NCBI GenBank assembly: GCA_046710535.1
Contig: JBKEHH010000003.1
Location: 187,969 to 251,968 of the forward strand
Source of the DNA: Pseudomonadales bacterium
GTDB lineage: Bacteria > Pseudomonadota > Gammaproteobacteria > Pseudomonadales > CAWVSB01
Direction: 5' to 3'
Length of the DNA: 64,000 nt
Positions 1-64,000 of the stretch are shown piece by piece; positions within the stretch are counted from its first letter, which is position 1, and each line of letters starts with the position of its first letter. Position numbers and translations under genes: made by a program. The notes under the pieces are model-generated. The model was not told the origin of the DNA, did no database searches, and saw only the letters and a list, made by a program, of their open reading frames with translations.

Positions 1-116
1 GTAAAATAAATACCTTACATTAGCGAGCTGTAAGCTAGCCTAAGGCTGATGTTCTGCTAAACTAGGGACCCTGCAACACGCTAACAATGCACTTATCGGT
101 ATTACTGGAGCTGACG

Positions 117-1523
117 TTGAAAAAACTAACCTTATTAGCAATGCTACTATTTAGCGCAAACGCCACCATGGCCGATACGCTAACTGATATCTACGAACTA
201 GCGCTCAAAAATGATCCAACGTTAAGAGCTGCACAAGCCAATTATCGTGCCGGCTTAGAATCTGAAAATATCGGTTTAGCTGGCTTGCTGCCACAAATTA
301 ATGCCAATGCAAACTATACCGATAGTGAAAATGAAACTGTTGGCTCTTCCGCCTTCGGCTCAAACAGCGAAAGTGATGTTATTGCAAAAAGCTGGGGTAT
401 TACCTTAGACCAAAAGCTTTTTGACATGCCCGCTTGGTTTGCGTTTGAGCAAGGCAAACAACTTAATGTACAAGCTGAAGCGCAATTTTCCGCTGACCAA
501 CAAGACTTAGTGGTTCGAGTAGCCGAAGCTTATTTTAACGTGCTGCGGGCGCAAGACAATTTAAGCGCCTCTAAGGCACAAGAAGCTGCCAATAAGCGTC
601 AATTTGAGCAAACCCAACAGCGCTTTGATGTTGGCCTGATTGCGATTACCGACGTCCATGAAGCGCAAGCTAGCTATGATTTATCTGTTGCTACGCGATT
701 AGGCGATCAAGGTAACCTTGGCGTTAGCATGGAGGCTTTGTCGATACTCACAGGCCAACCCCATTATAACTTATGGACCTTAATGTCTAACTACCCTATA
801 ACCAACCCAGACCCAATGGATAAAGACCAGTGGGTAGAGTTTGCTTTGACCAATAACTACAATTTGAAAGTTGCCAAAGCCGCCCGCGATGCGTCGCACA
901 GCCAAGCTAAATCAAGTAAATACCAGCATATGCCGAAACTAACCGCTAGATTAGGTTACGATGATACAAATACCGATGGATCAAACACATATGATATAGG
1001 CGGTCCAATCCCGTCTCGTAGTTACGAAAACGATACTGACGGAACTTCAGTCAGCCTAACCCTAACCATGCCGATATATGCGGGCGGAGCCACTAGCGCC
1101 AATAGTCGCCGCGCCTATGAGCAGTTCAATGCCAGCCTTGAAAACTACGCCGGGGCAATGCGCACAACGGTACAAACCACCCGTGCATTTCACTTAACGG
1201 TAGAGACTGACGTCGCTAGAACAGCCGCGCGTAAACAAGCCATCACCTCAAGCCAAAGTGCATTGGATGCGACGCAGGCAGGTTATGAAGTGGGAACTCG
1301 TAATATTGTTGACGTGTTGAATGTGCAGCAATCGCTGTATAGCGCCATCCGCGACTATGCTAATACACGTTATAACTACATTGTTAACATGCTTAGACTA
1401 AAGCAGTTAGCGGGGACTTTAAGTCCGCAAGATATTTACGATTTAAACAAATGGCTAGAAATGCCAGCTGCGGCTGCTGCCTCAGACAATACTGTTACGG
1501 TAATTGGCGACTTACAACAGTAA
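117..1523 (+). CDS. tolC: TolC family outer membrane channel
   Basis: Signal peptide followed by 'LTDIYELALKNDP', 'RFDVGLIAITDVHEAQA', 'GYEVGTRNIVDVL' TolC motifs; TTG start at 117 after GGAG (ORF track starts at 87). Confidence 0.92.
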   Translation: MKKLTLLAMLLFSANATMADTLTDIYELALKNDPTLRAAQANYRAGLESENIGLAGLLPQINANANYTDSENETVGSSAFGSNSESDVIAKSWGITLDQKLFDMPAWFAFEQGKQLNVQAEAQFSADQQDLVVRVAEAYFNVLRAQDNLSASKAQEAANKRQFEQTQQRFDVGLIAITDVHEAQASYDLSVATRLGDQGNLGVSMEALSILTGQPHYNLWTLMSNYPITNPDPMDKDQWVEFALTNNYNLKVAKAARDASHSQAKSSKYQHMPKLTARLGYDDTNTDGSNTYDIGGPIPSRSYENDTDGTSVSLTLTMPIYAGGATSANSRRAYEQFNASLENYAGAMRTTVQTTRAFHLTVETDVARTAARKQAITSSQSALDATQAGYEVGTRNIVDVLNVQQSLYSAIRDYANTRYNYIVNMLRLKQLAGTLSPQDIYDLNKWLEMPAAAAASDNTVTVIGDLQQ

Positions 1524-2760
1524 GTAGTTTTTCGAGGCCGCCCCGATTGCTGTCTTGCATCCGGGCCGCTGCATCACCCATCTGCTTGGCGTAGTCTGCA
1601 TCACTAAATAACGTTAGCAGCTGCGCGCTGATTTCCATGGCATCATTGGTGGTTTCCATTGCGCCAGCGATAATTAACCCTGCAGCTATTTCAGCAAAAT
1701 TGAACACACTAGATCCAGATAATATAGGCAAGCCCCATACCGCAGCTTCCAACATATTGTGCCCACCATTTGCCACCAAACTACCACCGATAAAAGCACT
1801 ATTGGCAGTGCCGTAGAGCGCCATCAATTCACCCATGGTATCGGCTAACAAAACCTGACAACTATCTGCCACCGGCTCATCGCTAGAACGTCTAGCAGTG
1901 GCTAGGCCAGCGCTTTGGCATAACTTATAAACACTTTCAAAGCGCTCGGGGTGACGCGGCACGATAACTAACAATGCGTTGTCAAACTTCTGCAACAAGC
2001 ACTGATGGGCTTGCAGTAGGATCTCGTCTTCGCCTTTGTGGGTGCTGGCCGCAATCCAAACGGGCCGATTTAGCAACTTCCATTGATCTCGCCACTGGGA
2101 TGCTTGGCGAGTAACTTTATCGGTGAGGGAGATATCAAACTTTATACTACCGCAAACTTCTACTCGTTCAGGCGGCAAGCCCAAATTAGTAAAACGCTGC
2201 TTTTCAGTTTCGGTTTGTACCGCAACACAGCTTATTTTTTGCAACATGGGCTTAGTAATCGCCGCAAAGCGTTCATAACCTCGCGCTGATTTTTCTGACA
2301 AGCGCGCATTCGCAATAACCACTGGCACATTACTTTTAGCGCAGCCATCAATTATGTTGGGCCACAGCTCTGTTTCCATAATAATGCACTGCAATGGTTT
2401 TACTGTAGCGATAAACCTCGCTACTGAGCCCGGTAAATCATAGGGCACATAGGCTCGATAAACCGAATCGCCAAAGGACTTTTTAACCTGAGCGCTGCCG
2501 GTGGTGGTGGTACTAGTAATCAATAACGGCAGTGTTGGATACTGCTGTAGTAGTTTTTTAACCATACCCTCACTGGCTATCGTCTCGCCGACAGAAACCG
2601 CATGTATCCAAATACACCCCGTAGGAATATTTGAGACAAAGCCGTAACGCTCTATCAATCTATCGCGGTGGACAGGGTTTTGCAGCGACCGCCAAAATAA
2701 GCGACCTACAATAATAGGTTGCAGCAGATACAAAATAGTAGAATAGAAAAATAATGGCAT
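1495..2760 (-). CDS. waaA: 3-deoxy-D-manno-octulosonic acid (Kdo) transferase
   Basis: 'IWIHAVSVGE', 'IMETELWPN', 'NARLSEKSARGY', 'AASTHKGE', 'VPRHPERF', 'GGHNMLEAA'. Confidence 0.96.
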   Translation of the reverse strand: MPLFFYSTILYLLQPIIVGRLFWRSLQNPVHRDRLIERYGFVSNIPTGCIWIHAVSVGETIASEGMVKKLLQQYPTLPLLITSTTTTGSAQVKKSFGDSVYRAYVPYDLPGSVARFIATVKPLQCIIMETELWPNIIDGCAKSNVPVVIANARLSEKSARGYERFAAITKPMLQKISCVAVQTETEKQRFTNLGLPPERVEVCGSIKFDISLTDKVTRQASQWRDQWKLLNRPVWIAASTHKGEDEILLQAHQCLLQKFDNALLVIVPRHPERFESVYKLCQSAGLATARRSSDEPVADSCQVLLADTMGELMALYGTANSAFIGGSLVANGGHNMLEAAVWGLPILSGSSVFNFAEIAAGLIIAGAMETTNDAMEISAQLLTLFSDADYAKQMGDAAARMQDSNRGGLEKLLTVVSRQLP

Positions 2761-2897
2761 AGCAGCTAGTTTAACGGCTAAAACAACTCATAGCATCATC
2801 TAGCACTAGACTTAGTGATTTATTAGGGAAATTAGCACTGATCTAAAACCACTAAAAACTCGTAAAACATACAAACTTAGTATAAAAAAACTTTATT

Positions 2898-3701
2898 GTG
2901 AAACATCTTATTAGCCTCAGCTCTTTCTTCTGGGTAGCCATTAATTTATCTCTTGGCCTATCTTTGCTGTTGCCTATCGCCATCATAAATTGGCTATTCC
3001 CTGTCGCCATTGTTTCTCATGCTAGTTTTTTTCTGGTTGATCATATTTATCGCTTTGCGGTAAAAGTAGATAGCTTCTGGATGCAGAGAGTCGTTGGCAT
3101 TGAACTAATTATTAACGGCAGCCCCAATACGCACCTTACGCCGGTGGTAATTTGCAATCATCAGTCTTGGTTTGATATCCCACTAATTCAAGAAGTTATT
3201 ACTGGCAAAGGGCCGATTGTTAAGTTTCTGATTAAACGAGAGCTGGCTTGGGTGCCAATTATTGGCTGGATCTGTTTAGCGCTTAATTTTCCCAGACTGC
3301 GCCGCAGTAAAGAGACTAGTGATCGAAAAGCCGATTTTTCTATTATTCAACAAGCATCGAAAAGCCATGGCGAAGACTCGGGAGCCTTATTAATTTTCCC
3401 AGAAGGGACACGATTCACCAAAGCCAAACAAGCAAAGCAGCAATCACCCTATGAACATCTGTTAAAACCAAAAATAGGCGGCCTAAAGATGATCAAGGGC
3501 CATGCTGATGCGGGAACAATGCTGGTAGATGTAACAATTAATTATCACCAGCAAGGCGTTCGGATCTGGAACTGCCTGCACGGCAACCCCAAGAAAATTA
3601 CCATTACCTTAGATCATTGTCCACTCGACAATATAGAAGATGTTGCCAGCTGGCTAAACCAACGCTGGCAAGAGAAAGATAAATTGTTGTCTACTGCCTA
3701 A
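2898..3701 (+). CDS. 1-acyl-sn-glycerol-3-phosphate acyltransferase family protein (YihG-like)
   Basis: PlsC-family 'NHQSWFD' and 'IFPEGTRF' motifs; 'HLLKPKIGG'. Confidence 0.85.
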   Translation: MKHLISLSSFFWVAINLSLGLSLLLPIAIINWLFPVAIVSHASFFLVDHIYRFAVKVDSFWMQRVVGIELIINGSPNTHLTPVVICNHQSWFDIPLIQEVITGKGPIVKFLIKRELAWVPIIGWICLALNFPRLRRSKETSDRKADFSIIQQASKSHGEDSGALLIFPEGTRFTKAKQAKQQSPYEHLLKPKIGGLKMIKGHADAGTMLVDVTINYHQQGVRIWNCLHGNPKKITITLDHCPLDNIEDVASWLNQRWQEKDKLLSTA

Positions 3702-3710
3702 CAGATTTTT

Positions 3711-3998
3711 TTATTGCCCTAGCAGTGATTGGCCAATGTAAACACGCGCATCTTTAGCGTTTTCCACACAGGTATCAAAATTTTCAAACGTTTGCATTGT
3801 CTTACCCGCAGTCAACATACTTAGCGCTTTGGTGTAACTAACTGAACCGGCAAAACCTTTGGCTTCGGCTACATCTAACTGTTCCCAGGCTGCCCTCATT
3901 TGAATAGCACATTCATCACGATAAGCCTGCTTACCGGCACATGCCGATAACAATATAGCAATTGAAATCGCACCTAGCGATAATAATTTTTTATTCAT
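3711..3998 (-). CDS. Small hypothetical lipoprotein
   Basis: MNKK-hydrophobic-LSAC lipobox, two further Cys; GAGG RBS before ATG 3998. Confidence 0.7.
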   Translation of the reverse strand: MNKKLLSLGAISIAILLSACAGKQAYRDECAIQMRAAWEQLDVAEAKGFAGSVSYTKALSMLTAGKTMQTFENFDTCVENAKDARVYIGQSLLGQ

Positions 3999-4053
3999 AA
4001 CTTCCTCTTTACACTTATTCAATAAATTCAAACTGACTGTCGTTTACTCACCA

Positions 4054-4704
4054 CTACTCTTCGTCTCGATAGTAAGTTAGCACCCGCCCACCTTTGACTT
4101 CAGTTTGCAGCGCCATCCAAACATTGCTGTCGTCATACCACAAGTCAATAAACGCATCTTCGGCAAACAACCGGTATTGGGTCGCAGCACTGGCGTTACC
4201 GCCAAATTTAAAGCTCGACTCACCCAGCGCGGTTAGCTCTGCTGGAACATATTCACCGGTTTGGGAGTTCAATAGATATTCTGCCTGTAATCGCGTTACG
4301 TCCCAATAAGCAAAACTGCTTACACAGCTAGTTAAACGAGCATTGTGCTCAACGCTCTCTACCTGTACCGCACCCTCGACAACAGAAGATTTAACAAATT
4401 CTCTATCGCTGTTTTCAGTAGTGGTTGAATTAAGACTGACTAAGCAGCCTTGCTGCCACACTTCATCGGCTTGGTGGCGATAGCTAAACACATTGATGAA
4501 AAATATTTCTGTATCAAAACTAGCCTCTATGCTTACCGCCTCTCCGCCGTCAATTGGGCTAATAGTATGCTTATGAAAGCCAATTTCATCGTTATCTAAA
4601 AACACTTTGAATTTTAACTGCTGGGCATTATTTTCACTGGCATCGGCGAAACTCCACATCGCCAAACAAGTGAGCATCACAACAGGAAGCAGCAATTTAG
4701 TCAT
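4054..4704 (-). CDS. Exported protein, DUF6134-like
   Basis: Signal peptide; 'FKVFLDNDEIGFH', 'YRHQADEVWQQGCL', 'SFAYWD', 'LLNSQTGE', 'IDLWYD' resemble DUF6134 proteins. Confidence 0.65.
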   Translation of the reverse strand: MTKLLLPVVMLTCLAMWSFADASENNAQQLKFKVFLDNDEIGFHKHTISPIDGGEAVSIEASFDTEIFFINVFSYRHQADEVWQQGCLVSLNSTTTENSDREFVKSSVVEGAVQVESVEHNARLTSCVSSFAYWDVTRLQAEYLLNSQTGEYVPAELTALGESSFKFGGNASAATQYRLFAEDAFIDLWYDDSNVWMALQTEVKGGRVLTYYRDEE

Positions 4705-4778
4705 TCGAATAACCTGTTTAGTAAAGTTGTAATTATTTACGAACAAAGCCGCTAATTAGATGTGACAGATGACTAGTG

Positions 4779-5075
4779 CTATAGCGTAGAGTCGTTGCTA
4801 ATAGTACTACTACTGTCGGTAAGCTTTACCACCGCCTTTTGCAGAACAAGCGAGTTGGGGCATGTTATTAAATCTCCGCGGCGCTTTATAGGTAAATAGG
4901 TAACCATTAATATGGCATAAAAGACCACCAGCCCAATGCTTACGGTTTTAACAACATATTTGGAACGATAAGGACTAACCGATTTAGCTCACACCAGCCT
5001 ATCAATTACCTTGATTGAAAATCGAATACTTAACAACAGCGCAGCCAAAAAACCTACCATCACCAAAATAGTCAC
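4779..5075 (-). pseudogene. Remnant of small mechanosensitive ion channel (MscS family) gene
   Basis: Not in ORF track. GTG at 5075 directly after upstream TAA; 99 codons with one internal TGA (4991-4989); two hydrophobic segments followed by 'RRGDLITCPNSLVLQKAVVKL', like the MscS beta-domain end; central region appears absent. Confidence 0.7.
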
Positions 5076-5561
5076 TTACTTTTTGCTCTGCTGTACCAAT
5101 GTGTCTAACCTTTCGTGTAGGCGCATTAATTCTAATTCAAGTTTCAAATTTATTTCAAATGCCGCATCTTGTTTTAAACGGTCTTTTTCGGCTTGTCGAT
5201 TTTGTGACATCATAATTATTGGCGCCTGAAAAGCAGCCAAGCTAGACAACCCTAAATTTAGCAATATGAAGGGAAACGGATCAAAAACATTATCGCCAAT
5301 CAGCCAATAAACATTAATCATTATCCAAGCAATAATAAAAAGAAAAAATAGCCCGATAAAACTCCAAGAACCACCGAAAGTGGCAATTTTATCGGCAGCT
5401 AACTGACCGAAACTCAAACCGTTATGAAATTCTTTATTGACGTTGGCACTTACGGATGTATTCCCAGCAATACTCTCAATAACTCTCTGCTCGACTGAAC
5501 TTAAGTCACTAAATGATTGCCCTAGCAGCGCATTCGCTAGATTTTCAAAATACTTTTTCAT
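5076..5561 (-). CDS. DUF1003 domain membrane protein
   Basis: 'ADKIATFGGSWSFI', 'FDPFPFILLNLGLS', 'QAPIIMMSQNRQ...DR'. Confidence 0.9.
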   Translation of the reverse strand: MKKYFENLANALLGQSFSDLSSVEQRVIESIAGNTSVSANVNKEFHNGLSFGQLAADKIATFGGSWSFIGLFFLFIIAWIMINVYWLIGDNVFDPFPFILLNLGLSSLAAFQAPIIMMSQNRQAEKDRLKQDAAFEINLKLELELMRLHERLDTLVQQSKK

Positions 5562-6472
5562 TATAAGGCTCTGTTTTGTGCATCCATAAAGCTATCGTAG
5601 TGTTTCACTACTGCCGCCGGATCTTCTACCTGCGGATAATGCCCTATGCTCGCTAATACGCCAAGATAATCTAATCGACATTCAAGTTCTTTATAGCGCG
5701 CCACCATATGCGCACCAGAAACAGGGTCAACCGAGCCATTAATTAGTGCCAGTGGAATAGTTGATTGTTGCAATGCCGCCACCCAGCGCTGTCGATGTAA
5801 CTTGCGATCTCGTATATAGGTAATTAAATTGTGAAAAATATGTTTGCCGTCTTTCTCATTGATTAGCTGCCAAAATATCTGTAGCTCTTCTTCTGTCGGT
5901 TTGGTTTGTTCGCCAAATACTGAACTAAAGTTGGCACTAAATTGTTTATAGCCGGCTAATTTGTTTACCAACGCACCTAGCGGGCTAAGTAATAATTTTT
6001 GCGTCAATATCGCTCTATGTGTTTCAGGAAATAAACCACCATTTAAAAAACAGCACGATAACCATTCACCCGCGCCTAAACCTTTCTGTTGCCTCGCCAA
6101 TAGTTCTTGGGCCACCGTATCTCCGTAATCGTGAGCCAATACGTGAAACTTATCTAAGGATTTGGCCACAACCAGGGCCTCAACGATGTCAGCCTGGCCA
6201 TGAATCGAGTAACTGCTTACATTGGGCTTATCTGAATAACCAAAACCCAACATATCTAGTGCAACTAGGCGAAAACGTGTTTTCAGTTCATCCCAAACAC
6301 CACTCCAGTCCCAACTTGACGTTGGAAAACCATGGATCAGTAGCAGGGTCGGCAATTGACTATCGCCGTCGTCTTTAACAAATATTTGATGACCGCATAA
6401 ATCTAGCCATTCGCCACTAGCCTTCCAACTAGCAAGGTCATTGTTTAGCTTACCTGCATTTTCAAAACTCAT
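5561..6472 (-). CDS. Alpha/beta hydrolase (epoxide hydrolase/MEST-like)
   Basis: 'HGFPTSSWDW', 'DMLGFGYSDKP', nucleophile 'AHDYG', 'GHYPQVE'. Confidence 0.9.
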   Translation of the reverse strand: MSFENAGKLNNDLASWKASGEWLDLCGHQIFVKDDGDSQLPTLLLIHGFPTSSWDWSGVWDELKTRFRLVALDMLGFGYSDKPNVSSYSIHGQADIVEALVVAKSLDKFHVLAHDYGDTVAQELLARQQKGLGAGEWLSCCFLNGGLFPETHRAILTQKLLLSPLGALVNKLAGYKQFSANFSSVFGEQTKPTEEELQIFWQLINEKDGKHIFHNLITYIRDRKLHRQRWVAALQQSTIPLALINGSVDPVSGAHMVARYKELECRLDYLGVLASIGHYPQVEDPAAVVKHYDSFMDAQNRAL

Positions 6473-6537
6473 CTCTACTCCGAATTCACCGTCTATTAGT
6501 TGACTAACAATTATCTATTAGAGCATATTAAATTAAA

Positions 6538-6559
6538 CTGAACTTGACGTCTAGTTCAG
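6538..6559. promoter_or_regulatory. Probable TetR operator overlapping divergent promoters
   Basis: CTGAACTTGACGTCTAGTTCAG: 22-bp inverted repeat with one mismatched pair; contains TTGACG (-35-like), TATATT (-10-like) at 6568-6573. Confidence 0.75.
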
Positions 6560-6624
6560 GTTTTAGGTATATTGCATCAATATCGGTCCAACAACGGCAA
6601 AGAATCCACCACTAGAGCCAGCCA

Positions 6625-7242
6625 ATGAAAGCACTTCCAACCCAAACCAGAGCCAAACAAAAACGCGGCGCATTGATTATCGCAGCGACAGAGTGTTTTG
6701 CTGAACACGGCTATGACAACACCACCGCAAAAACTATTGCTAGCGCGGCCAATGTTGCTACTGGCACTTTTTACCAATATTTCGATAACAAAGAAGACAT
6801 GCTGCGGGTAATAGCGCAGCAGCGGATGGAAGATCTTTATCAACAAGTGCCATCGGCAAAAGAATTATTTGCGCTCAGTGAAAAGGCTTATAAAGACAGT
6901 GCAAAAGCAGGTACTACCCAACAGATTTTTCACCATGTGCTAGAACTTATTTATGCCTTTCACGAACAAGCGCCCGAACTGCATCAAGTATTAGAGCAAC
7001 GTAAAGAGTTAGACCCCGAGCTAGCCGAAATTTTAGCGCAAGGAGAGATTTTACTGCATGAGCGAGTATTACAGTTCGTGCAAAGCTTCAACATTAAAAC
7101 CGCGGATGCCGTTGCATTTAACCTTTTCGCCATGGCCGAAGGGTTGGTGCATCGCCACGTATTCGGCAACCCCACACAATCGAAAGCAGTCACACTGCAA
7201 TTGGGTGCTGCCATGCTCGCCAGCTATTTCGACAATTTATAA
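6625..7242 (+). CDS. TetR/AcrR family transcriptional regulator
   Basis: N-terminal HTH 'FAEHGYDNTTAKTIASAANVATGTFYQYFDNK'. Confidence 0.93.
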   Translation: MKALPTQTRAKQKRGALIIAATECFAEHGYDNTTAKTIASAANVATGTFYQYFDNKEDMLRVIAQQRMEDLYQQVPSAKELFALSEKAYKDSAKAGTTQQIFHHVLELIYAFHEQAPELHQVLEQRKELDPELAEILAQGEILLHERVLQFVQSFNIKTADAVAFNLFAMAEGLVHRHVFGNPTQSKAVTLQLGAAMLASYFDNL

Positions 7243-7261
7243 CTATTACAGGCAATAACCC

Positions 7262-9139
7262 ATGAGTTCATTACCACTAGTAGATACTTTGATACAAAAT
7301 GCCAAAATTTTTAATAATGGCGAACCTGCTGTTATCGAGGATATTGCAATAGCCGACGGTAAAATTGTCGCGCGGGGCGAAAACCTCGACACAGAAAGCG
7401 CTGCGCGAGTGATTGACGGCAGCGGCAAATGGCTAATGCCAGGGTTTTTTGACATTCATACCCACTACGACTTAGAGCTAGAAGTCGCCCCAGGATTACC
7501 TGAGTCGGTTAGGCATGGAACAACCAGTGTTGTCATCGCTAACTGTAGTTTAGGGCTGGCCTTTGGCAACCAACGCAGTGGTGAGATAGACCCTATTGTC
7601 GACTGCTTTGCCCGAGTGGAAAACCTACCCAAGTCATTGCTGCGCACCTGTGCAGACAATGTAAGCTGGGACTCACCAAAAGCCTATTTAGAACATTTAG
7701 ACCAGCTTAACCTTGGCCCGAACGTGGTAACCATGGTGCCGCACTCGATGCTACGCATTGATGCAATGGGCTTTAACGACAGCATTAGCCGTGACCCAAC
7801 TGAGGCTGAATTAACAACCATGCAAACTAATCTTGGCGATGCGCTAAAACTAGGCTACGCCGGTTTTTCTACCGACGCCCTGCCGTTCCACTACTTAGCA
7901 AACCATCCCAACTGTGAGAAAAAAATACCGACCCAATTTGCTAAATATGATGAGCTTAAAAAGCTGACTCAAGTAGTGCGCGAACACGACGCCTTGTGGC
8001 AAGCAACACCGCCTAAAGACAGTGCTGTTGATACTATAAAAACCTTTTTGCTCACCAGCGGCAAACTGCATAAAAAACCACTGAGAGTGACCGTAGTAGC
8101 AGCATTAGATGTAGCCAATAACTGGAAAATTTTAAAGCTGGCTAAAGTTCTCGCCAAAGTTTTAAACTCCAAATTTGTGCAAGGAGAGTTTCATCTTCAA
8201 GCCTTAGGCGCACCGTTTAAGGTATGGTCAGACGGCGCAATAACTCCCTTGTCAGAAGAAATCCCTGAACTAAGAAAGCTTAACGAAACAGACCTGGAAG
8301 ACCGCGCAGCTAGACTAAGCATTCTTAATGATTCGGATTATATTAAAACGTTTCGGGCGATGTGGCTTAAAGGCAAGCAAGGCTGGGGCTTGGCAAGACT
8401 AAAACGTATTTTGAATCTTGAAGATTATGCCTTTAATCGCAAATTGAGCGACATGACCGTAGAAGGCTGTCCGATTGATCATTGGGTTGGCATGAACATG
8501 CAAAACCTGCTTGATCGCATCATAGCGATAAAAGGCGGTAAAATTCCCAGCGACATCAATGAGCAAGAACAAGAAATTATTAGCCGGGACTTCTTTTGGA
8601 TTAGCGATGAAGCGGACTTCATGCTGCAGCTACTGAGAACCTTCGACTTTGATCTTAGCTGGAGCACCGTCACCGCTAATCGCAACCCAGAGACAACCCG
8701 CGAGTTACTAATGAATCCGTTGCTTATCCCTGGATTTAACGACTGCGGTGCGCATCTAACCAATATGGCTTTTTATGACGTTAACTTGCGTAGCCTGAAG
8801 CTAGCGTCTAGCGGCGGCGACAAAGATCTCACTTATATTGTGAAGCGTTTGACTAAAGATGCGGCAGATTTATTTGGCGTTAAAGCCGGCACCATTAACG
8901 AAGGCGATGTGGCCGACTTAATTTTAGTCGACCCGCAGCAGCTTGCCACTTATGACGGTGAAGCTAATGTCATTCGTCAGTTCCGCACTGAATATAACCA
9001 TGAGCAGTTGGTTAATCGCTCTGACGGCGTTGTGCCACTGGTGATGATTGGCGGAAATATTGCCTGGGAGAATGATGACTTTAGTGGTGAACTTGGTGAA
9101 AAGCCAATGGGCCGACTGCTTAAAGCCTGTACAGCCTAA
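7262..9139 (+). CDS. N-acyl-D-amino-acid deacylase family amidohydrolase
   Basis: 'MPGFFDIHTHYD', 'ESVRHGTTSVVIANCSL', 'DCGAHL', 'ADLILVDP'. Confidence 0.87.
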   Translation: MSSLPLVDTLIQNAKIFNNGEPAVIEDIAIADGKIVARGENLDTESAARVIDGSGKWLMPGFFDIHTHYDLELEVAPGLPESVRHGTTSVVIANCSLGLAFGNQRSGEIDPIVDCFARVENLPKSLLRTCADNVSWDSPKAYLEHLDQLNLGPNVVTMVPHSMLRIDAMGFNDSISRDPTEAELTTMQTNLGDALKLGYAGFSTDALPFHYLANHPNCEKKIPTQFAKYDELKKLTQVVREHDALWQATPPKDSAVDTIKTFLLTSGKLHKKPLRVTVVAALDVANNWKILKLAKVLAKVLNSKFVQGEFHLQALGAPFKVWSDGAITPLSEEIPELRKLNETDLEDRAARLSILNDSDYIKTFRAMWLKGKQGWGLARLKRILNLEDYAFNRKLSDMTVEGCPIDHWVGMNMQNLLDRIIAIKGGKIPSDINEQEQEIISRDFFWISDEADFMLQLLRTFDFDLSWSTVTANRNPETTRELLMNPLLIPGFNDCGAHLTNMAFYDVNLRSLKLASSGGDKDLTYIVKRLTKDAADLFGVKAGTINEGDVADLILVDPQQLATYDGEANVIRQFRTEYNHEQLVNRSDGVVPLVMIGGNIAWENDDFSGELGEKPMGRLLKACTA

Positions 9140-9143
9140 CAAC

Positions 9144-9171
9144 AAAAAAGGCGCGGTAGTTACTGCGCCTT
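9144..9171 (-). terminator. Rho-independent terminator between convergent genes
   Basis: AAGGCGCGGTA-GT-TACTGCGCCTT hairpin with A-tract on + (U-tract on -). Confidence 0.75.
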
Positions 9172-9176
9172 CGTCT

Positions 9177-10154
9177 TTATTTTTTTAGATGATCGATAAA
9201 CCATTGCAAGCCTTCACTGCGAGCCTTTGCTAAATTTTCACCTTTATACATATCGTAGTGCTTTACTGGATAAACACTATAGCGTGCGTCCACACGATTT
9301 TTAATCGCATTATATAGTAGCTGTCCATTTTTCGTTGTATCGAACAAAGCTTCCTCTTGGGCATCAATAATCAAAGTAGGAACTGCGAGTTGCTCAGCAT
9401 AAGACATTGGGTTAAACCGTTTCATCGCTACCCAGTCAGGGTAACCCTTTAACTGCGGGCTGGCATTTCCAGTAGGCCCAGGAAATGGTAGCAGCTCTCC
9501 TCTAGCCATCTGCGTCTCGATAGTACGCACATAGTTGGCAGGGATGTCTTTTAAATTATAGTGGTAATTTACCGGACCCATTTGATCGACCAAGGCCTTA
9601 ATACGGCTGTCTTGCGTAGCCATAACAACGGCTAAACCACCGCCCATACTAGTACCCCAAATACCTAAGTTGTCAGCCATTACTTGGGGCTCACCGCCTA
9701 AGTAATATAACGCTGCCCGAACATCTTCCATCATCGATAGTGGATTGATGAATTGTCGAATATGAGTGCCGACTACGTTAACTTCAGCAGATTCATCAAT
9801 TTGGCGCAAAGCTGTTGTCATCACCACAGGTCCATCGCTTTCGCCCCAACTTTTAAAATCAAAAGCTAACACCACAAAACCCGCACTAGCAAAATGCTTG
9901 GCATAATTTCGACCGACATTGCCTTTATTTCCGCCCCAGCCCGGCACCATTAAAATGCCCGGCAATTTGGCATCTGTCGCCAAACCTTTTGGTTTATAAA
10001 TATCACCTGCCAAGCGCACGCCTTGGCTCCAGATAGTAACTTTTTGATGATCTGTATCAGGCTGCTCCACGGCGCTAACGCTCAGCGCAATACCAAAAGA
10101 CAACAGTGCGCCTAATAAACAAATTTTTTGTAGTGAAAGTACTTTAGAAGACAT
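9177..10154 (-). CDS. Exported alpha/beta hydrolase (S9/CocE-like serine hydrolase)
   Basis: Signal peptide; 'GFVVLAFDFKSWGESDG', nucleophile elbow 'GTSMGG', C-terminal 'HYDMY'. Confidence 0.85.
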   Translation of the reverse strand: MSSKVLSLQKICLLGALLSFGIALSVSAVEQPDTDHQKVTIWSQGVRLAGDIYKPKGLATDAKLPGILMVPGWGGNKGNVGRNYAKHFASAGFVVLAFDFKSWGESDGPVVMTTALRQIDESAEVNVVGTHIRQFINPLSMMEDVRAALYYLGGEPQVMADNLGIWGTSMGGGLAVVMATQDSRIKALVDQMGPVNYHYNLKDIPANYVRTIETQMARGELLPFPGPTGNASPQLKGYPDWVAMKRFNPMSYAEQLAVPTLIIDAQEEALFDTTKNGQLLYNAIKNRVDARYSVYPVKHYDMYKGENLAKARSEGLQWFIDHLKK

Positions 10155-10316
10155 AAACGACTCTATGAATAAGTGAATTCAACAATTGTAAATTTAACCG
10201 ACAACACTAAATTTTTCTTATAGCGGCTAATAGTAGAATACTACTAGATATCGAAATGATATTGAGTCACCAACGCGACAGTGAGGCGCGACTAACCGCT
10301 GGTAGCAATAATTCTT

Positions 10317-12455
10317 CTAACTGACCTTTCTAAGCTCAACACTATGACCATGCATAATGGCCTGACCACTTACTGGCTCAATATTGTCATTGCCGCCAGG
10401 AATAATATGGTTAATATTCTCACCGGGAGCCTGCTGAGCATTAACAACACCTGACGCTGCATGGCCCCAGCCATGGGGCACAACAACGACGCCCGGCATT
10501 ATGTGTTCGGTTATTTTTACCGGCAACTGCAGCTCACGATTATTGCCCGCCAAAACCACGATTTCACCATTACTAATATTTCGCTTTAGGGCATCCACTG
10601 GGTTTATTAATATGGCATTACTACTTTTATGCTTAATGAATGGCGAGTTGTGCATCCAACTGTTGTGAGTTTTACGTTCACGCTGGCCAATCAAGACTAA
10701 ATCTTTCTGTTGTAATAATCGTTGCTCTATATCAGCAAGCCGGCTCAAATCTGCCATTAATACCGGCGGCGTTAACTGCATTTTTTTATCACTGGTTGGT
10801 ACCTTCGCGCCCAAAAAAGCGCCAAATGGCGTCGCGGGCAACGGTATCCCTTGGGGCATTTCTCGCAATTGCTTTAATGTTGTACGCCCACCTTTTTTTA
10901 GTAACAATGCCAAAATGCGGTCGGGGGTTAGACGTAAATCACCAGGCAACCAATTTAACCAACGATTAATATGTGCCAATGCATTACAGCTAGTCAGGGC
11001 AAAAGGAGACGCGCCGCAGGCTATGGCCAAATCGCTGAGTATTTCCCATTCTTCGCGGCGCTCAAATTTTGGTGCAACAACGCGCTTGGTGTATTGGGTG
11101 TAGGGCGTTGCGCGCAGGCTAGTCCATGATATCGGAAAGTCCGAGCGTTCCAGCATATCGGTTGCGGGCAAAATATAGTCGGCATACATTGCCGTTTCAT
11201 TTTGATAAATATCTATCGATACAACAAGCTCCAACTCTGCCATTGCGGCCGCCATACTATCACCGGGAATTGAATGGACAGGATTGCCTGCCAGTACAAA
11301 CAAGGCTCTAATTTTCTCTGGGTGGTCTATCAAAATCTCATCAGCTAAGGCATTAGATGGAAAACACGACGCCACTTTACCCCAACCATCTTGCAGTGTG
11401 CTGCCAGCTTCTTCGCCGCCAATACCGATATCTTCCGCCAACTGTACTGCATCGAATGGCCCTTGCGAAAATACCAGTCCACCTTTGCTATCTAAGTTAC
11501 CGCTAAGCAAACTCAGCCCTTGAATAAGCCAATAGCAAATACTGCCAAATGGACCCATGTTGACCCCCGTCGACATATACAGCACCGCACCATCGGCAGT
11601 GAAGTATTGCCGCGCTAACTCGCAAATATTATCGGCGCTAATACCGGTCAACTCGGCGCAACGCTGCGGCGTCCACTCTTTGCCAATGGCAATAAATGCC
11701 TCAATATCATTGGCCGCATAATCATATTGGCTCACGTCAGGAAAGTATTGCTCAGCCATAATATTTAACATCGCTAGCAACAAATAAACGTCACTAGAGG
11801 GGCGAATAAAAACATGCTGACCTACTTTCTCGGCTGTTTCGGTTTTACGCGGATCGACAATAATCACCTTACCACCACGTTGTTCTATTTTCTGCAGCTC
11901 TCCTAAAGCATTAGGAATCAATAAAAAAGACATCTGACTAACAACAGGGTTACTACCTAAACACATAAAGAACTGCGTGTTGTCAAAATCTGGCACCGGA
12001 TGAACCATTGATCGACCATAGACCTTGGTGGCGGTAAACAGCTTATTGTTCACATCAATTGAATGGGATGAAAATAAATTGGGGGATCCAATCGACTTTA
12101 AAAAATCATGGACAAACATCACGCTTTTAAAGTTAAAGAAATTCGGGTTACCGGCATACATGGCAATAGAGCGTGGACTATGAGTAGTGGCAAGCGCTTT
12201 AACTTTAACGCCAATCTCTGCAATCGTTTGTGGCCAACTTATCTGCTGCCAACTATCACCTACCTTTTTCAAGGGATGGTTTAACCGCTGACTATCGTGA
12301 TGAATTGCGTCTAAGCCAATACCTTTAATACAGGCATAGCCGCGTGATACAGGGTGAGTTTTATCAGCCCTGATCTTTAAAATAGTTTCGGTATTGCTAT
12401 CAACATCGATGTCTAATCCACAATGTGCTTCACATATACGACAGTATGTTTTCAT
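10317..12455 (-). CDS. Molybdopterin-dependent oxidoreductase (DMSO reductase superfamily), substrate unknown
   Basis: N-terminal CRICEAHCG...C [4Fe-4S] motif; 'GSNPVVS', 'VDPRKTETA', 'ADYILPA', C-terminal 'HNSWMHN', 'PHGWGH'. Confidence 0.9.
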   Translation of the reverse strand: MKTYCRICEAHCGLDIDVDSNTETILKIRADKTHPVSRGYACIKGIGLDAIHHDSQRLNHPLKKVGDSWQQISWPQTIAEIGVKVKALATTHSPRSIAMYAGNPNFFNFKSVMFVHDFLKSIGSPNLFSSHSIDVNNKLFTATKVYGRSMVHPVPDFDNTQFFMCLGSNPVVSQMSFLLIPNALGELQKIEQRGGKVIIVDPRKTETAEKVGQHVFIRPSSDVYLLLAMLNIMAEQYFPDVSQYDYAANDIEAFIAIGKEWTPQRCAELTGISADNICELARQYFTADGAVLYMSTGVNMGPFGSICYWLIQGLSLLSGNLDSKGGLVFSQGPFDAVQLAEDIGIGGEEAGSTLQDGWGKVASCFPSNALADEILIDHPEKIRALFVLAGNPVHSIPGDSMAAAMAELELVVSIDIYQNETAMYADYILPATDMLERSDFPISWTSLRATPYTQYTKRVVAPKFERREEWEILSDLAIACGASPFALTSCNALAHINRWLNWLPGDLRLTPDRILALLLKKGGRTTLKQLREMPQGIPLPATPFGAFLGAKVPTSDKKMQLTPPVLMADLSRLADIEQRLLQQKDLVLIGQRERKTHNSWMHNSPFIKHKSSNAILINPVDALKRNISNGEIVVLAGNNRELQLPVKITEHIMPGVVVVPHGWGHAASGVVNAQQAPGENINHIIPGGNDNIEPVSGQAIMHGHSVELRKVS

Positions 12456-12549
12456 CGCTCCCCCAGTCTAGTATCACTTTAGGCATCACCACTTAACGGT
12501 AGCGCAGCGACGTAAATTTTATTGTTGAAGCTGGTTGGCGTGACGTTAT

Positions 12550-12864
12550 TTAACTAGCCAAATCAGCAATTGATATCTCATTAGCGTCATATATTTTCAT
12601 TATCGGCACGCTGTTAGCCAGGGCCGAAAGCGACTGCACAAAACCTTGCGACGCTGGCACCGCAAAGTGCGCAAGTAACGCTTGCCGGTCAGCCCACTGC
12701 TCAATAAAGCTCAGTTGTTGTGGGTTCTCATTATCAATTTGCACACAGTGGGATATACATCCGCGCTCTGCTCTAGAGCGCACCACATGCTCTTGGCTAA
12801 GCACCAATGCCTGCTCTAGCTTGCCGCCTTCAATTACTACACTGCCGGTTACAATAATCATCAT
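12550..12864 (-). CDS. Putative quinol monooxygenase (ABM domain)
   Basis: ~100 aa; 'SRAERGCISH', 'FIEQWADRQALLAHF'. Confidence 0.85.
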   Translation of the reverse strand: MMIIVTGSVVIEGGKLEQALVLSQEHVVRSRAERGCISHCVQIDNENPQQLSFIEQWADRQALLAHFAVPASQGFVQSLSALANSVPIMKIYDANEISIADLAS

Positions 12865-12910
12865 AAGCCCCTTACATTTCAGTACTTAATTATCAGCGAC
12901 TTTGTCTTAA

Positions 12911-14430
12911 TCAGCGAGTAGTTTCTGCAACATAAGCCGCTAAAGCCGCAATTTCATCACTACTGAGCTGAGCTCCAAACGAAGGCATAATGCCCACACC
13001 TTGGCTTACCGCCTGCGCAACTTGGGCCTCAGTTGGCTTTAGTACATTCAGATTAGGGCCTACCGCGCCCTGACTACCAGCGTCAGCTAAGGTATGGCAA
13101 ACGCCACAGTTTGGCTGTGCTTTAGCTAAATAGATGTCTTTCCCCTCCAGTGCTTTGGCAGACAGTTTAGTTGGTGTTTTCACCACCGCTGCTACCACTG
13201 TGGCAGCCATTGCAGCCACCTTTTTAGGTGCTGGCACAAACTTAGGTAACTCACTCACCACGTTAATCTCTAAGCCAGCATCCTCCCAACTGGTATTACC
13301 ATAACCGCGATGATTCTCTTTGCGTTTTTGAGGTTGCATAGCGCCAGCCATATCTGTCGCCCGTGAAACATAACGAGTCTTACCTAAGGACAAATCTACC
13401 TCGTGCTTAAACGTGCGCCAAGCATCCACGCCGAGATCTGGTCCAACTAATTCGGCTGGCTCCCAGCTTCTTCCATGGTCAGCAGACACTTCTACTTTTT
13501 TAATCCCACGTTCACCAGAAAATGCTACCCCGTACACATAATGACGGCCGGGCAGCACTGGCGTGTCATCTGCGCCGGGACCATTAATCCACGACTTCAC
13601 CTCCATGCGCCACATAGATGGATGCTGCGGCCCGCCGCTTTCGCCAATGTCACGATCGCGATAGCCGGTTTGCTGAATTTCAGCAGCGGACTCTGCCGGC
13701 GTAGCCGCTAGCTTTTTAACCCACTTAACATTGTTAACGCCATAGTAGCCCGGCACAATTAAGCGCAATGGGTCAACGATATTGGGGCGCCATTCATTTC
13801 CCACGCCAACATGCAGTCTTTTAAGCCCTTTTCTAACAATACTGAACGCTGTACCGCTACTTGATCAAAATCTATGCCTGCCGGAATTGTTTCACCACCG
13901 GTTGTGGTCAAAAACTTAAGGCCGTCTTTTACGCCACCGAACAGTTCAAACACATCGCTAACTAAAACTCCTGTCCACAGCGCACAACCCGCAGCGCCAA
14001 TACTCCATTGCGAACCTGAAGGTTTATGCGGGGAAAACGCTCGACCATTCCCGGAGCACTGCAATACAGTCGCCACAGTGCTAGTATTCATTCGTTTTAG
14101 CTCTAATAAACTTAGGCTACCAGTTCTTTCTGCGCCCGCTACCTCAAAGCGCCAACCATCTCTATTTTCAATAATCGCGGCATCAGGCATAGGTAAATTA
14201 TTGCGCACAAAAAAATGTGACTCAGGCGTAATAGGACTAAAACCAAAGCTAGAGCGCATGGTTTCTAAAGCCCAAGGCCGTTCACTATGAATGAGAAAAG
14301 TGGCTTCTTCTTTGCTGCGAGGCATGGGCCGGGTTAGTGCTGCCGACGCAGCCCAACGCAGTGGCGCTGCTACCATTGCGCTAGTACCTGCTAATGCTTT
14401 GATCATAAAACGACGATTAAAGTGAGCCAT
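12911..14430 (-). pseudogene. Frameshifted sulfite oxidase-family (SorT-like) Mo enzyme fused to C-terminal cytochrome c (SorU-like)
   Basis: Tat-like 'NRRFMIK', 'FFVRNN', Mo-ligand 'LQCSGNGR', 'LAWEMNG' in ORF 13759-14475; 'PLRLIVPGYYGVNNVKWV', dimerisation domain and CGVCH heme motif in ORF 12911-13804; frame break near 13770. Confidence 0.85.
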
Positions 14431-14567
14431 CGGTAAATCCATCTTGTTATTATTAACTATGCCTGCCGACAACAATAAGACCGACTATATTCATTTCAGT
14501 ATAGGTGAGCGCACCAATAACCGATATGCAAAATCCGCATTACAATCAACTCTATTTTAATGTTGCC

Positions 14568-16310
14568 CTAGCGTACGCCAGTGTCATTTACCGCTAAATC
14601 TGTCCATGCTTGATAATGACTAAGATAAACCTTGCCCGATAATTTATCTAAAAAATCTGTCTGTTTAAGCCGATCTAATACCGGCCCCTTAATTTCTGAC
14701 AGATGAAATTTTATACCAGCCGCAATTAACAGTTGATTAATAGAGTTAAGGCTCTCTAAACCCGTGCTGTCGATTTTATTAATTGCCGAACACAATAGGA
14801 CAAAGTGTTTAGCACATGCATGCTCTGCAACCAAAGCATTCACCTTGTCTTCAAGAAAACGTGCATTGGCAAAATACAAACTTTCGTCAACCCGAAAACT
14901 AACAAACTGTTCGCACTGCTCCACCTCATGTCTATCTATATTACGAAAATGCTCTGTTCCCGGTACTTTACCCAACACTGCAATATGAGGATTACTTGAA
15001 TTGTATAAGTGTAAAACAATTGCCAGGATTACGCCGCTAATCAAACCTAGCTCAACGCCTTGGGCTAAGGTAATAACAACGGTTAACAACCATGCTGCAA
15101 AATCTTGCCTACTATAGCGCCAAGTGCGCCTCATCGCGTCAAAGTCAATCAAGGAGGTCACTGCCAACATTATCATCGCCGCTAAAGTGGCTATAGGAAG
15201 GTAGTAAAGTGCAGAGGTAAAAAACACTGCAGTAACACCAACACCAACTGCGCCAAAGGCTCCTGCTGCGGGGGTTCTGGCGCCGGCATTAAAGCTGACA
15301 GCCGACCGCGATAAACTAGCAGACAAGGGAAACGCACCCGATATACCCGATGCTAAATTAGCCATGCCCAAGCCAATCGCCTCCTGGTTGGGATCAATTC
15401 TTTCGCGTCTTTTTGCGGCAAAGGACTGGGCTACTGACAAGGCGCTAACATAACCAATAATACTAATTAATACTGCTGAGGTAAGTAGGCTTTTCCAGGT
15501 TGCAACATCCCACTCTAAATTTTTCCATGCAGCTATTTGTAAGGTGGGCAAACCCTGGGGAATACTACCAACGATGGCAACACCTTGTTTATCTAAAGTA
15601 AAAAATTGAACTAAAAATATCGACAGTATAATTACAATAATCGGAGTGCTCTTGGAAAGAAATATTGCCCAAGGCTCGGCGCAACCAAACGCCATCGCTA
15701 AGCGCTTGATACCAGCAGGCATCAACCAAAGTAATAAATATGCCACTACACCTATTAGTACGGTGTGTCAGTTTATATAGTCAATCTGCGACAACAAGCT
15801 AGCCAGTAAAGCCAACAAACTACCACCGCTACTATGCACGCCTAATAGATGGCCGAACTGGCTCACCATAATCACTAGCGCTGACGCAGAAATAAAACCA
15901 GATACCACCGGAAAACTCAAAAAATTGCTCAATAAGCCCAATCGGAGCAAACCAAACAGTAGTAATAATGTACCACTCATCAGCGCCAGTATGACAGCAC
16001 CGGCTAGATAGTTTACTAAGTTTCCGTCAGGAAATACCGCCGCCAAAGCAGACGCTGTCATAATTGAAGATATTGCAAATGGTCCAACAGATAGGGCGCT
16101 ACTGGTACCAAAGACGGCATAAATCATTAACGGGAAGATACTGGCATACAAACCCAACTGTGGCGGCAAGCCTGCTAATAGCGCATAAGCCAGCGATTGC
16201 GGCACTAACATCATGGCAATAAGAATAGCCGCGACAACATCATCTCTGAATAAATCTAGTTGGTAGTTTTGACCCCAATCTAAGATTGGGAAAAACTTTT
16301 TCACTGACAT
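14568..16310 (-). pseudogene. SulP family anion/sulfate transporter with in-frame nonsense codon
   Basis: 'PQSLAYALLAGLPPQLGLYAS' in 5' part, 'SLSRSAV' and STAS domain 'RVDESLYFANA' in 3' part; both ORFs in the same frame separated by one TGA at 15770-15768. Confidence 0.88.
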
Positions 16311-16335
16311 CCCATTATCCTTAAACATTTTTTTA

Positions 16336-16812
16336 CTAATGAGTATTGATGGCTATTGTTGCAAATAAACCCGCCGCTAGCTTTTGTAGATCGGCCGAAT
16401 TTAGTTCTATTTCTAAACCTCTGCGCCCAGCACTAATATAAATAGTTTCGAAATCTCTAGCCGACCGGTCTATAACCGTCTTCAACTGTCTCTTCTGCCC
16501 CAATGGGCTAACCCCACCAAGTACATAACCCGTGGCGCGCTCCACCTCAGCCATATCAGCCATGACCGCCTTTTTTGCGCCGACTGCTTTAGCCATTAGC
16601 TTCATGCTTAAAATAGACGACACCGGTAAGATCCCCACCACTAAGGAATCATCATTGAGCCTTACTACAAGCGTTTTAAAAACTCTGGATTCACTAACCC
16701 CTAGCTTTTCAGCAGCCTCCAAGCCATAAGACTCGCTTGCCGCATCATGCTCATATTCATGCACGATGCGAGCGATTTTGTTCTTCTTAGCAAGTTCGAT
16801 TGCAGGGGTCAC
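16336..16812 (-). CDS. ybaK: Cys-tRNA(Pro) deacylase
   Basis: 'MTPAI', 'VFKTLV', 'TGYVLGGVSPLGQK', 'SAGRRGLEIEL'. Confidence 0.95.
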   Translation of the reverse strand: MTPAIELAKKNKIARIVHEYEHDAASESYGLEAAEKLGVSESRVFKTLVVRLNDDSLVVGILPVSSILSMKLMAKAVGAKKAVMADMAEVERATGYVLGGVSPLGQKRQLKTVIDRSARDFETIYISAGRRGLEIELNSADLQKLAAGLFATIAINTH

Positions 16813-17332
16813 TAGTCATTTCTTGGTTAACAAATATCAACTCATCGGCATTATAGCCATATTCAGTTATTGTTTTAACAAAACGCTGTTTAAGCTCGTC
16901 GCTGACAGCTGGAGTGCGCGATAAAAACCACAATGTATTCTCACCACCGGTTACCCAAGCATATTGATAGTCAGCTTGGTCTAACTCAAAAATAATGTAA
17001 TCACCAAAAAAGAAGGCGAAAAAAGAAACCTCTAAATGACCGATATCTATGCCAGCAGCAAAACGCGCCTTACCAACAGCATCACTCCACTCTTTGTCAG
17101 CAATACTCCAACCACGATTGGCAACCTTTACTATGCCGTTGTCGTCAATCGAATAGGTCGCCGACACTTGCTCTAAACCACGCTCAAACCGATGATCTAA
17201 TCTAGCGATTTCATACCATTGGCCCATGTATTTGGCTAATTCGAAATTATTAACGGGTTTGATATTTTCAGGAATTGCCGTACATCCAGCCAAACAAGCG
17301 AATAGCAAAACAGCCCCTATCAATTTCATCAT
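16787..17332 (-). CDS. blc: Outer membrane lipocalin lipoprotein
   Basis: LAGC lipobox; 'YMGQWYEIARLDHRFERGL', 'LWFLSRTP'; start 17332 after GGAGAG. Confidence 0.9.
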   Translation of the reverse strand: MMKLIGAVLLFACLAGCTAIPENIKPVNNFELAKYMGQWYEIARLDHRFERGLEQVSATYSIDDNGIVKVANRGWSIADKEWSDAVGKARFAAGIDIGHLEVSFFAFFFGDYIIFELDQADYQYAWVTGGENTLWFLSRTPAVSDELKQRFVKTITEYGYNADELIFVNQEMTSDPCNRTC

Positions 17333-17457
17333 AGTCTCTCCATATTTTATAAAAAGCACTCTACGGGGGATCACTAAAGTTGCCAACAAAAACAAGATTA
17401 GCACTGCCTTCCCTACTACCGTTATACTAGAGCCTAACCTAAAGATAAAAAACCTTT

Positions 17458-18651
17458 ATGACTAACAACGTAAAAGTAGACATAGCCATTATTGGCGGCG
17501 GTATTGCTGGTTTATGGCTATTGAATAGCTTGCAAGCCAAAGGCTATAGCGCGCTGTTGTTTGAAAAAAATGCCTTAGGTAGTGATCAAACCATTGCCAG
17601 CCAAGGAATGATTCATGGTGGGGTTAAATACGCCTTAAGCGGCGTATTATCTGGTGAAAGCGAAGCCATTGTTGACATGCCTGATCACTGGAAGGCCTGT
17701 TTAACGGGCGAAGCAGATGTAGACCTTAGAGATACAAAAGTACTAAGCGAAGAATTTTATATGTGGTCGGCTGGCAAGCTGGCATCAAAACTGACTACAT
17801 TTTTTGCCAGTAAAGCCTTACGCGGACGCATTGAGTCACTAAAAGCTAAAAACCATCCTGCCGTATTTTCGAACAAGCAATTTAAGGGCAGTGTTTATAA
17901 ACTGGTCGATGTTGTGCTTGATGCCCCGTCGCTAATTGCAAACTTACAAGCAAATGCCAAAGACAAAATTTTCAGCATAGACTGGAGTCGAAGCAAACTA
18001 GAAAGTATTGATGGCAACGCCAAGCTTTGTGTTAGTGGAATAGATATAGCCGCCAAAAAAGTGGTTTTCGCGGCAGGTAAAGGCAATGGCGATTTATTGG
18101 CAATGCTAAGGCTAGAACAACCAGCCATGCAATTGCGCCCACTGCGACAAGTTGTAATCAAACATAGCAATAATCATATGCTTTACGCCCATTGCATTGG
18201 TGCAAGTTTAAGTGCGTCACCACGCTTAACTATTTCTTCTCATCAATGCATTGATGGTAAAACGGCTTGGTATTTAGGTGGCGACTTATCCACTGCTGGC
18301 GTTGCGTTAAGTAGTGATCAGTTAATTGCTAAAGCCAAAACTGAAATTACCAAGTTATTCCCATGGTTAGATTGGAGTGATGCTGAGTGGGCAACACTCT
18401 ATGTAGACCGAGCGGAACCGCAACAAAAGGGCCTAGTAAAACCTGATAATGCTTTTGCCCAAAGCGCCAGTAAAGACGTTATCACCGTCTGGCCGACCAA
18501 ACTAACCTTAGCGCCTAGTCTAACGATTGAAGTCAGTAAAATTTTAGCTGATGACAACATTACGCCAAGCGTAGCCGAAAACATGCAATTACTTAGCCAG
18601 CTAGCAACACCTGATATTGCCAAGCCATGCTGGGAAACTTTATTTAAATGA
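17458..18651 (+). CDS. FAD-dependent oxidoreductase (LPS-locus associated)
   Basis: 'IIGGGIAGLW' Rossmann motif, 'QTIASQGMIHGGVKYAL', 'VDRAEP', 'WPTKLTLAP'. Confidence 0.85.
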   Translation: MTNNVKVDIAIIGGGIAGLWLLNSLQAKGYSALLFEKNALGSDQTIASQGMIHGGVKYALSGVLSGESEAIVDMPDHWKACLTGEADVDLRDTKVLSEEFYMWSAGKLASKLTTFFASKALRGRIESLKAKNHPAVFSNKQFKGSVYKLVDVVLDAPSLIANLQANAKDKIFSIDWSRSKLESIDGNAKLCVSGIDIAAKKVVFAAGKGNGDLLAMLRLEQPAMQLRPLRQVVIKHSNNHMLYAHCIGASLSASPRLTISSHQCIDGKTAWYLGGDLSTAGVALSSDQLIAKAKTEITKLFPWLDWSDAEWATLYVDRAEPQQKGLVKPDNAFAQSASKDVITVWPTKLTLAPSLTIEVSKILADDNITPSVAENMQLLSQLATPDIAKPCWETLFK

Positions 18652-19448
18652 GTTTAAAAGACTATCAGCGGCAAATAGCGGATACCGGGATTTATGTTAG
18701 CCCCATAGGTTTAGGTACAGTAAAGCTTGGCCGCGACCAAGGCGTAAAATACCCCGCCAGCTTTGTAATTCCGGATGATAAAACAGCGCTAGAATTATTA
18801 GCTGTGGCCAAAGACTGCAGTATTAATTTAATAGATACTGCTCCTGCTTATGGCATAAGCGAACAGCGCCTTGGTAAATTACTAAAAGGACAGCGCGACG
18901 ACTGGGTTATTTGCAGTAAAGTAGGCGAAGAGTTTATCGACGGAAAATCGCATTTCGACTTTACCCCAGAGCATACTCACACCAGTATTTTGCGTAGCCT
19001 TAGCCGACTAAATACCGATGTTATCGATATGGTATTGGTGCATTCTGATGGCAATGACGAACACATTATTAATCACTATGGCACCTTAGAAGTGCTGCGA
19101 GACTTAAAACAAAAAGGCCTAATAAGAGCTTTTGGCATGTCGACTAAAACAGTAGCCGGTGGCTTATTAGCAGCAGAAAAAAGTGATTGTGTAATGATGA
19201 CTCACAATCTGGACTATCAAGATGATGCTGCTGTTTTAGATTATTGCGCGGTCAACAATAAAGGCGTATTAATTAAAAAAGCCTTAGGCTCTGGCCATGC
19301 TTGTTTAAATAATGACGATACAGTGCAAGCAAATTTAGATTTCATTTTTCAGCATGCTGCGGTCAGTAGTGTAATTATTGGCACAATTAACACCACTCAC
19401 TTAATTGAAAACAGCCGCAAAGCACTTGCTGCATGTCGAAAAACCTGA
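18648..19448 (+). CDS. Aldo/keto reductase
   Basis: 'IGLGTVKLGR', 'IDTAPAYGISE', 'SKVGEEF', 'VLVHSDG'; ATGA overlap with upstream gene. Confidence 0.9.
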   Translation: MSLKDYQRQIADTGIYVSPIGLGTVKLGRDQGVKYPASFVIPDDKTALELLAVAKDCSINLIDTAPAYGISEQRLGKLLKGQRDDWVICSKVGEEFIDGKSHFDFTPEHTHTSILRSLSRLNTDVIDMVLVHSDGNDEHIINHYGTLEVLRDLKQKGLIRAFGMSTKTVAGGLLAAEKSDCVMMTHNLDYQDDAAVLDYCAVNNKGVLIKKALGSGHACLNNDDTVQANLDFIFQHAAVSSVIIGTINTTHLIENSRKALAACRKT

Positions 19449-19459
19449 CTCTTTTAAAG

Positions 19460-20884
19460 CTAAGATTTATCTGCCTGAATTTTTTCTACAATCGCTGTAG
19501 TAGAGCAATCATCGACAAAGCTCATTACCTTAACCACGCCACCATAAGCTTCAACGATTTTCCAACCAACAACACCTTCTTTGTCGTAGTCACCGCCTTT
19601 AACCAAAATATCAGGCTGCAATAACTCAAGTAGCCGTTCTGGAGTGTCGTCACCGAAATCTAACACCCAATCAACTGACTCTAGCCCAGCTAAAACCGCT
19701 TTGCGTCTATCAACTGTATTGATCGGCCGACCCGGCCCCTTTAGTTTTGACACTGAGGCGTCGTCATTGATACCGACAATTAGACGGTCGCCTAATTTTC
19801 GCGCCTGCTCTAAGTAGCTGACGTGGCCGGCATGAATAATGTCGAAGCAGCCATTGGTAAAGACAACAGTTTCGCCTTGCTCTTTAGCATCTTTCATCGC
19901 GATAACTAACTGATCTTCGCTAACCACGCCGCGGCCGCTGCCATGGAGTGCATTAACCGCGCGCCGCAGTTCTGGCCCACTTATAGTTGCGGTACCCAAT
20001 TTACCGACCACAATACTGGCCGCTAAGTTGGCCAACGTCACTGCATTTTCCATCGACTCTTCTACCGCAAGGCTTGCGGCCAAAGCCGAAATAACAGTAT
20101 CGCCAGCACCAGTTACATCAAATACTTCTTTTGCTTGCGCCGGCAAATGAAACACTGGCTGATTAGGGCGCAATAAAGACATGCCATTTTCACCACGAGT
20201 TACTAGTAAGGCATCAAGTTCTAGCTCTGCAATCAGCGCTAGGCCACGCTCTACTATTTGTGCCTCACTCTCACATTTACCTACCACTGCTTCAAATTCT
20301 GCCAGATTTGGCGTCAGTAGAGTTGCACCTTTGTAACGCCCAAAGTCGCTACCTTTTGGGTCAACCAACACCGGTATGCCCTGCGCTTTGGCCGCAGCAA
20401 TTAATTCTTGCGGCGCTGCCAATGTGCCCTTGGCATAGTCAGACAAGATAATCGCTTGAGCAGAGCCAAATAACTCAATAGCGCTGCTATTTGTTCTATT
20501 GGCCGCCGCTATCGGAATGTCTTCTTCAAAGTCCAAGCGAATCAATTGCTGATGCTGGCTAATAACACGCAGCTTGGTAATAGTAGGGAAGTCATCGCTG
20601 CGATTTAGGCCACAATACACGCCAGCGGCTGCTAGCCTGGATTGCAAGCTATCGGCGGCTGCATCATTACCTGTGGCGCCACTAATCAAGGCGCCGCAGC
20701 CCAACGCTGCAAGGTTTAAGGCAACGTTTGCTGCGCCGCCAGGGCGATCTTCGATTTGGGTTACTTTAACCACCGGCACCGGTGCTTCCGGAGACAGCCT
20801 TGAAGCTGGGCCATGCCAATACCGATCAAGCATTACATCGCCAATGACTAATACATTGCCTTTATCAAACCGTGGCATCTTCAT
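19460..20884 (-). CDS. hldE: Bifunctional D-glycero-beta-D-manno-heptose-7-phosphate kinase/heptose-1-phosphate adenylyltransferase
   Basis: 'GDVMLDRYW', 'SPEAPVPV', 'DVTGAGDT', 'FTNGCFDIIHAGHVSYL', 'VKGGDY'. Confidence 0.97.
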   Translation of the reverse strand: MKMPRFDKGNVLVIGDVMLDRYWHGPASRLSPEAPVPVVKVTQIEDRPGGAANVALNLAALGCGALISGATGNDAAADSLQSRLAAAGVYCGLNRSDDFPTITKLRVISQHQQLIRLDFEEDIPIAAANRTNSSAIELFGSAQAIILSDYAKGTLAAPQELIAAAKAQGIPVLVDPKGSDFGRYKGATLLTPNLAEFEAVVGKCESEAQIVERGLALIAELELDALLVTRGENGMSLLRPNQPVFHLPAQAKEVFDVTGAGDTVISALAASLAVEESMENAVTLANLAASIVVGKLGTATISGPELRRAVNALHGSGRGVVSEDQLVIAMKDAKEQGETVVFTNGCFDIIHAGHVSYLEQARKLGDRLIVGINDDASVSKLKGPGRPINTVDRRKAVLAGLESVDWVLDFGDDTPERLLELLQPDILVKGGDYDKEGVVGWKIVEAYGGVVKVMSFVDDCSTTAIVEKIQADKS

Positions 20885-21053
20885 TAAAGAGCGCGTCCTG
20901 TTTTATTTATAGTAATAATCTATTAGTCCCGATTATAGGTCAGCTAGAGCGCTACATAAATGAGTAATTTCCACCGTATATTGCTGCCTTCAGTTGCTAG
21001 CCAAATGGCTTTACGCTACTGTTCCATGCCTAAAAACTACTGAGTTAGCTACT

Positions 21054-21665
21054 ATGCAACTGCCTGCCAATATCGATTCTCTAAAAGGTTTTCTGCATCC
21101 GGAGGAAGGAGCAGCTTTATATAACGCAGTAATGCAGTGCCAAGGCCTAGGCCCAGCCCTAGAGATCGGTAGCTACTGTGGTAAATCGACTATATATATT
21201 GGCGCCGCCTGCAAGGAAACTAACACCACAGTATTTGCACTCGACCACCATCGCGGCAGTGAAGAACATCAAGTTGGCGAGATGTTTCATGACGAAGAGT
21301 TATTTGATGGCAGTACTGGTTATTTCGACACCTTTAAAGAATTCAGAAAAAATATTCAAGAGGCAGGCTTAAACGAGGTAGTAGTTCCGCTGGTGAGCAC
21401 CTCAGAAGTAGCCGCCAAAAACTGGCATACGCCACTGGCAATGGTATTTATTGATGGTGGTCATAGCTTAGATGCGGCATTAACCGATTACCGCTGTTGG
21501 GCAAGCCATATACCAGCAGGCGGCATATTAGCTATCCATGATGTATTTACAAAATCCACTGAAGGCGGGCAAGCGCCCCATGCTATTTACAAGTTAGCGC
21601 TTAACTCAGGACTTTTCGAGCACCTTAGCACTACTCATTCCTTGCGCTTGTTGCGCCGGCTCTAA
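21054..21665 (+). CDS. Class I SAM-dependent methyltransferase (Methyltransf_24; MeT1-like)
   Basis: 'KGFLHPEEG', 'EIGSYCGKST', 'DHHRGSEEHQ', 'FIDGGHS', 'IHDVF...GGQAP'. Confidence 0.85.
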   Translation: MQLPANIDSLKGFLHPEEGAALYNAVMQCQGLGPALEIGSYCGKSTIYIGAACKETNTTVFALDHHRGSEEHQVGEMFHDEELFDGSTGYFDTFKEFRKNIQEAGLNEVVVPLVSTSEVAAKNWHTPLAMVFIDGGHSLDAALTDYRCWASHIPAGGILAIHDVFTKSTEGGQAPHAIYKLALNSGLFEHLSTTHSLRLLRRL

Positions 21666-22709
21666 TAGCTGCACGCTATTAAATAATTTACTGGCGCGGG
21701 TGTGATTTGTTAACGCGTCAGCCGCTAATAGAATAGCGCCTGCGGTCCATGTTGGTTTTTCATCAGGCCACATAATATCCATCACCATTTGATAGCCAGT
21801 CCAGTATGAGCCATCGTCGCTGCGCCATTGATGCAGCCAGCTATAAACCTCTACTGCACGGGCATGGTCGCCTGCGGCTAGCAGTGCCATCACTAATTCG
21901 CACGACTCTGCTACTGTCACCCAAGGCTCATCGCTAACGCAACGACAACCCAGCTGGTCTTCAACAAACTCTTCCCAGCGCGCATCTATGCGAGCAAGCG
22001 CTTTGGCTTTGTCGGCAGAGCTATTTGAATAAACACCGCATAGCACAGGATAAAACCAATCCATAGAATAACGCGCTTTGCTTTCCCAAGTACGATCAAA
22101 CCGCTCTGGGTGATTGCGCAATGCGTTACCTAAATTTTCACGCGCGACTAACCAAGTAGAATTATCAAACGCTAATGCGGCTGCAATATTACTGGCACAC
22201 TCCAGACTTTTATAAATAGAGCTACAGCCGGTTATCAACGCATCTTCTTTCGCATTGCCGTCAGTGTCTACTGCCCAGTGAATCTCGCCATGCTCGGTTT
22301 GCAGGCGCAAGACAAATTCTATAGCACGCTTTACTGTGGGCCATATTAATTGCAAAAATTGCTGATCTTCAGTGACCAAATAATGATGCCAAACACCAGT
22401 AGCAATATAGGCAACAAAATTTGTTTCGCGACGCTCTTTATTGTCGGCATCACTATTTTTATAAGCGGCCCACCAACTACCATCATCGAGTTGCTCATCG
22501 GCTAACCACTGATAGGCTTTTTTGGCGGCGTCAAATTCACCGCCAATAGTTAAACCCATAGCCGCTTCAACATGATCCCAAGGGTCGGCATGACCACCAG
22601 TAAACCAGGGAATTTCGCCACTAGCTAATTGAGTCTCTAAAATAAACTCAACCGCTGGCCGAAAAAAATCCTGCGGATAAATGCCTCGACTTAAATATAC
22701 GCCGCTCAT
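21606..22709 (-). CDS. (alpha/alpha)6-barrel protein usually annotated 'prenyltransferase'; MmpH-like glycoside hydrolase
   Basis: 'GEIPWFTGGHADPWDHVEAAMGL', 'YIATGVWHHYL', 'RYSMDWFYPVL', 'GCRCVSDEPWVTVAESCEL', 'DGSYWTGY'. Confidence 0.75.
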   Translation of the reverse strand: MSGVYLSRGIYPQDFFRPAVEFILETQLASGEIPWFTGGHADPWDHVEAAMGLTIGGEFDAAKKAYQWLADEQLDDGSWWAAYKNSDADNKERRETNFVAYIATGVWHHYLVTEDQQFLQLIWPTVKRAIEFVLRLQTEHGEIHWAVDTDGNAKEDALITGCSSIYKSLECASNIAAALAFDNSTWLVARENLGNALRNHPERFDRTWESKARYSMDWFYPVLCGVYSNSSADKAKALARIDARWEEFVEDQLGCRCVSDEPWVTVAESCELVMALLAAGDHARAVEVYSWLHQWRSDDGSYWTGYQMVMDIMWPDEKPTWTAGAILLAADALTNHTRASKLFNSVQLLEPAQQAQGMSSAKVLEKS

Positions 22710-23422
22710 GCTGTTGTCTCGTTACGAAAATACATCACCACACTTTTGCCCATAATGGGGTTCAACAAAGACTCTGTGGTACGAGTAATCCATGGGCGTT
22801 CCATTAAATCCCACACTAGTAATTTATGATACCAACTTACCAGCTTTGACTTTTCGCGGTTCTCCCACGATGCACATTGCAACCACCAATATGGCGAATG
22901 CAAGGCATGGGCCCAGTGACGTTTATAACGATTAAACCCTAACGACTCTATAGCGTCTTTAAATTGTTTCGAGGTAAAGATACGCAAGTGCCCGCCTTCA
23001 TTGGCATGGTATTCATCGCTTAACATCCAGCAAATTTTCTCCGGCCAGTAACGTGGCACACTGGCACAAAAAATACCCTCTGGTTTAAGCACGCGCTTTA
23101 TTTCTACCAAGGCGGCCTCCCAATCAGGGATATGTTCTAACACCTCAGAACACAAGACTTTGTCAAAAGTGTTATCAGCAAATGGCAGGCTTAAGGCATC
23201 GGCATTAGACAAATGGAAGGCGCGGTTTTTATCTTCAGGCGCGGCAAACATTTGGTATTTTTGTTTTGCTGTCGCTAAGTCTTTAAGGCACAAATCAACC
23301 CCAACTGACTCTACTTCTGCTTCGATATAAACCGAAATCACATGTCTTCCTTCACCGCAGCCTAAGTCTAAAACTTTGTCGCCGGCGCTGAGCTCAAACA
23401 GCTTGTAATCAACTGTCTGCAT
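22706..23422 (-). CDS. Class I SAM-dependent methyltransferase (type 11; putative sugar 3-O-methyltransferase)
   Basis: 'VLDLGCGEGRH', 'SEVLEHIP', 'PEKICWMLSDEYHANEGGHLRI', 'HALHSPYWWL', 'NPIMGKSVVMYF'. Confidence 0.85.
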   Translation of the reverse strand: MQTVDYKLFELSAGDKVLDLGCGEGRHVISVYIEAEVESVGVDLCLKDLATAKQKYQMFAAPEDKNRAFHLSNADALSLPFADNTFDKVLCSEVLEHIPDWEAALVEIKRVLKPEGIFCASVPRYWPEKICWMLSDEYHANEGGHLRIFTSKQFKDAIESLGFNRYKRHWAHALHSPYWWLQCASWENREKSKLVSWYHKLLVWDLMERPWITRTTESLLNPIMGKSVVMYFRNETTA

Positions 23423-24722
23423 TTTGTTCTTCCAATACTTTGTTATAAAACTCGATCATTTCACCTGCTGCTACTTGCCAGCAAAATAGCTCTTCAATTC
23501 GTTTTCTACCAGCCAGCGCATAATGTTCACGCAAGGCTTCATCGTCTAGCAATTTTTTAATCCCATCTGCCAATGCCTGCGCATCTCCTGGCGGCACCTG
23601 TATACCGGCATCACCAACCACCTCTGGCAAAGCCCCACCAGAGCTAGATACTAATGGCACAGCACAAGACATAGCCTCACCAGCCGGCAAACCAAATCCT
23701 TCGTATAAAGACGGCACCACCGCTACTTGCGCCTCGGCGTAATAATCTACCAAGCGCTCAGTAGTAATACCGCTAACAAATTCAATATGGTCAGCGAGTT
23801 TTAATCGTCGAATAAGCTTTGCTGTATCACCATCTTCTTTAGGACGACCGATAATTAGCAATTTAATCTCGGGGTATTCGAGCAATAAAATATGCAGCGC
23901 CTTAAGCAAGTAGCGCAAGCCCTTTAATGGCTGGTCAGCAGATGCAGTAGCCATAATACGATAAGGAATACGTTGAATATTCTCACGCGGTGCAAAGGCT
24001 TCAATGTCGATACCATTATGTACTAGTGAAATACATGATGGCTGCAGGTCAAACGCTGTAGCAATATCATCACGTGAGCTAGCTGACACAGTCACCAAAT
24101 GATTAAGCCTTGAGATAACATACTTCTGCATATAGACAAATGAGTGCCAGCGCTTAATCAACAAATGATCACGAATACGTCGCGCCGCATTTAAAGCTAA
24201 ATCTAGATCTTGGGTAATGGGGTGGTGAACCGTTGTCACCAATGGAAAACCCAGTTTTTGCAGCTTTAACATACCGAATGCCAAACATTGGTTGTCATGA
24301 ATAATGTCGTAGTCGCGGCCATGTTTTTTCAAATAAGCTAGCGCCCGGCGACCAAACGCCTGCGGCTCACCAAAGCCACCAGTGAGTTTGCTCATCCACT
24401 CGATAATATTGGCCCAGGATGTTAAATGATGAGGGCGCAATGAACCCAAGCCGTTGGCATACAAATCCAACGATGGCATTTTAATAAGTTTAACGCGCGG
24501 GTCTAAATGGGGATAAGGCGCACCACTGATAACATCAACCGTGTGCCCCGCATCAACCAAAGCTTTACTCAGATACTTGATGTAAATACCCTGCCCACCG
24601 CTATAAGGATTGCTGCGGTAACCCAATAGACATATTTTTAGCGACTTAGCGCAAGCAGTCTGCTCAACCATAGATTCGTCAAACAACGGTTGTTGTTTTA
24701 TGACACTTGATTCTTGCTGCAT
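23409..24722 (-). CDS. Glycosyltransferase family 4 (ManT-like)
   Basis: 'YRSNPYSGGQGIY', 'HDNQCL', 'TVHHPIT', 'ASADQPLKGL', EX7E motif 'PSLYEGFGLPAGEAM'. Confidence 0.9.
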   Translation of the reverse strand: MQQESSVIKQQPLFDESMVEQTACAKSLKICLLGYRSNPYSGGQGIYIKYLSKALVDAGHTVDVISGAPYPHLDPRVKLIKMPSLDLYANGLGSLRPHHLTSWANIIEWMSKLTGGFGEPQAFGRRALAYLKKHGRDYDIIHDNQCLAFGMLKLQKLGFPLVTTVHHPITQDLDLALNAARRIRDHLLIKRWHSFVYMQKYVISRLNHLVTVSASSRDDIATAFDLQPSCISLVHNGIDIEAFAPRENIQRIPYRIMATASADQPLKGLRYLLKALHILLLEYPEIKLLIIGRPKEDGDTAKLIRRLKLADHIEFVSGITTERLVDYYAEAQVAVVPSLYEGFGLPAGEAMSCAVPLVSSSGGALPEVVGDAGIQVPPGDAQALADGIKKLLDDEALREHYALAGRKRIEELFCWQVAAGEMIEFYNKVLEEQNADS

Positions 24723-24856
24723 AGCTGTTTAATTCCGCCGTTAGGGCTTTGCATTGGCAAACCTTAACTGGTTGCATGACATTAACATGGGCTACTTAAG
24801 CGTGATTGGTGCGCGCAATACGCTTAAACCAGAATGAAGTAGTCCAAAAGCCGCGA

Positions 24857-24885
24857 ATTCTAACGGTTGAGAGGCTAAAAATCCA
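24857..24885 (-). promoter_or_regulatory. Putative sigma70 promoter of the GT4-methyltransferase-hydrolase operon
   Basis: Minus-strand TAGAAT (24862-24857) followed by GC-rich TCGCGGC; weak TGGATT 17 bp upstream. Confidence 0.4.
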
Positions 24886-24993
24886 GTTTTGCAACTAATA
24901 GGCTACTACTGAATACTAGACTAAAGTTGTTTTAATTCAATCAGTTAACTAACTTACCAGCACTTGTTAACAAGCGTTAAATAAGGAATAGGT

Positions 24994-25854
24994 TTATCTC
25001 AATGGCAAATAGGGACGCTTATTGAAATCCCGCCGATATAGCTTGTCCGTTCGCTTAATTACTTTTTGCCAAAAATCTGGCGACGCCTTCAGCTGTTTGC
25101 TAACTTGCGGCCCCAAGTAATAGCGCAAAAATCGCACCAGATCACGCTTGGTCAAACCAATGTCTACCGCCGAAAAATACAGTGATGCCAAATCTTTAAC
25201 TAACCACCGTGTGGGCACTTGCGGGCGCATTTGAGCGCGATGTAGATCAATTAAATAGAGCCTGGGTAAGGCCTTCTCGCCCGCTAGTAGTGGGTCACTA
25301 TTTTTAATCAAAAAGTGGCAGATATAAAAATCTCGATGATTCATACCACCGTTATGCACTGTAGCTGCATCTTTAGCCAAAGCTTCAGTAAGCATCTTAC
25401 GCACCCGATAGCTGGGCGGCATATCTTTCCACGGCGCACAAAAATCTTCTAAGCTGACCATGTTATCCAGTTCTTCAGTCAGCACAAAAGAGAGCTGTTT
25501 GGCCGGATTACTACCCCGTTTGCCAAAACCAACCAGCGACATGGTGCCGACACCTAGTTGGTGTAACTTGTTAATAGCTTCCCATTCGTTAGTCGCGCCA
25601 ATTACCGGCAAGCGCAGCTGAACAAGATTTTTAATAATCTCTAACCACCCCACCCCCATGTGGACTTTAAGAAAATAGCCAGCACCGTTATTTTCAAAAC
25701 GCAGCGTGCGACGACCTTCTTTCTCCCGATAAATTTCGCCCTGCTGTTTTACTACGGCATCAAACGGCTGCGGCCAAAGTGCTTTAAAGTCTTTACGGAG
25801 TTCAAGTCTAGTCACTACTGACTCAGCCGCTTCAGATCCAGTCGAGTCAGACAT
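24994..25854 (-). CDS. waaP: Lipopolysaccharide core heptose(I) kinase
   Basis: 'GRRTLRF', 'GWLEIIKNL...LPVIGATNEW', 'NHRDFYICHFL', 'IDLHRAQ', 'KDLASLYFS'. Confidence 0.95.
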   Translation of the reverse strand: MSDSTGSEAAESVVTRLELRKDFKALWPQPFDAVVKQQGEIYREKEGRRTLRFENNGAGYFLKVHMGVGWLEIIKNLVQLRLPVIGATNEWEAINKLHQLGVGTMSLVGFGKRGSNPAKQLSFVLTEELDNMVSLEDFCAPWKDMPPSYRVRKMLTEALAKDAATVHNGGMNHRDFYICHFLIKNSDPLLAGEKALPRLYLIDLHRAQMRPQVPTRWLVKDLASLYFSAVDIGLTKRDLVRFLRYYLGPQVSKQLKASPDFWQKVIKRTDKLYRRDFNKRPYLPLR

Positions 25855-26974
25855 AGTCACCTTTAGCAATTGCTTCTATTTGCTCAACAGCATGTATTGG
25901 CAGATCATAAATATCGGCACTGGCGGCAAACTTAAGCCCCCGCGGTTGCCACTGTGTTTGCTCATCAAACAACAAGTCTGCAACAGCTTGATCGAGTTGA
26001 TTTTGATTAAAGGGTGATGCCAGCACTATGCCCATATCAAAATCACTAATATAAGAGGAATAGCCACAGACATCAGTAGCAACAACCGGCAAGCCTGCCA
26101 CCATTGCCTCAAGCAATGCTGTACCAGTGTTTTCCCTGTAAGCCGGGTGAATGAGCAGATCAGCCGCTAGCAGTAATTCTGGTATGTCACTGCGCCCGCC
26201 TAAAAAATTGACTTGATTTTCAACGCTCAATTTTTTAATCAAGTAGTTAAACCATTTTGGATTATCTTGCCCTGCCACAAAAAATTTTACTTTAGCTTTT
26301 TCTGCGCTAGGTAAATTAGCCAAAGCAATTATAGCTCGGTCTAAACCTTTAGTTCTAAACCCGCTGCCAACCATCAGCAATAATTTTTCATCATCACTCA
26401 CGCCAAGTTCTACTCGCTTAGCTTTACCTATAGCAGGGCTTTGCTCATTTGCAACTCGGTCGCGGCGAATGCCTGGCGGTAATAAATGCAGCCGTTTTTC
26501 TGGCGTTTGATAATACTGTATAAAAACTTGCTTCTCAGGTTTAGAAATCAATAAAGCGTGAGTACTTACCGCAGTACTAAATACCGCTTTTTCATAGCTT
26601 AAATGATGTTTGTAGCGAGGTAAAAACCGACTAAACCAAGAGCGCAGTTCATAGACTTTAGCGGCAAAGCAACTATCAGCGCCATAGTAAACATCCAAGC
26701 CGGGCATGCGATTAAAGCCAACTAACAGATCTATTTCGTGCTGCTTTAGCACAATCGTCAAAGCCGCTACAAAGCTGGTATCTTTACTAGCGTTACTGCC
26801 ACCCGCCATAGGGACATTCACCACTTCAAGCTGAGGCGGAACATCGCCTTGCCACTGACCACAGAATACTTTGACACTATGGCCACGTTCGACTGCCGCC
26901 AGCGCGATACGCAGCATGTCTTGCTGTAAGCCGCCGAAGGGGAAGTATTTGAATAAGGCAAAAGCTAAGCGCAT
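25847..26974 (-). CDS. waaG: LPS core glycosyltransferase WaaG/RfaG
   Basis: 'AFALFKYFPFGGLQ', 'GFNRMPGLDVYY', 'GSGFRTKGLDR', 'HPAYRENTGTALLEA'. Confidence 0.93.
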   Translation of the reverse strand: MRLAFALFKYFPFGGLQQDMLRIALAAVERGHSVKVFCGQWQGDVPPQLEVVNVPMAGGSNASKDTSFVAALTIVLKQHEIDLLVGFNRMPGLDVYYGADSCFAAKVYELRSWFSRFLPRYKHHLSYEKAVFSTAVSTHALLISKPEKQVFIQYYQTPEKRLHLLPPGIRRDRVANEQSPAIGKAKRVELGVSDDEKLLLMVGSGFRTKGLDRAIIALANLPSAEKAKVKFFVAGQDNPKWFNYLIKKLSVENQVNFLGGRSDIPELLLAADLLIHPAYRENTGTALLEAMVAGLPVVATDVCGYSSYISDFDMGIVLASPFNQNQLDQAVADLLFDEQTQWQPRGLKFAASADIYDLPIHAVEQIEAIAKGDYV

Positions 26975-27039
26975 TGCTTACCCTCAGAGGTGGTTATCGA
27001 TTATGGTATTTATTTGTTTTGATTATACGGCTGATCGGG

Positions 27040-28071
27040 CTAAACACCCAATCGCTCTAGGGCACTAATAACTTGACCGGCTTCTAACTTGTTCAAACAA
27101 TTCAAATGGCCCAAGGGACATTCGCGCTGAAAGCAAGGGCGACATGGCTCGTCGGTATACACCATTTCAACAACATCACTTAACGGTGGGGTAAAGTCCG
27201 CAGAGGTAGAACCATAAACTGTTACTAGAGGACGAGCCAACGCGGCCGCAATATGCATTAAACCTGAGTCGTTACTTACCACAGCGCTAGCAAGGCCAAG
27301 CAAATCTATTGCATCACCTAGCGCGGTTTTACCCGCCACCACGTGGCAGTTCTCACCACCGGCTAGCATTTTAATTTCTTCGCTAATGACTACGTCATTG
27401 TTCGAGCCAAAACACCAAACCTGCCAACCTTTAGCGATATAGTGCTTGGCAACGTCAGCATAATGGCGCGCAGGCCATTGCTTTGAGGGACCAAATTCTG
27501 CCCCGGGACATAAAGCTAATATAGGTTGGTCAACTGACAATGAAAACTCAGCTAACACCTTGGTTTGGTTATCGCAGTCTACCGCCAACTCTGGTCTTGG
27601 CAATGGTGCAGGCAGTGCTGCGCCTAGCTCATAAGCTAATGCTACAAAACGCTCTACCATCAGTGGATAGCGGTTTTTATTGAGCAGGCGAATATCATTT
27701 AATAAACCGTAGCGATATTCACCACGCCAGCCGGTACGAACAGGGATTTTCGCAAATGCAGGAATTAGCGCTGACTTTAACGAGTTTGGGAGCAAAATTG
27801 CTTGGCTATAACCGACGCTGGCAAGCTGTGTGCCCAAGGCTTTACGCTTACCCCATGCTAACTCACCGTGGGCGGTGGGCTGGTCAATAACGTTGCGTAC
27901 CTCAGCCATACGCGACAACACAGGCAAGCTCCAACCGGGAGCTAACACATCGATTGCACAATTGGGATTTTGGTGACGCAAAGCTTTATACAAGCTCTGC
28001 GCCATTACCATATCACCAACCCAAGACGGGCCGACGATGAGTATCTGGTCAGATGCTGATTCGATACTCAC
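27040..28071 (-). CDS. waaF: Lipopolysaccharide heptosyltransferase II
   Basis: 'GPSWVGDMVMAQSL', 'PNSLKSAL', 'CPGAEFGPSKQWP', 'NDSGLMH', 'CRPCFQRECP'; start uncertain (28071 or 28098). Confidence 0.95.
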   Translation of the reverse strand: MSIESASDQILIVGPSWVGDMVMAQSLYKALRHQNPNCAIDVLAPGWSLPVLSRMAEVRNVIDQPTAHGELAWGKRKALGTQLASVGYSQAILLPNSLKSALIPAFAKIPVRTGWRGEYRYGLLNDIRLLNKNRYPLMVERFVALAYELGAALPAPLPRPELAVDCDNQTKVLAEFSLSVDQPILALCPGAEFGPSKQWPARHYADVAKHYIAKGWQVWCFGSNNDVVISEEIKMLAGGENCHVVAGKTALGDAIDLLGLASAVVSNDSGLMHIAAALARPLVTVYGSTSADFTPPLSDVVEMVYTDEPCRPCFQRECPLGHLNCLNKLEAGQVISALERLGV

Positions 28072-28076
28072 AATAT

Positions 28077-29003
28077 TTATGCGACTGGCGCTAACCACTC
28101 ATCATGCCCAGGGCGACGACCCTTAACATGAGCGAAGTAGGCGCTTTGCAAAGCTTCAGTAATTGGCCCACGGCTACCTTCGCCAATGGGACGACTATCT
28201 AGTTCGCGAATCGGCAATACTTCAGCGGCGGTGCCGGTAAAGAATGCTTCGTCAGCAACATACACTTCGTCACGAGTAATACGTTTTTCACGCACCTCAT
28301 AACCCATTTCATTAGCCAACTGCATAATTGTAGCGCGAGTAATACCCTCCAAGCACGAGGTTGTCTCCGGCGTATAAATAATACCGTCGCGCACCATGAA
28401 GAAGTTCTCACCACTGCCTTCGGCGACAAAACCTTCAACATCTAACATCAGTGCTTCATCGGCACCGCCTTGCAGTGCTTCACGTAAGGCCATTATAGAG
28501 TTGATATAATTACCATTGGCCTTAGCTTTTGTCATCGCGATGTTGACATGATGGCGGGCAAGACTAGAGGTACGAACAATAATACCCTTTTCGGTAGCCT
28601 CGGGGCTCATATATGATGGCCACTCCCATGATGCAATAATCATATGGGTTTTTAAACTATCGGCTCGTAAACCCATACCTTCAGAACCCAAAAAGCACAT
28701 GGGGCGCAAATAAGCTTCGGTCAAATTATTTTCACGCACTACTGCTCGCGCTGCATCATTCACTTGATCTTTTCCAAACGGCATATCCATGCCCAAAATT
28801 TTAGCTGAGCGAAACAGACGATCAGTGTGTTCTTTTAAGCGGAAAATACAGGTACCGTTGTTGTCGGTGTTATAGGCGCGCACACCCTCGAACACACCCA
28901 TGCCATAATGTAATGTGTGAGTTAAGACATGAACCTTTGCATCGCGCCAAGGAACCATTTCACCATCAAACCAAATTAGACCATCGCGGTCGTCCATAGA
29001 CAT
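28077..29003 (-). CDS. ilvE: Branched-chain amino acid aminotransferase
   Basis: 'HTLHYGMGVFEGVRAY', 'KAKANGNYINS', 'EGSGEN', 'TGTAAEV'. Confidence 0.97.
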   Translation of the reverse strand: MSMDDRDGLIWFDGEMVPWRDAKVHVLTHTLHYGMGVFEGVRAYNTDNNGTCIFRLKEHTDRLFRSAKILGMDMPFGKDQVNDAARAVVRENNLTEAYLRPMCFLGSEGMGLRADSLKTHMIIASWEWPSYMSPEATEKGIIVRTSSLARHHVNIAMTKAKANGNYINSIMALREALQGGADEALMLDVEGFVAEGSGENFFMVRDGIIYTPETTSCLEGITRATIMQLANEMGYEVREKRITRDEVYVADEAFFTGTAAEVLPIRELDSRPIGEGSRGPITEALQSAYFAHVKGRRPGHDEWLAPVA

Positions 29004-29034
29004 TGTATTACTCCTACATGTTTACCATGTCGAG

Positions 29035-31944
29035 TTAACTCGACTCATCAAAAAACTGACCCCAGACTTTGCGAACCACGCTGCGCTCTCGCACAAATTC
29101 ATCTGCACTAATTTCATTGGGCTGTTGCTGCAGTGATAAGCGGTGAGCAATAGAACGATAGGCTTTGTAAGCATCCATCAAACCTTGCACTGATTCACTG
29201 TCAAGAAGCTGACATTGCTCCATCATTTCCAGTATTCGGATGTTGTCTGAATACATGGTGAGAGAAGGATATTCATGCGCCCAAGCCAAGACCATGTATT
29301 GAACCATAAACTCAATATCAACGATACCTCCAGAGCCCTGCTTAAGGTGGAAAATTGGTGATTTTGGACCTTGTGCTGCAGCGAGCAACAAATTATCTGC
29401 CATTTTTTGTCGCATCAATTTAACATCATCACGCAGCTGCTGCCGATTGCGTTCAAACGCTAATAACTGGTCTCGCTCTAGCGCAAATTTCTCGGCTAAA
29501 TTTTCATCGCCAGCGACGGCTCTAGCTCTCACCAACGCTTGATGCTCCCAAGTCCATGCGTCTTTATGTTGGTACTGAATAAATGCAGCCAGACTAGTCA
29601 CCAATAATCCTGAGTTGCCTGACGGTCGCAGCCTCATATCGACTTCATATAATTCGCCTGAAACCGTCGCGGTTGCAAGCACATGGATAATGCGCTGCCC
29701 TAGGCGGTTGAAAAACATCTGCCCCGCTATTGGCTTAGCGCCGTCGGTTGCCTCGCTGGGGTTACCATTGTGAATAAACACCAAATCAAGATCAGAACCA
29801 TAACCCAACTCAATACCACCGAGTTTGCCGTAACCAACCACCAAAAAATCTTTATCGCATACCTCACCGTCAACATTAATAGGCCTACCATGTTTTGCGA
29901 CTAGGTTTTGCCAACAGAGCTCTACTACATGCTCTAATATTGCCTCAGCAAGAAGCGTCAAATAGTCGCTTACTTTCATCAACGGCATACGGCCAGTCAC
30001 TTCAGACGCGGCAATTCGCAACACATGGGCAGCGCGAAAGTATCGCAGCGCTTCCATATGTCCTTCTAAGTCGCCCCATTCAAGCCTCAGCACCTGTTGG
30101 CGTAAATCTTGCTGTAGCGTTTTACGCTCTGGCACCGCATATAAAGTATCGGTATTGACTAATTCATCTAACAGTACTGGCTGCTTGGTTAGCTGACTGG
30201 CGATCCAAGGGCTAGCTTCGAACAATATTAGCAGCTGCTCACGCGCGGCCACGTTTTCTAGTAGTAACACTAAATAAGCAGTGCGTCGCTGCACCGATTC
30301 CACCAGTGGAAGTACTCGAGACAACAACACAGATGGTTGTTGTTTTTTACTAATTTCAGCGAGAATAATAGGCATAAAAAGATCTAATCGCTGCCGGCCT
30401 TCACGCTGTAAAGAAATGATTTTTTTACTTTCGCGAAAACCTACTAATTGCCGGTAGCTCTCTGCTGAATCTTCAAAATCATTGTCAGCCAATATTTTCT
30501 CGCCCAACTCAAGCCCGCTCTCACCCGACCATAGTTCTTGCCAGACCGACACATCAGGTAGATCGTTCGCTTCTTCGACGGGGGTAATCACATCAGCAAA
30601 ATGAGTACTTACATTACCCCGATGCACTGATAGATCGGCATAAAAATACTGCCAATCGGCAAACCCCATAATCATCGCTATGCGCAGGCGGTCCAACTCA
30701 TTGGCGGGCAATACTTGTGTTTGTTTATCATCCAAGCCTTGAATAGCATGCTCTACGTTGCGCAAAAACACATAAGCCACTGACAACTCCGATACCACTT
30801 TTATCGGCAGGCATTCTTGCTCAACCAATTGCTGCAATACGTCAAGCAAGCGTCGCTCTTGCAATTGCGGCTCTCGCCCGCCACGAATCAACTGAAACGC
30901 TTGCACGATAAATTCAATTTCACGAATACCGCCCGCACCTAACTTCACATCATCGTGGAGTTGCCGTCGATTCACTTCGCGATTGATCATCGTTTTCATT
31001 TCACGTAGTGAATCGAAGGCACTAAAATCAATATAACGCCGATAAACAAAAGGTTTTAATAACATCTGTAGCTGCTCGCCCGCCTTCATGTCGCCAGCTA
31101 TAACCCGCGCTTTAATCATCGCGTAGCGCTCCCACTCGCGACCTTGCTCTATGTAATACTCTTCCATAGCACCAAAGCTGAGAGCCAGAGCCCCACTTTG
31201 CCCATAAGGGCGCAGACGCATATCAACTCTAAACACAAAGCCTTCAGCGGTAATTTCGTCTAAAGTTTTAATTAGGCGCTGACCAAGACGAGTAAAAAAA
31301 TCACTATTGGCAAGTGAACGTCTACCACCTTCAGTCTGGCCGTTTTCTGGAAAGGTAAAAATTAGATCAATATCAGATGAAAGGTTTAGCTCCCAGGCAC
31401 CCAACTTGCCCATCCCAAGCACAACCATTTTTTGTGGCATGCCACTGTCGCGGCCTTTAGGCGTGCCTATGTCTTTACACATGCGCTGGTAGTGCCAATC
31501 TAGCACAACATCGACACACGCTTGCGCCAAATACGATAACTCTGCGACGGTTTCTTGCATCAGTACAAACCGATTTATATCACGCCAAATAATGCGGCAC
31601 ATGGTGCGCTGGCGAAAACGCCGCAAGGCTAAGGACAGTTCCTCTTCACTATTTAGCGTATTTAAAAGTTGCCCCAGCAGCTGGTAATAGTACTGCTGGT
31701 CACGCGCGATAGTTAGCTCATCACCCGCTAGCAGTTGAACGCCTAGACTAGGGTTGTCAGTAAACTGTTGGCTGACAAAGCGACTAGCGGCAAAGGTTTT
31801 TATACATTGCTGGGTTTGAATTGAGTCCAACGCCGGCAACGACAGACCGCCAGCTTCAACCGCTTCCTGCCACTGGCCCAAAGCTTGTGAGACGGGATTT
31901 CGCAGCAGCTTATGCAGATTAGTTAAATCACTGTCCCTAAACAT
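29035..31944 (-). CDS. glnE: Glutamine synthetase adenylyltransferase/adenylyl-removing enzyme
   Basis: Two NTase domains: 'MGKLGAWELNLSSDIDL', 'VDMRLRPYG' and 'YGKLGGIELGYGSDLDL', 'VDMRLRPSG'. Confidence 0.97.
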   Translation of the reverse strand: MFRDSDLTNLHKLLRNPVSQALGQWQEAVEAGGLSLPALDSIQTQQCIKTFAASRFVSQQFTDNPSLGVQLLAGDELTIARDQQYYYQLLGQLLNTLNSEEELSLALRRFRQRTMCRIIWRDINRFVLMQETVAELSYLAQACVDVVLDWHYQRMCKDIGTPKGRDSGMPQKMVVLGMGKLGAWELNLSSDIDLIFTFPENGQTEGGRRSLANSDFFTRLGQRLIKTLDEITAEGFVFRVDMRLRPYGQSGALALSFGAMEEYYIEQGREWERYAMIKARVIAGDMKAGEQLQMLLKPFVYRRYIDFSAFDSLREMKTMINREVNRRQLHDDVKLGAGGIREIEFIVQAFQLIRGGREPQLQERRLLDVLQQLVEQECLPIKVVSELSVAYVFLRNVEHAIQGLDDKQTQVLPANELDRLRIAMIMGFADWQYFYADLSVHRGNVSTHFADVITPVEEANDLPDVSVWQELWSGESGLELGEKILADNDFEDSAESYRQLVGFRESKKIISLQREGRQRLDLFMPIILAEISKKQQPSVLLSRVLPLVESVQRRTAYLVLLLENVAAREQLLILFEASPWIASQLTKQPVLLDELVNTDTLYAVPERKTLQQDLRQQVLRLEWGDLEGHMEALRYFRAAHVLRIAASEVTGRMPLMKVSDYLTLLAEAILEHVVELCWQNLVAKHGRPINVDGEVCDKDFLVVGYGKLGGIELGYGSDLDLVFIHNGNPSEATDGAKPIAGQMFFNRLGQRIIHVLATATVSGELYEVDMRLRPSGNSGLLVTSLAAFIQYQHKDAWTWEHQALVRARAVAGDENLAEKFALERDQLLAFERNRQQLRDDVKLMRQKMADNLLLAAAQGPKSPIFHLKQGSGGIVDIEFMVQYMVLAWAHEYPSLTMYSDNIRILEMMEQCQLLDSESVQGLMDAYKAYRSIAHRLSLQQQPNEISADEFVRERSVVRKVWGQFFDESS

Positions 31945-31964
31945 TCGAACTCCAATGCTTAGCC

Positions 31965-33752
31965 TTAGGACAACTGCAAGGGTGGCGCAACGCGCATAAC
32001 TTCAGCAATAGTAGTGTCACCGGCAATAACTTTATGGGCACCATTTAAGCGCAAAGTTTGCATACCTTCGCTCATGGCACTGTCACGGATTGTTCCGATA
32101 TCTGCGCCTTTGGTAATTTCATCGCCAACTGCCTGGCTAATAGTCATAATTTCATAAATGCCTTCACGCCCTGAATAACCGGTATTACGACATTCCCGGC
32201 AGCCAACTGGAACTGACACTTTGGCCGGCATTGCTAACGGCCACGGGGCTATCAATTCTGCCCATGCATTTGCATCAGTGTCCTCTTCTAGCTTGCAGTG
32301 AGCGCATAATATGCGCACTAAGCGCTGCGCCATCACACCCAATACAGTGGCTTTAATAAGATAAGCAGGAACGCCAAGTTCCATCATCCGAGTTATGGCT
32401 GACGGTGCATCGTTGGTGTGCAAAGTCGATAACACTAAATGGCCGGTTAAGGATGCTTGAATAGCCATCTCTGCAGTTTCTAAGTCGCGAATCTCGCCAA
32501 CCATAATAATATCAGGATCTTGGCGCATTAATGCACGCAGCCCACCAGCAAAGTCTAAGTCTATATTGTGCTGCACCTGCATCTGATTAAAGCTGGCCTC
32601 AACCATTTCAATCGGGTCTTCAATGGTGCAGACATTCACTTCTGAATTGGCAAGTTTTTTAAGCGTGGTATATAAGGTAGTCGTTTTACCTGACCCAGTT
32701 GGACCAGTAACCAGCACAATACCATGCGGGCGCTTGACCATTTTTTCCCAGCGATCACGGTCTTCGTTCATTAACCCTAGCTGGGCAAAACTGCGTACTA
32801 ATACTTCTGGGTCAAAAATACGCATTACTAACTTTTCGCCAAATGCAGTCGGCAGGGTTGAAAGACGCAGCTCTATTTCGCCACCATCCTGACGCTTAGT
32901 CTTTAAACGACCATCTTGCGGCTTACGCTTTTCTGCCAAATCCATACGACCAATAATTTTGATCCGACTAACGACAGCTCGCATTACTTGTATCGGCAAC
33001 TCGTAGACCGAGTGCAACACACCATCAATACGAAAGCGAACAGTGCCGTTTTCGCGTCTAGGCTCCATATGTATGTCACTGGCTCGCTGCTCGAAGGCAT
33101 ATTGCAGCAACCAATCCACTACATTAACTATATGATTGTCATTAGCATCTGGCTCGGCCGACGAGCCCATTTCTAGCATCTGCTCTAGATTGGCAATACC
33201 TAAATTAGCACCAGCATCGGCTTTTTTGGCGCTGATCACAGAGCGCGACATATTATAAAATTCTTCAAGATATCTATCGATATCTATGGGCGACGCTAAT
33301 ACTCTTCGCACCGGCCTACGTGCCACCTGCTCTAAGCCACTTATCCAAGTGGTGATATTGGGTTCTGCGCAGGCAATGACAATCTCTTCAGCACCAACAT
33401 CTACCGCCAAAATACGATGGCGCTGGGCAAAAGCATGAGACATAACACTAGTAACCGCCTCTACATCGACTTTTAGTGGATCTATACGCTGACTTTCTAA
33501 ACCATACTGACCACTGAGCCAATGCAGCAAGGTGTCCATAGAGTGCTTGCTCCCGCCAACTAATGGGTCTTTAGGCTCTTTACTGGCAATAGCCACTAGC
33601 GGATGGGATTTATCACCCGCAGACCTGACTTTTGCAGCGATACTTTTAGCCTCATCGCCGCTAAGTCGTCCATCTTTCACCAAACTGGCAAGCACTGGCG
33701 TTAACTGTAGCAAACCTTCGCCTAAAGCAGTATTAATCGTCTTCATTATCAA
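31965..33752 (-). CDS. GspE/PulE/PilB family secretion ATPase (stand-alone)
   Basis: 'ASDIHMEP', Walker A 'GPTGSGKTTT', 'EDPIE', 'RQDPDIIMVGEIRD', 'STLHTND', two CxxC. Confidence 0.92.
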   Translation of the reverse strand: MIMKTINTALGEGLLQLTPVLASLVKDGRLSGDEAKSIAAKVRSAGDKSHPLVAIASKEPKDPLVGGSKHSMDTLLHWLSGQYGLESQRIDPLKVDVEAVTSVMSHAFAQRHRILAVDVGAEEIVIACAEPNITTWISGLEQVARRPVRRVLASPIDIDRYLEEFYNMSRSVISAKKADAGANLGIANLEQMLEMGSSAEPDANDNHIVNVVDWLLQYAFEQRASDIHMEPRRENGTVRFRIDGVLHSVYELPIQVMRAVVSRIKIIGRMDLAEKRKPQDGRLKTKRQDGGEIELRLSTLPTAFGEKLVMRIFDPEVLVRSFAQLGLMNEDRDRWEKMVKRPHGIVLVTGPTGSGKTTTLYTTLKKLANSEVNVCTIEDPIEMVEASFNQMQVQHNIDLDFAGGLRALMRQDPDIIMVGEIRDLETAEMAIQASLTGHLVLSTLHTNDAPSAITRMMELGVPAYLIKATVLGVMAQRLVRILCAHCKLEEDTDANAWAELIAPWPLAMPAKVSVPVGCRECRNTGYSGREGIYEIMTISQAVGDEITKGADIGTIRDSAMSEGMQTLRLNGAHKVIAGDTTIAEVMRVAPPLQLS

Positions 33753-33826
33753 TCTTCCATACGTATTATTGCTTTGGTTTAGTCTACCTGTTTTAGCTAA
33801 AATACGAAAAATCTTTTACTGGCAAA

Positions 33827-33844
33827 TTGTAATCAAAATGTCAT
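33827..33844 (+). promoter_or_regulatory. Putative Pho box (PhoB site)
   Basis: TTGTAAT-CAAA-ATGTCAT matches the CTGTCAT-N4-CTGTCAT direct repeat, ~105 bp upstream of the DUF47-pit operon. Confidence 0.6.
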
Positions 33845-33949
33845 ACTTCAGAAAATAGAGAGGTAGCTCTAATTGCCCGTAGATACAATAGTACGGCACA
33901 GCTGCTATCTCGCTGCACGACTCAATAATAATAAATTTGGAGAACGACA

Positions 33950-34624
33950 ATGGCCTTGTCTATTACCAGTATGTTCGCGAATTCGCCAATCGGGCCGATT
34001 CAAAAACATATTGAAAAAACTAAGGAATGCGCTGACCTACTGCCTGATTTTTTCGCTGCATCGTTTAAAGATGACTGGAAAACTGCAGCACAAATTCAGC
34101 GCAAAATTGGCAACCTAGAGCAAGAGGCAGATGATCTAAAAAGAGACATCAGGGCCAACTTACCTAAGAGCTTATTTATGCCCGTACCGCGCACAGATTT
34201 ACTGTCGCTGGTTGGCCGCCAAGATAAGATTGCTAATTTTACCAAAGATATTTCCGGCTTAATGCTTGGTCGCAAAATGGTATTTCCCAAGCCACTACAA
34301 AAACTATTAAAAGCCTATGTAAAAGCCTCCAATTCAACCATTGATCAAGCAGTTAAATCTATTCACGAGCTAGACGAATTATTAGAGACCGGCTTTAGTG
34401 GCAGAGAAATTACCGCTGTCGGTAAGTTAATTAAAAAACTCGATGAACTAGAAGATTTGAGTGACGAACTACAGGTCACCATTAGAGCAGAATTATTCGC
34501 CCTTGAAGCAGACCTGCCGCCAGTTGATGTGATGTTTATGTACAACATTATCGACTGGATTGGAGAGCTAGCTGACTGCGCACAGCGTGTGGGCAGCAGA
34601 TTACAAATTCTTTTAGCCCGCTGA
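33950..34624 (+). CDS. TIGR00153/DUF47 phosphate transport regulator
   Basis: 'LEQEADDLK', 'LPKSLFMPVPRTDLL', 'QDKIAN', 'LPPVDVMFMY'; adjacent to pit. Confidence 0.92.
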   Translation: MALSITSMFANSPIGPIQKHIEKTKECADLLPDFFAASFKDDWKTAAQIQRKIGNLEQEADDLKRDIRANLPKSLFMPVPRTDLLSLVGRQDKIANFTKDISGLMLGRKMVFPKPLQKLLKAYVKASNSTIDQAVKSIHELDELLETGFSGREITAVGKLIKKLDELEDLSDELQVTIRAELFALEADLPPVDVMFMYNIIDWIGELADCAQRVGSRLQILLAR

Positions 34625-34655
34625 TCCCTGCTAATAATAATAACGAGATAAGATA

Positions 34656-35930
34656 ATGGAAATCATTTCACAATACGGCACTGTATTTCTAGTTATGGCC
34701 TGTTTATTTGGCTTTTTTATGGCTTGGGGCGTAGGTGCAAACGATGTTGCTAATGCCATGGGCACCTCGGTAGGTTCTGGTGCATTAACCATTAAACAAG
34801 CAATTTTCATTGCCATGATTTTTGAATTTGCCGGCGCATATTTAGCTGGTGGCGAAGTTACCGCAACCATTCGTAAAGGCGTTATTGACCCTGTCTTATT
34901 AACCGACACTCCGCATTATTTAGTCTACGGCATGATGGCGGCATTATTAGCCGCAGGTACTTGGTTGTTAGTTGCTAGCGTAATGGGCTGGCCGGTATCA
35001 ACAACGCATTCTATTGTTGGTGCTATTGTTGGCTTTGCTGCAGTAGGGATCTCTACCGACGCAGTTAACTGGGGCAAGGTTGGCAATATCGTAGCCAGCT
35101 GGGTGGTCTCTCCAGTACTAGCCGGCGCTATGTCCTTTGGACTATTCAAAAGCGTCCAAGTGCTGATCCTAAACACCGACAAACCGTTTGAAAACGCCAA
35201 ACGTTACATCCCGTTCTATATGTTTTTAGTCGGCTTCATGATCATAATGGTGACCATACTTAAAGGTCTTAAACACGTTTTTAAAGACTATGGTTTTAGC
35301 TTAAGCTTTGCTGAAAGTGCTGGCATCGCCGCCATTGGCGGAATTATTGTGGCGATACTTGGCGCAATGCTATTACGTAGAATTAAACGTGATATAAGCC
35401 TAGAAGCTAGCAATCGTTTCGTTAACGTTGAAAAAGTTTTTGCAGTGTTAATGATCTTTACTGCCTGCGCCATGGCATTTGCCCATGGCTCTAATGATGT
35501 TGCGAATGCTGTTGGCCCAATCGCAGCGATTGTTGGAGTACTTCAAAACGGCTCTATTATGGCTAACAGCACAATGCCAAGCTGGATATTACTATTAGGT
35601 GGTGCCGGTATTGTTGCTGGCTTGGCAACTTATGGCTTTAAGGTAATGGCAACTATCGGTAAAAAGATTACCGAGCTGACTCCAAGCCGCGGTTTTGCTG
35701 CTGAGCTTGGCGCTGCCACTACTGTAGTACTAGCCTCGGCCACCGGCTTACCTATTTCAACAACCCACACCTTAGTTGGCGCGGTGCTTGGTGTTGGTAT
35801 CGCCCGCGGTATTGGTGCACTGAACTTGCGTGTTGTTGGCACTATATTCTTATCATGGATTGTGACTTTACCCGCCGGCGCCGGCTTGGCTATTTTATTC
35901 TTCTTCTTGTTTAAAGGCATTTTCGGCTAA
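34656..35930 (+). CDS. pit: Inorganic phosphate transporter (PiT family)
   Basis: 'GANDVANAMGTSVGS', 'PVSTTHSIVG', 'HGSNDVANA', 'PISTTH'. Confidence 0.95.
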   Translation: MEIISQYGTVFLVMACLFGFFMAWGVGANDVANAMGTSVGSGALTIKQAIFIAMIFEFAGAYLAGGEVTATIRKGVIDPVLLTDTPHYLVYGMMAALLAAGTWLLVASVMGWPVSTTHSIVGAIVGFAAVGISTDAVNWGKVGNIVASWVVSPVLAGAMSFGLFKSVQVLILNTDKPFENAKRYIPFYMFLVGFMIIMVTILKGLKHVFKDYGFSLSFAESAGIAAIGGIIVAILGAMLLRRIKRDISLEASNRFVNVEKVFAVLMIFTACAMAFAHGSNDVANAVGPIAAIVGVLQNGSIMANSTMPSWILLLGGAGIVAGLATYGFKVMATIGKKITELTPSRGFAAELGAATTVVLASATGLPISTTHTLVGAVLGVGIARGIGALNLRVVGTIFLSWIVTLPAGAGLAILFFFLFKGIFG

Positions 35931-35997
35931 GCACTTAGGCAAAAAGATATTTACACAAGCATTAGCAAATAACGCAGTGGGCTGACAGAATAGGAAG

Positions 35998-37152
35998 ATG
36001 ATTATTAAGCCCGATTTTAAAACCATGCTGCGCGAGCTTATTGCTGCTCCATCAGTCAGCTCAACCTCTGCTCGACATGACCAGAGTAATATGCCGGTGA
36101 TCAATTTATTAGCTAATTGGCTAGAACCTTTAGGATTTAAAATTGAGATTCAGCCGCTGCCAGGCAAACCTCATAAAGCTAATCTTATTGCCACCTTAGG
36201 CGAAGGCTCTGGCGGATTAGTCTTTGCGGGCCATACTGATACCGTGCCATTCGATGAGACTGGCTGGTACAGTTCACCGCTGAGTTTACTAGAGCGCGAC
36301 AATCGGTTTTATGGTTTAGGCACTTGCGATATGAAAGGCTTCTTTGCGATAGTCGTTGAAGCTTTAACCCCCTATTTAGATAAACCTTTGGACCAGCCGA
36401 TTATTATTTTGGCAACTGCCGACGAGGAAAGCTCAATGGCTGGCGCGCAAGCATTGGCGGCGGCTGGCAAGCCCAAGGCACGCTATGCCATTATTGGCGA
36501 GCCAACTGGAATGGTGCCGGTATACAAACACAAAAGCATTATGATGCAGTCAATTAGCATCGAGGGCAAAGCTGGCCATTCGTCTAATCCACTGTTGGGC
36601 ATTAACGCATTGGACATTATGCATGAAGTTATCGGTTCACTAATGAATTACCGTAGCCAACTACAACAAGAATTTACCGATCCTGCATTTAAAGTCGCCT
36701 ACCCAACGATAAATCTTGGCTGCATTCATGGTGGCGACAATCCAAATCGGATTTGCTCACACTGTGAACTGCACTTTGATACACGTCTATTACCCGGCAT
36801 GGATAACGATGGGGTAAGTAATAACATTAACGAAATCGTGCAATCAATTGCCGGTAAACGTGGCGTTAATATGAAGCTCACACCATTAATAGATGGCGTG
36901 GAAGCTTTTGCCCAGTCACTAGATAGCCCTTTGGTAGCCGCTGCTCAGAAATTTACTGGCAACGAGGCTGCAAGTGTTGCCTTTGCCACCGAAGCGCCGT
37001 TCTTACAGAACCTTGGCATGGAAACATTAGTATTAGGCCCAGGTGATATCGATCAGGCTCACCAAACTAATGAATTTATCGATATTGCCCGTATTGCACC
37101 AATGGAAAAAGTAATTCAGCAGCTTATTGAGCGCTTTTGTTTTGGATCTTAG
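35998..37152 (+). CDS. argE: Acetylornithine deacetylase
   Basis: 'GHTDTVP', 'GTCDMKGF', 'ADEES', 'GEPT', 'GPGDIDQAHQ'; precedes argA. Confidence 0.94.
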   Translation: MIIKPDFKTMLRELIAAPSVSSTSARHDQSNMPVINLLANWLEPLGFKIEIQPLPGKPHKANLIATLGEGSGGLVFAGHTDTVPFDETGWYSSPLSLLERDNRFYGLGTCDMKGFFAIVVEALTPYLDKPLDQPIIILATADEESSMAGAQALAAAGKPKARYAIIGEPTGMVPVYKHKSIMMQSISIEGKAGHSSNPLLGINALDIMHEVIGSLMNYRSQLQQEFTDPAFKVAYPTINLGCIHGGDNPNRICSHCELHFDTRLLPGMDNDGVSNNINEIVQSIAGKRGVNMKLTPLIDGVEAFAQSLDSPLVAAAQKFTGNEAASVAFATEAPFLQNLGMETLVLGPGDIDQAHQTNEFIDIARIAPMEKVIQQLIERFCFGS

Positions 37153-37201
37153 TCAGGCTACACTTAGCATCTAAATTTTATACTTAACGACGTTGAACAT
37201 C

Positions 37202-38515
37202 ATGAATCCAGAAGACAACAAAGCCTATATTGAATGGTTTCGTCATTCTTCCCCTTATATTAATGCGCATAGGGGAAAGACGTTCGTATTGCTGCTTGAA
37301 GGTGAAGCAATTGAACATGAAAACTTTTCCAATATCATTCAAGATATCGCCTTATTAAACAGTCTTGGTGTAAAACTAGTGTTAGTGCATGGCGCCAGGC
37401 CGCAAATAGAAAGCAGACTGCAACGCGCTGCTATAAAAACCAGTTTCCACAAACAGATACGAATTACCTGTAGCGAAGCTTTAGTTAGTGTATGCGAAGC
37501 ATCAGGCTATCTTCGTGGCCATATCGAAGCATTGCTTTCGATGGGACTGCCGAATTCACCCATGCATTTATCACATCTAAAAGTATGCAGCGCTAATGTT
37601 GTTGTTGCCAAACCCAAAGGTATACATGACGGCGTAGACTTTCTGCACACTGGTGAAGTTAGAAAGATAGATTCTCAATGTATTATAGAACTCCTTAATC
37701 TTAATGCAGTAGTGTTAATTTCGCCTCTGGGTTATTCACCTACTGGGGAAATTTTTAACCTCCAAGCAAGTGATGTCGCGACGGAGGTAGCAACACAATT
37801 ACAGGCCGATAAACTAATCTGCTTCTGTGAACAAACTGGCTTGTTAGATGAGCAAGGTGAGCTACTGCGCGAGCTAAAACTAAGCGAGGCCAGTTTCCTC
37901 TGCGAAAGTAACAAACTAGGCGAGCAAAAAGCGGGCATTGAGGCAGTTATTAAAGCCTGCGAAAGTGGCGTCGAACGGGGCCAGATTATTAGCTATAAGG
38001 AAAACGGTGCGCTAATAAAAGAGCTGTTCACTCGTGATGGTTGCGGCAGCCTTATTTATCACGACAGTTATGACAGCATTAGAACTGCCACTATCGATGA
38101 TATTGGCGGCGTACTTGAATTAATTGACCCATTCGAACAGCAAGGTATTTTAGTTCGACGCTCTAGAGAGTTACTGGAAAACGAAATAGCCAAATTTACG
38201 GTAATCGAAAGAGACGGAACGATTATTGCTTGTGCGGCGCTGTATCCTTACATGAAAGACGCCCAAGGTGAGGTTGCGTGCATCGTTACCCATCCCGAGT
38301 ATAGAGGGCACGGATTAGGCGAAAGGCTATTAGTTAATATTGAAAAACAAGCTAAAAGCATAGGTCTTGGTAAGTTGTTTGTATTAACTACGCATACAGC
38401 TCACTGGTTTTTGGAACAGGGCTTTACTGAAGTTTTACCTGCGGACTTACCAGAATTACGTCGGCAATTTTACAACTACCAACGTAATTCTAAGGTCTTT
38501 ATCAAGGCGATATAA
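37202..38515 (+). CDS. argA: Amino-acid N-acetyltransferase (N-acetylglutamate synthase)
   Basis: 'WFRHSSPYINAHRGKTFV', 'GYSPTGEIFNL', 'ELFTRDG', C-terminal GNAT 'YNYQRNSKV'. Confidence 0.96.
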   Translation: MNPEDNKAYIEWFRHSSPYINAHRGKTFVLLLEGEAIEHENFSNIIQDIALLNSLGVKLVLVHGARPQIESRLQRAAIKTSFHKQIRITCSEALVSVCEASGYLRGHIEALLSMGLPNSPMHLSHLKVCSANVVVAKPKGIHDGVDFLHTGEVRKIDSQCIIELLNLNAVVLISPLGYSPTGEIFNLQASDVATEVATQLQADKLICFCEQTGLLDEQGELLRELKLSEASFLCESNKLGEQKAGIEAVIKACESGVERGQIISYKENGALIKELFTRDGCGSLIYHDSYDSIRTATIDDIGGVLELIDPFEQQGILVRRSRELLENEIAKFTVIERDGTIIACAALYPYMKDAQGEVACIVTHPEYRGHGLGERLLVNIEKQAKSIGLGKLFVLTTHTAHWFLEQGFTEVLPADLPELRRQFYNYQRNSKVFIKAI

Positions 38516-38654
38516 AGTCTACCTGCGGGCTTGCTGAGCATTAGCCGTGCCTTTGTAAAGCACTCCTAGACTGAAGCCTATGTGAGAGAGTAGCCACGCT
38601 GATAAAAAAGCGACTAGAAGATCTATTATTACTTGATGAGTAATAAGCAGCCAC

Positions 38655-38683
38655 AAAAAAAGGCGGTTAGTGCCGCCTTTTTT
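38655..38683. terminator. Bidirectional rho-independent terminator
   Basis: A7-GGCGG-TTAGTG-CCGCC-T6 between convergent argA and TPR gene. Confidence 0.85.
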
Positions 38684-38700
38684 GTTGTCTAGTTAAGCTG

Positions 38701-40074
38701 TTAGTCTGCCGCTAAAGACGCTCTGCGCTTAGCTTCATTGTCAATGTACTGAACCCACTGACCGGCCACTTTTTCACTACGCTCATCTTTCTTCGCTTCA
38801 ACAAACTGCTTTCTAGCATCGGACAATTTATTTAAATTAAACAATGACATGCCAATTACAATATAAGTATTGTCGCGACGACGTACGCCTTTTTTGCTTA
38901 ATGCTGTCTTGCCAGCGTCTACCGCTTGCTTAAACATATCATTATCAAAATATATGTTCGCTAACCGTGCCCAAGGCTCACCTTCAGTCGACGTTTTCGC
39001 AGCTTTCTCCATATAAGGTAGCGCGGCTTTATTCTCTTGAGCAGCGCTTAAAGCATTACCCATTAGCTGATAGTTTTTGGAGCTGCCTTTAATCGCTTCA
39101 CGTTTAAAGCCTTCATCTAAAACTTGAGTAGCCTTATAAGGCATTTCTGAACCAAGAAACAAATAAGCCATATTAATTAGCTCTTGCTCACGGTTTAACC
39201 CTTCGGTGACATAAGCAGTTTCATAAGCAATTAATTGCTTTTTCTCTTGTTGTAATTCACCATAAATACCGGAAATCTGTGTCCAATATTCACGTTTTGG
39301 CCACTTACGTATCAGCTGCTCTAGTACTTCGCCAACTTTAGGCATATCGCCTTTCTCATAGTACAAGGCACGCATTAGTAAGTACCATTGTTCTTTAGGC
39401 TCTTTACCTTTTAACTCAGCCAGCCTCATGGCTTTTTCAACTTCCCTTAGCGCACTATCATAATTTTGAACTTGGAAGTAGGCCTGCGCTAACAGCACAT
39501 GAGCACTTGGCTGCGCGTCTTCAGCGAGTTTAAACCAATCTGTTAACTCCTTAATTGCTCCCTTGTAGTCTTCTACCACAAAATATAGCTGTGCAAGTTG
39601 GTACTTAGTATTCAGTTCCATCGCTAACGGAATATCTTCTTGAGAAATTACATTGCGATAGGCTTCAATAACCTTTGGATAATTTTCTTGCGCGTAATAA
39701 ACGAATGCATAAAAATTATACATATTGGCTTTTTCGTAACCGTTAAGCTCTTTTTTACCAGTTGTATTTTTTAGGTCATCAAGAATCTTTAACGCTTCTA
39801 CGAAATCTTTTTCTTCCGAAGCAATCTGTGCAGCACTTAACTTTTCATAGACTGCGTTTCTAAGTGCAGGAGTTCTACGAGTTTCTCGCGTATCTTTTGG
39901 TTTGTCTTCAGCAGCCTGAGCAACACCATATGATTCAATCCCAGGTATAGATGAAACAATACCTGGAGTTGCCGCTAGAAAACAAAAAGCGACCGCACCA
40001 TTCACCACACTCCGACTTAGGGAGCACATTGATGTCTTGGCTTTTATTAACATTGTCATGTGATTATGTTCCAA
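38701..40074 (-). CDS. Tetratricopeptide repeat protein (TtpD-like, TonB system associated)
   Basis: Repeated helical TPR-like units ('LAQLYF', 'LLAQAYFQ', 'ARLANIYF'); last gene of the tonB operon. Confidence 0.85.
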   Translation of the reverse strand: MEHNHMTMLIKAKTSMCSLSRSVVNGAVAFCFLAATPGIVSSIPGIESYGVAQAAEDKPKDTRETRRTPALRNAVYEKLSAAQIASEEKDFVEALKILDDLKNTTGKKELNGYEKANMYNFYAFVYYAQENYPKVIEAYRNVISQEDIPLAMELNTKYQLAQLYFVVEDYKGAIKELTDWFKLAEDAQPSAHVLLAQAYFQVQNYDSALREVEKAMRLAELKGKEPKEQWYLLMRALYYEKGDMPKVGEVLEQLIRKWPKREYWTQISGIYGELQQEKKQLIAYETAYVTEGLNREQELINMAYLFLGSEMPYKATQVLDEGFKREAIKGSSKNYQLMGNALSAAQENKAALPYMEKAAKTSTEGEPWARLANIYFDNDMFKQAVDAGKTALSKKGVRRRDNTYIVIGMSLFNLNKLSDARKQFVEAKKDERSEKVAGQWVQYIDNEAKRRASLAAD

Positions 40075-40076
40075 AA

Positions 40077-40682
40077 CTATTTTTGCAATTCGTAGGTAAA
40101 CTTATTCTGCACGCCCGCAACTTCAATTGGCACACCATCAGAAACTCTAGGCTTATATTTAAACTTACCTGCAGCTCTGACAGAAGCTCGCTCAAAGTAA
40201 CCACTTGGTTGGCAGTCCACCGCTGTTGCGTCTTTTGTTGCTCCAGTCGTTGTCACTGTGTACTCAACAATACAGTAACCCTCTATACCACGACTGTTAG
40301 CTCGGTTTGGATAAATAGGGGCAACCTTAACGATTGGCAGATATTCACCGTCAGACGCTGACATACCACCAGCACCTATTTTGACACTAACTTTTGGTGA
40401 GAAGTTCATATTAAGCGCGGTATCAACCTGAATATCATTAATAACAGGCGTATCCAGTTCTGGTGGTGGCTCTTCAGGATCTTCTGGCTTGTCCGGTTTA
40501 GCGGCATCGACATTTACATCGATATCAACGTCCGGCATTGAAAAGTCAGCGATTTTGGTCGCCTCCGAATCATCAAGTTTATGGTTAGCAGACTTTATCA
40601 ATGTAAACATTATGACAAAAAGTCCAACCGTAACGACAAAGGCTAAGGCGGCGCCGATAATTATTTTTATAACTTTACCCAT
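40077..40682 (-). CDS. tonB: Energy transducer TonB
   Basis: N-terminal TM, Pro-rich 'KPDKPEDPEEPPPE', C-terminal 'PIYPNRA...GIEGYCIVEY', 'KFKYKPR'. Confidence 0.92.
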   Translation of the reverse strand: MGKVIKIIIGAALAFVVTVGLFVIMFTLIKSANHKLDDSEATKIADFSMPDVDIDVNVDAAKPDKPEDPEEPPPELDTPVINDIQVDTALNMNFSPKVSVKIGAGGMSASDGEYLPIVKVAPIYPNRANSRGIEGYCIVEYTVTTTGATKDATAVDCQPSGYFERASVRAAGKFKYKPRVSDGVPIEVAGVQNKFTYELQK

Positions 40683-40687
40683 GAGAA

Positions 40688-41098
40688 CTATTTTTCCTCG
40701 GCGGCAAGGTGGATATCAGAAACACCAGCATCACGAGCAGCATCATAAACAATAGCAAATTTCTCAGCAGTAGACTGCTGGTCTGCCTGAATTACGACGG
40801 CACCTTTAGGATTATCAGCATGCATGCGCTCGATAATTGCTTTTACAGATGTGGGCTTAACCAATACTTTATTAATCCAAATTTCATCGGTAGCAGTTAC
40901 TGCTACTAAAATATTTTGGTTCTTAACTTCATCGCGAGTCTCAGCAACAGGCCGATTTACATCAACACCTGCTTCTTTGATAAACGTCGCTGTCACAATA
41001 AAAAAGATTAACATAATAAAAACTACGTCCAACATGGGCGTAAGATCTATTTGCTGACCCTGTTCTTCGGCAGCTTTTCTAACTAGAGAATTGCGCAT
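40688..41098 (-). CDS. exbD: Biopolymer transporter ExbD
   Basis: 'IDLTPMLDVVFIMLIFFIVT', 'VVIQAD'. Confidence 0.94.
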   Translation of the reverse strand: MRNSLVRKAAEEQGQQIDLTPMLDVVFIMLIFFIVTATFIKEAGVDVNRPVAETRDEVKNQNILVAVTATDEIWINKVLVKPTSVKAIIERMHADNPKGAVVIQADQQSTAEKFAIVYDAARDAGVSDIHLAAEEK

Positions 41099-41108
41099 CT
41101 TATACTCT

Positions 41109-41636
41109 TTAGTGATCGTTCGTTAGTTGGTCTTCTAGCAACTGATTTTCACGCGCCGCGACACCTTCAATATACGTACCGGCAAAAACTCCAGACAACG
41201 CCGCTACCATTCCAGCCATAGTGGGGATAGTCGCTTTCGACACACCACCCGCCATTGACTTAGCGTCACCACCGCCAGTAATAGCCATAATCTCAAATAC
41301 TTCAATCATGCCCGTTACAGTTCCTAGTAGACCAAGCAATGGACACAGCGCTGTCATTGTCTTGATAACAGGAACCAAATTATTGATTTTCAATGACGCT
41401 TGAGAAATTAATAATTTACGGACCTGTTTAGCATGCCAAGATTTACGCTCACTACGCGCTTCCCAAACAGTCATTGCCGCATCTACATCAGTTCTCAGTT
41501 CAGTACGGTAATACCAAACTCTCTCAACAATGATTGTCCACATGCAGAGGCTCAGAATAGCAATTAGCCAAAGCACATTGCCTCCTGAATCCATAAACCG
41601 CATTAACTCGGAATAATAATCAAAAAGGTAATACAT
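41109..41636 (-). CDS. exbB: ExbB proton channel protein
   Basis: 'PLLGLLGTVTGMI', 'MAGGVSKATIPTMAG'. Confidence 0.9.
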   Translation of the reverse strand: MYYLFDYYSELMRFMDSGGNVLWLIAILSLCMWTIIVERVWYYRTELRTDVDAAMTVWEARSERKSWHAKQVRKLLISQASLKINNLVPVIKTMTALCPLLGLLGTVTGMIEVFEIMAITGGGDAKSMAGGVSKATIPTMAGMVAALSGVFAGTYIEGVAARENQLLEDQLTNDH

Positions 41637-41650
41637 TAGCGCGCTCCCAA

Positions 41651-43033
41651 TCAGGCCGCTGAGCGCTCGGCAATGATACCCGTAGACTGTTCTTCTAACA
41701 CATGGATGACCTTTTTAGATCTAGCACTAACCATGGTGTGCATAAGAACAGTAGGAATAGCAACAAGTAGGCCAAGTACTGTTGTTATCAACGCACCTGA
41801 AATACCACCAGCCATTGCCTTCGGATCACCAGCACCAAATATGGTTATTGCTTGGAAAGTAATAATCATACCGGTTACCGTACCAAGTAGACCCATTAGT
41901 GGAGCAACTGCTGCGATGATTTTTAAACCACCTAACATTTTTTCCAAATTCGGAATTTCTTTGAGAATCTGCTCGCTTAACTTTAATTCTAGCGTTTCAA
42001 CATTCATAGCTGGGTTATCTTCATGTACTTTGAGTACACGACCCAGCGGGTTGTCATCACTAGTAGTAGCTGACTTCATTTGAGCATTCACTTTTGCGCC
42101 TATCGAGGTCAATACAACAAAGCGCCACACAGCAATAATCAAAGCAACAAAACCTAGCGCGGTAATCGCATAACCAACATACCCACCTTGATGCCACCGC
42201 TCGTTAAGCGTAGGGGTACCAATTAGCGCTTTTAGCAATGAACCGCCAGTTGGGCCGGTTGGATCAATACCAAAAGGCGATAAACCGTCTGTAGACTGAG
42301 CTAGATCACCTGCCCAACTAACGTAACGACTTAGCGGCTGTCTTGGTAATTCTTTTAAAGTACCGTTGCTGTAAGACAAATAGCGACCGTCACCAGTAAC
42401 AATATTAAAACTACCTACCCGAGTCACAGTTTCCTGAGTTACGTCTCCATTGGGTGCGATAACTTCAGCTTCAAAATTCACGATACGACCAGATTCAGTC
42501 ATTTCACGCTGTAGCATTCCCCACAAACGTTCAATTTCTTGAACTGTTGGTAGCTTGTCAGAATCACTCATCTTCTCAACTAATCCGTCAATAAACTCTT
42601 CACGACCAGGATATTGAGCACTTGTTAGTGATACTTCGAAATTAGAGCGCATGTCACCAGCAGCAGATGTTAGGTGACCAAATAGCTCAGCCAATGTACC
42701 TAGCCGCTCTTTCAAGCGCTTCTGCGCATCAGTAACAAGCTTTTCATTTACTTCAAACTGCTTTTCTTTTTGAACAGATAACTTTTCTAAGCGAGTACGC
42801 TCAGCTTTCATATCATTCAACAATTTGATTTGCTCAGATTTAGCAGCCTTAAATTTTGCTTCACGAGCAGAGTTAGATTTAGCTTCAGAATAACGCCCTG
42901 CTTCTACTTTTTTCAGCAAGTCATCTAACGTCATAGATTTTTCTACTTCTTCTTGCCCCATTACCGCCGCTGAACTAACAGTTAAAATACTGGCAACAGC
43001 AACTAATTTTCTCATCATGCTAAATGTTTTCAT
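41651..43033 (-). CDS. Long MotA/TolQ/ExbB family protein (TtpC-like)
   Basis: Signal peptide, periplasmic coiled region, 'WHQGGYVG', 'APLMGLLGTVTGMIITFQ', 'GDPKAMAGGIS'. Confidence 0.9.
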   Translation of the reverse strand: MKTFSMMRKLVAVASILTVSSAAVMGQEEVEKSMTLDDLLKKVEAGRYSEAKSNSAREAKFKAAKSEQIKLLNDMKAERTRLEKLSVQKEKQFEVNEKLVTDAQKRLKERLGTLAELFGHLTSAAGDMRSNFEVSLTSAQYPGREEFIDGLVEKMSDSDKLPTVQEIERLWGMLQREMTESGRIVNFEAEVIAPNGDVTQETVTRVGSFNIVTGDGRYLSYSNGTLKELPRQPLSRYVSWAGDLAQSTDGLSPFGIDPTGPTGGSLLKALIGTPTLNERWHQGGYVGYAITALGFVALIIAVWRFVVLTSIGAKVNAQMKSATTSDDNPLGRVLKVHEDNPAMNVETLELKLSEQILKEIPNLEKMLGGLKIIAAVAPLMGLLGTVTGMIITFQAITIFGAGDPKAMAGGISGALITTVLGLLVAIPTVLMHTMVSARSKKVIHVLEEQSTGIIAERSAA

Positions 43034-43821
43034 TATTGCGCAACCTCCGGAGCTTTTACTGGTAGCGTCATAACGTCTTTAGTCGCTTGATTTAGCGCTA
43101 TACGAATACCCTTAGAGATAGCAACTTTATATAAACCGCTATCTACCTCGGTGAAATCACGAAGGACTGAATCGTAAGCACCAGAAACATTGCCATCAGT
43201 AGTTTGATACATAAGACCAATTCGACCAATTCGCAACATATTAACTTCAGTTGGCACACCGTTAATCTCTACACTGCCTTCATAAGTATCGATCTTACGG
43301 CCATATTCGGCTTCAATTTTGTAAGCTTCAAGCACCTGTCTAAATTTCTCAGCAACCGTTAAGTCACTGCGATCGACGTTCTCGCGCAAAAAGGAAATAC
43401 GCTCATCACGCTCTTCCTTTTTGAAAGGGATGTCTAAACCAACAAACTCTTCAAGACTATCAATCATCCGTATCACCAACGGTAGCATCTGACGAGATAC
43501 CACTGTCACTTGCGAAATAGATTCCTCTATTCGGTCTATACGAAGCAACTGATTATCGATCTGCTTATCCAGCCTAGCGTTATAAACCTTTAAGCCCTCT
43601 ACCTGTTTCAGAACTGTTTTATAGTCCTGCAGACGGTCACGAGTCTCATCGGCAAGTTTGTCCACGCGTTTTTGAGAAGACTGAGCTGCTTCTGTCTTCG
43701 CTTGGCCAACTTTATAAATTTGATCTAGCGAGTCTGCTTCAACTACTGCAGAACGCCCCATAATTGCGCCCGCCAGTACAATACTGGTAATGGCGACTTT
43801 CTTCATTCGGTGCATATTCAT
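43033..43821 (-). CDS. DUF3450 family protein (TtpB-like)
   Basis: 'DIPFKKEERDER', 'AEKFRQVLEAYKIEAEYGR', 'LRIGRIGL'; first gene of TonB2-type operon. Confidence 0.88.
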   Translation of the reverse strand: MNMHRMKKVAITSIVLAGAIMGRSAVVEADSLDQIYKVGQAKTEAAQSSQKRVDKLADETRDRLQDYKTVLKQVEGLKVYNARLDKQIDNQLLRIDRIEESISQVTVVSRQMLPLVIRMIDSLEEFVGLDIPFKKEERDERISFLRENVDRSDLTVAEKFRQVLEAYKIEAEYGRKIDTYEGSVEINGVPTEVNMLRIGRIGLMYQTTDGNVSGAYDSVLRDFTEVDSGLYKVAISKGIRIALNQATKDVMTLPVKAPEVAQ

Positions 43822-44118
43822 GGGAATAGCGTTTCCTTTGAATCGTTGTTAATGAAAGCTTAATTTTTATCGTTGCTGCGAGCCATGTATCTTATTTTCT
43901 GTCAGCGGCTTCAGCTTCTGATTGGTCGTAGTGAGACAATGTCAGAACAGCTATTTAATAACAACTATTTCCAATTATCAATACATAGGCCACGAATTAC
44001 TTGATATGCGCTAGCTGGCAGAAATCTTTAGCCCACAATTGGATTTACCAGCGCCTATCCGTGAACTTAGGTAACAAAGAGTTTTTAACGGTAACAATAC
44101 CAAAGTATTTTACTGAGC

Positions 44119-44592
44119 TTACCGCTCAAAAACACAAAAGCTATAAGCTAAACCGTCGTCTGAAACATGGTCTTCACGACTTATCTCTCGCCATTGGGAA
44201 TCTAATAGTGGAAAGTGCGCATCGCCATCAAAATCCTGGTGTATCTCTGTCAAATATATTCTGTCAACCAGCGGTAATGAACGTTTATAAAGTTCACTGC
44301 CTCCAATAAGCATTATTTCTTCTACGTCGCTTGCCGCTGCAATAGCAGCTTCAACGCTATGTACCACCGTTATTCCACTACTGGTAAAATCAGCATTGCG
44401 CGTAACAACAATATTCTGCCGTCCAGGCAGCGGCCGCCCAATAGACTCAAAAGTTTTTCGCCCCATAACAATTGGTTTACCCATCGTCACCGCTTTAAAA
44501 TATCTCAAATCCGCAGGTAAATACCAAGGCAGTTGATTATCTTTACCAATCACCTTATTGCTTGCTCTAGCAACAATTAACGATAGCATCAT
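44119..44592 (-). CDS. folA: Dihydrofolate reductase
   Basis: 'VIGKDNQLPWYLPADLRYFK', 'MGRKTFESIGRPLPGR', 'IGG'. Confidence 0.97.
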   Translation of the reverse strand: MMLSLIVARASNKVIGKDNQLPWYLPADLRYFKAVTMGKPIVMGRKTFESIGRPLPGRQNIVVTRNADFTSSGITVVHSVEAAIAAASDVEEIMLIGGSELYKRSLPLVDRIYLTEIHQDFDGDAHFPLLDSQWREISREDHVSDDGLAYSFCVFER

Positions 44593-45386
44593 TAAACTGC
44601 CACCTTGCCAGCAATATGTGCCTGAGGGGTATAATTTAACAGCTCAAAATCTTCAAATTTAAAGTCAAAAATACTTTTTACTTTAGGGTTGATTTTGATC
44701 ATCGGGAGGTCTGAGGGGGTACGTTGGAGCTGTAAATCAACTTGATCCATATGATTCAAATACAAATGAGCATCACCAAAGGTATGAATAAACTCTCCTA
44801 ACTCGAGCTCACACACCTGCGCCACCATCATCGTCAACAGAGCATATGAAGCAATATTAAAAGGTACTCCTAGAAAGATATCGGCACTGCGCTGATACAA
44901 CTGACAGGAAAGCTTGCCGTCGGCCACATAAAATTGGAACATGGTATGGCAAGGCGGCAGCGCCATATCGTTAACATCGGCAATATTCCAAGCGCTAACA
45001 ATATGCCTTCTTGAATCAGGATTAGTTTTAATGCCTTCAATTAACGCCTTAATCTGATCAAAATGCTCGCCGTTAGGAAGCGGCCAGCTGCGCCACTGAT
45101 AACCATATACAGGCCCCAAGTCGCCATTTTCGTCAGCCCATGCATCCCAAATTTTTACCCCATTTTCTTGTAAGTAAGCAATATTAGTGTCGCCGGCAAG
45201 AAACCAGAGCAACTCATGGACAATCGATTTTAAATGCAATTTTTTAGTAGTCAGCATGGGGAATCCAGCAGCCAAATCAAATCGCATTTGATAGCCAAAT
45301 ACGCTAGTGGTACCGGTACCTGTTCGATCTGATTTAACCGTGCCTTTTTCTTTGACATGACGCATTAAGTCTAAATACTGTTTCAT
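44592..45386 (-). CDS. thyA: Thymidylate synthase
   Basis: 'DRTGTGT', '[10 protein letters not shown]', 'MALPPCH', '[18 protein letters not shown]'. Confidence 0.98.
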
Positions 45387-46183
45387 TTACTTTTCTCCGC
45401 TGCTGGCTGCTTATAAGCCACCACTAACAAAATTATTCCAACCGCTATCATCGGCAACGACAATTCCTGTCCGCGCGTCATCCAGCCCAGCACATCAAAG
45501 CCGATATGCGCATCTGGTTCGCGCACAAATTCTACTAAAAACCTAAATATACCGTAGAACAATGCGAACACGCCGGACACAGCATAACGAGGCCGCGGCT
45601 TCATTGAGAATAAAATCAAAATCAAAAATAACACCAGCCCTTCCAGCGCCGCTTGATACAGCTGCGATGGATGACGCACCAACTGACTAGGGTCGTTAGG
45701 AAATATCATCCCAAAACTAGAGGTGGTTTCACGACCCCACAATTCTTGCCCAATAAAATTACCTATGCGCCCCAGGCCCAACCCTAGCGGCACAAAAGGT
45801 GCGACAAAATCTAATAAATCAAAGCCTTTAACACCAATTTTTTTAGCATATGAAAACATCGCCACCATCACGCCTAGCATGCCACCATGAAAAGACATCC
45901 CACCTTCCCATACTTTGAATAGCCAAAGAGGGTCATCAACAAAGCGGTCAAATCCATAGAAGAATACATAGCCCGCACGGCCGCCCAAAATTATTCCGCA
46001 AGCCGCATAAAAAATAAGATCATCAACTTGTTTTTTATTAACTGGGGTATAAGGCAAAGCAGCACGCCGAGATGCAAGCCACCACGCGCCACTTAAGCCA
46101 AACAAATACATCAACCCATACCAATGTATTTGCAGCGGCCCTAACGCTAAGGCAACAGGATCAATTTCCGGATAAGACAGCAC
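45383..46183 (-). CDS. lgt: Prolipoprotein diacylglyceryl transferase
   Basis: 'HWYGLMY', 'GGMSFHGG', 'GRIGNF', 'HPSQLY', 'EFVREPD'; GTG start overlapping upstream TAG. Confidence 0.97.
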
Positions 46184-46983
46184 TACAATGAACTCCAACT
46201 CTGAATAATAAACTCAATACCAATAAGTACTAAAAATACCGCAAACAATTTCTTTAGCTTATCGGCAGGCAACTTATGGGCAAGCTTGGCACCAATGGGT
46301 GCCATCAGTGCACTTGCCGCAATAATGCCTAAAAATGCTGGCCAGTATACATAGCCAATGCTTTGTTTTGGCAAATACGGACTATCAAGCCCTGCAAAAA
46401 TACTACCTGACGCGCCTGCGACCGCAATTGGCAGTCCAATTGCCGCAGAAGTTGCTACCGCAGACTGAATTCTCACATTGCAATAACTTAAAAATGGCAC
46501 CGTTAGCGAGCCACCACCAATACCAAACAAAGCGGATATACCGCCGATAAATAAGCCAACAAACGATAGTCCTAACGCCTGCGGAACCTCTCGCTGCGGG
46601 CTAGCGTTAAAACCAGACCCCATTTGTGCCGCAATAATTAATATAAACAGCCCCAGCAAAATACGTAAGGTTGTGCCACTGAGTAAGCCTGCAATCTGCG
46701 CGCCCAGCCAAGCTCCCAGCAATATCCCCGGAGCTATCACGGTAAAGATGTTCCATTGTATAGCCCTGGCATTATGATGAGCCAATACTGAACTAACAGA
46801 AGTGACCACAATTGTAGCCAGCGATGTGGCAACCGCCATATGAGTTAACACCTCAGGCGCAAGACCTTGCAGCGTAAAGGCGTATACGAGAGCTGGAACT
46901 ATAATTAGCCCACCACCAATACCAAACAACCCCGCCATAAAACCGGCAACAGCACCTAGGGCCAAGTAAAAAATTATTATCAT
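46183..46983 (-). CDS. Sulfite exporter TauE/SafE family membrane protein
   Basis: Duplicated 'GLFGIGGG' motifs, 'AVATSLA', ~8 TM segments. Confidence 0.9.
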   Translation of the reverse strand: MIIIFYLALGAVAGFMAGLFGIGGGLIIVPALVYAFTLQGLAPEVLTHMAVATSLATIVVTSVSSVLAHHNARAIQWNIFTVIAPGILLGAWLGAQIAGLLSGTTLRILLGLFILIIAAQMGSGFNASPQREVPQALGLSFVGLFIGGISALFGIGGGSLTVPFLSYCNVRIQSAVATSAAIGLPIAVAGASGSIFAGLDSPYLPKQSIGYVYWPAFLGIIAASALMAPIGAKLAHKLPADKLKKLFAVFLVLIGIEFIIQSWSSL

Positions 46984-47053
46984 CTAATGTTAGTATGCCC
47001 GTTCATTTAAGCCAGCCATTATCACTAAGGATGCTAACGACGCCAAACTATTT

Positions 47054-47791
47054 ATGTGCTTAATACTTTTTTCTTATCAGCCCGCTAGCAATCAGCGCTT
47101 ATGGCTTGCCGCAAACCGAGATGAGTTTCATCTGCGCCCTGCATTAGCTGCCAGGTCATGGCCACTGCAACCAGCTATTATTGCCGGACGAGACCTGCAA
47201 GCCGGTGGAACCTGGCTAGGGGTCACTAAGCATGGACGCTTTGCGGCAATCACTAACTATCGCAACCCAAATTCAGCAGAAGGAACTGTTTCACGCGGCG
47301 CTCTGTGCGCTGGTTTTTTGGCCACTAATACTAGCTGCCTTGATTATCTGAAGGAGATACAACGCAATAGAGATCAATATAGTGGCTTTAACTTACTACT
47401 GGATGATGGCGTTGATTTTTATTATTACAGCAATACTCAAAACCAGATTACTAAGTTGGCCGCTGGTTATTACGGGCTAAGTAATGCTTTTTTAAACACC
47501 TCATGGCCAAAAACTATGGGCGGGGTTGAAGCCTTAAAACGGGCACAATCTAACGACGACCTAATTAATTTGCTGGCCGACAAAACTCTGCCCCAAGACA
47601 TAGACCTTCCTGATACAGCTATCGACATTGAAACCGAAAGACTACTTGCACCGCGATTTATACAGTCTGCGCAATACGGTACTCGCGCCAGCACAGTGCT
47701 ATCAATTAGCGAAGAAATATTATTAAAAGAAAGAGGTTTTAATGCTGCAGGAGAAATAATTCACGATATTGAATTTCACTTTACGCTTTAG
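47054..47791 (+). CDS. NRDE/TANGO2 family protein
   Basis: 'MCLI', 'ANRDEF', 'GGTWLG', 'YGTRAST'. Confidence 0.93.
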   Translation: MCLILFSYQPASNQRLWLAANRDEFHLRPALAARSWPLQPAIIAGRDLQAGGTWLGVTKHGRFAAITNYRNPNSAEGTVSRGALCAGFLATNTSCLDYLKEIQRNRDQYSGFNLLLDDGVDFYYYSNTQNQITKLAAGYYGLSNAFLNTSWPKTMGGVEALKRAQSNDDLINLLADKTLPQDIDLPDTAIDIETERLLAPRFIQSAQYGTRASTVLSISEEILLKERGFNAAGEIIHDIEFHFTL

Positions 47792-47793
47792 CG

Positions 47794-50055
47794 CTAGCCA
47801 TTAAACTTGACTCGTGACGGCATGATCATACCTAACTCCGCCAAAGTCTCATTAACCCTTTCTTCAATATCGCGATTATCTTCAAGTTCTAACACGCTAT
47901 TGAGCAGTTCAACCGCCTGTGGCTTGGTAATTTGCCTGATTACCGCTTTTACCTTCGGCAAGTTATAAGCACTCATCGACAACACATCAAAGCCCATTGC
48001 CATTAGCAGCACCGCTGCTCCGGGGTCACCGGCTAATTCACCGCAAATAGATACTGGCTTACCTTCAGCATGACCACTATCGACAATAATTTTTAAGGCG
48101 CGTAACACCGCGGGGTGATAAGCGTGATAAAGATCAGCTACCCGCGGATTGTTTCTATCAACTGCCAGTAGGTATTGAGTTAAATCGTTACTCCCCACCG
48201 ACAAAAAGTCTACTCGCCGCGCTAACTCTTTAGCTTGATAAACTGCCGCCGGCACTTCAATCATCACCCCCACTGGAGGTAATTCCATCTTATAGCCTTC
48301 TTCAAGTAATTCTTCATGAACACGATAAAGCAGCTCTAAGGCTTCTTCCAGCTCCATCACATTACTAATCATCGGCAGCATAATGCGCAAATTACCGAAA
48401 TCGGCATTGGCTTTCATCATCGCTCTAATCTGCGCCAAGTAGATTTCTGGATGATCCAGTGTCACCCTAATACCGCGCCAGCCTAAAAACGGATTTTCTT
48501 CAGATATCGGAAAATACGGCAGTGCTTTATCGCCGCCAATATCTAAGGTTCGCATTGTCACCGGCTTAGGATAAAACGCTTCTAACTGCTCACGATAAAT
48601 CTGTCGCTGCTCTTCTTCACTAGGAAAACGGTCACGCAATAAAAAGGGTATTTCGGTACGATATAGGCCAACCCCTTCCGCACCGCGATCCAAAGAACGA
48701 GCCACTTCACTGACTAAACCGGTGTTTACCAGCAATAGCAGACGATGCCCGTCTAGACTTTCACATGGCTTATCTTTCAACTCTTCTAAGCCAGCGGCGA
48801 TTTCTAAATCTTCGGCCTGTAGCTTTTCATAATGCTGACGCAATTCTTCTGATGCATTGCAAACCACTTCACCGACCGAGCCATCAACAATAACTTGCTG
48901 ATGATTCAAGCGCATATAAGGTAAATCTTCTGCCCCAACCACAGTGGGAACGCCCAAAGCTCTCGCCATTATCGCCAAGTGACTATTGCGCGAACCTCGC
49001 ACCGACACTAACCCAGCTAAGCGCTCTTCTGGCACTTCCGCCAGTGCCGATGCGGTTAGCTCTTCGCCAATTAAGATTGTTTTTTCTGGATACTCACGCG
49101 CTTGATCGCCTGTCTCTTGCAAATACGCTAATACCCTGCGGCCCAAGTCTTTAATATCTACTGCGCGCTCACGCAGATAAGCATCATCGAGCATTTCAAA
49201 GGCGCGGGCATGAGTACGCATCACTTGGCTAATAGCGCCCTGAGCCCATTCACCTGCGCGAATCAAATCAGTAACTTCATCACCCAGCGCCTTGTCATCT
49301 AACATACCTAAATACACATCAAACAAGGCATGCTCTTCACGCGGCAGGAGAGTAGCCAAGCTCTCTGATAGATCTTTTATATCAGCCCTAACGGCGGCTA
49401 AGCTTTGATTAAAGAACTCTATTTCGACGTCAGGGTCTTCACACTTCCTGTTGGGCACAGCATCTAAATCTGCCGGCGGCACAACCACCACCACCTCACC
49501 AATGGCAATGCCTTCACTACCCGCCACGCCATGAAATATTGCCGTACCGCCATCAACATTGGCAATCATTGCTCCACTAGCGTCGGCGTGAGCAATCAAA
49601 GCTGCCAGCTGAGCTGACATAGTGACTAAAAACGATTCTTCACTTTCATCAAAGCGGCGCGGGGCTTGCTGCTGCACAACCAACACGCCCAACACCTTGC
49701 GGCGATGGATAATTGGCACACCCATAAACGCTTTAAAATTTTCTTCGCCAATGCCTGGCATATAGCGGTAAGCAGAATTTTCCTCGGCATTATCAATGTT
49801 GATAGTTTCTTCACGCTTAGCGACTTTGCCCACCAAACCCTCGCCCTTAGCTAGACCAATTTTACCTATTAGGTCTTGATTTAAGCCTTCGTTAGCGCGA
49901 AAAATATATTGCTCTTTACTCGAGTCGTAAAGATAAACTGTGCAGACCTCTGTACCCATGGCGCTGCGAACGCTACGGACAATAATGTCCAGCGCCGCCT
50001 GTAGATCACTGGCAGCATTTACTTCCTGGACAATTTTTCGTAGTTCTTCAAGCAT
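47794..50055 (-). CDS. ptsP: Phosphoenolpyruvate-protein phosphotransferase EI-Ntr
   Basis: N-terminal GAF, 'SHLAIMARALG', 'GLYRTE', 'RTLDIGGDK', 'SVGSNDLTQY'; follows rppH. Confidence 0.97.
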   Translation of the reverse strand: MLEELRKIVQEVNAASDLQAALDIIVRSVRSAMGTEVCTVYLYDSSKEQYIFRANEGLNQDLIGKIGLAKGEGLVGKVAKREETINIDNAEENSAYRYMPGIGEENFKAFMGVPIIHRRKVLGVLVVQQQAPRRFDESEESFLVTMSAQLAALIAHADASGAMIANVDGGTAIFHGVAGSEGIAIGEVVVVVPPADLDAVPNRKCEDPDVEIEFFNQSLAAVRADIKDLSESLATLLPREEHALFDVYLGMLDDKALGDEVTDLIRAGEWAQGAISQVMRTHARAFEMLDDAYLRERAVDIKDLGRRVLAYLQETGDQAREYPEKTILIGEELTASALAEVPEERLAGLVSVRGSRNSHLAIMARALGVPTVVGAEDLPYMRLNHQQVIVDGSVGEVVCNASEELRQHYEKLQAEDLEIAAGLEELKDKPCESLDGHRLLLLVNTGLVSEVARSLDRGAEGVGLYRTEIPFLLRDRFPSEEEQRQIYREQLEAFYPKPVTMRTLDIGGDKALPYFPISEENPFLGWRGIRVTLDHPEIYLAQIRAMMKANADFGNLRIMLPMISNVMELEEALELLYRVHEELLEEGYKMELPPVGVMIEVPAAVYQAKELARRVDFLSVGSNDLTQYLLAVDRNNPRVADLYHAYHPAVLRALKIIVDSGHAEGKPVSICGELAGDPGAAVLLMAMGFDVLSMSAYNLPKVKAVIRQITKPQAVELLNSVLELEDNRDIEERVNETLAELGMIMPSRVKFNG

Positions 50056-50064
50056 AATAAGTAA

Positions 50065-50610
50065 TTACCAATCTTCCTTAACTTTTTCTTCCTTAGCTCT
50101 TTCTTCCTTAGCTCTTTCTTCCCTAGTCGTTTTTATCAACTTAGCATGCGCTGGCGCTAGCTCTGCCATCGCTTTGCGGTAAACATCTTTCTTAAAATCA
50201 ATAACTTGAGTAAGCGGATACCAATAACTTACCCACTCCCAACGATCGAATTCCGCCTTGTCGCCACAATCAAAACAAACATCAGCGTCTTTACCCTGCA
50301 TCTGCAGTAAATACCACTTTTGCTTTTGCCCGATACAGACCGGCTCTGAATTTTTGCGAACTAAATGCGGCGGTAATCGGTAGTGCAGCCAACCCTGAGT
50401 ACTAGCAACAATTTCTACCAGCCCTGGCTGCAAGCCAATTTCTTCATGCAGTTCTCTATACATTGCATCTTCGGGCGTCTCGTCGCGGTCTATGCCGCCC
50501 TGGGGAAACTGCCAAGAGTCCTGCCCGATACGGCGAGCCCATAACAGTCGGCCCATACTATCGGCAACCATAATGCCCACATTTGACCGGTATCCATCTG
50601 CATCTATCAC
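50065..50610 (-). CDS. rppH: RNA pyrophosphohydrolase
   Basis: '[12 protein letters not shown]', Nudix box 'WQFPQGG...[10 protein letters not shown]', 'GQKQKW'. Confidence 0.97.
50072..50131. repeat. 15-bp tandem repeat in rppH 3' end
   Basis: tcttccttaactttt / tcttccttagctctt / tcttccttagctctt / tcttccctagtcgtt, encoding [18 protein letters not shown]. Confidence 0.85.
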
Positions 50611-50778
50611 TGTTAAATTTCCACCTTAAACCATAATCTATAACTTCATTATTTCACAAATATGACGTAGACGACAATTTGATATCGCCAGCTAAGTCAC
50701 AGATATTTGTATCAGCTGCCGCTCATCAGTATTCTACGCACTACAGAAATCAGTAAACCCTCTTTTAGGAGCAATACC

Positions 50779-51435
50779 TTGGCCTTAGCACTGTTTGATT
50801 TAGACAACACTTTAATAGCAGGCGACAGCGACCACGCCTGGGGTGAGTTTGTGGTCGAAAAAGGGCTAGTTGATGGCGAAGATTTCAGCACCGCTAACGA
50901 CAAGTTTTTTGCCGACTACCAACAAGGCCAGCTCGATATCTACGCCTACCTGTGCTTCGCCTTAGAGCCATTGGCGCAGTTTAACCCACTGCAACTAAAT
51001 GACTTACACAAAGAATTTATGACCAACAAAATTAACCCCATTAAATTGGCCAAAGCTGATGCAATATTAGAACAGCATCGCGCCGCCGGCGACACTATTA
51101 TGGTAATTACTGCCACCAATAGCTTTGTCACTGGGCCAATAGTCGAATCCCTTGGCATCGACTTATTAATCGCCTCAGAAGGCGAAATAATTAACGACCG
51201 CTACACCGGAAAACCTAGCGGCGTACCCAGCTATAAAGAAGGCAAAGTAACGCGTCTGCAACAGTGGCTTGAGGAAACTGGACACAGTTTAGAAGGCAGC
51301 TATTTTTATAGCGACTCCCACAACGATTTGCCCCTACTAAATATTGTCGACAACCCCGTCGTGGTAGATCCAGACCCAATATTACACCAGCATGCACTAG
51401 ACCATGGCTGGCCAATATTGTCGTTTAGACGCTAA
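50779..51435 (+). CDS. HAD-IB family hydrolase (probable histidinol-phosphatase)
   Basis: 'LFDLDNTL', 'ITATN', 'FYSDSHNDLPLL'; TTG start after AGGAG; divergent from rppH. Confidence 0.88.
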   Translation: MALALFDLDNTLIAGDSDHAWGEFVVEKGLVDGEDFSTANDKFFADYQQGQLDIYAYLCFALEPLAQFNPLQLNDLHKEFMTNKINPIKLAKADAILEQHRAAGDTIMVITATNSFVTGPIVESLGIDLLIASEGEIINDRYTGKPSGVPSYKEGKVTRLQQWLEETGHSLEGSYFYSDSHNDLPLLNIVDNPVVVDPDPILHQHALDHGWPILSFRR

Positions 51436-51442
51436 GCAAACC

Positions 51443-52633
51443 TTAGCGGTAAATCCTAGCAAACACGGCTTTCAAATATTCTGTTTCAACAATCGCCGGA
51501 TGCACCGGATGATCTGGCCCCTGCCCACCTTGCTCTAATATCTGACAGCGTTTTTCAACCTGTCTACTAGCAGCACGCAAAATATCGTTCAGGCGATCTT
51601 TAGCCAAATGCATAGAGCAAGACGCCGATACCAAAATACCATTGTCGTTTAACAGCCGCATGGCCAGTTGATTAAGCTGTTTATAACCGGCCTCACCTAC
51701 TTTTATATCTTTACGTTTTTTTATAAAGGCAGGTGGATCAATAATTACCACGTCAAATTTTTCGCCGGCATCAATTAAATCACGCATACAAGCGTTGGCT
51801 TGGCCTTTCATTGTCATAACTTTATCGGTCACGTTATTGTGTCCCGCATTTTTAGCTACGTATTCCAACGCCAATGGCGAGCTATCCACGCACACTACTT
51901 CGCTGGCACCCGCTATTGCCGCCTGTATTCCCCAACTACCGCCATAGCTGAATACATCTAGCACTCTAGCGTTTTGGCAATAACGCTTTAGGCGCTGACG
52001 GTTTTCACGGTGATCATAAAACCAGCCTGTTTTTTGCCCATCTAACACCGGCACTTCAAAACGTGCGTCGTTTTCTGTCAACATGACCGCAGCAGGTAAC
52101 TCGCCATAAACCACCTTTACATATTCAGGCAGATCTTCCGCTCTTCTAGCGTGGGAGTCGTTCTTTAGCACAACCGCCAGCGGGGCCAGCACTTCAACCA
52201 AGGCCGCCACTATTTCTTCTTTTACCTGCTCCATACCAACTGTGCCAATTTGTACCACCAACACATCATTAAAGCGGTCGACAACTAAGTCTGGTAAATC
52301 GTCACTTTCGCCATAAATTAGTCGATAACTACTGTCTGCATAAAGCCTTTCACGCACTACTAAGGCTTGCCGAATTCTTGTTACTAGCAGCTCTTTACCC
52401 AAAAAGTCTTTTAATTCGCGTGTTATTAGCCGTCCACAAATTAACGAATTAGGATTTAGGTAAACCACGCCAACCACTTTGCCATTAGACGACTCAAGTA
52501 CGGCTTGCTCGCCGGCACTAAAGTTTTTAAGCGGCGTTGCCTGGGTATCAATCTCGTTACTGTAAACCCACAAATGGCCGCCACGAATGCGACGATCACA
52601 TTTATCCTTTAAACGAATAACAGCTAATTCCAT
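51443..52633 (-). CDS. rlmI: 23S rRNA m5C1962 methyltransferase-like (RlmI family)
   Basis: 'GHLWVYSNEI', 'GQKTGWFYDHRENR', 'DPPAF', 'SASCS', 'DHPVHP'. Confidence 0.85.
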   Translation of the reverse strand: MELAVIRLKDKCDRRIRGGHLWVYSNEIDTQATPLKNFSAGEQAVLESSNGKVVGVVYLNPNSLICGRLITRELKDFLGKELLVTRIRQALVVRERLYADSSYRLIYGESDDLPDLVVDRFNDVLVVQIGTVGMEQVKEEIVAALVEVLAPLAVVLKNDSHARRAEDLPEYVKVVYGELPAAVMLTENDARFEVPVLDGQKTGWFYDHRENRQRLKRYCQNARVLDVFSYGGSWGIQAAIAGASEVVCVDSSPLALEYVAKNAGHNNVTDKVMTMKGQANACMRDLIDAGEKFDVVIIDPPAFIKKRKDIKVGEAGYKQLNQLAMRLLNDNGILVSASCSMHLAKDRLNDILRAASRQVEKRCQILEQGGQGPDHPVHPAIVETEYLKAVFARIYR

Positions 52634-52656
52634 AACAACACCAACAGGCTAAAAAT

Positions 52657-52690
52657 AAAAACGGGCGTGCTGAAAATCAGTCACGCCCGT
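52657..52690 (-). terminator. Rho-independent terminator after gcvH
   Basis: ACGGGCGTG-CTGA-AAA-TCAG-T-CACGCCCGT hairpin with U-tract on minus strand. Confidence 0.7.
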
Positions 52691-52709
52691 ATAAAATGAA
52701 CAGAGGTTT

Positions 52710-53096
52710 TTACTCCTCGCAAGACGCCTCGTAGGCTTCGCCATTTAATAACTCATCAAGCTCAGACACATCTGCAGGCTTAACTCTAAACATCCAACCT
52801 TCACCATAAGGGTCTTCATTAATTGTCTCCGGCGCATCTTCCAGCACTTCATTAATCGCAATCACTTCACCGCTAACTGGGGAGTAAATATCCGATGCCG
52901 CTTTAACTGACTCTACTACCCCAGCCTCACCGCCAGCATCAAGATCATCACCAATATCTGGCACTTCAACAAATACCACATCGCCCAGAGCTTGCTGAGC
53001 ATGATCACTAATACCAACTGTTACCGTGCCATCCTCTTCCAATCTAGCCCATTCGTGAGATCTGGCATACTTTAATTCGGTAGGTGTGTGGCTCAT
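52710..53096 (-). CDS. gcvH: Glycine cleavage system H protein
   Basis: 'SHEW', '[17 protein letters not shown]', lipoyl-Lys 'ESVKAASD', 'DPYGEGW'. Confidence 0.97.
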
Positions 53097-53217
53097 GGTG
53101 TTCCCTTGGTTCAGAGTATAAAACGATAGTCTATTTGATGGCGGATTTTACTAGCAGTGGAGTGAAACACAAGCGCAGAGTCAAAAAATGTTAGTATTTC
53201 ACTAGCTTTATGGGCGG

Positions 53218-54453
53218 CTATAAACCCGTTGCTTGGCGGATAATCGTATTTTTAACAGCAGGAATTTTACCCAGTAAGCGCAACCCTTCGTTGCGCAGCC
53301 AGCGCACTGGTAGTTCGGGGCGTTCAAATAAACGCTTAAATCCATCCATTGCGGCCATCATGGCTAAGTTATCCGCCATCCGGCGACGCTGATAGCGGCG
53401 CAGTATTGTCTCATCGCCAACCGCTAAACCACGCTTGGCCCCGCGGATAATTTCTTCAGCCAGCACTTGCACATCTTGTAAGCCTAAATTAATACCTTGC
53501 CCCGCTAGCGGGTGAATACTATGTGCCGCGTCACCCACTAACACTAAGCCAGGTTTAAAATATTGCTTCGCGTGGCGCTGACGCAACGGGAAGCTAAAGC
53601 GCTTACTGACCGCAGTAATTTCACCAAGCCTATACTCAAATGCTTTTCCTAACGCACTGCGAAACTCGTCGTCAGTTAACGCCGACAGCTCATCTGCATA
53701 GTTAAGTTCAGCTGACCAAACTATAGAGCAATAGTGTTTGCCATTATCAGCGTCGGTTAGCGGCAGCAACGCCAACGGCCCCTGCGGTAAAAAGCGCTGC
53801 CAAGCCGTATGCTGATGATGCCCCTCGCATTCAACTGTGGCCACAATAGCCTTGTGGTTGTAATCCCACTCGCGGGTTTCAAACCCGGCTAAGGTTCTAA
53901 TAATCGACAAGGCCCCATCGGCAGCCACCACCAACGATGCCTGCATCGTTGAGCCATCTTCTAGCACCAAGCTATATGCCGCTTCACCAATAGCGACATC
54001 TGTTGTCGTTATTTCTATTAGGTCACTTACTTTGGTATTACTAAACACATCAATTGGCAGTGCGCTAAGACGCTGCAACAAACACCAATTAGTTATTCGG
54101 TTTTCAACAATATGCCCTAACCGCGGCTGCTGCACCTCACCGGCATCAAATTCTATTTCGCCGGTACCCTGAGCATCCCACACTGTCATATGGCTGTATG
54201 GACTAACAGAAATCCTCTGCATCGAGTCCCATACATCAATTTGCTGTAAAAACTCTCTTGAGGCTTCGGTCAAGGCACTAACCCGAGGATCAAACTCACC
54301 CACTTTACTAGCCGCTAACGGTGCTGCTGCCGGCAGGTTGCTGCCTTCAAGCAACGCTATTTTCAAACCACTCTCACCTAAAGCACATGCCAGAGCACTA
54401 CCTGACAAGCCGGCGCCAACAATAACAACATCATATTGTTTGGTATTTACCAC
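53218..54453 (-). CDS. ubiI: FAD-dependent ubiquinone biosynthesis hydroxylase (UbiI/VisC)
   Basis: 'RVSAL', 'LGHIVEN', 'AWQRFLPQGPLALLP', 'GDAAHSIHPLAGQGINLG'; downstream of ubiH. Confidence 0.85.
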   Translation of the reverse strand: MVNTKQYDVVIVGAGLSGSALACALGESGLKIALLEGSNLPAAAPLAASKVGEFDPRVSALTEASREFLQQIDVWDSMQRISVSPYSHMTVWDAQGTGEIEFDAGEVQQPRLGHIVENRITNWCLLQRLSALPIDVFSNTKVSDLIEITTTDVAIGEAAYSLVLEDGSTMQASLVVAADGALSIIRTLAGFETREWDYNHKAIVATVECEGHHQHTAWQRFLPQGPLALLPLTDADNGKHYCSIVWSAELNYADELSALTDDEFRSALGKAFEYRLGEITAVSKRFSFPLRQRHAKQYFKPGLVLVGDAAHSIHPLAGQGINLGLQDVQVLAEEIIRGAKRGLAVGDETILRRYQRRRMADNLAMMAAMDGFKRLFERPELPVRWLRNEGLRLLGKIPAVKNTIIRQATGL

Positions 54454-55682
54454 TTAATCCGAGCTCCCACCAAACCAGCTGTTTCTTTAACAAACTTAGA
54501 TTTCAGCGACGGCACCACATCTAATGCGCTAAGACCAAAATCTCTCAACGCCGCAAACACCATTTGGTCAGCCATAAATACCTCGCCCACCTTGTCACTA
54601 AATACAGTTGTTTTACGCTGGTCCCACGCTTGATTTTCTCTATATTGCTCTAGCAGACGCAAGCTACCTAAATCATCACCAGCGCCTTTAGCGTTGCAAA
54701 CAAGGTCACATAATCCGTTAATATCACGCAGTGCCAGATTAAAACCTTGCCCGGCAACCGGATGTAAAAAGTGGGCCGCATTACCCATTACCACAACACC
54801 GCGTCGCACTTGCTCGCACGCTTCTATTAACTTAAGCGGGTAACTTGCGCGCTCGCCCACTCGTTGTAATTTCCCCAACCGATAACCGAACCGCTCTTGC
54901 AAGCGCAATAAAAAGTCCTCATCGGGTAAATTGATAATTTCTTCCGCCAGCTCGCAAGGCATAGTCCATACCAATGCACTGCGGTTATGCCCTTGACTAG
55001 CAGCCAGCGGCAACATGGCCAGCGGGCCGGTATCAGTAAACCGTTCGTAGGCTAATCCAAGGTGTGGTTTGGCGGTCGCAATATTGGCAATAATTGCGCT
55101 ATGGCGGTAATCATTTTCACTGTATTGAATACCTATCGATTGCGCTAAGGCTGAAGGTGCACCATCGGCAATAACCAACAAACTACAGCCGATTTTTTCA
55201 TCAATGTCGTTCTGGCGAATAGTGGCAAGCGGTTTTTCGCCAGCAGTATCAACCGCGCTAACTTTAGCAGGGCTGCGCCAATCGATACAAGCATGACTTT
55301 GCACTGCTGCCAATAACACTTTGCCTAGCCACTGGTTCTCGACCACATAACCTAAGGCTGGTAAATTTTCTTGCTCCGCATTCATCAAAGTTGAACCTAA
55401 GCGGCCTTTATTCGACACATGAATTTGATTAATTCTTTGCAGATGTTCGCTAAGATGCTGCCACACGCCCATCGCTTCAATAATTGCTTTGCTGCCAGCA
55501 GACAGCGCTGTTGAGCGCGCATCAAAACTTGGCTGGTAAGAAGGTTTAGATGTATCTTCCGGCAGCGGAAAGCCTTCTACCACCAACAACGATATTGCGC
55601 CGCTACTCGCTTCGGCTAAAGCGCAGGCAAGACTAGCCCCCACCATTCCACCGCCTGCTATGACAACATCATATTGCTGCAT
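54447..55682 (-). CDS. ubiH: 2-octaprenyl-6-methoxyphenyl hydroxylase
   Basis: 'FDARSTALS', 'AYERFTDTGP', 'GNAAHFLHPVAGQGFNL'; follows pepP. Confidence 0.92.
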   Translation of the reverse strand: MQQYDVVIAGGGMVGASLACALAEASSGAISLLVVEGFPLPEDTSKPSYQPSFDARSTALSAGSKAIIEAMGVWQHLSEHLQRINQIHVSNKGRLGSTLMNAEQENLPALGYVVENQWLGKVLLAAVQSHACIDWRSPAKVSAVDTAGEKPLATIRQNDIDEKIGCSLLVIADGAPSALAQSIGIQYSENDYRHSAIIANIATAKPHLGLAYERFTDTGPLAMLPLAASQGHNRSALVWTMPCELAEEIINLPDEDFLLRLQERFGYRLGKLQRVGERASYPLKLIEACEQVRRGVVVMGNAAHFLHPVAGQGFNLALRDINGLCDLVCNAKGAGDDLGSLRLLEQYRENQAWDQRKTTVFSDKVGEVFMADQMVFAALRDFGLSALDVVPSLKSKFVKETAGLVGARIKW

Positions 55683-55683
55683 T

Positions 55684-56997
55684 TTAATCAGCCATCAGTG
55701 CTTCAATTCCATCAATTGTTTTCGGCACACCAGCAGTTAACACCTCACAACCTGTTTTAGTTACCGCCACATCGTCTTCAATTCGAATACCAATACCACG
55801 CCATTTTTCATCAACGTTTTTGTTCTCCGGCGCCACATAAATACCGGGCTCAACAGTCAACACCATGCCCGCTTCTAGTTCGCGCCAGCAGTCACCAACT
55901 TTATAATCGCCAACATCATGCACATCCATCCCCAACCAATGGCCAGCGCGGTGCATGTAAAAATCTTTATAGGCTTCGGTCGCAATCAATTCTTTTACGT
56001 CACCGTTAAGCAAGCCCAAATCGACCAAGCCCTGGGTAATAACCGCTACTGTTACATCGTGGGGTACATTCCACCCCACCCCCGCTTTAATAGCCGCTAT
56101 TGCCGCAATTTGTGAATCCAACACTACTTGATATAAAGCCCTTTGCGCTGGTGTATATTTACCATTAGCCGGAAAGGTGCGGGTAATATCAGCCGCATAA
56201 AAATCCAACTCGCAACCCGCATCAATCAACACCAAATCGCCATCTTTTATTTTTGACGTGTTTTGAGTGTAATGCAAAATGCAGCCATTTTTACCGGCAC
56301 CTACTATCGAGGTATAAGCTGCAGCGCGAGAACCCGCCGCCATAAACTCATGAGTAATCTCAGCTTCAAGTTGATACTCAAACATGTTTGGCTGGCAGTA
56401 TTTCATTGCTCGCACATGAGCACGGGCCGAAATTTCACCCGCTTTACGCATAATGTCTAATTCGTTTTTACTTTTTATGACCCGCAATTCATGCAGCAAG
56501 TGGTCTAAGTCGACAAATTCTCCTGGCGGCTGCGCACCACTGCGCACCTTAGAGCGAATCACGTTCACCCACTCCATCACTTGACGATCAAACTCAGGCA
56601 TCCGCCCCATCGCATAGTTAACTCGCCCTCGGCCTTCTATTAAGCCTGGCAATATCTCATCTATATCACTTATTGGAAAAGCGTCGTCGGCATCGAATTT
56701 TTCTATCGCGCCTTCCGGACCCGCTAGATAACCGGTCCACAATTCCTTAGCCGGGTCACGCTCTTGGCAAAACAACACATACTCACCATGTTCGCGGCCC
56801 GGCAATAACACCAGCACCGCATCAGGCTCATCAAAACCAGTTAAGTAATAAAAATCACTGTCTTGGCGAAAGGCAAACTCTGAATCACGATTTCTTATTA
56901 ACTGCTGGGCAGCAGGAATAATCGCGATACTGTCATGTTCCATTAACGCCATCAGTTCTTTTCGGCGCTTGGCAAATTCTTGTCGTTTTATAGTCAT
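55684..56997 (-). CDS. pepP: Xaa-Pro aminopeptidase
   Basis: 'FRQDSDFYYLTGF', 'DITRTFP', 'GHWLGMDVHD', 'TVEPGIY', 'GIRIEDD'. Confidence 0.96.
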   Translation of the reverse strand: MTIKRQEFAKRRKELMALMEHDSIAIIPAAQQLIRNRDSEFAFRQDSDFYYLTGFDEPDAVLVLLPGREHGEYVLFCQERDPAKELWTGYLAGPEGAIEKFDADDAFPISDIDEILPGLIEGRGRVNYAMGRMPEFDRQVMEWVNVIRSKVRSGAQPPGEFVDLDHLLHELRVIKSKNELDIMRKAGEISARAHVRAMKYCQPNMFEYQLEAEITHEFMAAGSRAAAYTSIVGAGKNGCILHYTQNTSKIKDGDLVLIDAGCELDFYAADITRTFPANGKYTPAQRALYQVVLDSQIAAIAAIKAGVGWNVPHDVTVAVITQGLVDLGLLNGDVKELIATEAYKDFYMHRAGHWLGMDVHDVGDYKVGDCWRELEAGMVLTVEPGIYVAPENKNVDEKWRGIGIRIEDDVAVTKTGCEVLTAGVPKTIDGIEALMAD

Positions 56998-57011
56998 AGC
57001 TTTTTACCAAA

Positions 57012-57626
57012 TCAGTGAACGCTGTCATTAGCGGGGGGATAAGGTGCACCGGTTGCCGGATCTAACTCCCGCGGTGGTGGCGGGTTTAAATCCAACCAAA
57101 CTTGAATAGCACCCAGACGCACATATTCAAGTAGCTCCAAATAATCTTGTTCTTGCTGTTCAGCGTCGTCTTCATCAACCATCACTTGCGCAATACTGGC
57201 AAGGTCGGTTAATACTTCACGGCTTTCTTCACTTAAATCTTTCCAGCCTTGCTGAGTATTGCCAGCCAGTGCAAAGCCTGTCAGAAAACCTTGGCACCAT
57301 TGGCCCAAACCTTCAACTCTCTCTAGCATCGAGGCCTGCTCATCGGGTACCAACAATTCCAAACCAAAACCTTCCACACTAAATTGCTGCGTAACAACTC
57401 CAACTAGCGCACACAATTCATCGGCTATAGGGGTGCCCGGCTGAATATTCACTTCTAGCAATTGCGAGCAAATTGCCAACCATTGATTAGGCTTAGGCGT
57501 GCCATTACCGGCAATCAGCCCGCTGAGCTGGCCATGCAGCTCAGCCGGTCTAGCTTCTGCTTCTAAGCTTAAAAACCAATCATCTACGTCATCATATTCA
57601 GGCAGCGCAGGTAAAGAATCTGTCAT
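57012..57626 (-). CDS. UPF0149 family protein (YgfB-like)
   Basis: 'PAELHG', 'WCQGFLTGF', 'ELLEYVR'; precedes pepP. Confidence 0.9.
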   Translation of the reverse strand: MTDSLPALPEYDDVDDWFLSLEAEARPAELHGQLSGLIAGNGTPKPNQWLAICSQLLEVNIQPGTPIADELCALVGVVTQQFSVEGFGLELLVPDEQASMLERVEGLGQWCQGFLTGFALAGNTQQGWKDLSEESREVLTDLASIAQVMVDEDDAEQQEQDYLELLEYVRLGAIQVWLDLNPPPPRELDPATGAPYPPANDSVH

Positions 57627-57794
57627 AATTTTCTCTTACCAGCACATTAAAGCACTTAGTTTATCAGGTTTATCCGCTAGAGATATCGCAAAGAGTACAG
57701 GGTTATACTAATTTTCTAGTCAATCAGATTATTGACCCTTATGGCTGTGACAACTATAGTTAGTGACAGTAATTAATCAGACCTGCGATACAGT

Positions 57795-58004
57795 ATGGAA
57801 AACGCCAAATTTATTGAACTTGAAGGCAAAATCGACGCACTGATAGAAGTGTGCGATGGCCTGCACCGCGAAAACGAAATGCTTAAATCTACCCAATCTA
57901 CTTGGCAGCGAGAACGCGCCCAATTGCGCGAAAAAAATGAGCAAGCCAGAACGCGGGTAGAAGCAATGATCGCTAGACTGAAGTCGTTGGAGAAAGAAGT
58001 ATGA
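57795..58004 (+). CDS. TIGR02449 family coiled-coil protein (ZapB-like)
   Basis: 'ERAQLREKNEQARTRVEAMIARLKSLE'; upstream of zapA. Confidence 0.88.
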   Translation: MENAKFIELEGKIDALIEVCDGLHRENEMLKSTQSTWQRERAQLREKNEQARTRVEAMIARLKSLEKEV

Positions 58005-58315
58005 GCAGCGACGATAAAAAAACAGTTAATGTCACTATCCTCGATAAACCTTACCACGTTGCTCTGCCCTCAGGTGAGCACGTTGCACTTACCGCATCGG
58101 CCCGTTACTTAGATGAGCACATGCGTGCCATTCGCAAAGGTGGCAAAGTTGTGGGCTTAGAACGCATAGCTGTAATGGCCGCGCTTAACATTACCAACGA
58201 CCTACTAAAGCAAGACGTAGAACAAGAAGCGAACAATCGCTACAACGATCACAGCATAAACCGTCTTGGTAGCAAAGTTGACGAAGCGATTGCTCGTTTT
58301 CAATCAGACAGCTAA
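58001..58315 (+). CDS. zapA: Cell division protein ZapA
   Basis: 'VTILDKPY', 'ERIAVMAALNI'; precedes 6S RNA. Confidence 0.93.
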   Translation: MSSDDKKTVNVTILDKPYHVALPSGEHVALTASARYLDEHMRAIRKGGKVVGLERIAVMAALNITNDLLKQDVEQEANNRYNDHSINRLGSKVDEAIARFQSDS

Positions 58316-58346
58316 TAAATCCTACCGCTACAGTCCTCCGCTAGGC

Positions 58347-58352
58347 TATAAT
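58347..58352 (+). promoter_or_regulatory. -10 box of 6S RNA promoter
   Basis: Perfect TATAAT 7 nt before predicted 6S 5' end. Confidence 0.65.
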
Positions 58353-58358
58353 ATTTCT

Positions 58359-58531
58359 ATTCCCTGGGATACTCGCCAGCACAACAGTCCCTGAGCCGAT
58401 AAGTAATACCTCGGCAATTTTTCGCTGATGTTGGTGTGCATGTCCGCAAGTCGGAAAGCCTAACGCATCACAAAGATCGCCACCTTGAACATTCGGTTCG
58501 AGGCAAATATTGCAGCGGTATTTTGGGGAAT
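58359..58531 (+). ncRNA. ssrS: 6S RNA
   Basis: Canonical zapA-6S-fau position; closing stem ATTCCC/GGGAAT; conserved 'GTCCCTGAGCCGAT', 'CCTTGAAC...GGTTCGAGG' elements; ends approximate. Confidence 0.9.
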
Positions 58532-58553
58532 CCTTATTTAACAGGTACAAGTT

Positions 58554-59108
58554 ATGGTGCAACGCAACCAGCTCCGACAAGACCTAAGACTGACGCGTAA
58601 AAACCTCAGCTCCGAGCAGCAACTAGCCGCAGCGGATTCAGTAGCAAGCAATATTAATTCAATCCCGGAGTTTCAACATGCCAACAGTATTGGCGGCTAT
58701 ATTGTTAATGACGGCGAAATTGACCCCGCACAATTAATACTGCAAGCCTGGAAAAACAATAAAGCTATTTATTTGCCCAAAATAAAAACTAATAACGACA
58801 TGGTATTTGTGCGTTATGAGCAAAACAGTACACTAGAAAAAAATCAATACGGTATTGCCGAACCAAGCTCCAGCGATGTAGCAGAAACATTAGACGTGGT
58901 GTTAGTCCCACTCGTAGGGTTTGACAAAAGTGGCAATCGGCTCGGCATGGGCGGTGGCTATTACGACCGCTATTTAGCCCACTGCCAGCAACACACTTAT
59001 TTAATAGGCCTAGCGCACCACTGCCAACAAGTGACACAACTAGAAATTAAAAGCTGGGACATACCACTAAATTTGATTGTCACCGACAATCAAATCATTA
59101 ACTGTTAG
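58554..59108 (+). CDS. fau: 5-formyltetrahydrofolate cyclo-ligase
   Basis: 'DGEIDP', 'VPLVGFDKSGNRLGMGGGYYDR', 'WDIPL'. Confidence 0.95.
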   Translation: MVQRNQLRQDLRLTRKNLSSEQQLAAADSVASNINSIPEFQHANSIGGYIVNDGEIDPAQLILQAWKNNKAIYLPKIKTNNDMVFVRYEQNSTLEKNQYGIAEPSSSDVAETLDVVLVPLVGFDKSGNRLGMGGGYYDRYLAHCQQHTYLIGLAHHCQQVTQLEIKSWDIPLNLIVTDNQIINC

Positions 59109-60619
59109 CCCAAAAACAATTTATACGCTGGGTTATCTGTCTCATCCCAATACTTATAATTCAATGCTTTAAAGTCTGCCTCAACTTTTTTACGCTCACC
59201 CTTAGGAACTTGCAGGCCAACTAACACCCGTCCATAAGCGGCTCCATGGTTGCGATAGTGAAACATCGAAATATTCCGACTCTGCCCCAGCGATGTTAAG
59301 AAATTCATTAACGCACCCGGGCGCTCTGGAAATTCAAAACGATACACTAGCTCATCTTTAACATCTGGCGCATGCCCGCCAACCATATAACGCACATGCA
59401 GCTTAGCTAACTCGTCTTCGGTTAAGTCGAGCACTTGATAGCCTTTATCTATCAGCTTAGTAACCAGCTCTTGCCTATCTTTGCCGCCGCTGGCAACTTG
59501 TACGCCAACAAAAATTTGTGCCCCATCGTCATTGGCATAGCGATAATTAAATTCAGTGACCATACGCTTACCAATGGCCGCACAAAACTTTTTAAACGCA
59601 CCAGGCTTTTCCGGAACAGTTACCGCCAGTACAGCTTCGCGCTGCTCGCCTACTTCGGTGCGCTCAGCAATATAACGCAGCCGATCAAAATTAATATTAG
59701 CCCCGCTATGTATTGCCACTAAGGTTTGTCCCGTGGCGCCCGTTCCAGCAATATATTTTTTTAAGCCAGCAAGCGACAATGCGCCGGCGGGCTCTGCAAT
59801 AGACCGAGTGTCGTCGAAAATATCTTTTACTGCCGCACACATCTCGTCGCTATTAGCCGTAATTACGCCGTCAATAGAGTCTTTAATCACACTGAATGTT
59901 TCTTTACCAATTTGTTTTACCGCCACCCCATCAGCAAAGATTCCAACCTCAGGTAATATTACTCGGCGCTTACTGTCCATCGCCGCTTTAAGGCAAGCCG
60001 CATCTTCTGGCTCCACCCCAAACACCTTAACTTCTGGGCGCACATGCTTAATGTAAGCGACAATACCCGCTAACAAACCGCCACCACCAACAGGTACAAA
60101 AACCGCATCTATAGGGCCGGGATGCTGCTTAAGAATTTCCATGCCAATAGTGCCCTGGCCTGCAATTACCAACGGGTCGTCATAAGGATGTACATATACC
60201 ATGCCTTTTTCTTCAACTAGCTTCGCTGCATGGGCTGCCGCATCATCATAACTATCGCCAATCAAAATAATTTTAGCGCCATGGTTTCGCACCGCATCCA
60301 CTTTTATACTGGGCGTGGTTTTGGGCATTACAATCGTCGCCTTAATGCCCAGCACTTTAGCTGACAAAGCCACGCCTTGCGCATGATTACCCGCCGAGGC
60401 GGCAATAATGCCTTTGGCTTTTTGTTCGTCACTAAGCTTTGAAATTTTGTTATACGCACCGCGCAGCTTAAACGAAAACACCGACTGCAAGTCTTCCCGC
60501 TTCAACAGCACTTTATTGTTAAGCCGCGCCGACAACATGGGCGCGAAATCTAATGGCGACTCAATCGCAACGTCATAAACATTGGTATCAAGTATTTCAT
60601 TTATGTAGTTCTTTGGCAT
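59105..60619 (-). CDS. ilvA: Threonine ammonia-lyase, biosynthetic
   Basis: 'KREDLQSVFSFKLRGA', 'ASAGNHAQG', 'SGANINF', 'FPERPGAL', 'FHYRNHG'. Confidence 0.97.
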   Translation of the reverse strand: MPKNYINEILDTNVYDVAIESPLDFAPMLSARLNNKVLLKREDLQSVFSFKLRGAYNKISKLSDEQKAKGIIAASAGNHAQGVALSAKVLGIKATIVMPKTTPSIKVDAVRNHGAKIILIGDSYDDAAAHAAKLVEEKGMVYVHPYDDPLVIAGQGTIGMEILKQHPGPIDAVFVPVGGGGLLAGIVAYIKHVRPEVKVFGVEPEDAACLKAAMDSKRRVILPEVGIFADGVAVKQIGKETFSVIKDSIDGVITANSDEMCAAVKDIFDDTRSIAEPAGALSLAGLKKYIAGTGATGQTLVAIHSGANINFDRLRYIAERTEVGEQREAVLAVTVPEKPGAFKKFCAAIGKRMVTEFNYRYANDDGAQIFVGVQVASGGKDRQELVTKLIDKGYQVLDLTEDELAKLHVRYMVGGHAPDVKDELVYRFEFPERPGALMNFLTSLGQSRNISMFHYRNHGAAYGRVLVGLQVPKGERKKVEADFKALNYKYWDETDNPAYKLFLG

Positions 60620-60771
60620 AATCTGCTCAGTAAATAAATTCGATAACGGTCGATAGGTTTTAGTGGCTTTCAATAAAAATAGCGCTATTTGCTAAGTCTG
60701 CCATGTTAAACAACTTAACTCTTCCCCACCAGATGCTATGCTAGTGTTTTTCAGCCAAACAGAGAATATTC

Positions 60772-61446
60772 ATGACTCAAGACGAACTTAAGCAAGCAGT
60801 GGCTCTAGCTGCCTTGGAATACATAAAACCGCACCTTGAGTCAGATATGATTATTGGCATTGGCACTGGCTCAACTGCTAATATGTTTATCGACCAACTG
60901 GCCACGGTAAAAACTCAATTTGAAGGCACCGTTGCTAGCTCAGAAGCGTCTGCCCAACGGCTACGTAATCACGGCATCGCCGTATATGATTTAAACGCTG
61001 TCGACGGCATTGATTTTTACATTGACGGCGCCGATGAAGCAGATCATCAGCTTAATTTAATCAAAGGTGGCGGCGCTGCACTTACTCGCGAAAAAATTGT
61101 CGCCGCCGTTGCAGAAAAATTTATCTGCATTGCCGATGACAGCAAACTGGTTAGCGTTTTAGGTAAATTTCCGCTACCCGTTGAAGTAATCCCTATGGCG
61201 CGCAGCCATGTTGGCCGCGAAATCGTCAAGCTGGGCGGCGACCCAGTTTATAGAAAAGGCGTTATAACCGACAACGGCAATATTATTATTGATATCCATG
61301 ACCTTGCCATCGCTACGCCCTTCGAGACTGAGTATGCCATTAACAACATTGTTGGCGTTGTCACCAATGGCTTATTTGCCGCCCGCTCAGCCGATGTATT
61401 TTTAATGGGCACCCAAGACGGTGTTAAAGAGCTAACCGCTAGTTAA
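60772..61446 (+). CDS. rpiA: Ribose-5-phosphate isomerase A
   Basis: 'GIGTGST', 'DGADE', '[15 protein letters not shown]', 'FPLPVEV'. Confidence 0.97.
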
Positions 61447-61575
61447 CACCCACCAAGATGGCAACTAGCTCACAGTTATACTAAAAACATTTTAGCAAAC
61501 CATTGCGGTTTATACGCATTGTTAGTATCGACTGGCGGACTTAGCATTTGTATTAATCCCAACGAAAGCCGCGCC

Positions 61576-62040
61576 ATGATCAAGCTAGTCTCAACAATCG
61601 CAACAACGTTCGCTATTAGCCTAGCACTGGTCAGCTGCCAGCCCGAGCAAACGGTACAATCTTTAACTAAGAAAACACTAAGCGCAGCCTGTAATACCCA
61701 GTGGACGCTAAGCGCGTTAAATACTCCTGCTGGCACTTATTCGCTCACCGAATCAAATCGCCCAACATTTACCTGTGAATCCGACGGACGTATTAGCGGC
61801 AACGCTGGCGTGAATAGGTATTTTGGTACCTTTGTGATGATGAACAATGGCGCCATTGAATGGCCAAGTTCGCATATGGCCAGCACTATGATGACTGGGC
61901 CAGGAAAATTAATGCAACAAGAGAGAACCTATTTAACGGCGCTTACCAAGACCAATCACATCGCCTCACTCGACAATAAACTGGTTTTATCTAACAAAGA
62001 CCGCGCTATTTCAATCAGCTTTACTCATCTACAAAAATAG
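61576..62040 (+). CDS. META (HslJ-like) domain lipoprotein
   Basis: LVSC lipobox, 'WTL', 'ISGNAGVNRYFG', 'ASTMM', 'QERTYL'. Confidence 0.85.
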   Translation: MIKLVSTIATTFAISLALVSCQPEQTVQSLTKKTLSAACNTQWTLSALNTPAGTYSLTESNRPTFTCESDGRISGNAGVNRYFGTFVMMNNGAIEWPSSHMASTMMTGPGKLMQQERTYLTALTKTNHIASLDNKLVLSNKDRAISISFTHLQK

Positions 62041-62061
62041 TAATACTGCTGTTACCGGCAT

Positions 62062-62090
62062 AAAAAAAGGCCGTCAAAGCAGCCTTTAAA
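62062..62090. terminator. Probable terminator between convergent genes
   Basis: A7-GGC...GCCTTT hairpin, U-tract on minus strand after cytochrome c5 gene. Confidence 0.55.
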
Positions 62091-62103
62091 AATCCCGCCG
62101 TGT

Positions 62104-62520
62104 TTAACTAGCCTTCTCAATCATATAATCAACAACCGATTTAACTTCATTGTCTGAACAGCTCATACAACCACCCTTCGCAGACATAGCGCCAATGCCG
62201 TTAATCGCATGGCCATATAAAATTTCAGCACCTTGGGTAATACGCGACGACCAGGCCGAAGCATCACCTAAAATGGGGGCACCAGCTGCGCCAGTCATAT
62301 GACAAGCCATACAGGCTGCGTTATAAACTTCTTCAGCGCCACGGTCGCTAGCGCCACCAGCAACAGCAACAGTCGCTACCGCACATTCTCCGCCTTCAAC
62401 ACACACTGTTCCAGGAGAAGACAGGCGAGCATCAATTTTATCGTCAACAATGCCGGCAATTGAAGTGGCCCCTAAAGACATGGCGCCAATGGCTACAAAA
62501 GCTAAAATAGTTTTCATCAT
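62104..62520 (-). CDS. Cytochrome c5
   Basis: Signal peptide, 'CMACH', 'GAAGAP', 'MSAKGGCMSCSD'. Confidence 0.92.
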   Translation of the reverse strand: MMKTILAFVAIGAMSLGATSIAGIVDDKIDARLSSPGTVCVEGGECAVATVAVAGGASDRGAEEVYNAACMACHMTGAAGAPILGDASAWSSRITQGAEILYGHAINGIGAMSAKGGCMSCSDNEVKSVVDYMIEKAS

Positions 62521-62637
62521 AACAATCTCTTTTCTATCAATGCAGTTACGGGGTAGCCGTAAACTGTTAGCTAATTATAGCGATATTTAAAGTTAGGGGA
62601 AACAAATAAGCTTGGTCAGAAAGACTTTATACAGAGT

Positions 62638-63413
62638 TTACTGATCCAGATACTCAAACTGAACGTCAGTATCTTCAACAGCAGGTAAAAGTTCTTGCTC
62701 GCCAGTGTCTACTGCCGCCTCCTCATCAACTGATTCAAAGGCCATCTCTTCAGCCTCAGATGGCTTTGCTATTATCTCAGCCATCGACTCTTCAGTCATT
62801 TCGCTAATGGCTGGCTCATCATCCATAAAGTTTCAAACGCGTTATTAGGCACCACGCGGTTATAAACATTCATCGTAAATAACGGCATTGCTAAGGCAAA
62901 CAAGTTGATCAAAAAGGCCGCCAGCAACACATCACGATAAAGCGGCAGATTTTCTTTTAGCGCGCCCCAAAACCAATGCCCGGTTTTCTCATAGCGAATT
63001 TCTGGCGCTCTGGCATCAAAATTAAACCGAGGACGAGTCAAAATAGCCACGCCACTATAGCGGTCATAAACCTCCATCGCTGGAACTTCAATTTCCACTT
63101 CACTCAAATCGGGGTAAATAATTTTCGCCAGCTCATTATCAGCCGACCAGCCCATTAGCAAACAGGCCTGATCATCTTCCATTAATAATACAGCAGGGAG
63201 CAACGCGTTATGCAAAGACTCCAATGGCTTACGGATCATTTTACTGACCATATTGGCGCGTTTTGCCGCCCGCTCAAACAGCGAAGGTGTCAGCCTGCCC
63301 TCAAACGGCAGACCCGCCACTAAAGCCTCTCGAGTAGTCGAATTACCATGGTGACGACACACCGATAACAAACACTCAAGCAGCAAATCAGTTTCTGAAA
63401 TCTCAATAGCCAT
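62638..63413 (-). pseudogene. Truncated type I secretion ABC transporter (LapB/HlyB-like) joined to an orphan acidic C-terminal fragment of another gene
   Basis: C39-like N-terminus ('LVAGLP', 'LPAVLL') and first TM 'INLFALAMPLFTMNVYNRVVPNNAFETLW', then stops at 62796 with no NBD; a different frame gives a 62-aa acidic tail to 62638. Confidence 0.8.
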
Positions 63414-63723
63414 TAAGCTCCATCTCAATTGGTTTTTATTATGCAAAATACAAGTGTTATTTATATCATAGACAGGCCAATAACACAGCATTACAGATTT
63501 AAGAAACCACACTAAGTTACTGATAGCAAAACAAATTTGAACGAGGTCGCAGGCGTGCACTAACAATATTTCGACTGATAAAATTATGCTTCGCAATTAT
63601 CTCAAACAGTCACGATAAAAAACACTCGAAGTTCAGTCGGCTAGAGCGGCTGCCTCACCAGGAGGTCATGGTAAAATCTAGGGCTGAAAGCAACGGTCAT
63701 AGAATGCTAATCTTGCTTACTAC

Positions 63724-63798
63724 GCACCCTTAGCTCAGCTGGATAGAGCGTCGCCCTCCGGAGGCGAAGGCCAGAGGTTCGAACTCTAGGGTGCACCA
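63724..63798 (+). tRNA. tRNA-Arg(CCG), T arm 2 nt short of canonical
   Basis: Acceptor GCACCCT/AGGGTGC, D arm GCTC/GAGC, anticodon stem TCGCC/GGCGA with loop CTCCGGA, encoded CCA; T arm reads AGAGGTTCGAACTCT. Confidence 0.9.
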
Positions 63799-64000
63799 TT
63801 TTACTGAAATCGAACTTAACCTCAACACCCTTTTTGGCGACAGAAATTAGCCTGATTCCTATCTACGATACGTAGCACTCAGAGAGCTTCATCACTTTCT
63901 TAAAGCTGAGCCCTACCCTACAATCGCGGTTCGTAAAAACAAGAACCAACAAGCTGTTAATGATTTAAATATTGGACTCGCCGCCACTATAGATTACCTT

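What the first reader, a model, noticed from the sequence alone, without database searches (positions are those of the whole stretch)
21054..24722. Complete methylmannose-polysaccharide (MMP)-like biosynthetic cassette in a Gram-negative gammaproteobacterium
Seen: four intact adjacent genes - a GT4 glycosyltransferase, a type-11 SAM methyltransferase and a Trp-rich (alpha/alpha)6-barrel-like protein (overlapping, co-transcribed on minus) plus a second, Methyltransf_24-type methyltransferase on plus. Established: nontuberculous mycobacteria and some Nocardia/Streptomyces make cytoplasmic 3-O-methylmannose polysaccharides that bind long-chain acyl-CoA, using a four-gene cluster: alpha-1,4-mannosyltransferase ManT, a putative 3-O-methyltransferase, the recycling hydrolase MmpH (usually annotated prenyltransferase) and the 1-O-methyltransferase MeT1. 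The motifs here (YRS...GGQG.Y; LSDEYHANEGGH and HALHSP.WWL; IPWF.GGH.DPWDHVE.AM; EIG.YCGKST, DHH.GSEE, FIDGGH) match those four families as I remember them. Inference: this organism makes an MMP-like polymethylated polysaccharide, a polymer I know only from Actinobacteria, perhaps as an acyl-CoA buffer. Because the cassette sits between hldE and waaP, it may instead have been co-opted to add a methylated glycan to the envelope.
Basis: partly seen in the sequence, partly recalled or inferred. Interest (0 to 1): 0.85.

Follow-up and report, generated by a model that had tools for sequence, protein, structure and literature searches.

The report
Mycobacterial-type methylmannose polysaccharide genes in marine Gammaproteobacteria
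A marine Gram-negative bacterium carries intact, conserved counterparts of all four genes that mycobacteria use to build and recycle their cytoplasmic methylated mannose polymer, and the same gene set proves common in marine bacteria, so the pathway is probably not special to mycobacteria and their relatives.

Summary
Four intact genes lie at 21054-24722. Three match the solved Mycolicibacterium hassiacum MMP enzymes: MeT1 (6g7d, E 5.9e-56), MmpH (7qsj, 1.2e-92) and ManT (7qsg, 3.8e-99). The fourth is the reciprocal best hit of pMeT3, the methyltransferase between manT and mmpH in a mycobacterial-type cluster. Gene order and orientation match that cluster. The MmpH and ManT catalytic residues are conserved; one proposed guanine contact in ManT, Asp293, is Thr. 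dN/dS is 0.03-0.10.

The cassette is not peculiar to this genome. MmpH and MeT1 homologues occur in the same 21 of 41 sampled genomes of its order. They also occur in named Halieaceae, Spongiibacteraceae, Cellvibrionaceae, SAR86, Alphaproteobacteria, Syntrophia, a haloarchaeon and Streptomyces. The gammaproteobacterial genes lie outside the Actinomycetes clade.

The most likely product is a soluble, cytoplasmic, 1-O-methyl-capped, 3-O-methylated alpha-1,4-mannan. This is inferred, not shown. Linkage to LPS genes is not conserved (1 of 80 named loci). None of my five literature searches turned up a report of this cluster outside Actinobacteria. It is a new member of a known kind, of moderate-to-high interest.

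The parts
23409..24722 (-). manT-like GT4 glycosyltransferase (437 aa), putative alpha-(1->4)-mannosyltransferase. The true start may be an internal Met, because homology to ManT begins near residue 22-28.
   Evidence: PDB 7qsg E 3.8e-99, next best 5.3e-27. Reciprocal best hit with the G642 cluster gene. Equivalents of Gly15, His142, Lys240, Glu313, Gly314, Phe315 and Glu321 are conserved; Asp293 is Thr.
22706..23422 (-). pmeT3-like class I SAM methyltransferase (238 aa), putative mannose 3-O-methyltransferase.
   Evidence: Methyltransf_11 79.8 bits. Reciprocal best hit with the methyltransferase between manT and mmpH in G642: E 5.9e-70 against 6.7e-13 for the next hit, and 1.7e-69 against 5.7e-10 in reverse. 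It lies directly upstream of the MmpH gene in 77 of 80 named loci. AF2 model pLDDT 94.3; top Foldseek matches are the sugar O-methyltransferases RebM and AtmM. Natural pMeT3::MmpH fusions P0153 and P0200 exist.
21606..22709 (-). mmpH-like (alpha/alpha)6-barrel hydrolase (367 aa), putative endo-alpha-1,4-mannosidase that recycles the polymer.
   Evidence: PDB 7qsj 'Methylmannose polysaccharide hydrolase (MmpH)' E 1.2e-92. Equivalents of Asp47, Trp49, Asp50, Asn101, Phe102, Thr163, Met215, Tyr219, Glu262, Glu265 and Trp315 are all conserved.
21054..21665 (+). meT1-like Methyltransf_24 methyltransferase (203 aa), putative reducing-end 1-O-methyltransferase. It converges on mmpH with a 60-nt overlap.
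   Evidence: PDB 6g7d E 5.9e-56 over residues 6-202. It is the only hit in three mycobacterial-type genomes and lies in their cluster. It co-occurs with MmpH in the same 21 of 41 related genomes.

Best explanation
The four genes are orthologues of the actinobacterial MMP cluster (manT, pmeT3, mmpH, meT1). They most likely encode a soluble cytoplasmic pathway for a short polymethylated mannan. In this reading, ManT extends alpha-(1->4)-mannosides from GDP-mannose, the Methyltransf_11 enzyme 3-O-methylates the added mannoses, MeT1 methylates the reducing-end 1-OH, and MmpH cuts mature chains into oligomers that prime new chains. This is the self-recycling scheme described for mycobacteria.

Shown here: orthology, synteny, conserved catalytic residues, purifying selection, co-inheritance of the genes, and presence of a GDP-mannose pyrophosphorylase gene. 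Inferred: the donor sugar, the linkage, the methylation positions, the cytoplasmic location and the physiological role. The role may be buffering of long acyl chains or adaptation to cold, as proposed for mycobacteria.
For: Sequence homology. PDB matches are 6g7d 5.9e-56, 7qsj 1.2e-92 and 7qsg 3.8e-99. These three PDB proteins correspond to adjacent genes of one cluster in G642.

Reciprocal best hits hold for all four genes.

Synteny. Gene order and orientation match the mycobacterial-type loci L120, L122, L123, L126, L131, L138 and L139. ManT, MT11 and MmpH are tightly colinear in 74 of the 75 named loci that hold all three and colinear in 20 of 20 unnamed relatives' loci, one with a 2-kb gap.

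Catalytic residues. The MmpH residues shown by mutagenesis in PMC9883506 (Asp47, Asp50, Glu262; section read) are conserved in the window. Asp47 and Glu262 are invariant in 128 of 128 homologues examined; Asp50 is Asp in 113 and Asn in 15. The ManT equivalents of Lys240, Glu313 and Glu321 (mutagenesis, section read) and of Gly15 and His142 are invariant in 92 of 92 homologues.

Co-inheritance. MeT1 and MmpH occur in identical sets of 21 of 41 related genomes. Where MeT1 is not adjacent, it was found elsewhere in 5 of 5 genomes tested.

Substrate supply and location. A full ManC/GMP-PMI gene is in the own genome (714.8 bits, cut-off 372.95) and in 21 of 21 cassette-positive relatives. None of the four proteins has a hydrophobic stretch of transmembrane strength (Kyte-Doolittle 19-residue maxima 0.92-1.34).

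Selection and composition. dN/dS is 0.03-0.10 against the same-genus genome G002. GC content in the cassette is unremarkable against the rest of the window.
Against: No chemistry: no methylmannose or polymer has been shown for this organism or any relative.

The ManT residue equivalent to Asp293, proposed to contact the guanine of GDP-mannose, is Thr in the window and in 42 of 59 gammaproteobacterial homologues, but Asp in 3 of 3 Streptomyces homologues. The donor nucleotide could therefore differ.

pMeT3 has no demonstrated activity even in mycobacteria; PMC9883506 calls it 'putative'.

ManC presence does not discriminate: 17 of 20 cassette-negative relatives also have it.

In this genome the cassette sits between LPS core genes.

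I could not check the published MeT1 active-site residues because the 2019 PNAS paper is not held.
Confidence: 0.72

Rival explanations
1. The cassette has been co-opted to add a methylated mannan to the cell envelope (LPS core or O-antigen-like decoration), as its position between waaP and hldE might suggest.
For: In the window the cassette lies between waaF-waaG-waaP and hldE. The same arrangement is seen in the same-genus genome (L011) and in a SAR86 genome (L082). LPS core assembly uses soluble or peripheral cytoplasmic glycosyltransferases, so the lack of transmembrane segments does not exclude it.
Against: waaP and waaF homologues flank the cassette in only 1 of 80 named loci, and waaG in 0 of 80. 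In many relatives the cassette abuts ilvE or hldE directly, with no waa genes. The same gene set exists in Actinomycetes, Syntrophia, Alphaproteobacteria and an archaeon, with no LPS context. The cassette has no flippase, ligase or lipid-carrier gene. MeT1, which in mycobacteria methylates the reducing-end 1-OH and so blocks it, is retained and strictly co-inherited. An endo-hydrolase that recycles the polymer fits a free cytoplasmic glycan better.
Confidence: 0.08
2. The enzymes are orthologous, but the gammaproteobacterial product is chemically different: another nucleotide donor or sugar, another methylation pattern, or only short oligosaccharides serving as compatible solute or cryoprotectant rather than as an acyl-chain-binding polymer.
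For: ManT Asp293 is replaced by Thr, usually followed by Glu, in 42 of 59 gammaproteobacterial homologues. Identity to the characterised enzymes is only 41-47%. Variant clusters elsewhere carry extra tailoring genes: a hexapeptide acyltransferase and a B12-radical SAM enzyme in Syntrophia. Near-identical DNA is held by seawater and ice metagenome runs.
Against: All other donor-, mannosyl- and acceptor-site residues named in PMC9883506 are conserved. Retention of a chain-cutting MmpH with an intact active site implies chains long enough to be cut. [quoted passage not shown] 24 in PMC9883506.
Confidence: 0.17
3. The cassette is a recent horizontal acquisition from Actinobacteria, or a decaying relic with no present function.
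For: The system was described only in Actinobacteria. 88 of 301 sampled Actinomycetes genomes hold an MmpH homologue (this count includes the unpublished genome G373).
Against: In both trees of pMeT3+MmpH, the Actinomycetes form their own clade (33 rows, 99; 12 rows, SH-aLRT 100). That clade is sister to Thermodesulfobacteriota. The window sits inside a clade of its own order (66 rows, 99; 14 rows, SH-aLRT 90). The chromosomal slot between ilvE and hldE recurs across families. GC content is unremarkable. All four ORFs are intact with dN/dS 0.03-0.10.
Confidence: 0.03

Closest known systems
Mycobacterial MMP biosynthesis/recycling cluster (M. hassiacum MHAS_04402-04405: ManT, pMeT3, MmpH, MeT1; Maranha et al. 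2023, PMC9883506; Ripoll-Rozada et al. 2019, not held)
   Same: All four genes are reciprocal best hits. Order and orientation are the same. MmpH and ManT catalytic residues are conserved. All four proteins are predicted soluble.
   Different: Identity is 41-47%. The host is a Gram-negative marine bacterium. ManT Asp293 is Thr. mmpH and meT1 overlap convergently by 60 nt. The neighbours are LPS-core and ADP-heptose genes. The product is not demonstrated.
Streptomyces cluster (S. griseus makes an acetylated MMP, per PMC9883506 Fig. 1 legend)
   Same: ManT, pMeT3 and MmpH are colinear in Streptomyces loci L104, L107 and L108, at 43-50% identity to the window proteins.
   Different: MeT1 is not adjacent: it lies about 5 kb away in L107 and at the contig end, about 14 kb from MmpH, in the genome of L104. 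The Streptomyces genes belong to the Actinomycetes clade, not the gammaproteobacterial one.
Mycobacterial 6-O-methylglucose lipopolysaccharide (MGLP), the other polymethylated polysaccharide
   Same: A functional analogy only: a cytoplasmic methylated glycan proposed to sequester acyl-CoA (PMC9883506 introduction).
   Different: It has a different sugar and a different gene set. No MGLP genes were searched for here.
RebM / AtmM sugar O-methyltransferases (PDB 3bus, 6uv6)
   Same: They are the closest solved folds to the pMeT3-like protein (Foldseek E 4.8e-17 and 1.2e-15, TM about 0.65), and both methylate sugar hydroxyls.
   Different: Identity is only about 20%. They act on glycosylated indolocarbazoles. 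The pMeT3 family has its own invariant C-terminal motifs: Y138, G143-G144-H145, and the run H172, L174, H175, P177, W179, W180.

Membership tests
MMP biosynthetic gene cluster (manT-pmeT3-mmpH-meT1) | All four genes are present and clustered | tested here: met
   Four adjacent intact ORFs at 21054-24722, in the same order and orientation as the mycobacterial-type loci.
MMP biosynthetic gene cluster (manT-pmeT3-mmpH-meT1) | Each protein is a reciprocal best hit of the mycobacterial enzyme | tested here: met
   Forward. Reverse. The G642 cluster is tied to the solved M. hassiacum proteins.
MMP biosynthetic gene cluster (manT-pmeT3-mmpH-meT1) | MmpH catalytic acid/base and subsite residues (Asp47, Asp50, Glu262; Trp49, Asn101, Phe102, Thr163, Met215, Tyr219, Glu265, Trp315) | tested here: met
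   All are conserved in the window by the alignment to 7qsj (chain number = paper number + 1). The residue list comes from PMC9883506 section 11.
MMP biosynthetic gene cluster (manT-pmeT3-mmpH-meT1) | ManT catalytic and donor-site residues (Gly15, His142, Lys240, Glu313, Gly314, Phe315, Leu317, Glu321) | tested here: met
   Conserved in the alignment to 7qsg (chain number = paper number + 26). The residue list comes from PMC9883506 section 14.
MMP biosynthetic gene cluster (manT-pmeT3-mmpH-meT1) | ManT Asp293, proposed contact to the guanine N2 of GDP-mannose | tested here: not met
   Thr321 in the window. Thr in 42 of 59 gammaproteobacterial homologues, Asp in 3 of 3 Streptomyces homologues. 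The contact is modelled in the paper, not shown by mutagenesis.
MMP biosynthetic gene cluster (manT-pmeT3-mmpH-meT1) | MeT1 active-site and metal-binding residues | not tested
   There is a full-length match to 6g7d, but the paper that defines the residues is not held.
MMP biosynthetic gene cluster (manT-pmeT3-mmpH-meT1) | GDP-mannose can be made by the cell | tested here: met
   TIGR01479 scores 714.8 bits in the own genome and is found in 21 of 21 cassette-positive relatives. It does not discriminate, because 17 of 20 cassette-negative relatives also have it.
MMP biosynthetic gene cluster (manT-pmeT3-mmpH-meT1) | Product is a 3-O-methylated alpha-(1->4)-mannan with a 1-O-methyl reducing end, free in the cytoplasm | not testable with these tools
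   This needs chemistry. The only indirect support is that the proteins are predicted soluble.
LPS core / O-antigen modification locus | Conserved genetic linkage with waa or O-antigen genes across carriers | tested here: not met
   waaP and waaF flank the cassette in 1 of 80 named loci and waaG in 0 of 80. Among the 20 unnamed loci, a waa homologue lies within the fetched stretch in 4: L011 and L029 have waaG and waaP next to the cassette, L014 has only a 27%-identical waaF-like hit about 3.8 kb from MeT1 beyond hldE, and in L024 a weak waaG-like hit overlaps the ManT gene itself.
LPS core / O-antigen modification locus | Lipid-carrier, flippase/ABC-transporter or ligase function within the cassette | tested here: not met
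   The four genes are two methyltransferases, a GT4 and a hydrolase. None has a hydrophobic stretch of transmembrane strength.

The most novel reading that the evidence does not exclude
Polymethylated mannans may not be an actinobacterial speciality. They may be a widespread cytoplasmic polymer of abundant marine bacterioplankton (Halieaceae/OM60-NOR5, Luminiphilus, Spongiibacteraceae, KI89A, SAR86, Cellvibrionaceae), of Parvibaculum-like Alphaproteobacteria, of syntrophic Smithella/Syntrophaceae and of at least one haloarchaeon.

Several named carriers bear names tied to hydrocarbon use (Zhongshania aliphaticivorans, Pseudomaricurvus hydrocarbonicus). Others (Smithella, Parvibaculum) are known to me, from recall only, as degraders of alkanes or long acyl chains. 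The window's own genome has five WS/DGAT matches. The polymer could therefore be a general chaperone for long acyl chains, and/or a cold-adaptation factor, in lipid-centred metabolisms. Released on lysis, it could contribute to the methyl sugars reported in marine high-molecular-weight DOM (passage in PMC4817625).
Probability: 0.3. Interest if true: 0.78.

Novelty: new member of a known kind. Interest (0 to 1): 0.6.

Why it matters
Polymethylated polysaccharides are treated in the literature I could read as a hallmark of mycobacteria and a few related actinomycetes. PMC9883506 surveys only Actinobacteria.

Finding the complete, constrained, co-inherited gene set in about half of the sampled families of a major marine gammaproteobacterial order, and in other phyla, changes the picture in three ways. 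It widens the system's evolutionary range. It shows that Actinomycetes hold only one clade of a wider family. It offers easily grown, non-pathogenic model strains, such as Spongiibacter marinus DSM 17750, Zhongshania aliphaticivorans and Microbulbifer agarilyticus, in which to test what the polymer is for. It also gives functional names to thousands of proteins now annotated as 'UbiE-like methyltransferase' or left unnamed.

Tried and rejected
Family libraries. No NCBIfam model reaches its cut-off for any of the four proteins. Pfam gives only generic methyltransferase and GT4 domains, plus a sub-threshold GH95 hit for the hydrolase.

Regulatory signals. The promoter and terminator scan found no more sites than shuffled sequence (9 against 7.9 +/- 3.0; 4 against 5.3 +/- 2.5). 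Rfam found nothing at E <= 0.1 in 19000-27000.

Expression. No RNA holder was listed among 24 runs.

Lipid link. WS/DGAT (PF03007) is present in 14 of 21 cassette-positive and 8 of 20 cassette-negative relatives. Fisher p = 0.12, and the genomes are not independent. This gives no real support.

Recent transfer from Actinobacteria is rejected by the trees. The tree is FastTree with long-branch warnings for L025-L030 and L083. The tree is an IQ-TREE short search. Neither is rooted.

LPS co-option is rejected as the main reading.

Literature. Searches found no paper that places the MMP cluster outside Actinobacteria. Searches listed only the top 25 and top 12 of many hits. The 2019 PNAS paper is not held. 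The supplements of PMC9883506 (Table S1; Figs S7 and S10, with 150 MmpH and 149 ManT homologues) are closed and might list non-actinobacterial sequences.

Full report
What is there.

The window holds four intact ORFs at the stated coordinates:
- a Methyltransf_24 protein on the plus strand (21054-21665, 203 aa from the ATG; an upstream TTG at 20994 is also open);
- a 367-aa Trp-rich protein on the minus strand (21606-22709);
- a 238-aa Methyltransf_11 protein on the minus strand (22706-23422);
- a 437-aa GT4 glycosyltransferase on the minus strand (23409-24722).

The minus-strand genes overlap by 14 and 4 nt. The hydrolase-like gene and the plus-strand methyltransferase converge and overlap by 60 nt. 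Pfam confirms the domain types. No NCBIfam model reaches its cut-off for any of the four. The neighbours are hldE on one side and waaP, a waaG-like GT4 and waaF on the other, followed by ilvE- and glnE-like ORFs. GC content is unremarkable against the rest of the window.

Homology to the MMP enzymes.

Against all PDB sequences:
- the Methyltransf_24 protein matches only 6g7d/6g80/6h40 (E 5.9e-56, residues 6-202);
- the Trp-rich protein matches 7qsj, deposited as 'Methylmannose polysaccharide hydrolase (MmpH)' (E 1.2e-92);
- the GT4 matches 7qsg at E 3.8e-99, with the next chain at 5.3e-27.

The Methyltransf_11 protein has no specific solved relative; its best match is RebM at 1.7e-13.

To tie these PDB entries to one gene cluster, I sampled 301 genomes of the class that holds Streptomyces. 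88 have an MmpH homologue (one of the 88 is the unpublished G373). Loci with GC 0.68-0.70 carry the arrangement ManT, methyltransferase, MmpH, with MeT1 convergent (L120, L122, L123, L126, L131, L138, L139). In one of them (genome G642) the three flanking genes score 637.6, 372.4 and 747.3 bits against 7qsj, 6g7d and 7qsg. G642 therefore carries a close relative of the M. hassiacum cluster described in PMC9883506, where the locus tags run MHAS_04402 ManT, 04403 pMeT3, 04404 MmpH, 04405 MeT1 (passage).

Reciprocal best hits.

- The window's Methyltransf_11 protein finds the cluster methyltransferase of G642 at E 5.9e-70; the next hit is 6.7e-13. The same holds in four further genomes.
- That protein in turn finds window 22727-23422 at 1.7e-69; the next hit is 5.7e-10.
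- The GT4 finds the cluster ManT at 311.5 bits; the next hit scores 98.6.
- MeT1 finds a single hit, inside the cluster.
- MmpH finds a single hit.
- A local tblastn of all four G642 proteins against the whole own genome returns the four window genes as best hits.

Pairwise identities are MeT1 47%, MmpH 46%, pMeT3 46% and ManT 41%.

Active sites.

I took the residue lists from sections 11 and 14 of PMC9883506 and read positions from the printed alignments.

The window MmpH keeps the equivalents of Asp47, Trp49, Asp50, Asn101, Phe102, Thr163, Met215, Tyr219, Glu262, Glu265 and Trp315.

The window ManT keeps Gly15, His142, Lys240, Glu313, Gly314, Phe315, Leu317 and Glu321.

Across 128 MmpH homologues, Asp47, Trp49, Met215, Tyr219, Glu262 and Glu265 are invariant. 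Across 92 ManT homologues, the seven residues Gly15, His142, Lys240, Glu313, Gly314, Phe315 and Glu321 are invariant.

One difference stands out. Asp293 of ManT, modelled to contact the guanine of GDP-mannose, is Thr in the window and in 42 of 59 gammaproteobacterial homologues. It is usually followed by Glu. It is Asp in the 3 Streptomyces sequences with enough coverage. This leaves the donor nucleotide less certain than the rest.

An AlphaFold2 model of the pMeT3-like protein (pLDDT 94.3) is closest to the sugar O-methyltransferases RebM and AtmM. The family has its own invariant C-terminal motifs.

Distribution and inheritance.

The window's genome (3.19 Mb, 94% complete) belongs to an order in which MmpH homologues were found in 21 of 41 sampled genomes, or 19 of 38 genera. 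MeT1 homologues were found in exactly the same 21.

In a sample of the whole class, only 9 of 300 scored genomes have an MmpH homologue at E <= 1e-20 (one further genome was not scored).

The best 80 carry these names: Halieaceae, Halioglobus, Haliea, Seongchinamella, Luminiphilus, Congregibacter, Spongiibacteraceae, Spongiibacter, Zhongshania, Cellvibrionaceae, Pseudomaricurvus, Microbulbifer, KI89A, SAR86, Parvibaculum and other Alphaproteobacteria, Smithella, Syntrophaceae, Desulfomonilia, Natrinema (an archaeon) and Streptomyces.

In these 80 loci:
- the pMeT3-like gene lies directly upstream of MmpH in 77;
- ManT is present in 75 (the loci that lack one or both genes are cut by a contig end);
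- the three genes are tightly colinear in 74 of 75;
- MeT1 lies within the locus in 60, convergent and within 300 bp in 47.

Where MeT1 was not adjacent, it was found elsewhere in 5 of 5 genomes tested. Natrinema has none.

The 50%-identity representative library holds 274 MmpH-like clusters at E <= 1e-30 and 994 at E <= 1e-10. Two representatives (P0153, P0200) are pMeT3::MmpH fusions. These support a functional link, unless they are gene-calling artefacts across the 4-nt overlap.

The pMeT3-like protein alone has at least 7980 relatives at E <= 1e-20 in the 90% cluster library. The best-matching ones are largely from metagenomes and are annotated as UbiE-like or generic methyltransferases.

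Phylogeny.

A FastTree of concatenated pMeT3+MmpH (125 rows) gives these clades:
- a clade of the window's own order (66 rows, support 99);
- an alphaproteobacterial clade (9 rows, support 100);
- an Actinomycetes clade (33 rows, support 99), sister to Thermodesulfobacteriota.

An IQ-TREE short search on 45 of those rows agrees: Actinomycetes SH-aLRT 100, their union with Thermodesulfobacteriota 99, and the gammaproteobacterial clade 90.

The trees are unrooted and some rows have long branches. Even so, the window is not nested among Actinomycetes, so a recent transfer from them is unlikely. Within the order the cassette recurs in the ilvE...hldE interval, which suggests old, mainly vertical inheritance. 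Against the same-genus genome, dN/dS is 0.033-0.105 for the four genes.

How it most likely works.

None of the four proteins has a hydrophobic stretch of transmembrane strength. The genome encodes a full ManC/GMP-PMI, as do all 21 cassette-positive relatives, though so do 17 of 20 negatives.

I infer the mycobacterial scheme of PMC9883506 (abstract; discussion passages):
- ManT elongates alpha-1,4-mannosides from GDP-mannose;
- pMeT3 3-O-methylates the added mannoses;
- MeT1 caps the reducing end;
- MmpH cleaves mature chains into primers for new chains.

Orthology, synteny, active-site conservation, co-inheritance and selection are shown. Sugar, linkage, methyl positions, location and role are inferred.

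The envelope alternative.

The window's waaP-cassette-hldE arrangement is shared with the same-genus genome and with one SAR86 genome. However, waa genes flank the cassette in only 1 of 80 named loci, and most carriers outside the order have no LPS context at all. Retention of the reducing-end-blocking MeT1 and of a recycling hydrolase argues for a free glycan. I give this rival about 0.08.

A chemically divergent product (rival 2, about 0.17) is kept open by the Asp293Thr change and by variant clusters with extra tailoring genes.

Ecology and role (weak leads).

Near-identical DNA is held by seawater, ice and marine-sediment metagenome runs. No RNA run is listed. In M. smegmatis an MMP-negative mutant grows more slowly at 15 degrees C (PMC9883506 discussion passage).

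The own genome has five WS/DGAT matches, whereas 0 of 14 control genomes have any. Across relatives, however, the association with the cassette is not significant (14 of 21 against 8 of 20, p = 0.12).

Methyl sugars are reported as a large fraction of marine HMW-DOM polysaccharide (passage in PMC4817625). A link to this cassette is speculation.

Novelty.

The searches found no paper that describes the MMP cluster outside Actinobacteria. PMC9883506 surveys mycobacteria and 'related actinobacteria' only. I could not read the 2019 PNAS paper or any supplements.

I file this as a new member of a known kind: the same four-gene system in new phyla, with one notable active-site variant and a broad, previously unremarked marine distribution.

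Noticed in passing
window 21606-21665: The 3' ends of the convergent mmpH-like and meT1-like genes overlap by 60 nt. Similar overlaps of the aligned stretches occur in 11 of the 60 named loci that hold MeT1 and in several unnamed relatives, for example L011, L012, L014 and L020. This could couple their expression by antisense or transcriptional interference.
   Followed up: partly
L098:6911-9287, L102:6950-9334, L105:4512-6926: In Syntrophaceae loci, a hexapeptide acyltransferase and a B12-binding radical SAM enzyme sit between MmpH and MeT1. In L105 one 804-aa ORF carries the B12-binding and radical SAM domains. This suggests acylated and/or C-methylated variants of the polymer.
   Followed up: partly
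L083 (Natrinema sp. 74 chromosome): A haloarchaeon carries colinear ManT, pMeT3 and MmpH homologues (47-53% identity). No MeT1 homologue was found anywhere in its genome. It sits on a long branch next to the Actinomycetes/Thermodesulfobacteriota group.
   Followed up: partly
proteins P0153 (590 aa) and P0200 (606 aa): These are single proteins with an N-terminal pMeT3-like domain (45% and 42% identical to the window protein) and a C-terminal MmpH-like domain. They are either natural fusions or gene-calling artefacts across the overlapping stop and start.
   Followed up: partly
G010:C14:137582-139691: In one related genome the MmpH homologue has in-frame stops (one TAA, and a second fragment with a TAG), while MeT1 in the same contig is intact. 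This may be a decaying copy.
   Followed up: no
L077:7142-8383: In a Pseudoteredinibacter locus, a 413-aa protein that combines a MarR/ArsR-type HTH domain with a Methyltransf_11 domain is inserted between MmpH and MeT1.
   Followed up: no
window 12911-14475: A sulfite-oxidase-like enzyme appears split over two overlapping ORFs in different frames. Oxidored_molyb is in 13759-14475; Mo-co_dimer plus a cytochrome c domain is in 12911-13804. This may be a frameshift or a sequencing error.
   Followed up: no
window 14568-15746: A SulP-family permease ORF matches only the second half of the Sulfate_transp profile (positions 189-380 of 380) plus STAS. The N-terminal half may lie in another frame upstream.
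   Followed up: no
G000 contigs C2, C3 (outside the window), C11, C22, C26: The window's genome has five matches to the wax-ester synthase/DGAT catalytic domain, one of them with an in-frame TAG. The family was found in 0 of 14 control genomes. The organism may store neutral lipids.
   Followed up: partly
window 20900-25000: Public runs that hold half or more of the sampled words of this stretch are labelled seawater (5 runs) and ice (1 run) metagenomes, from 4 studies. One of them may be the source sample.
   Followed up: no
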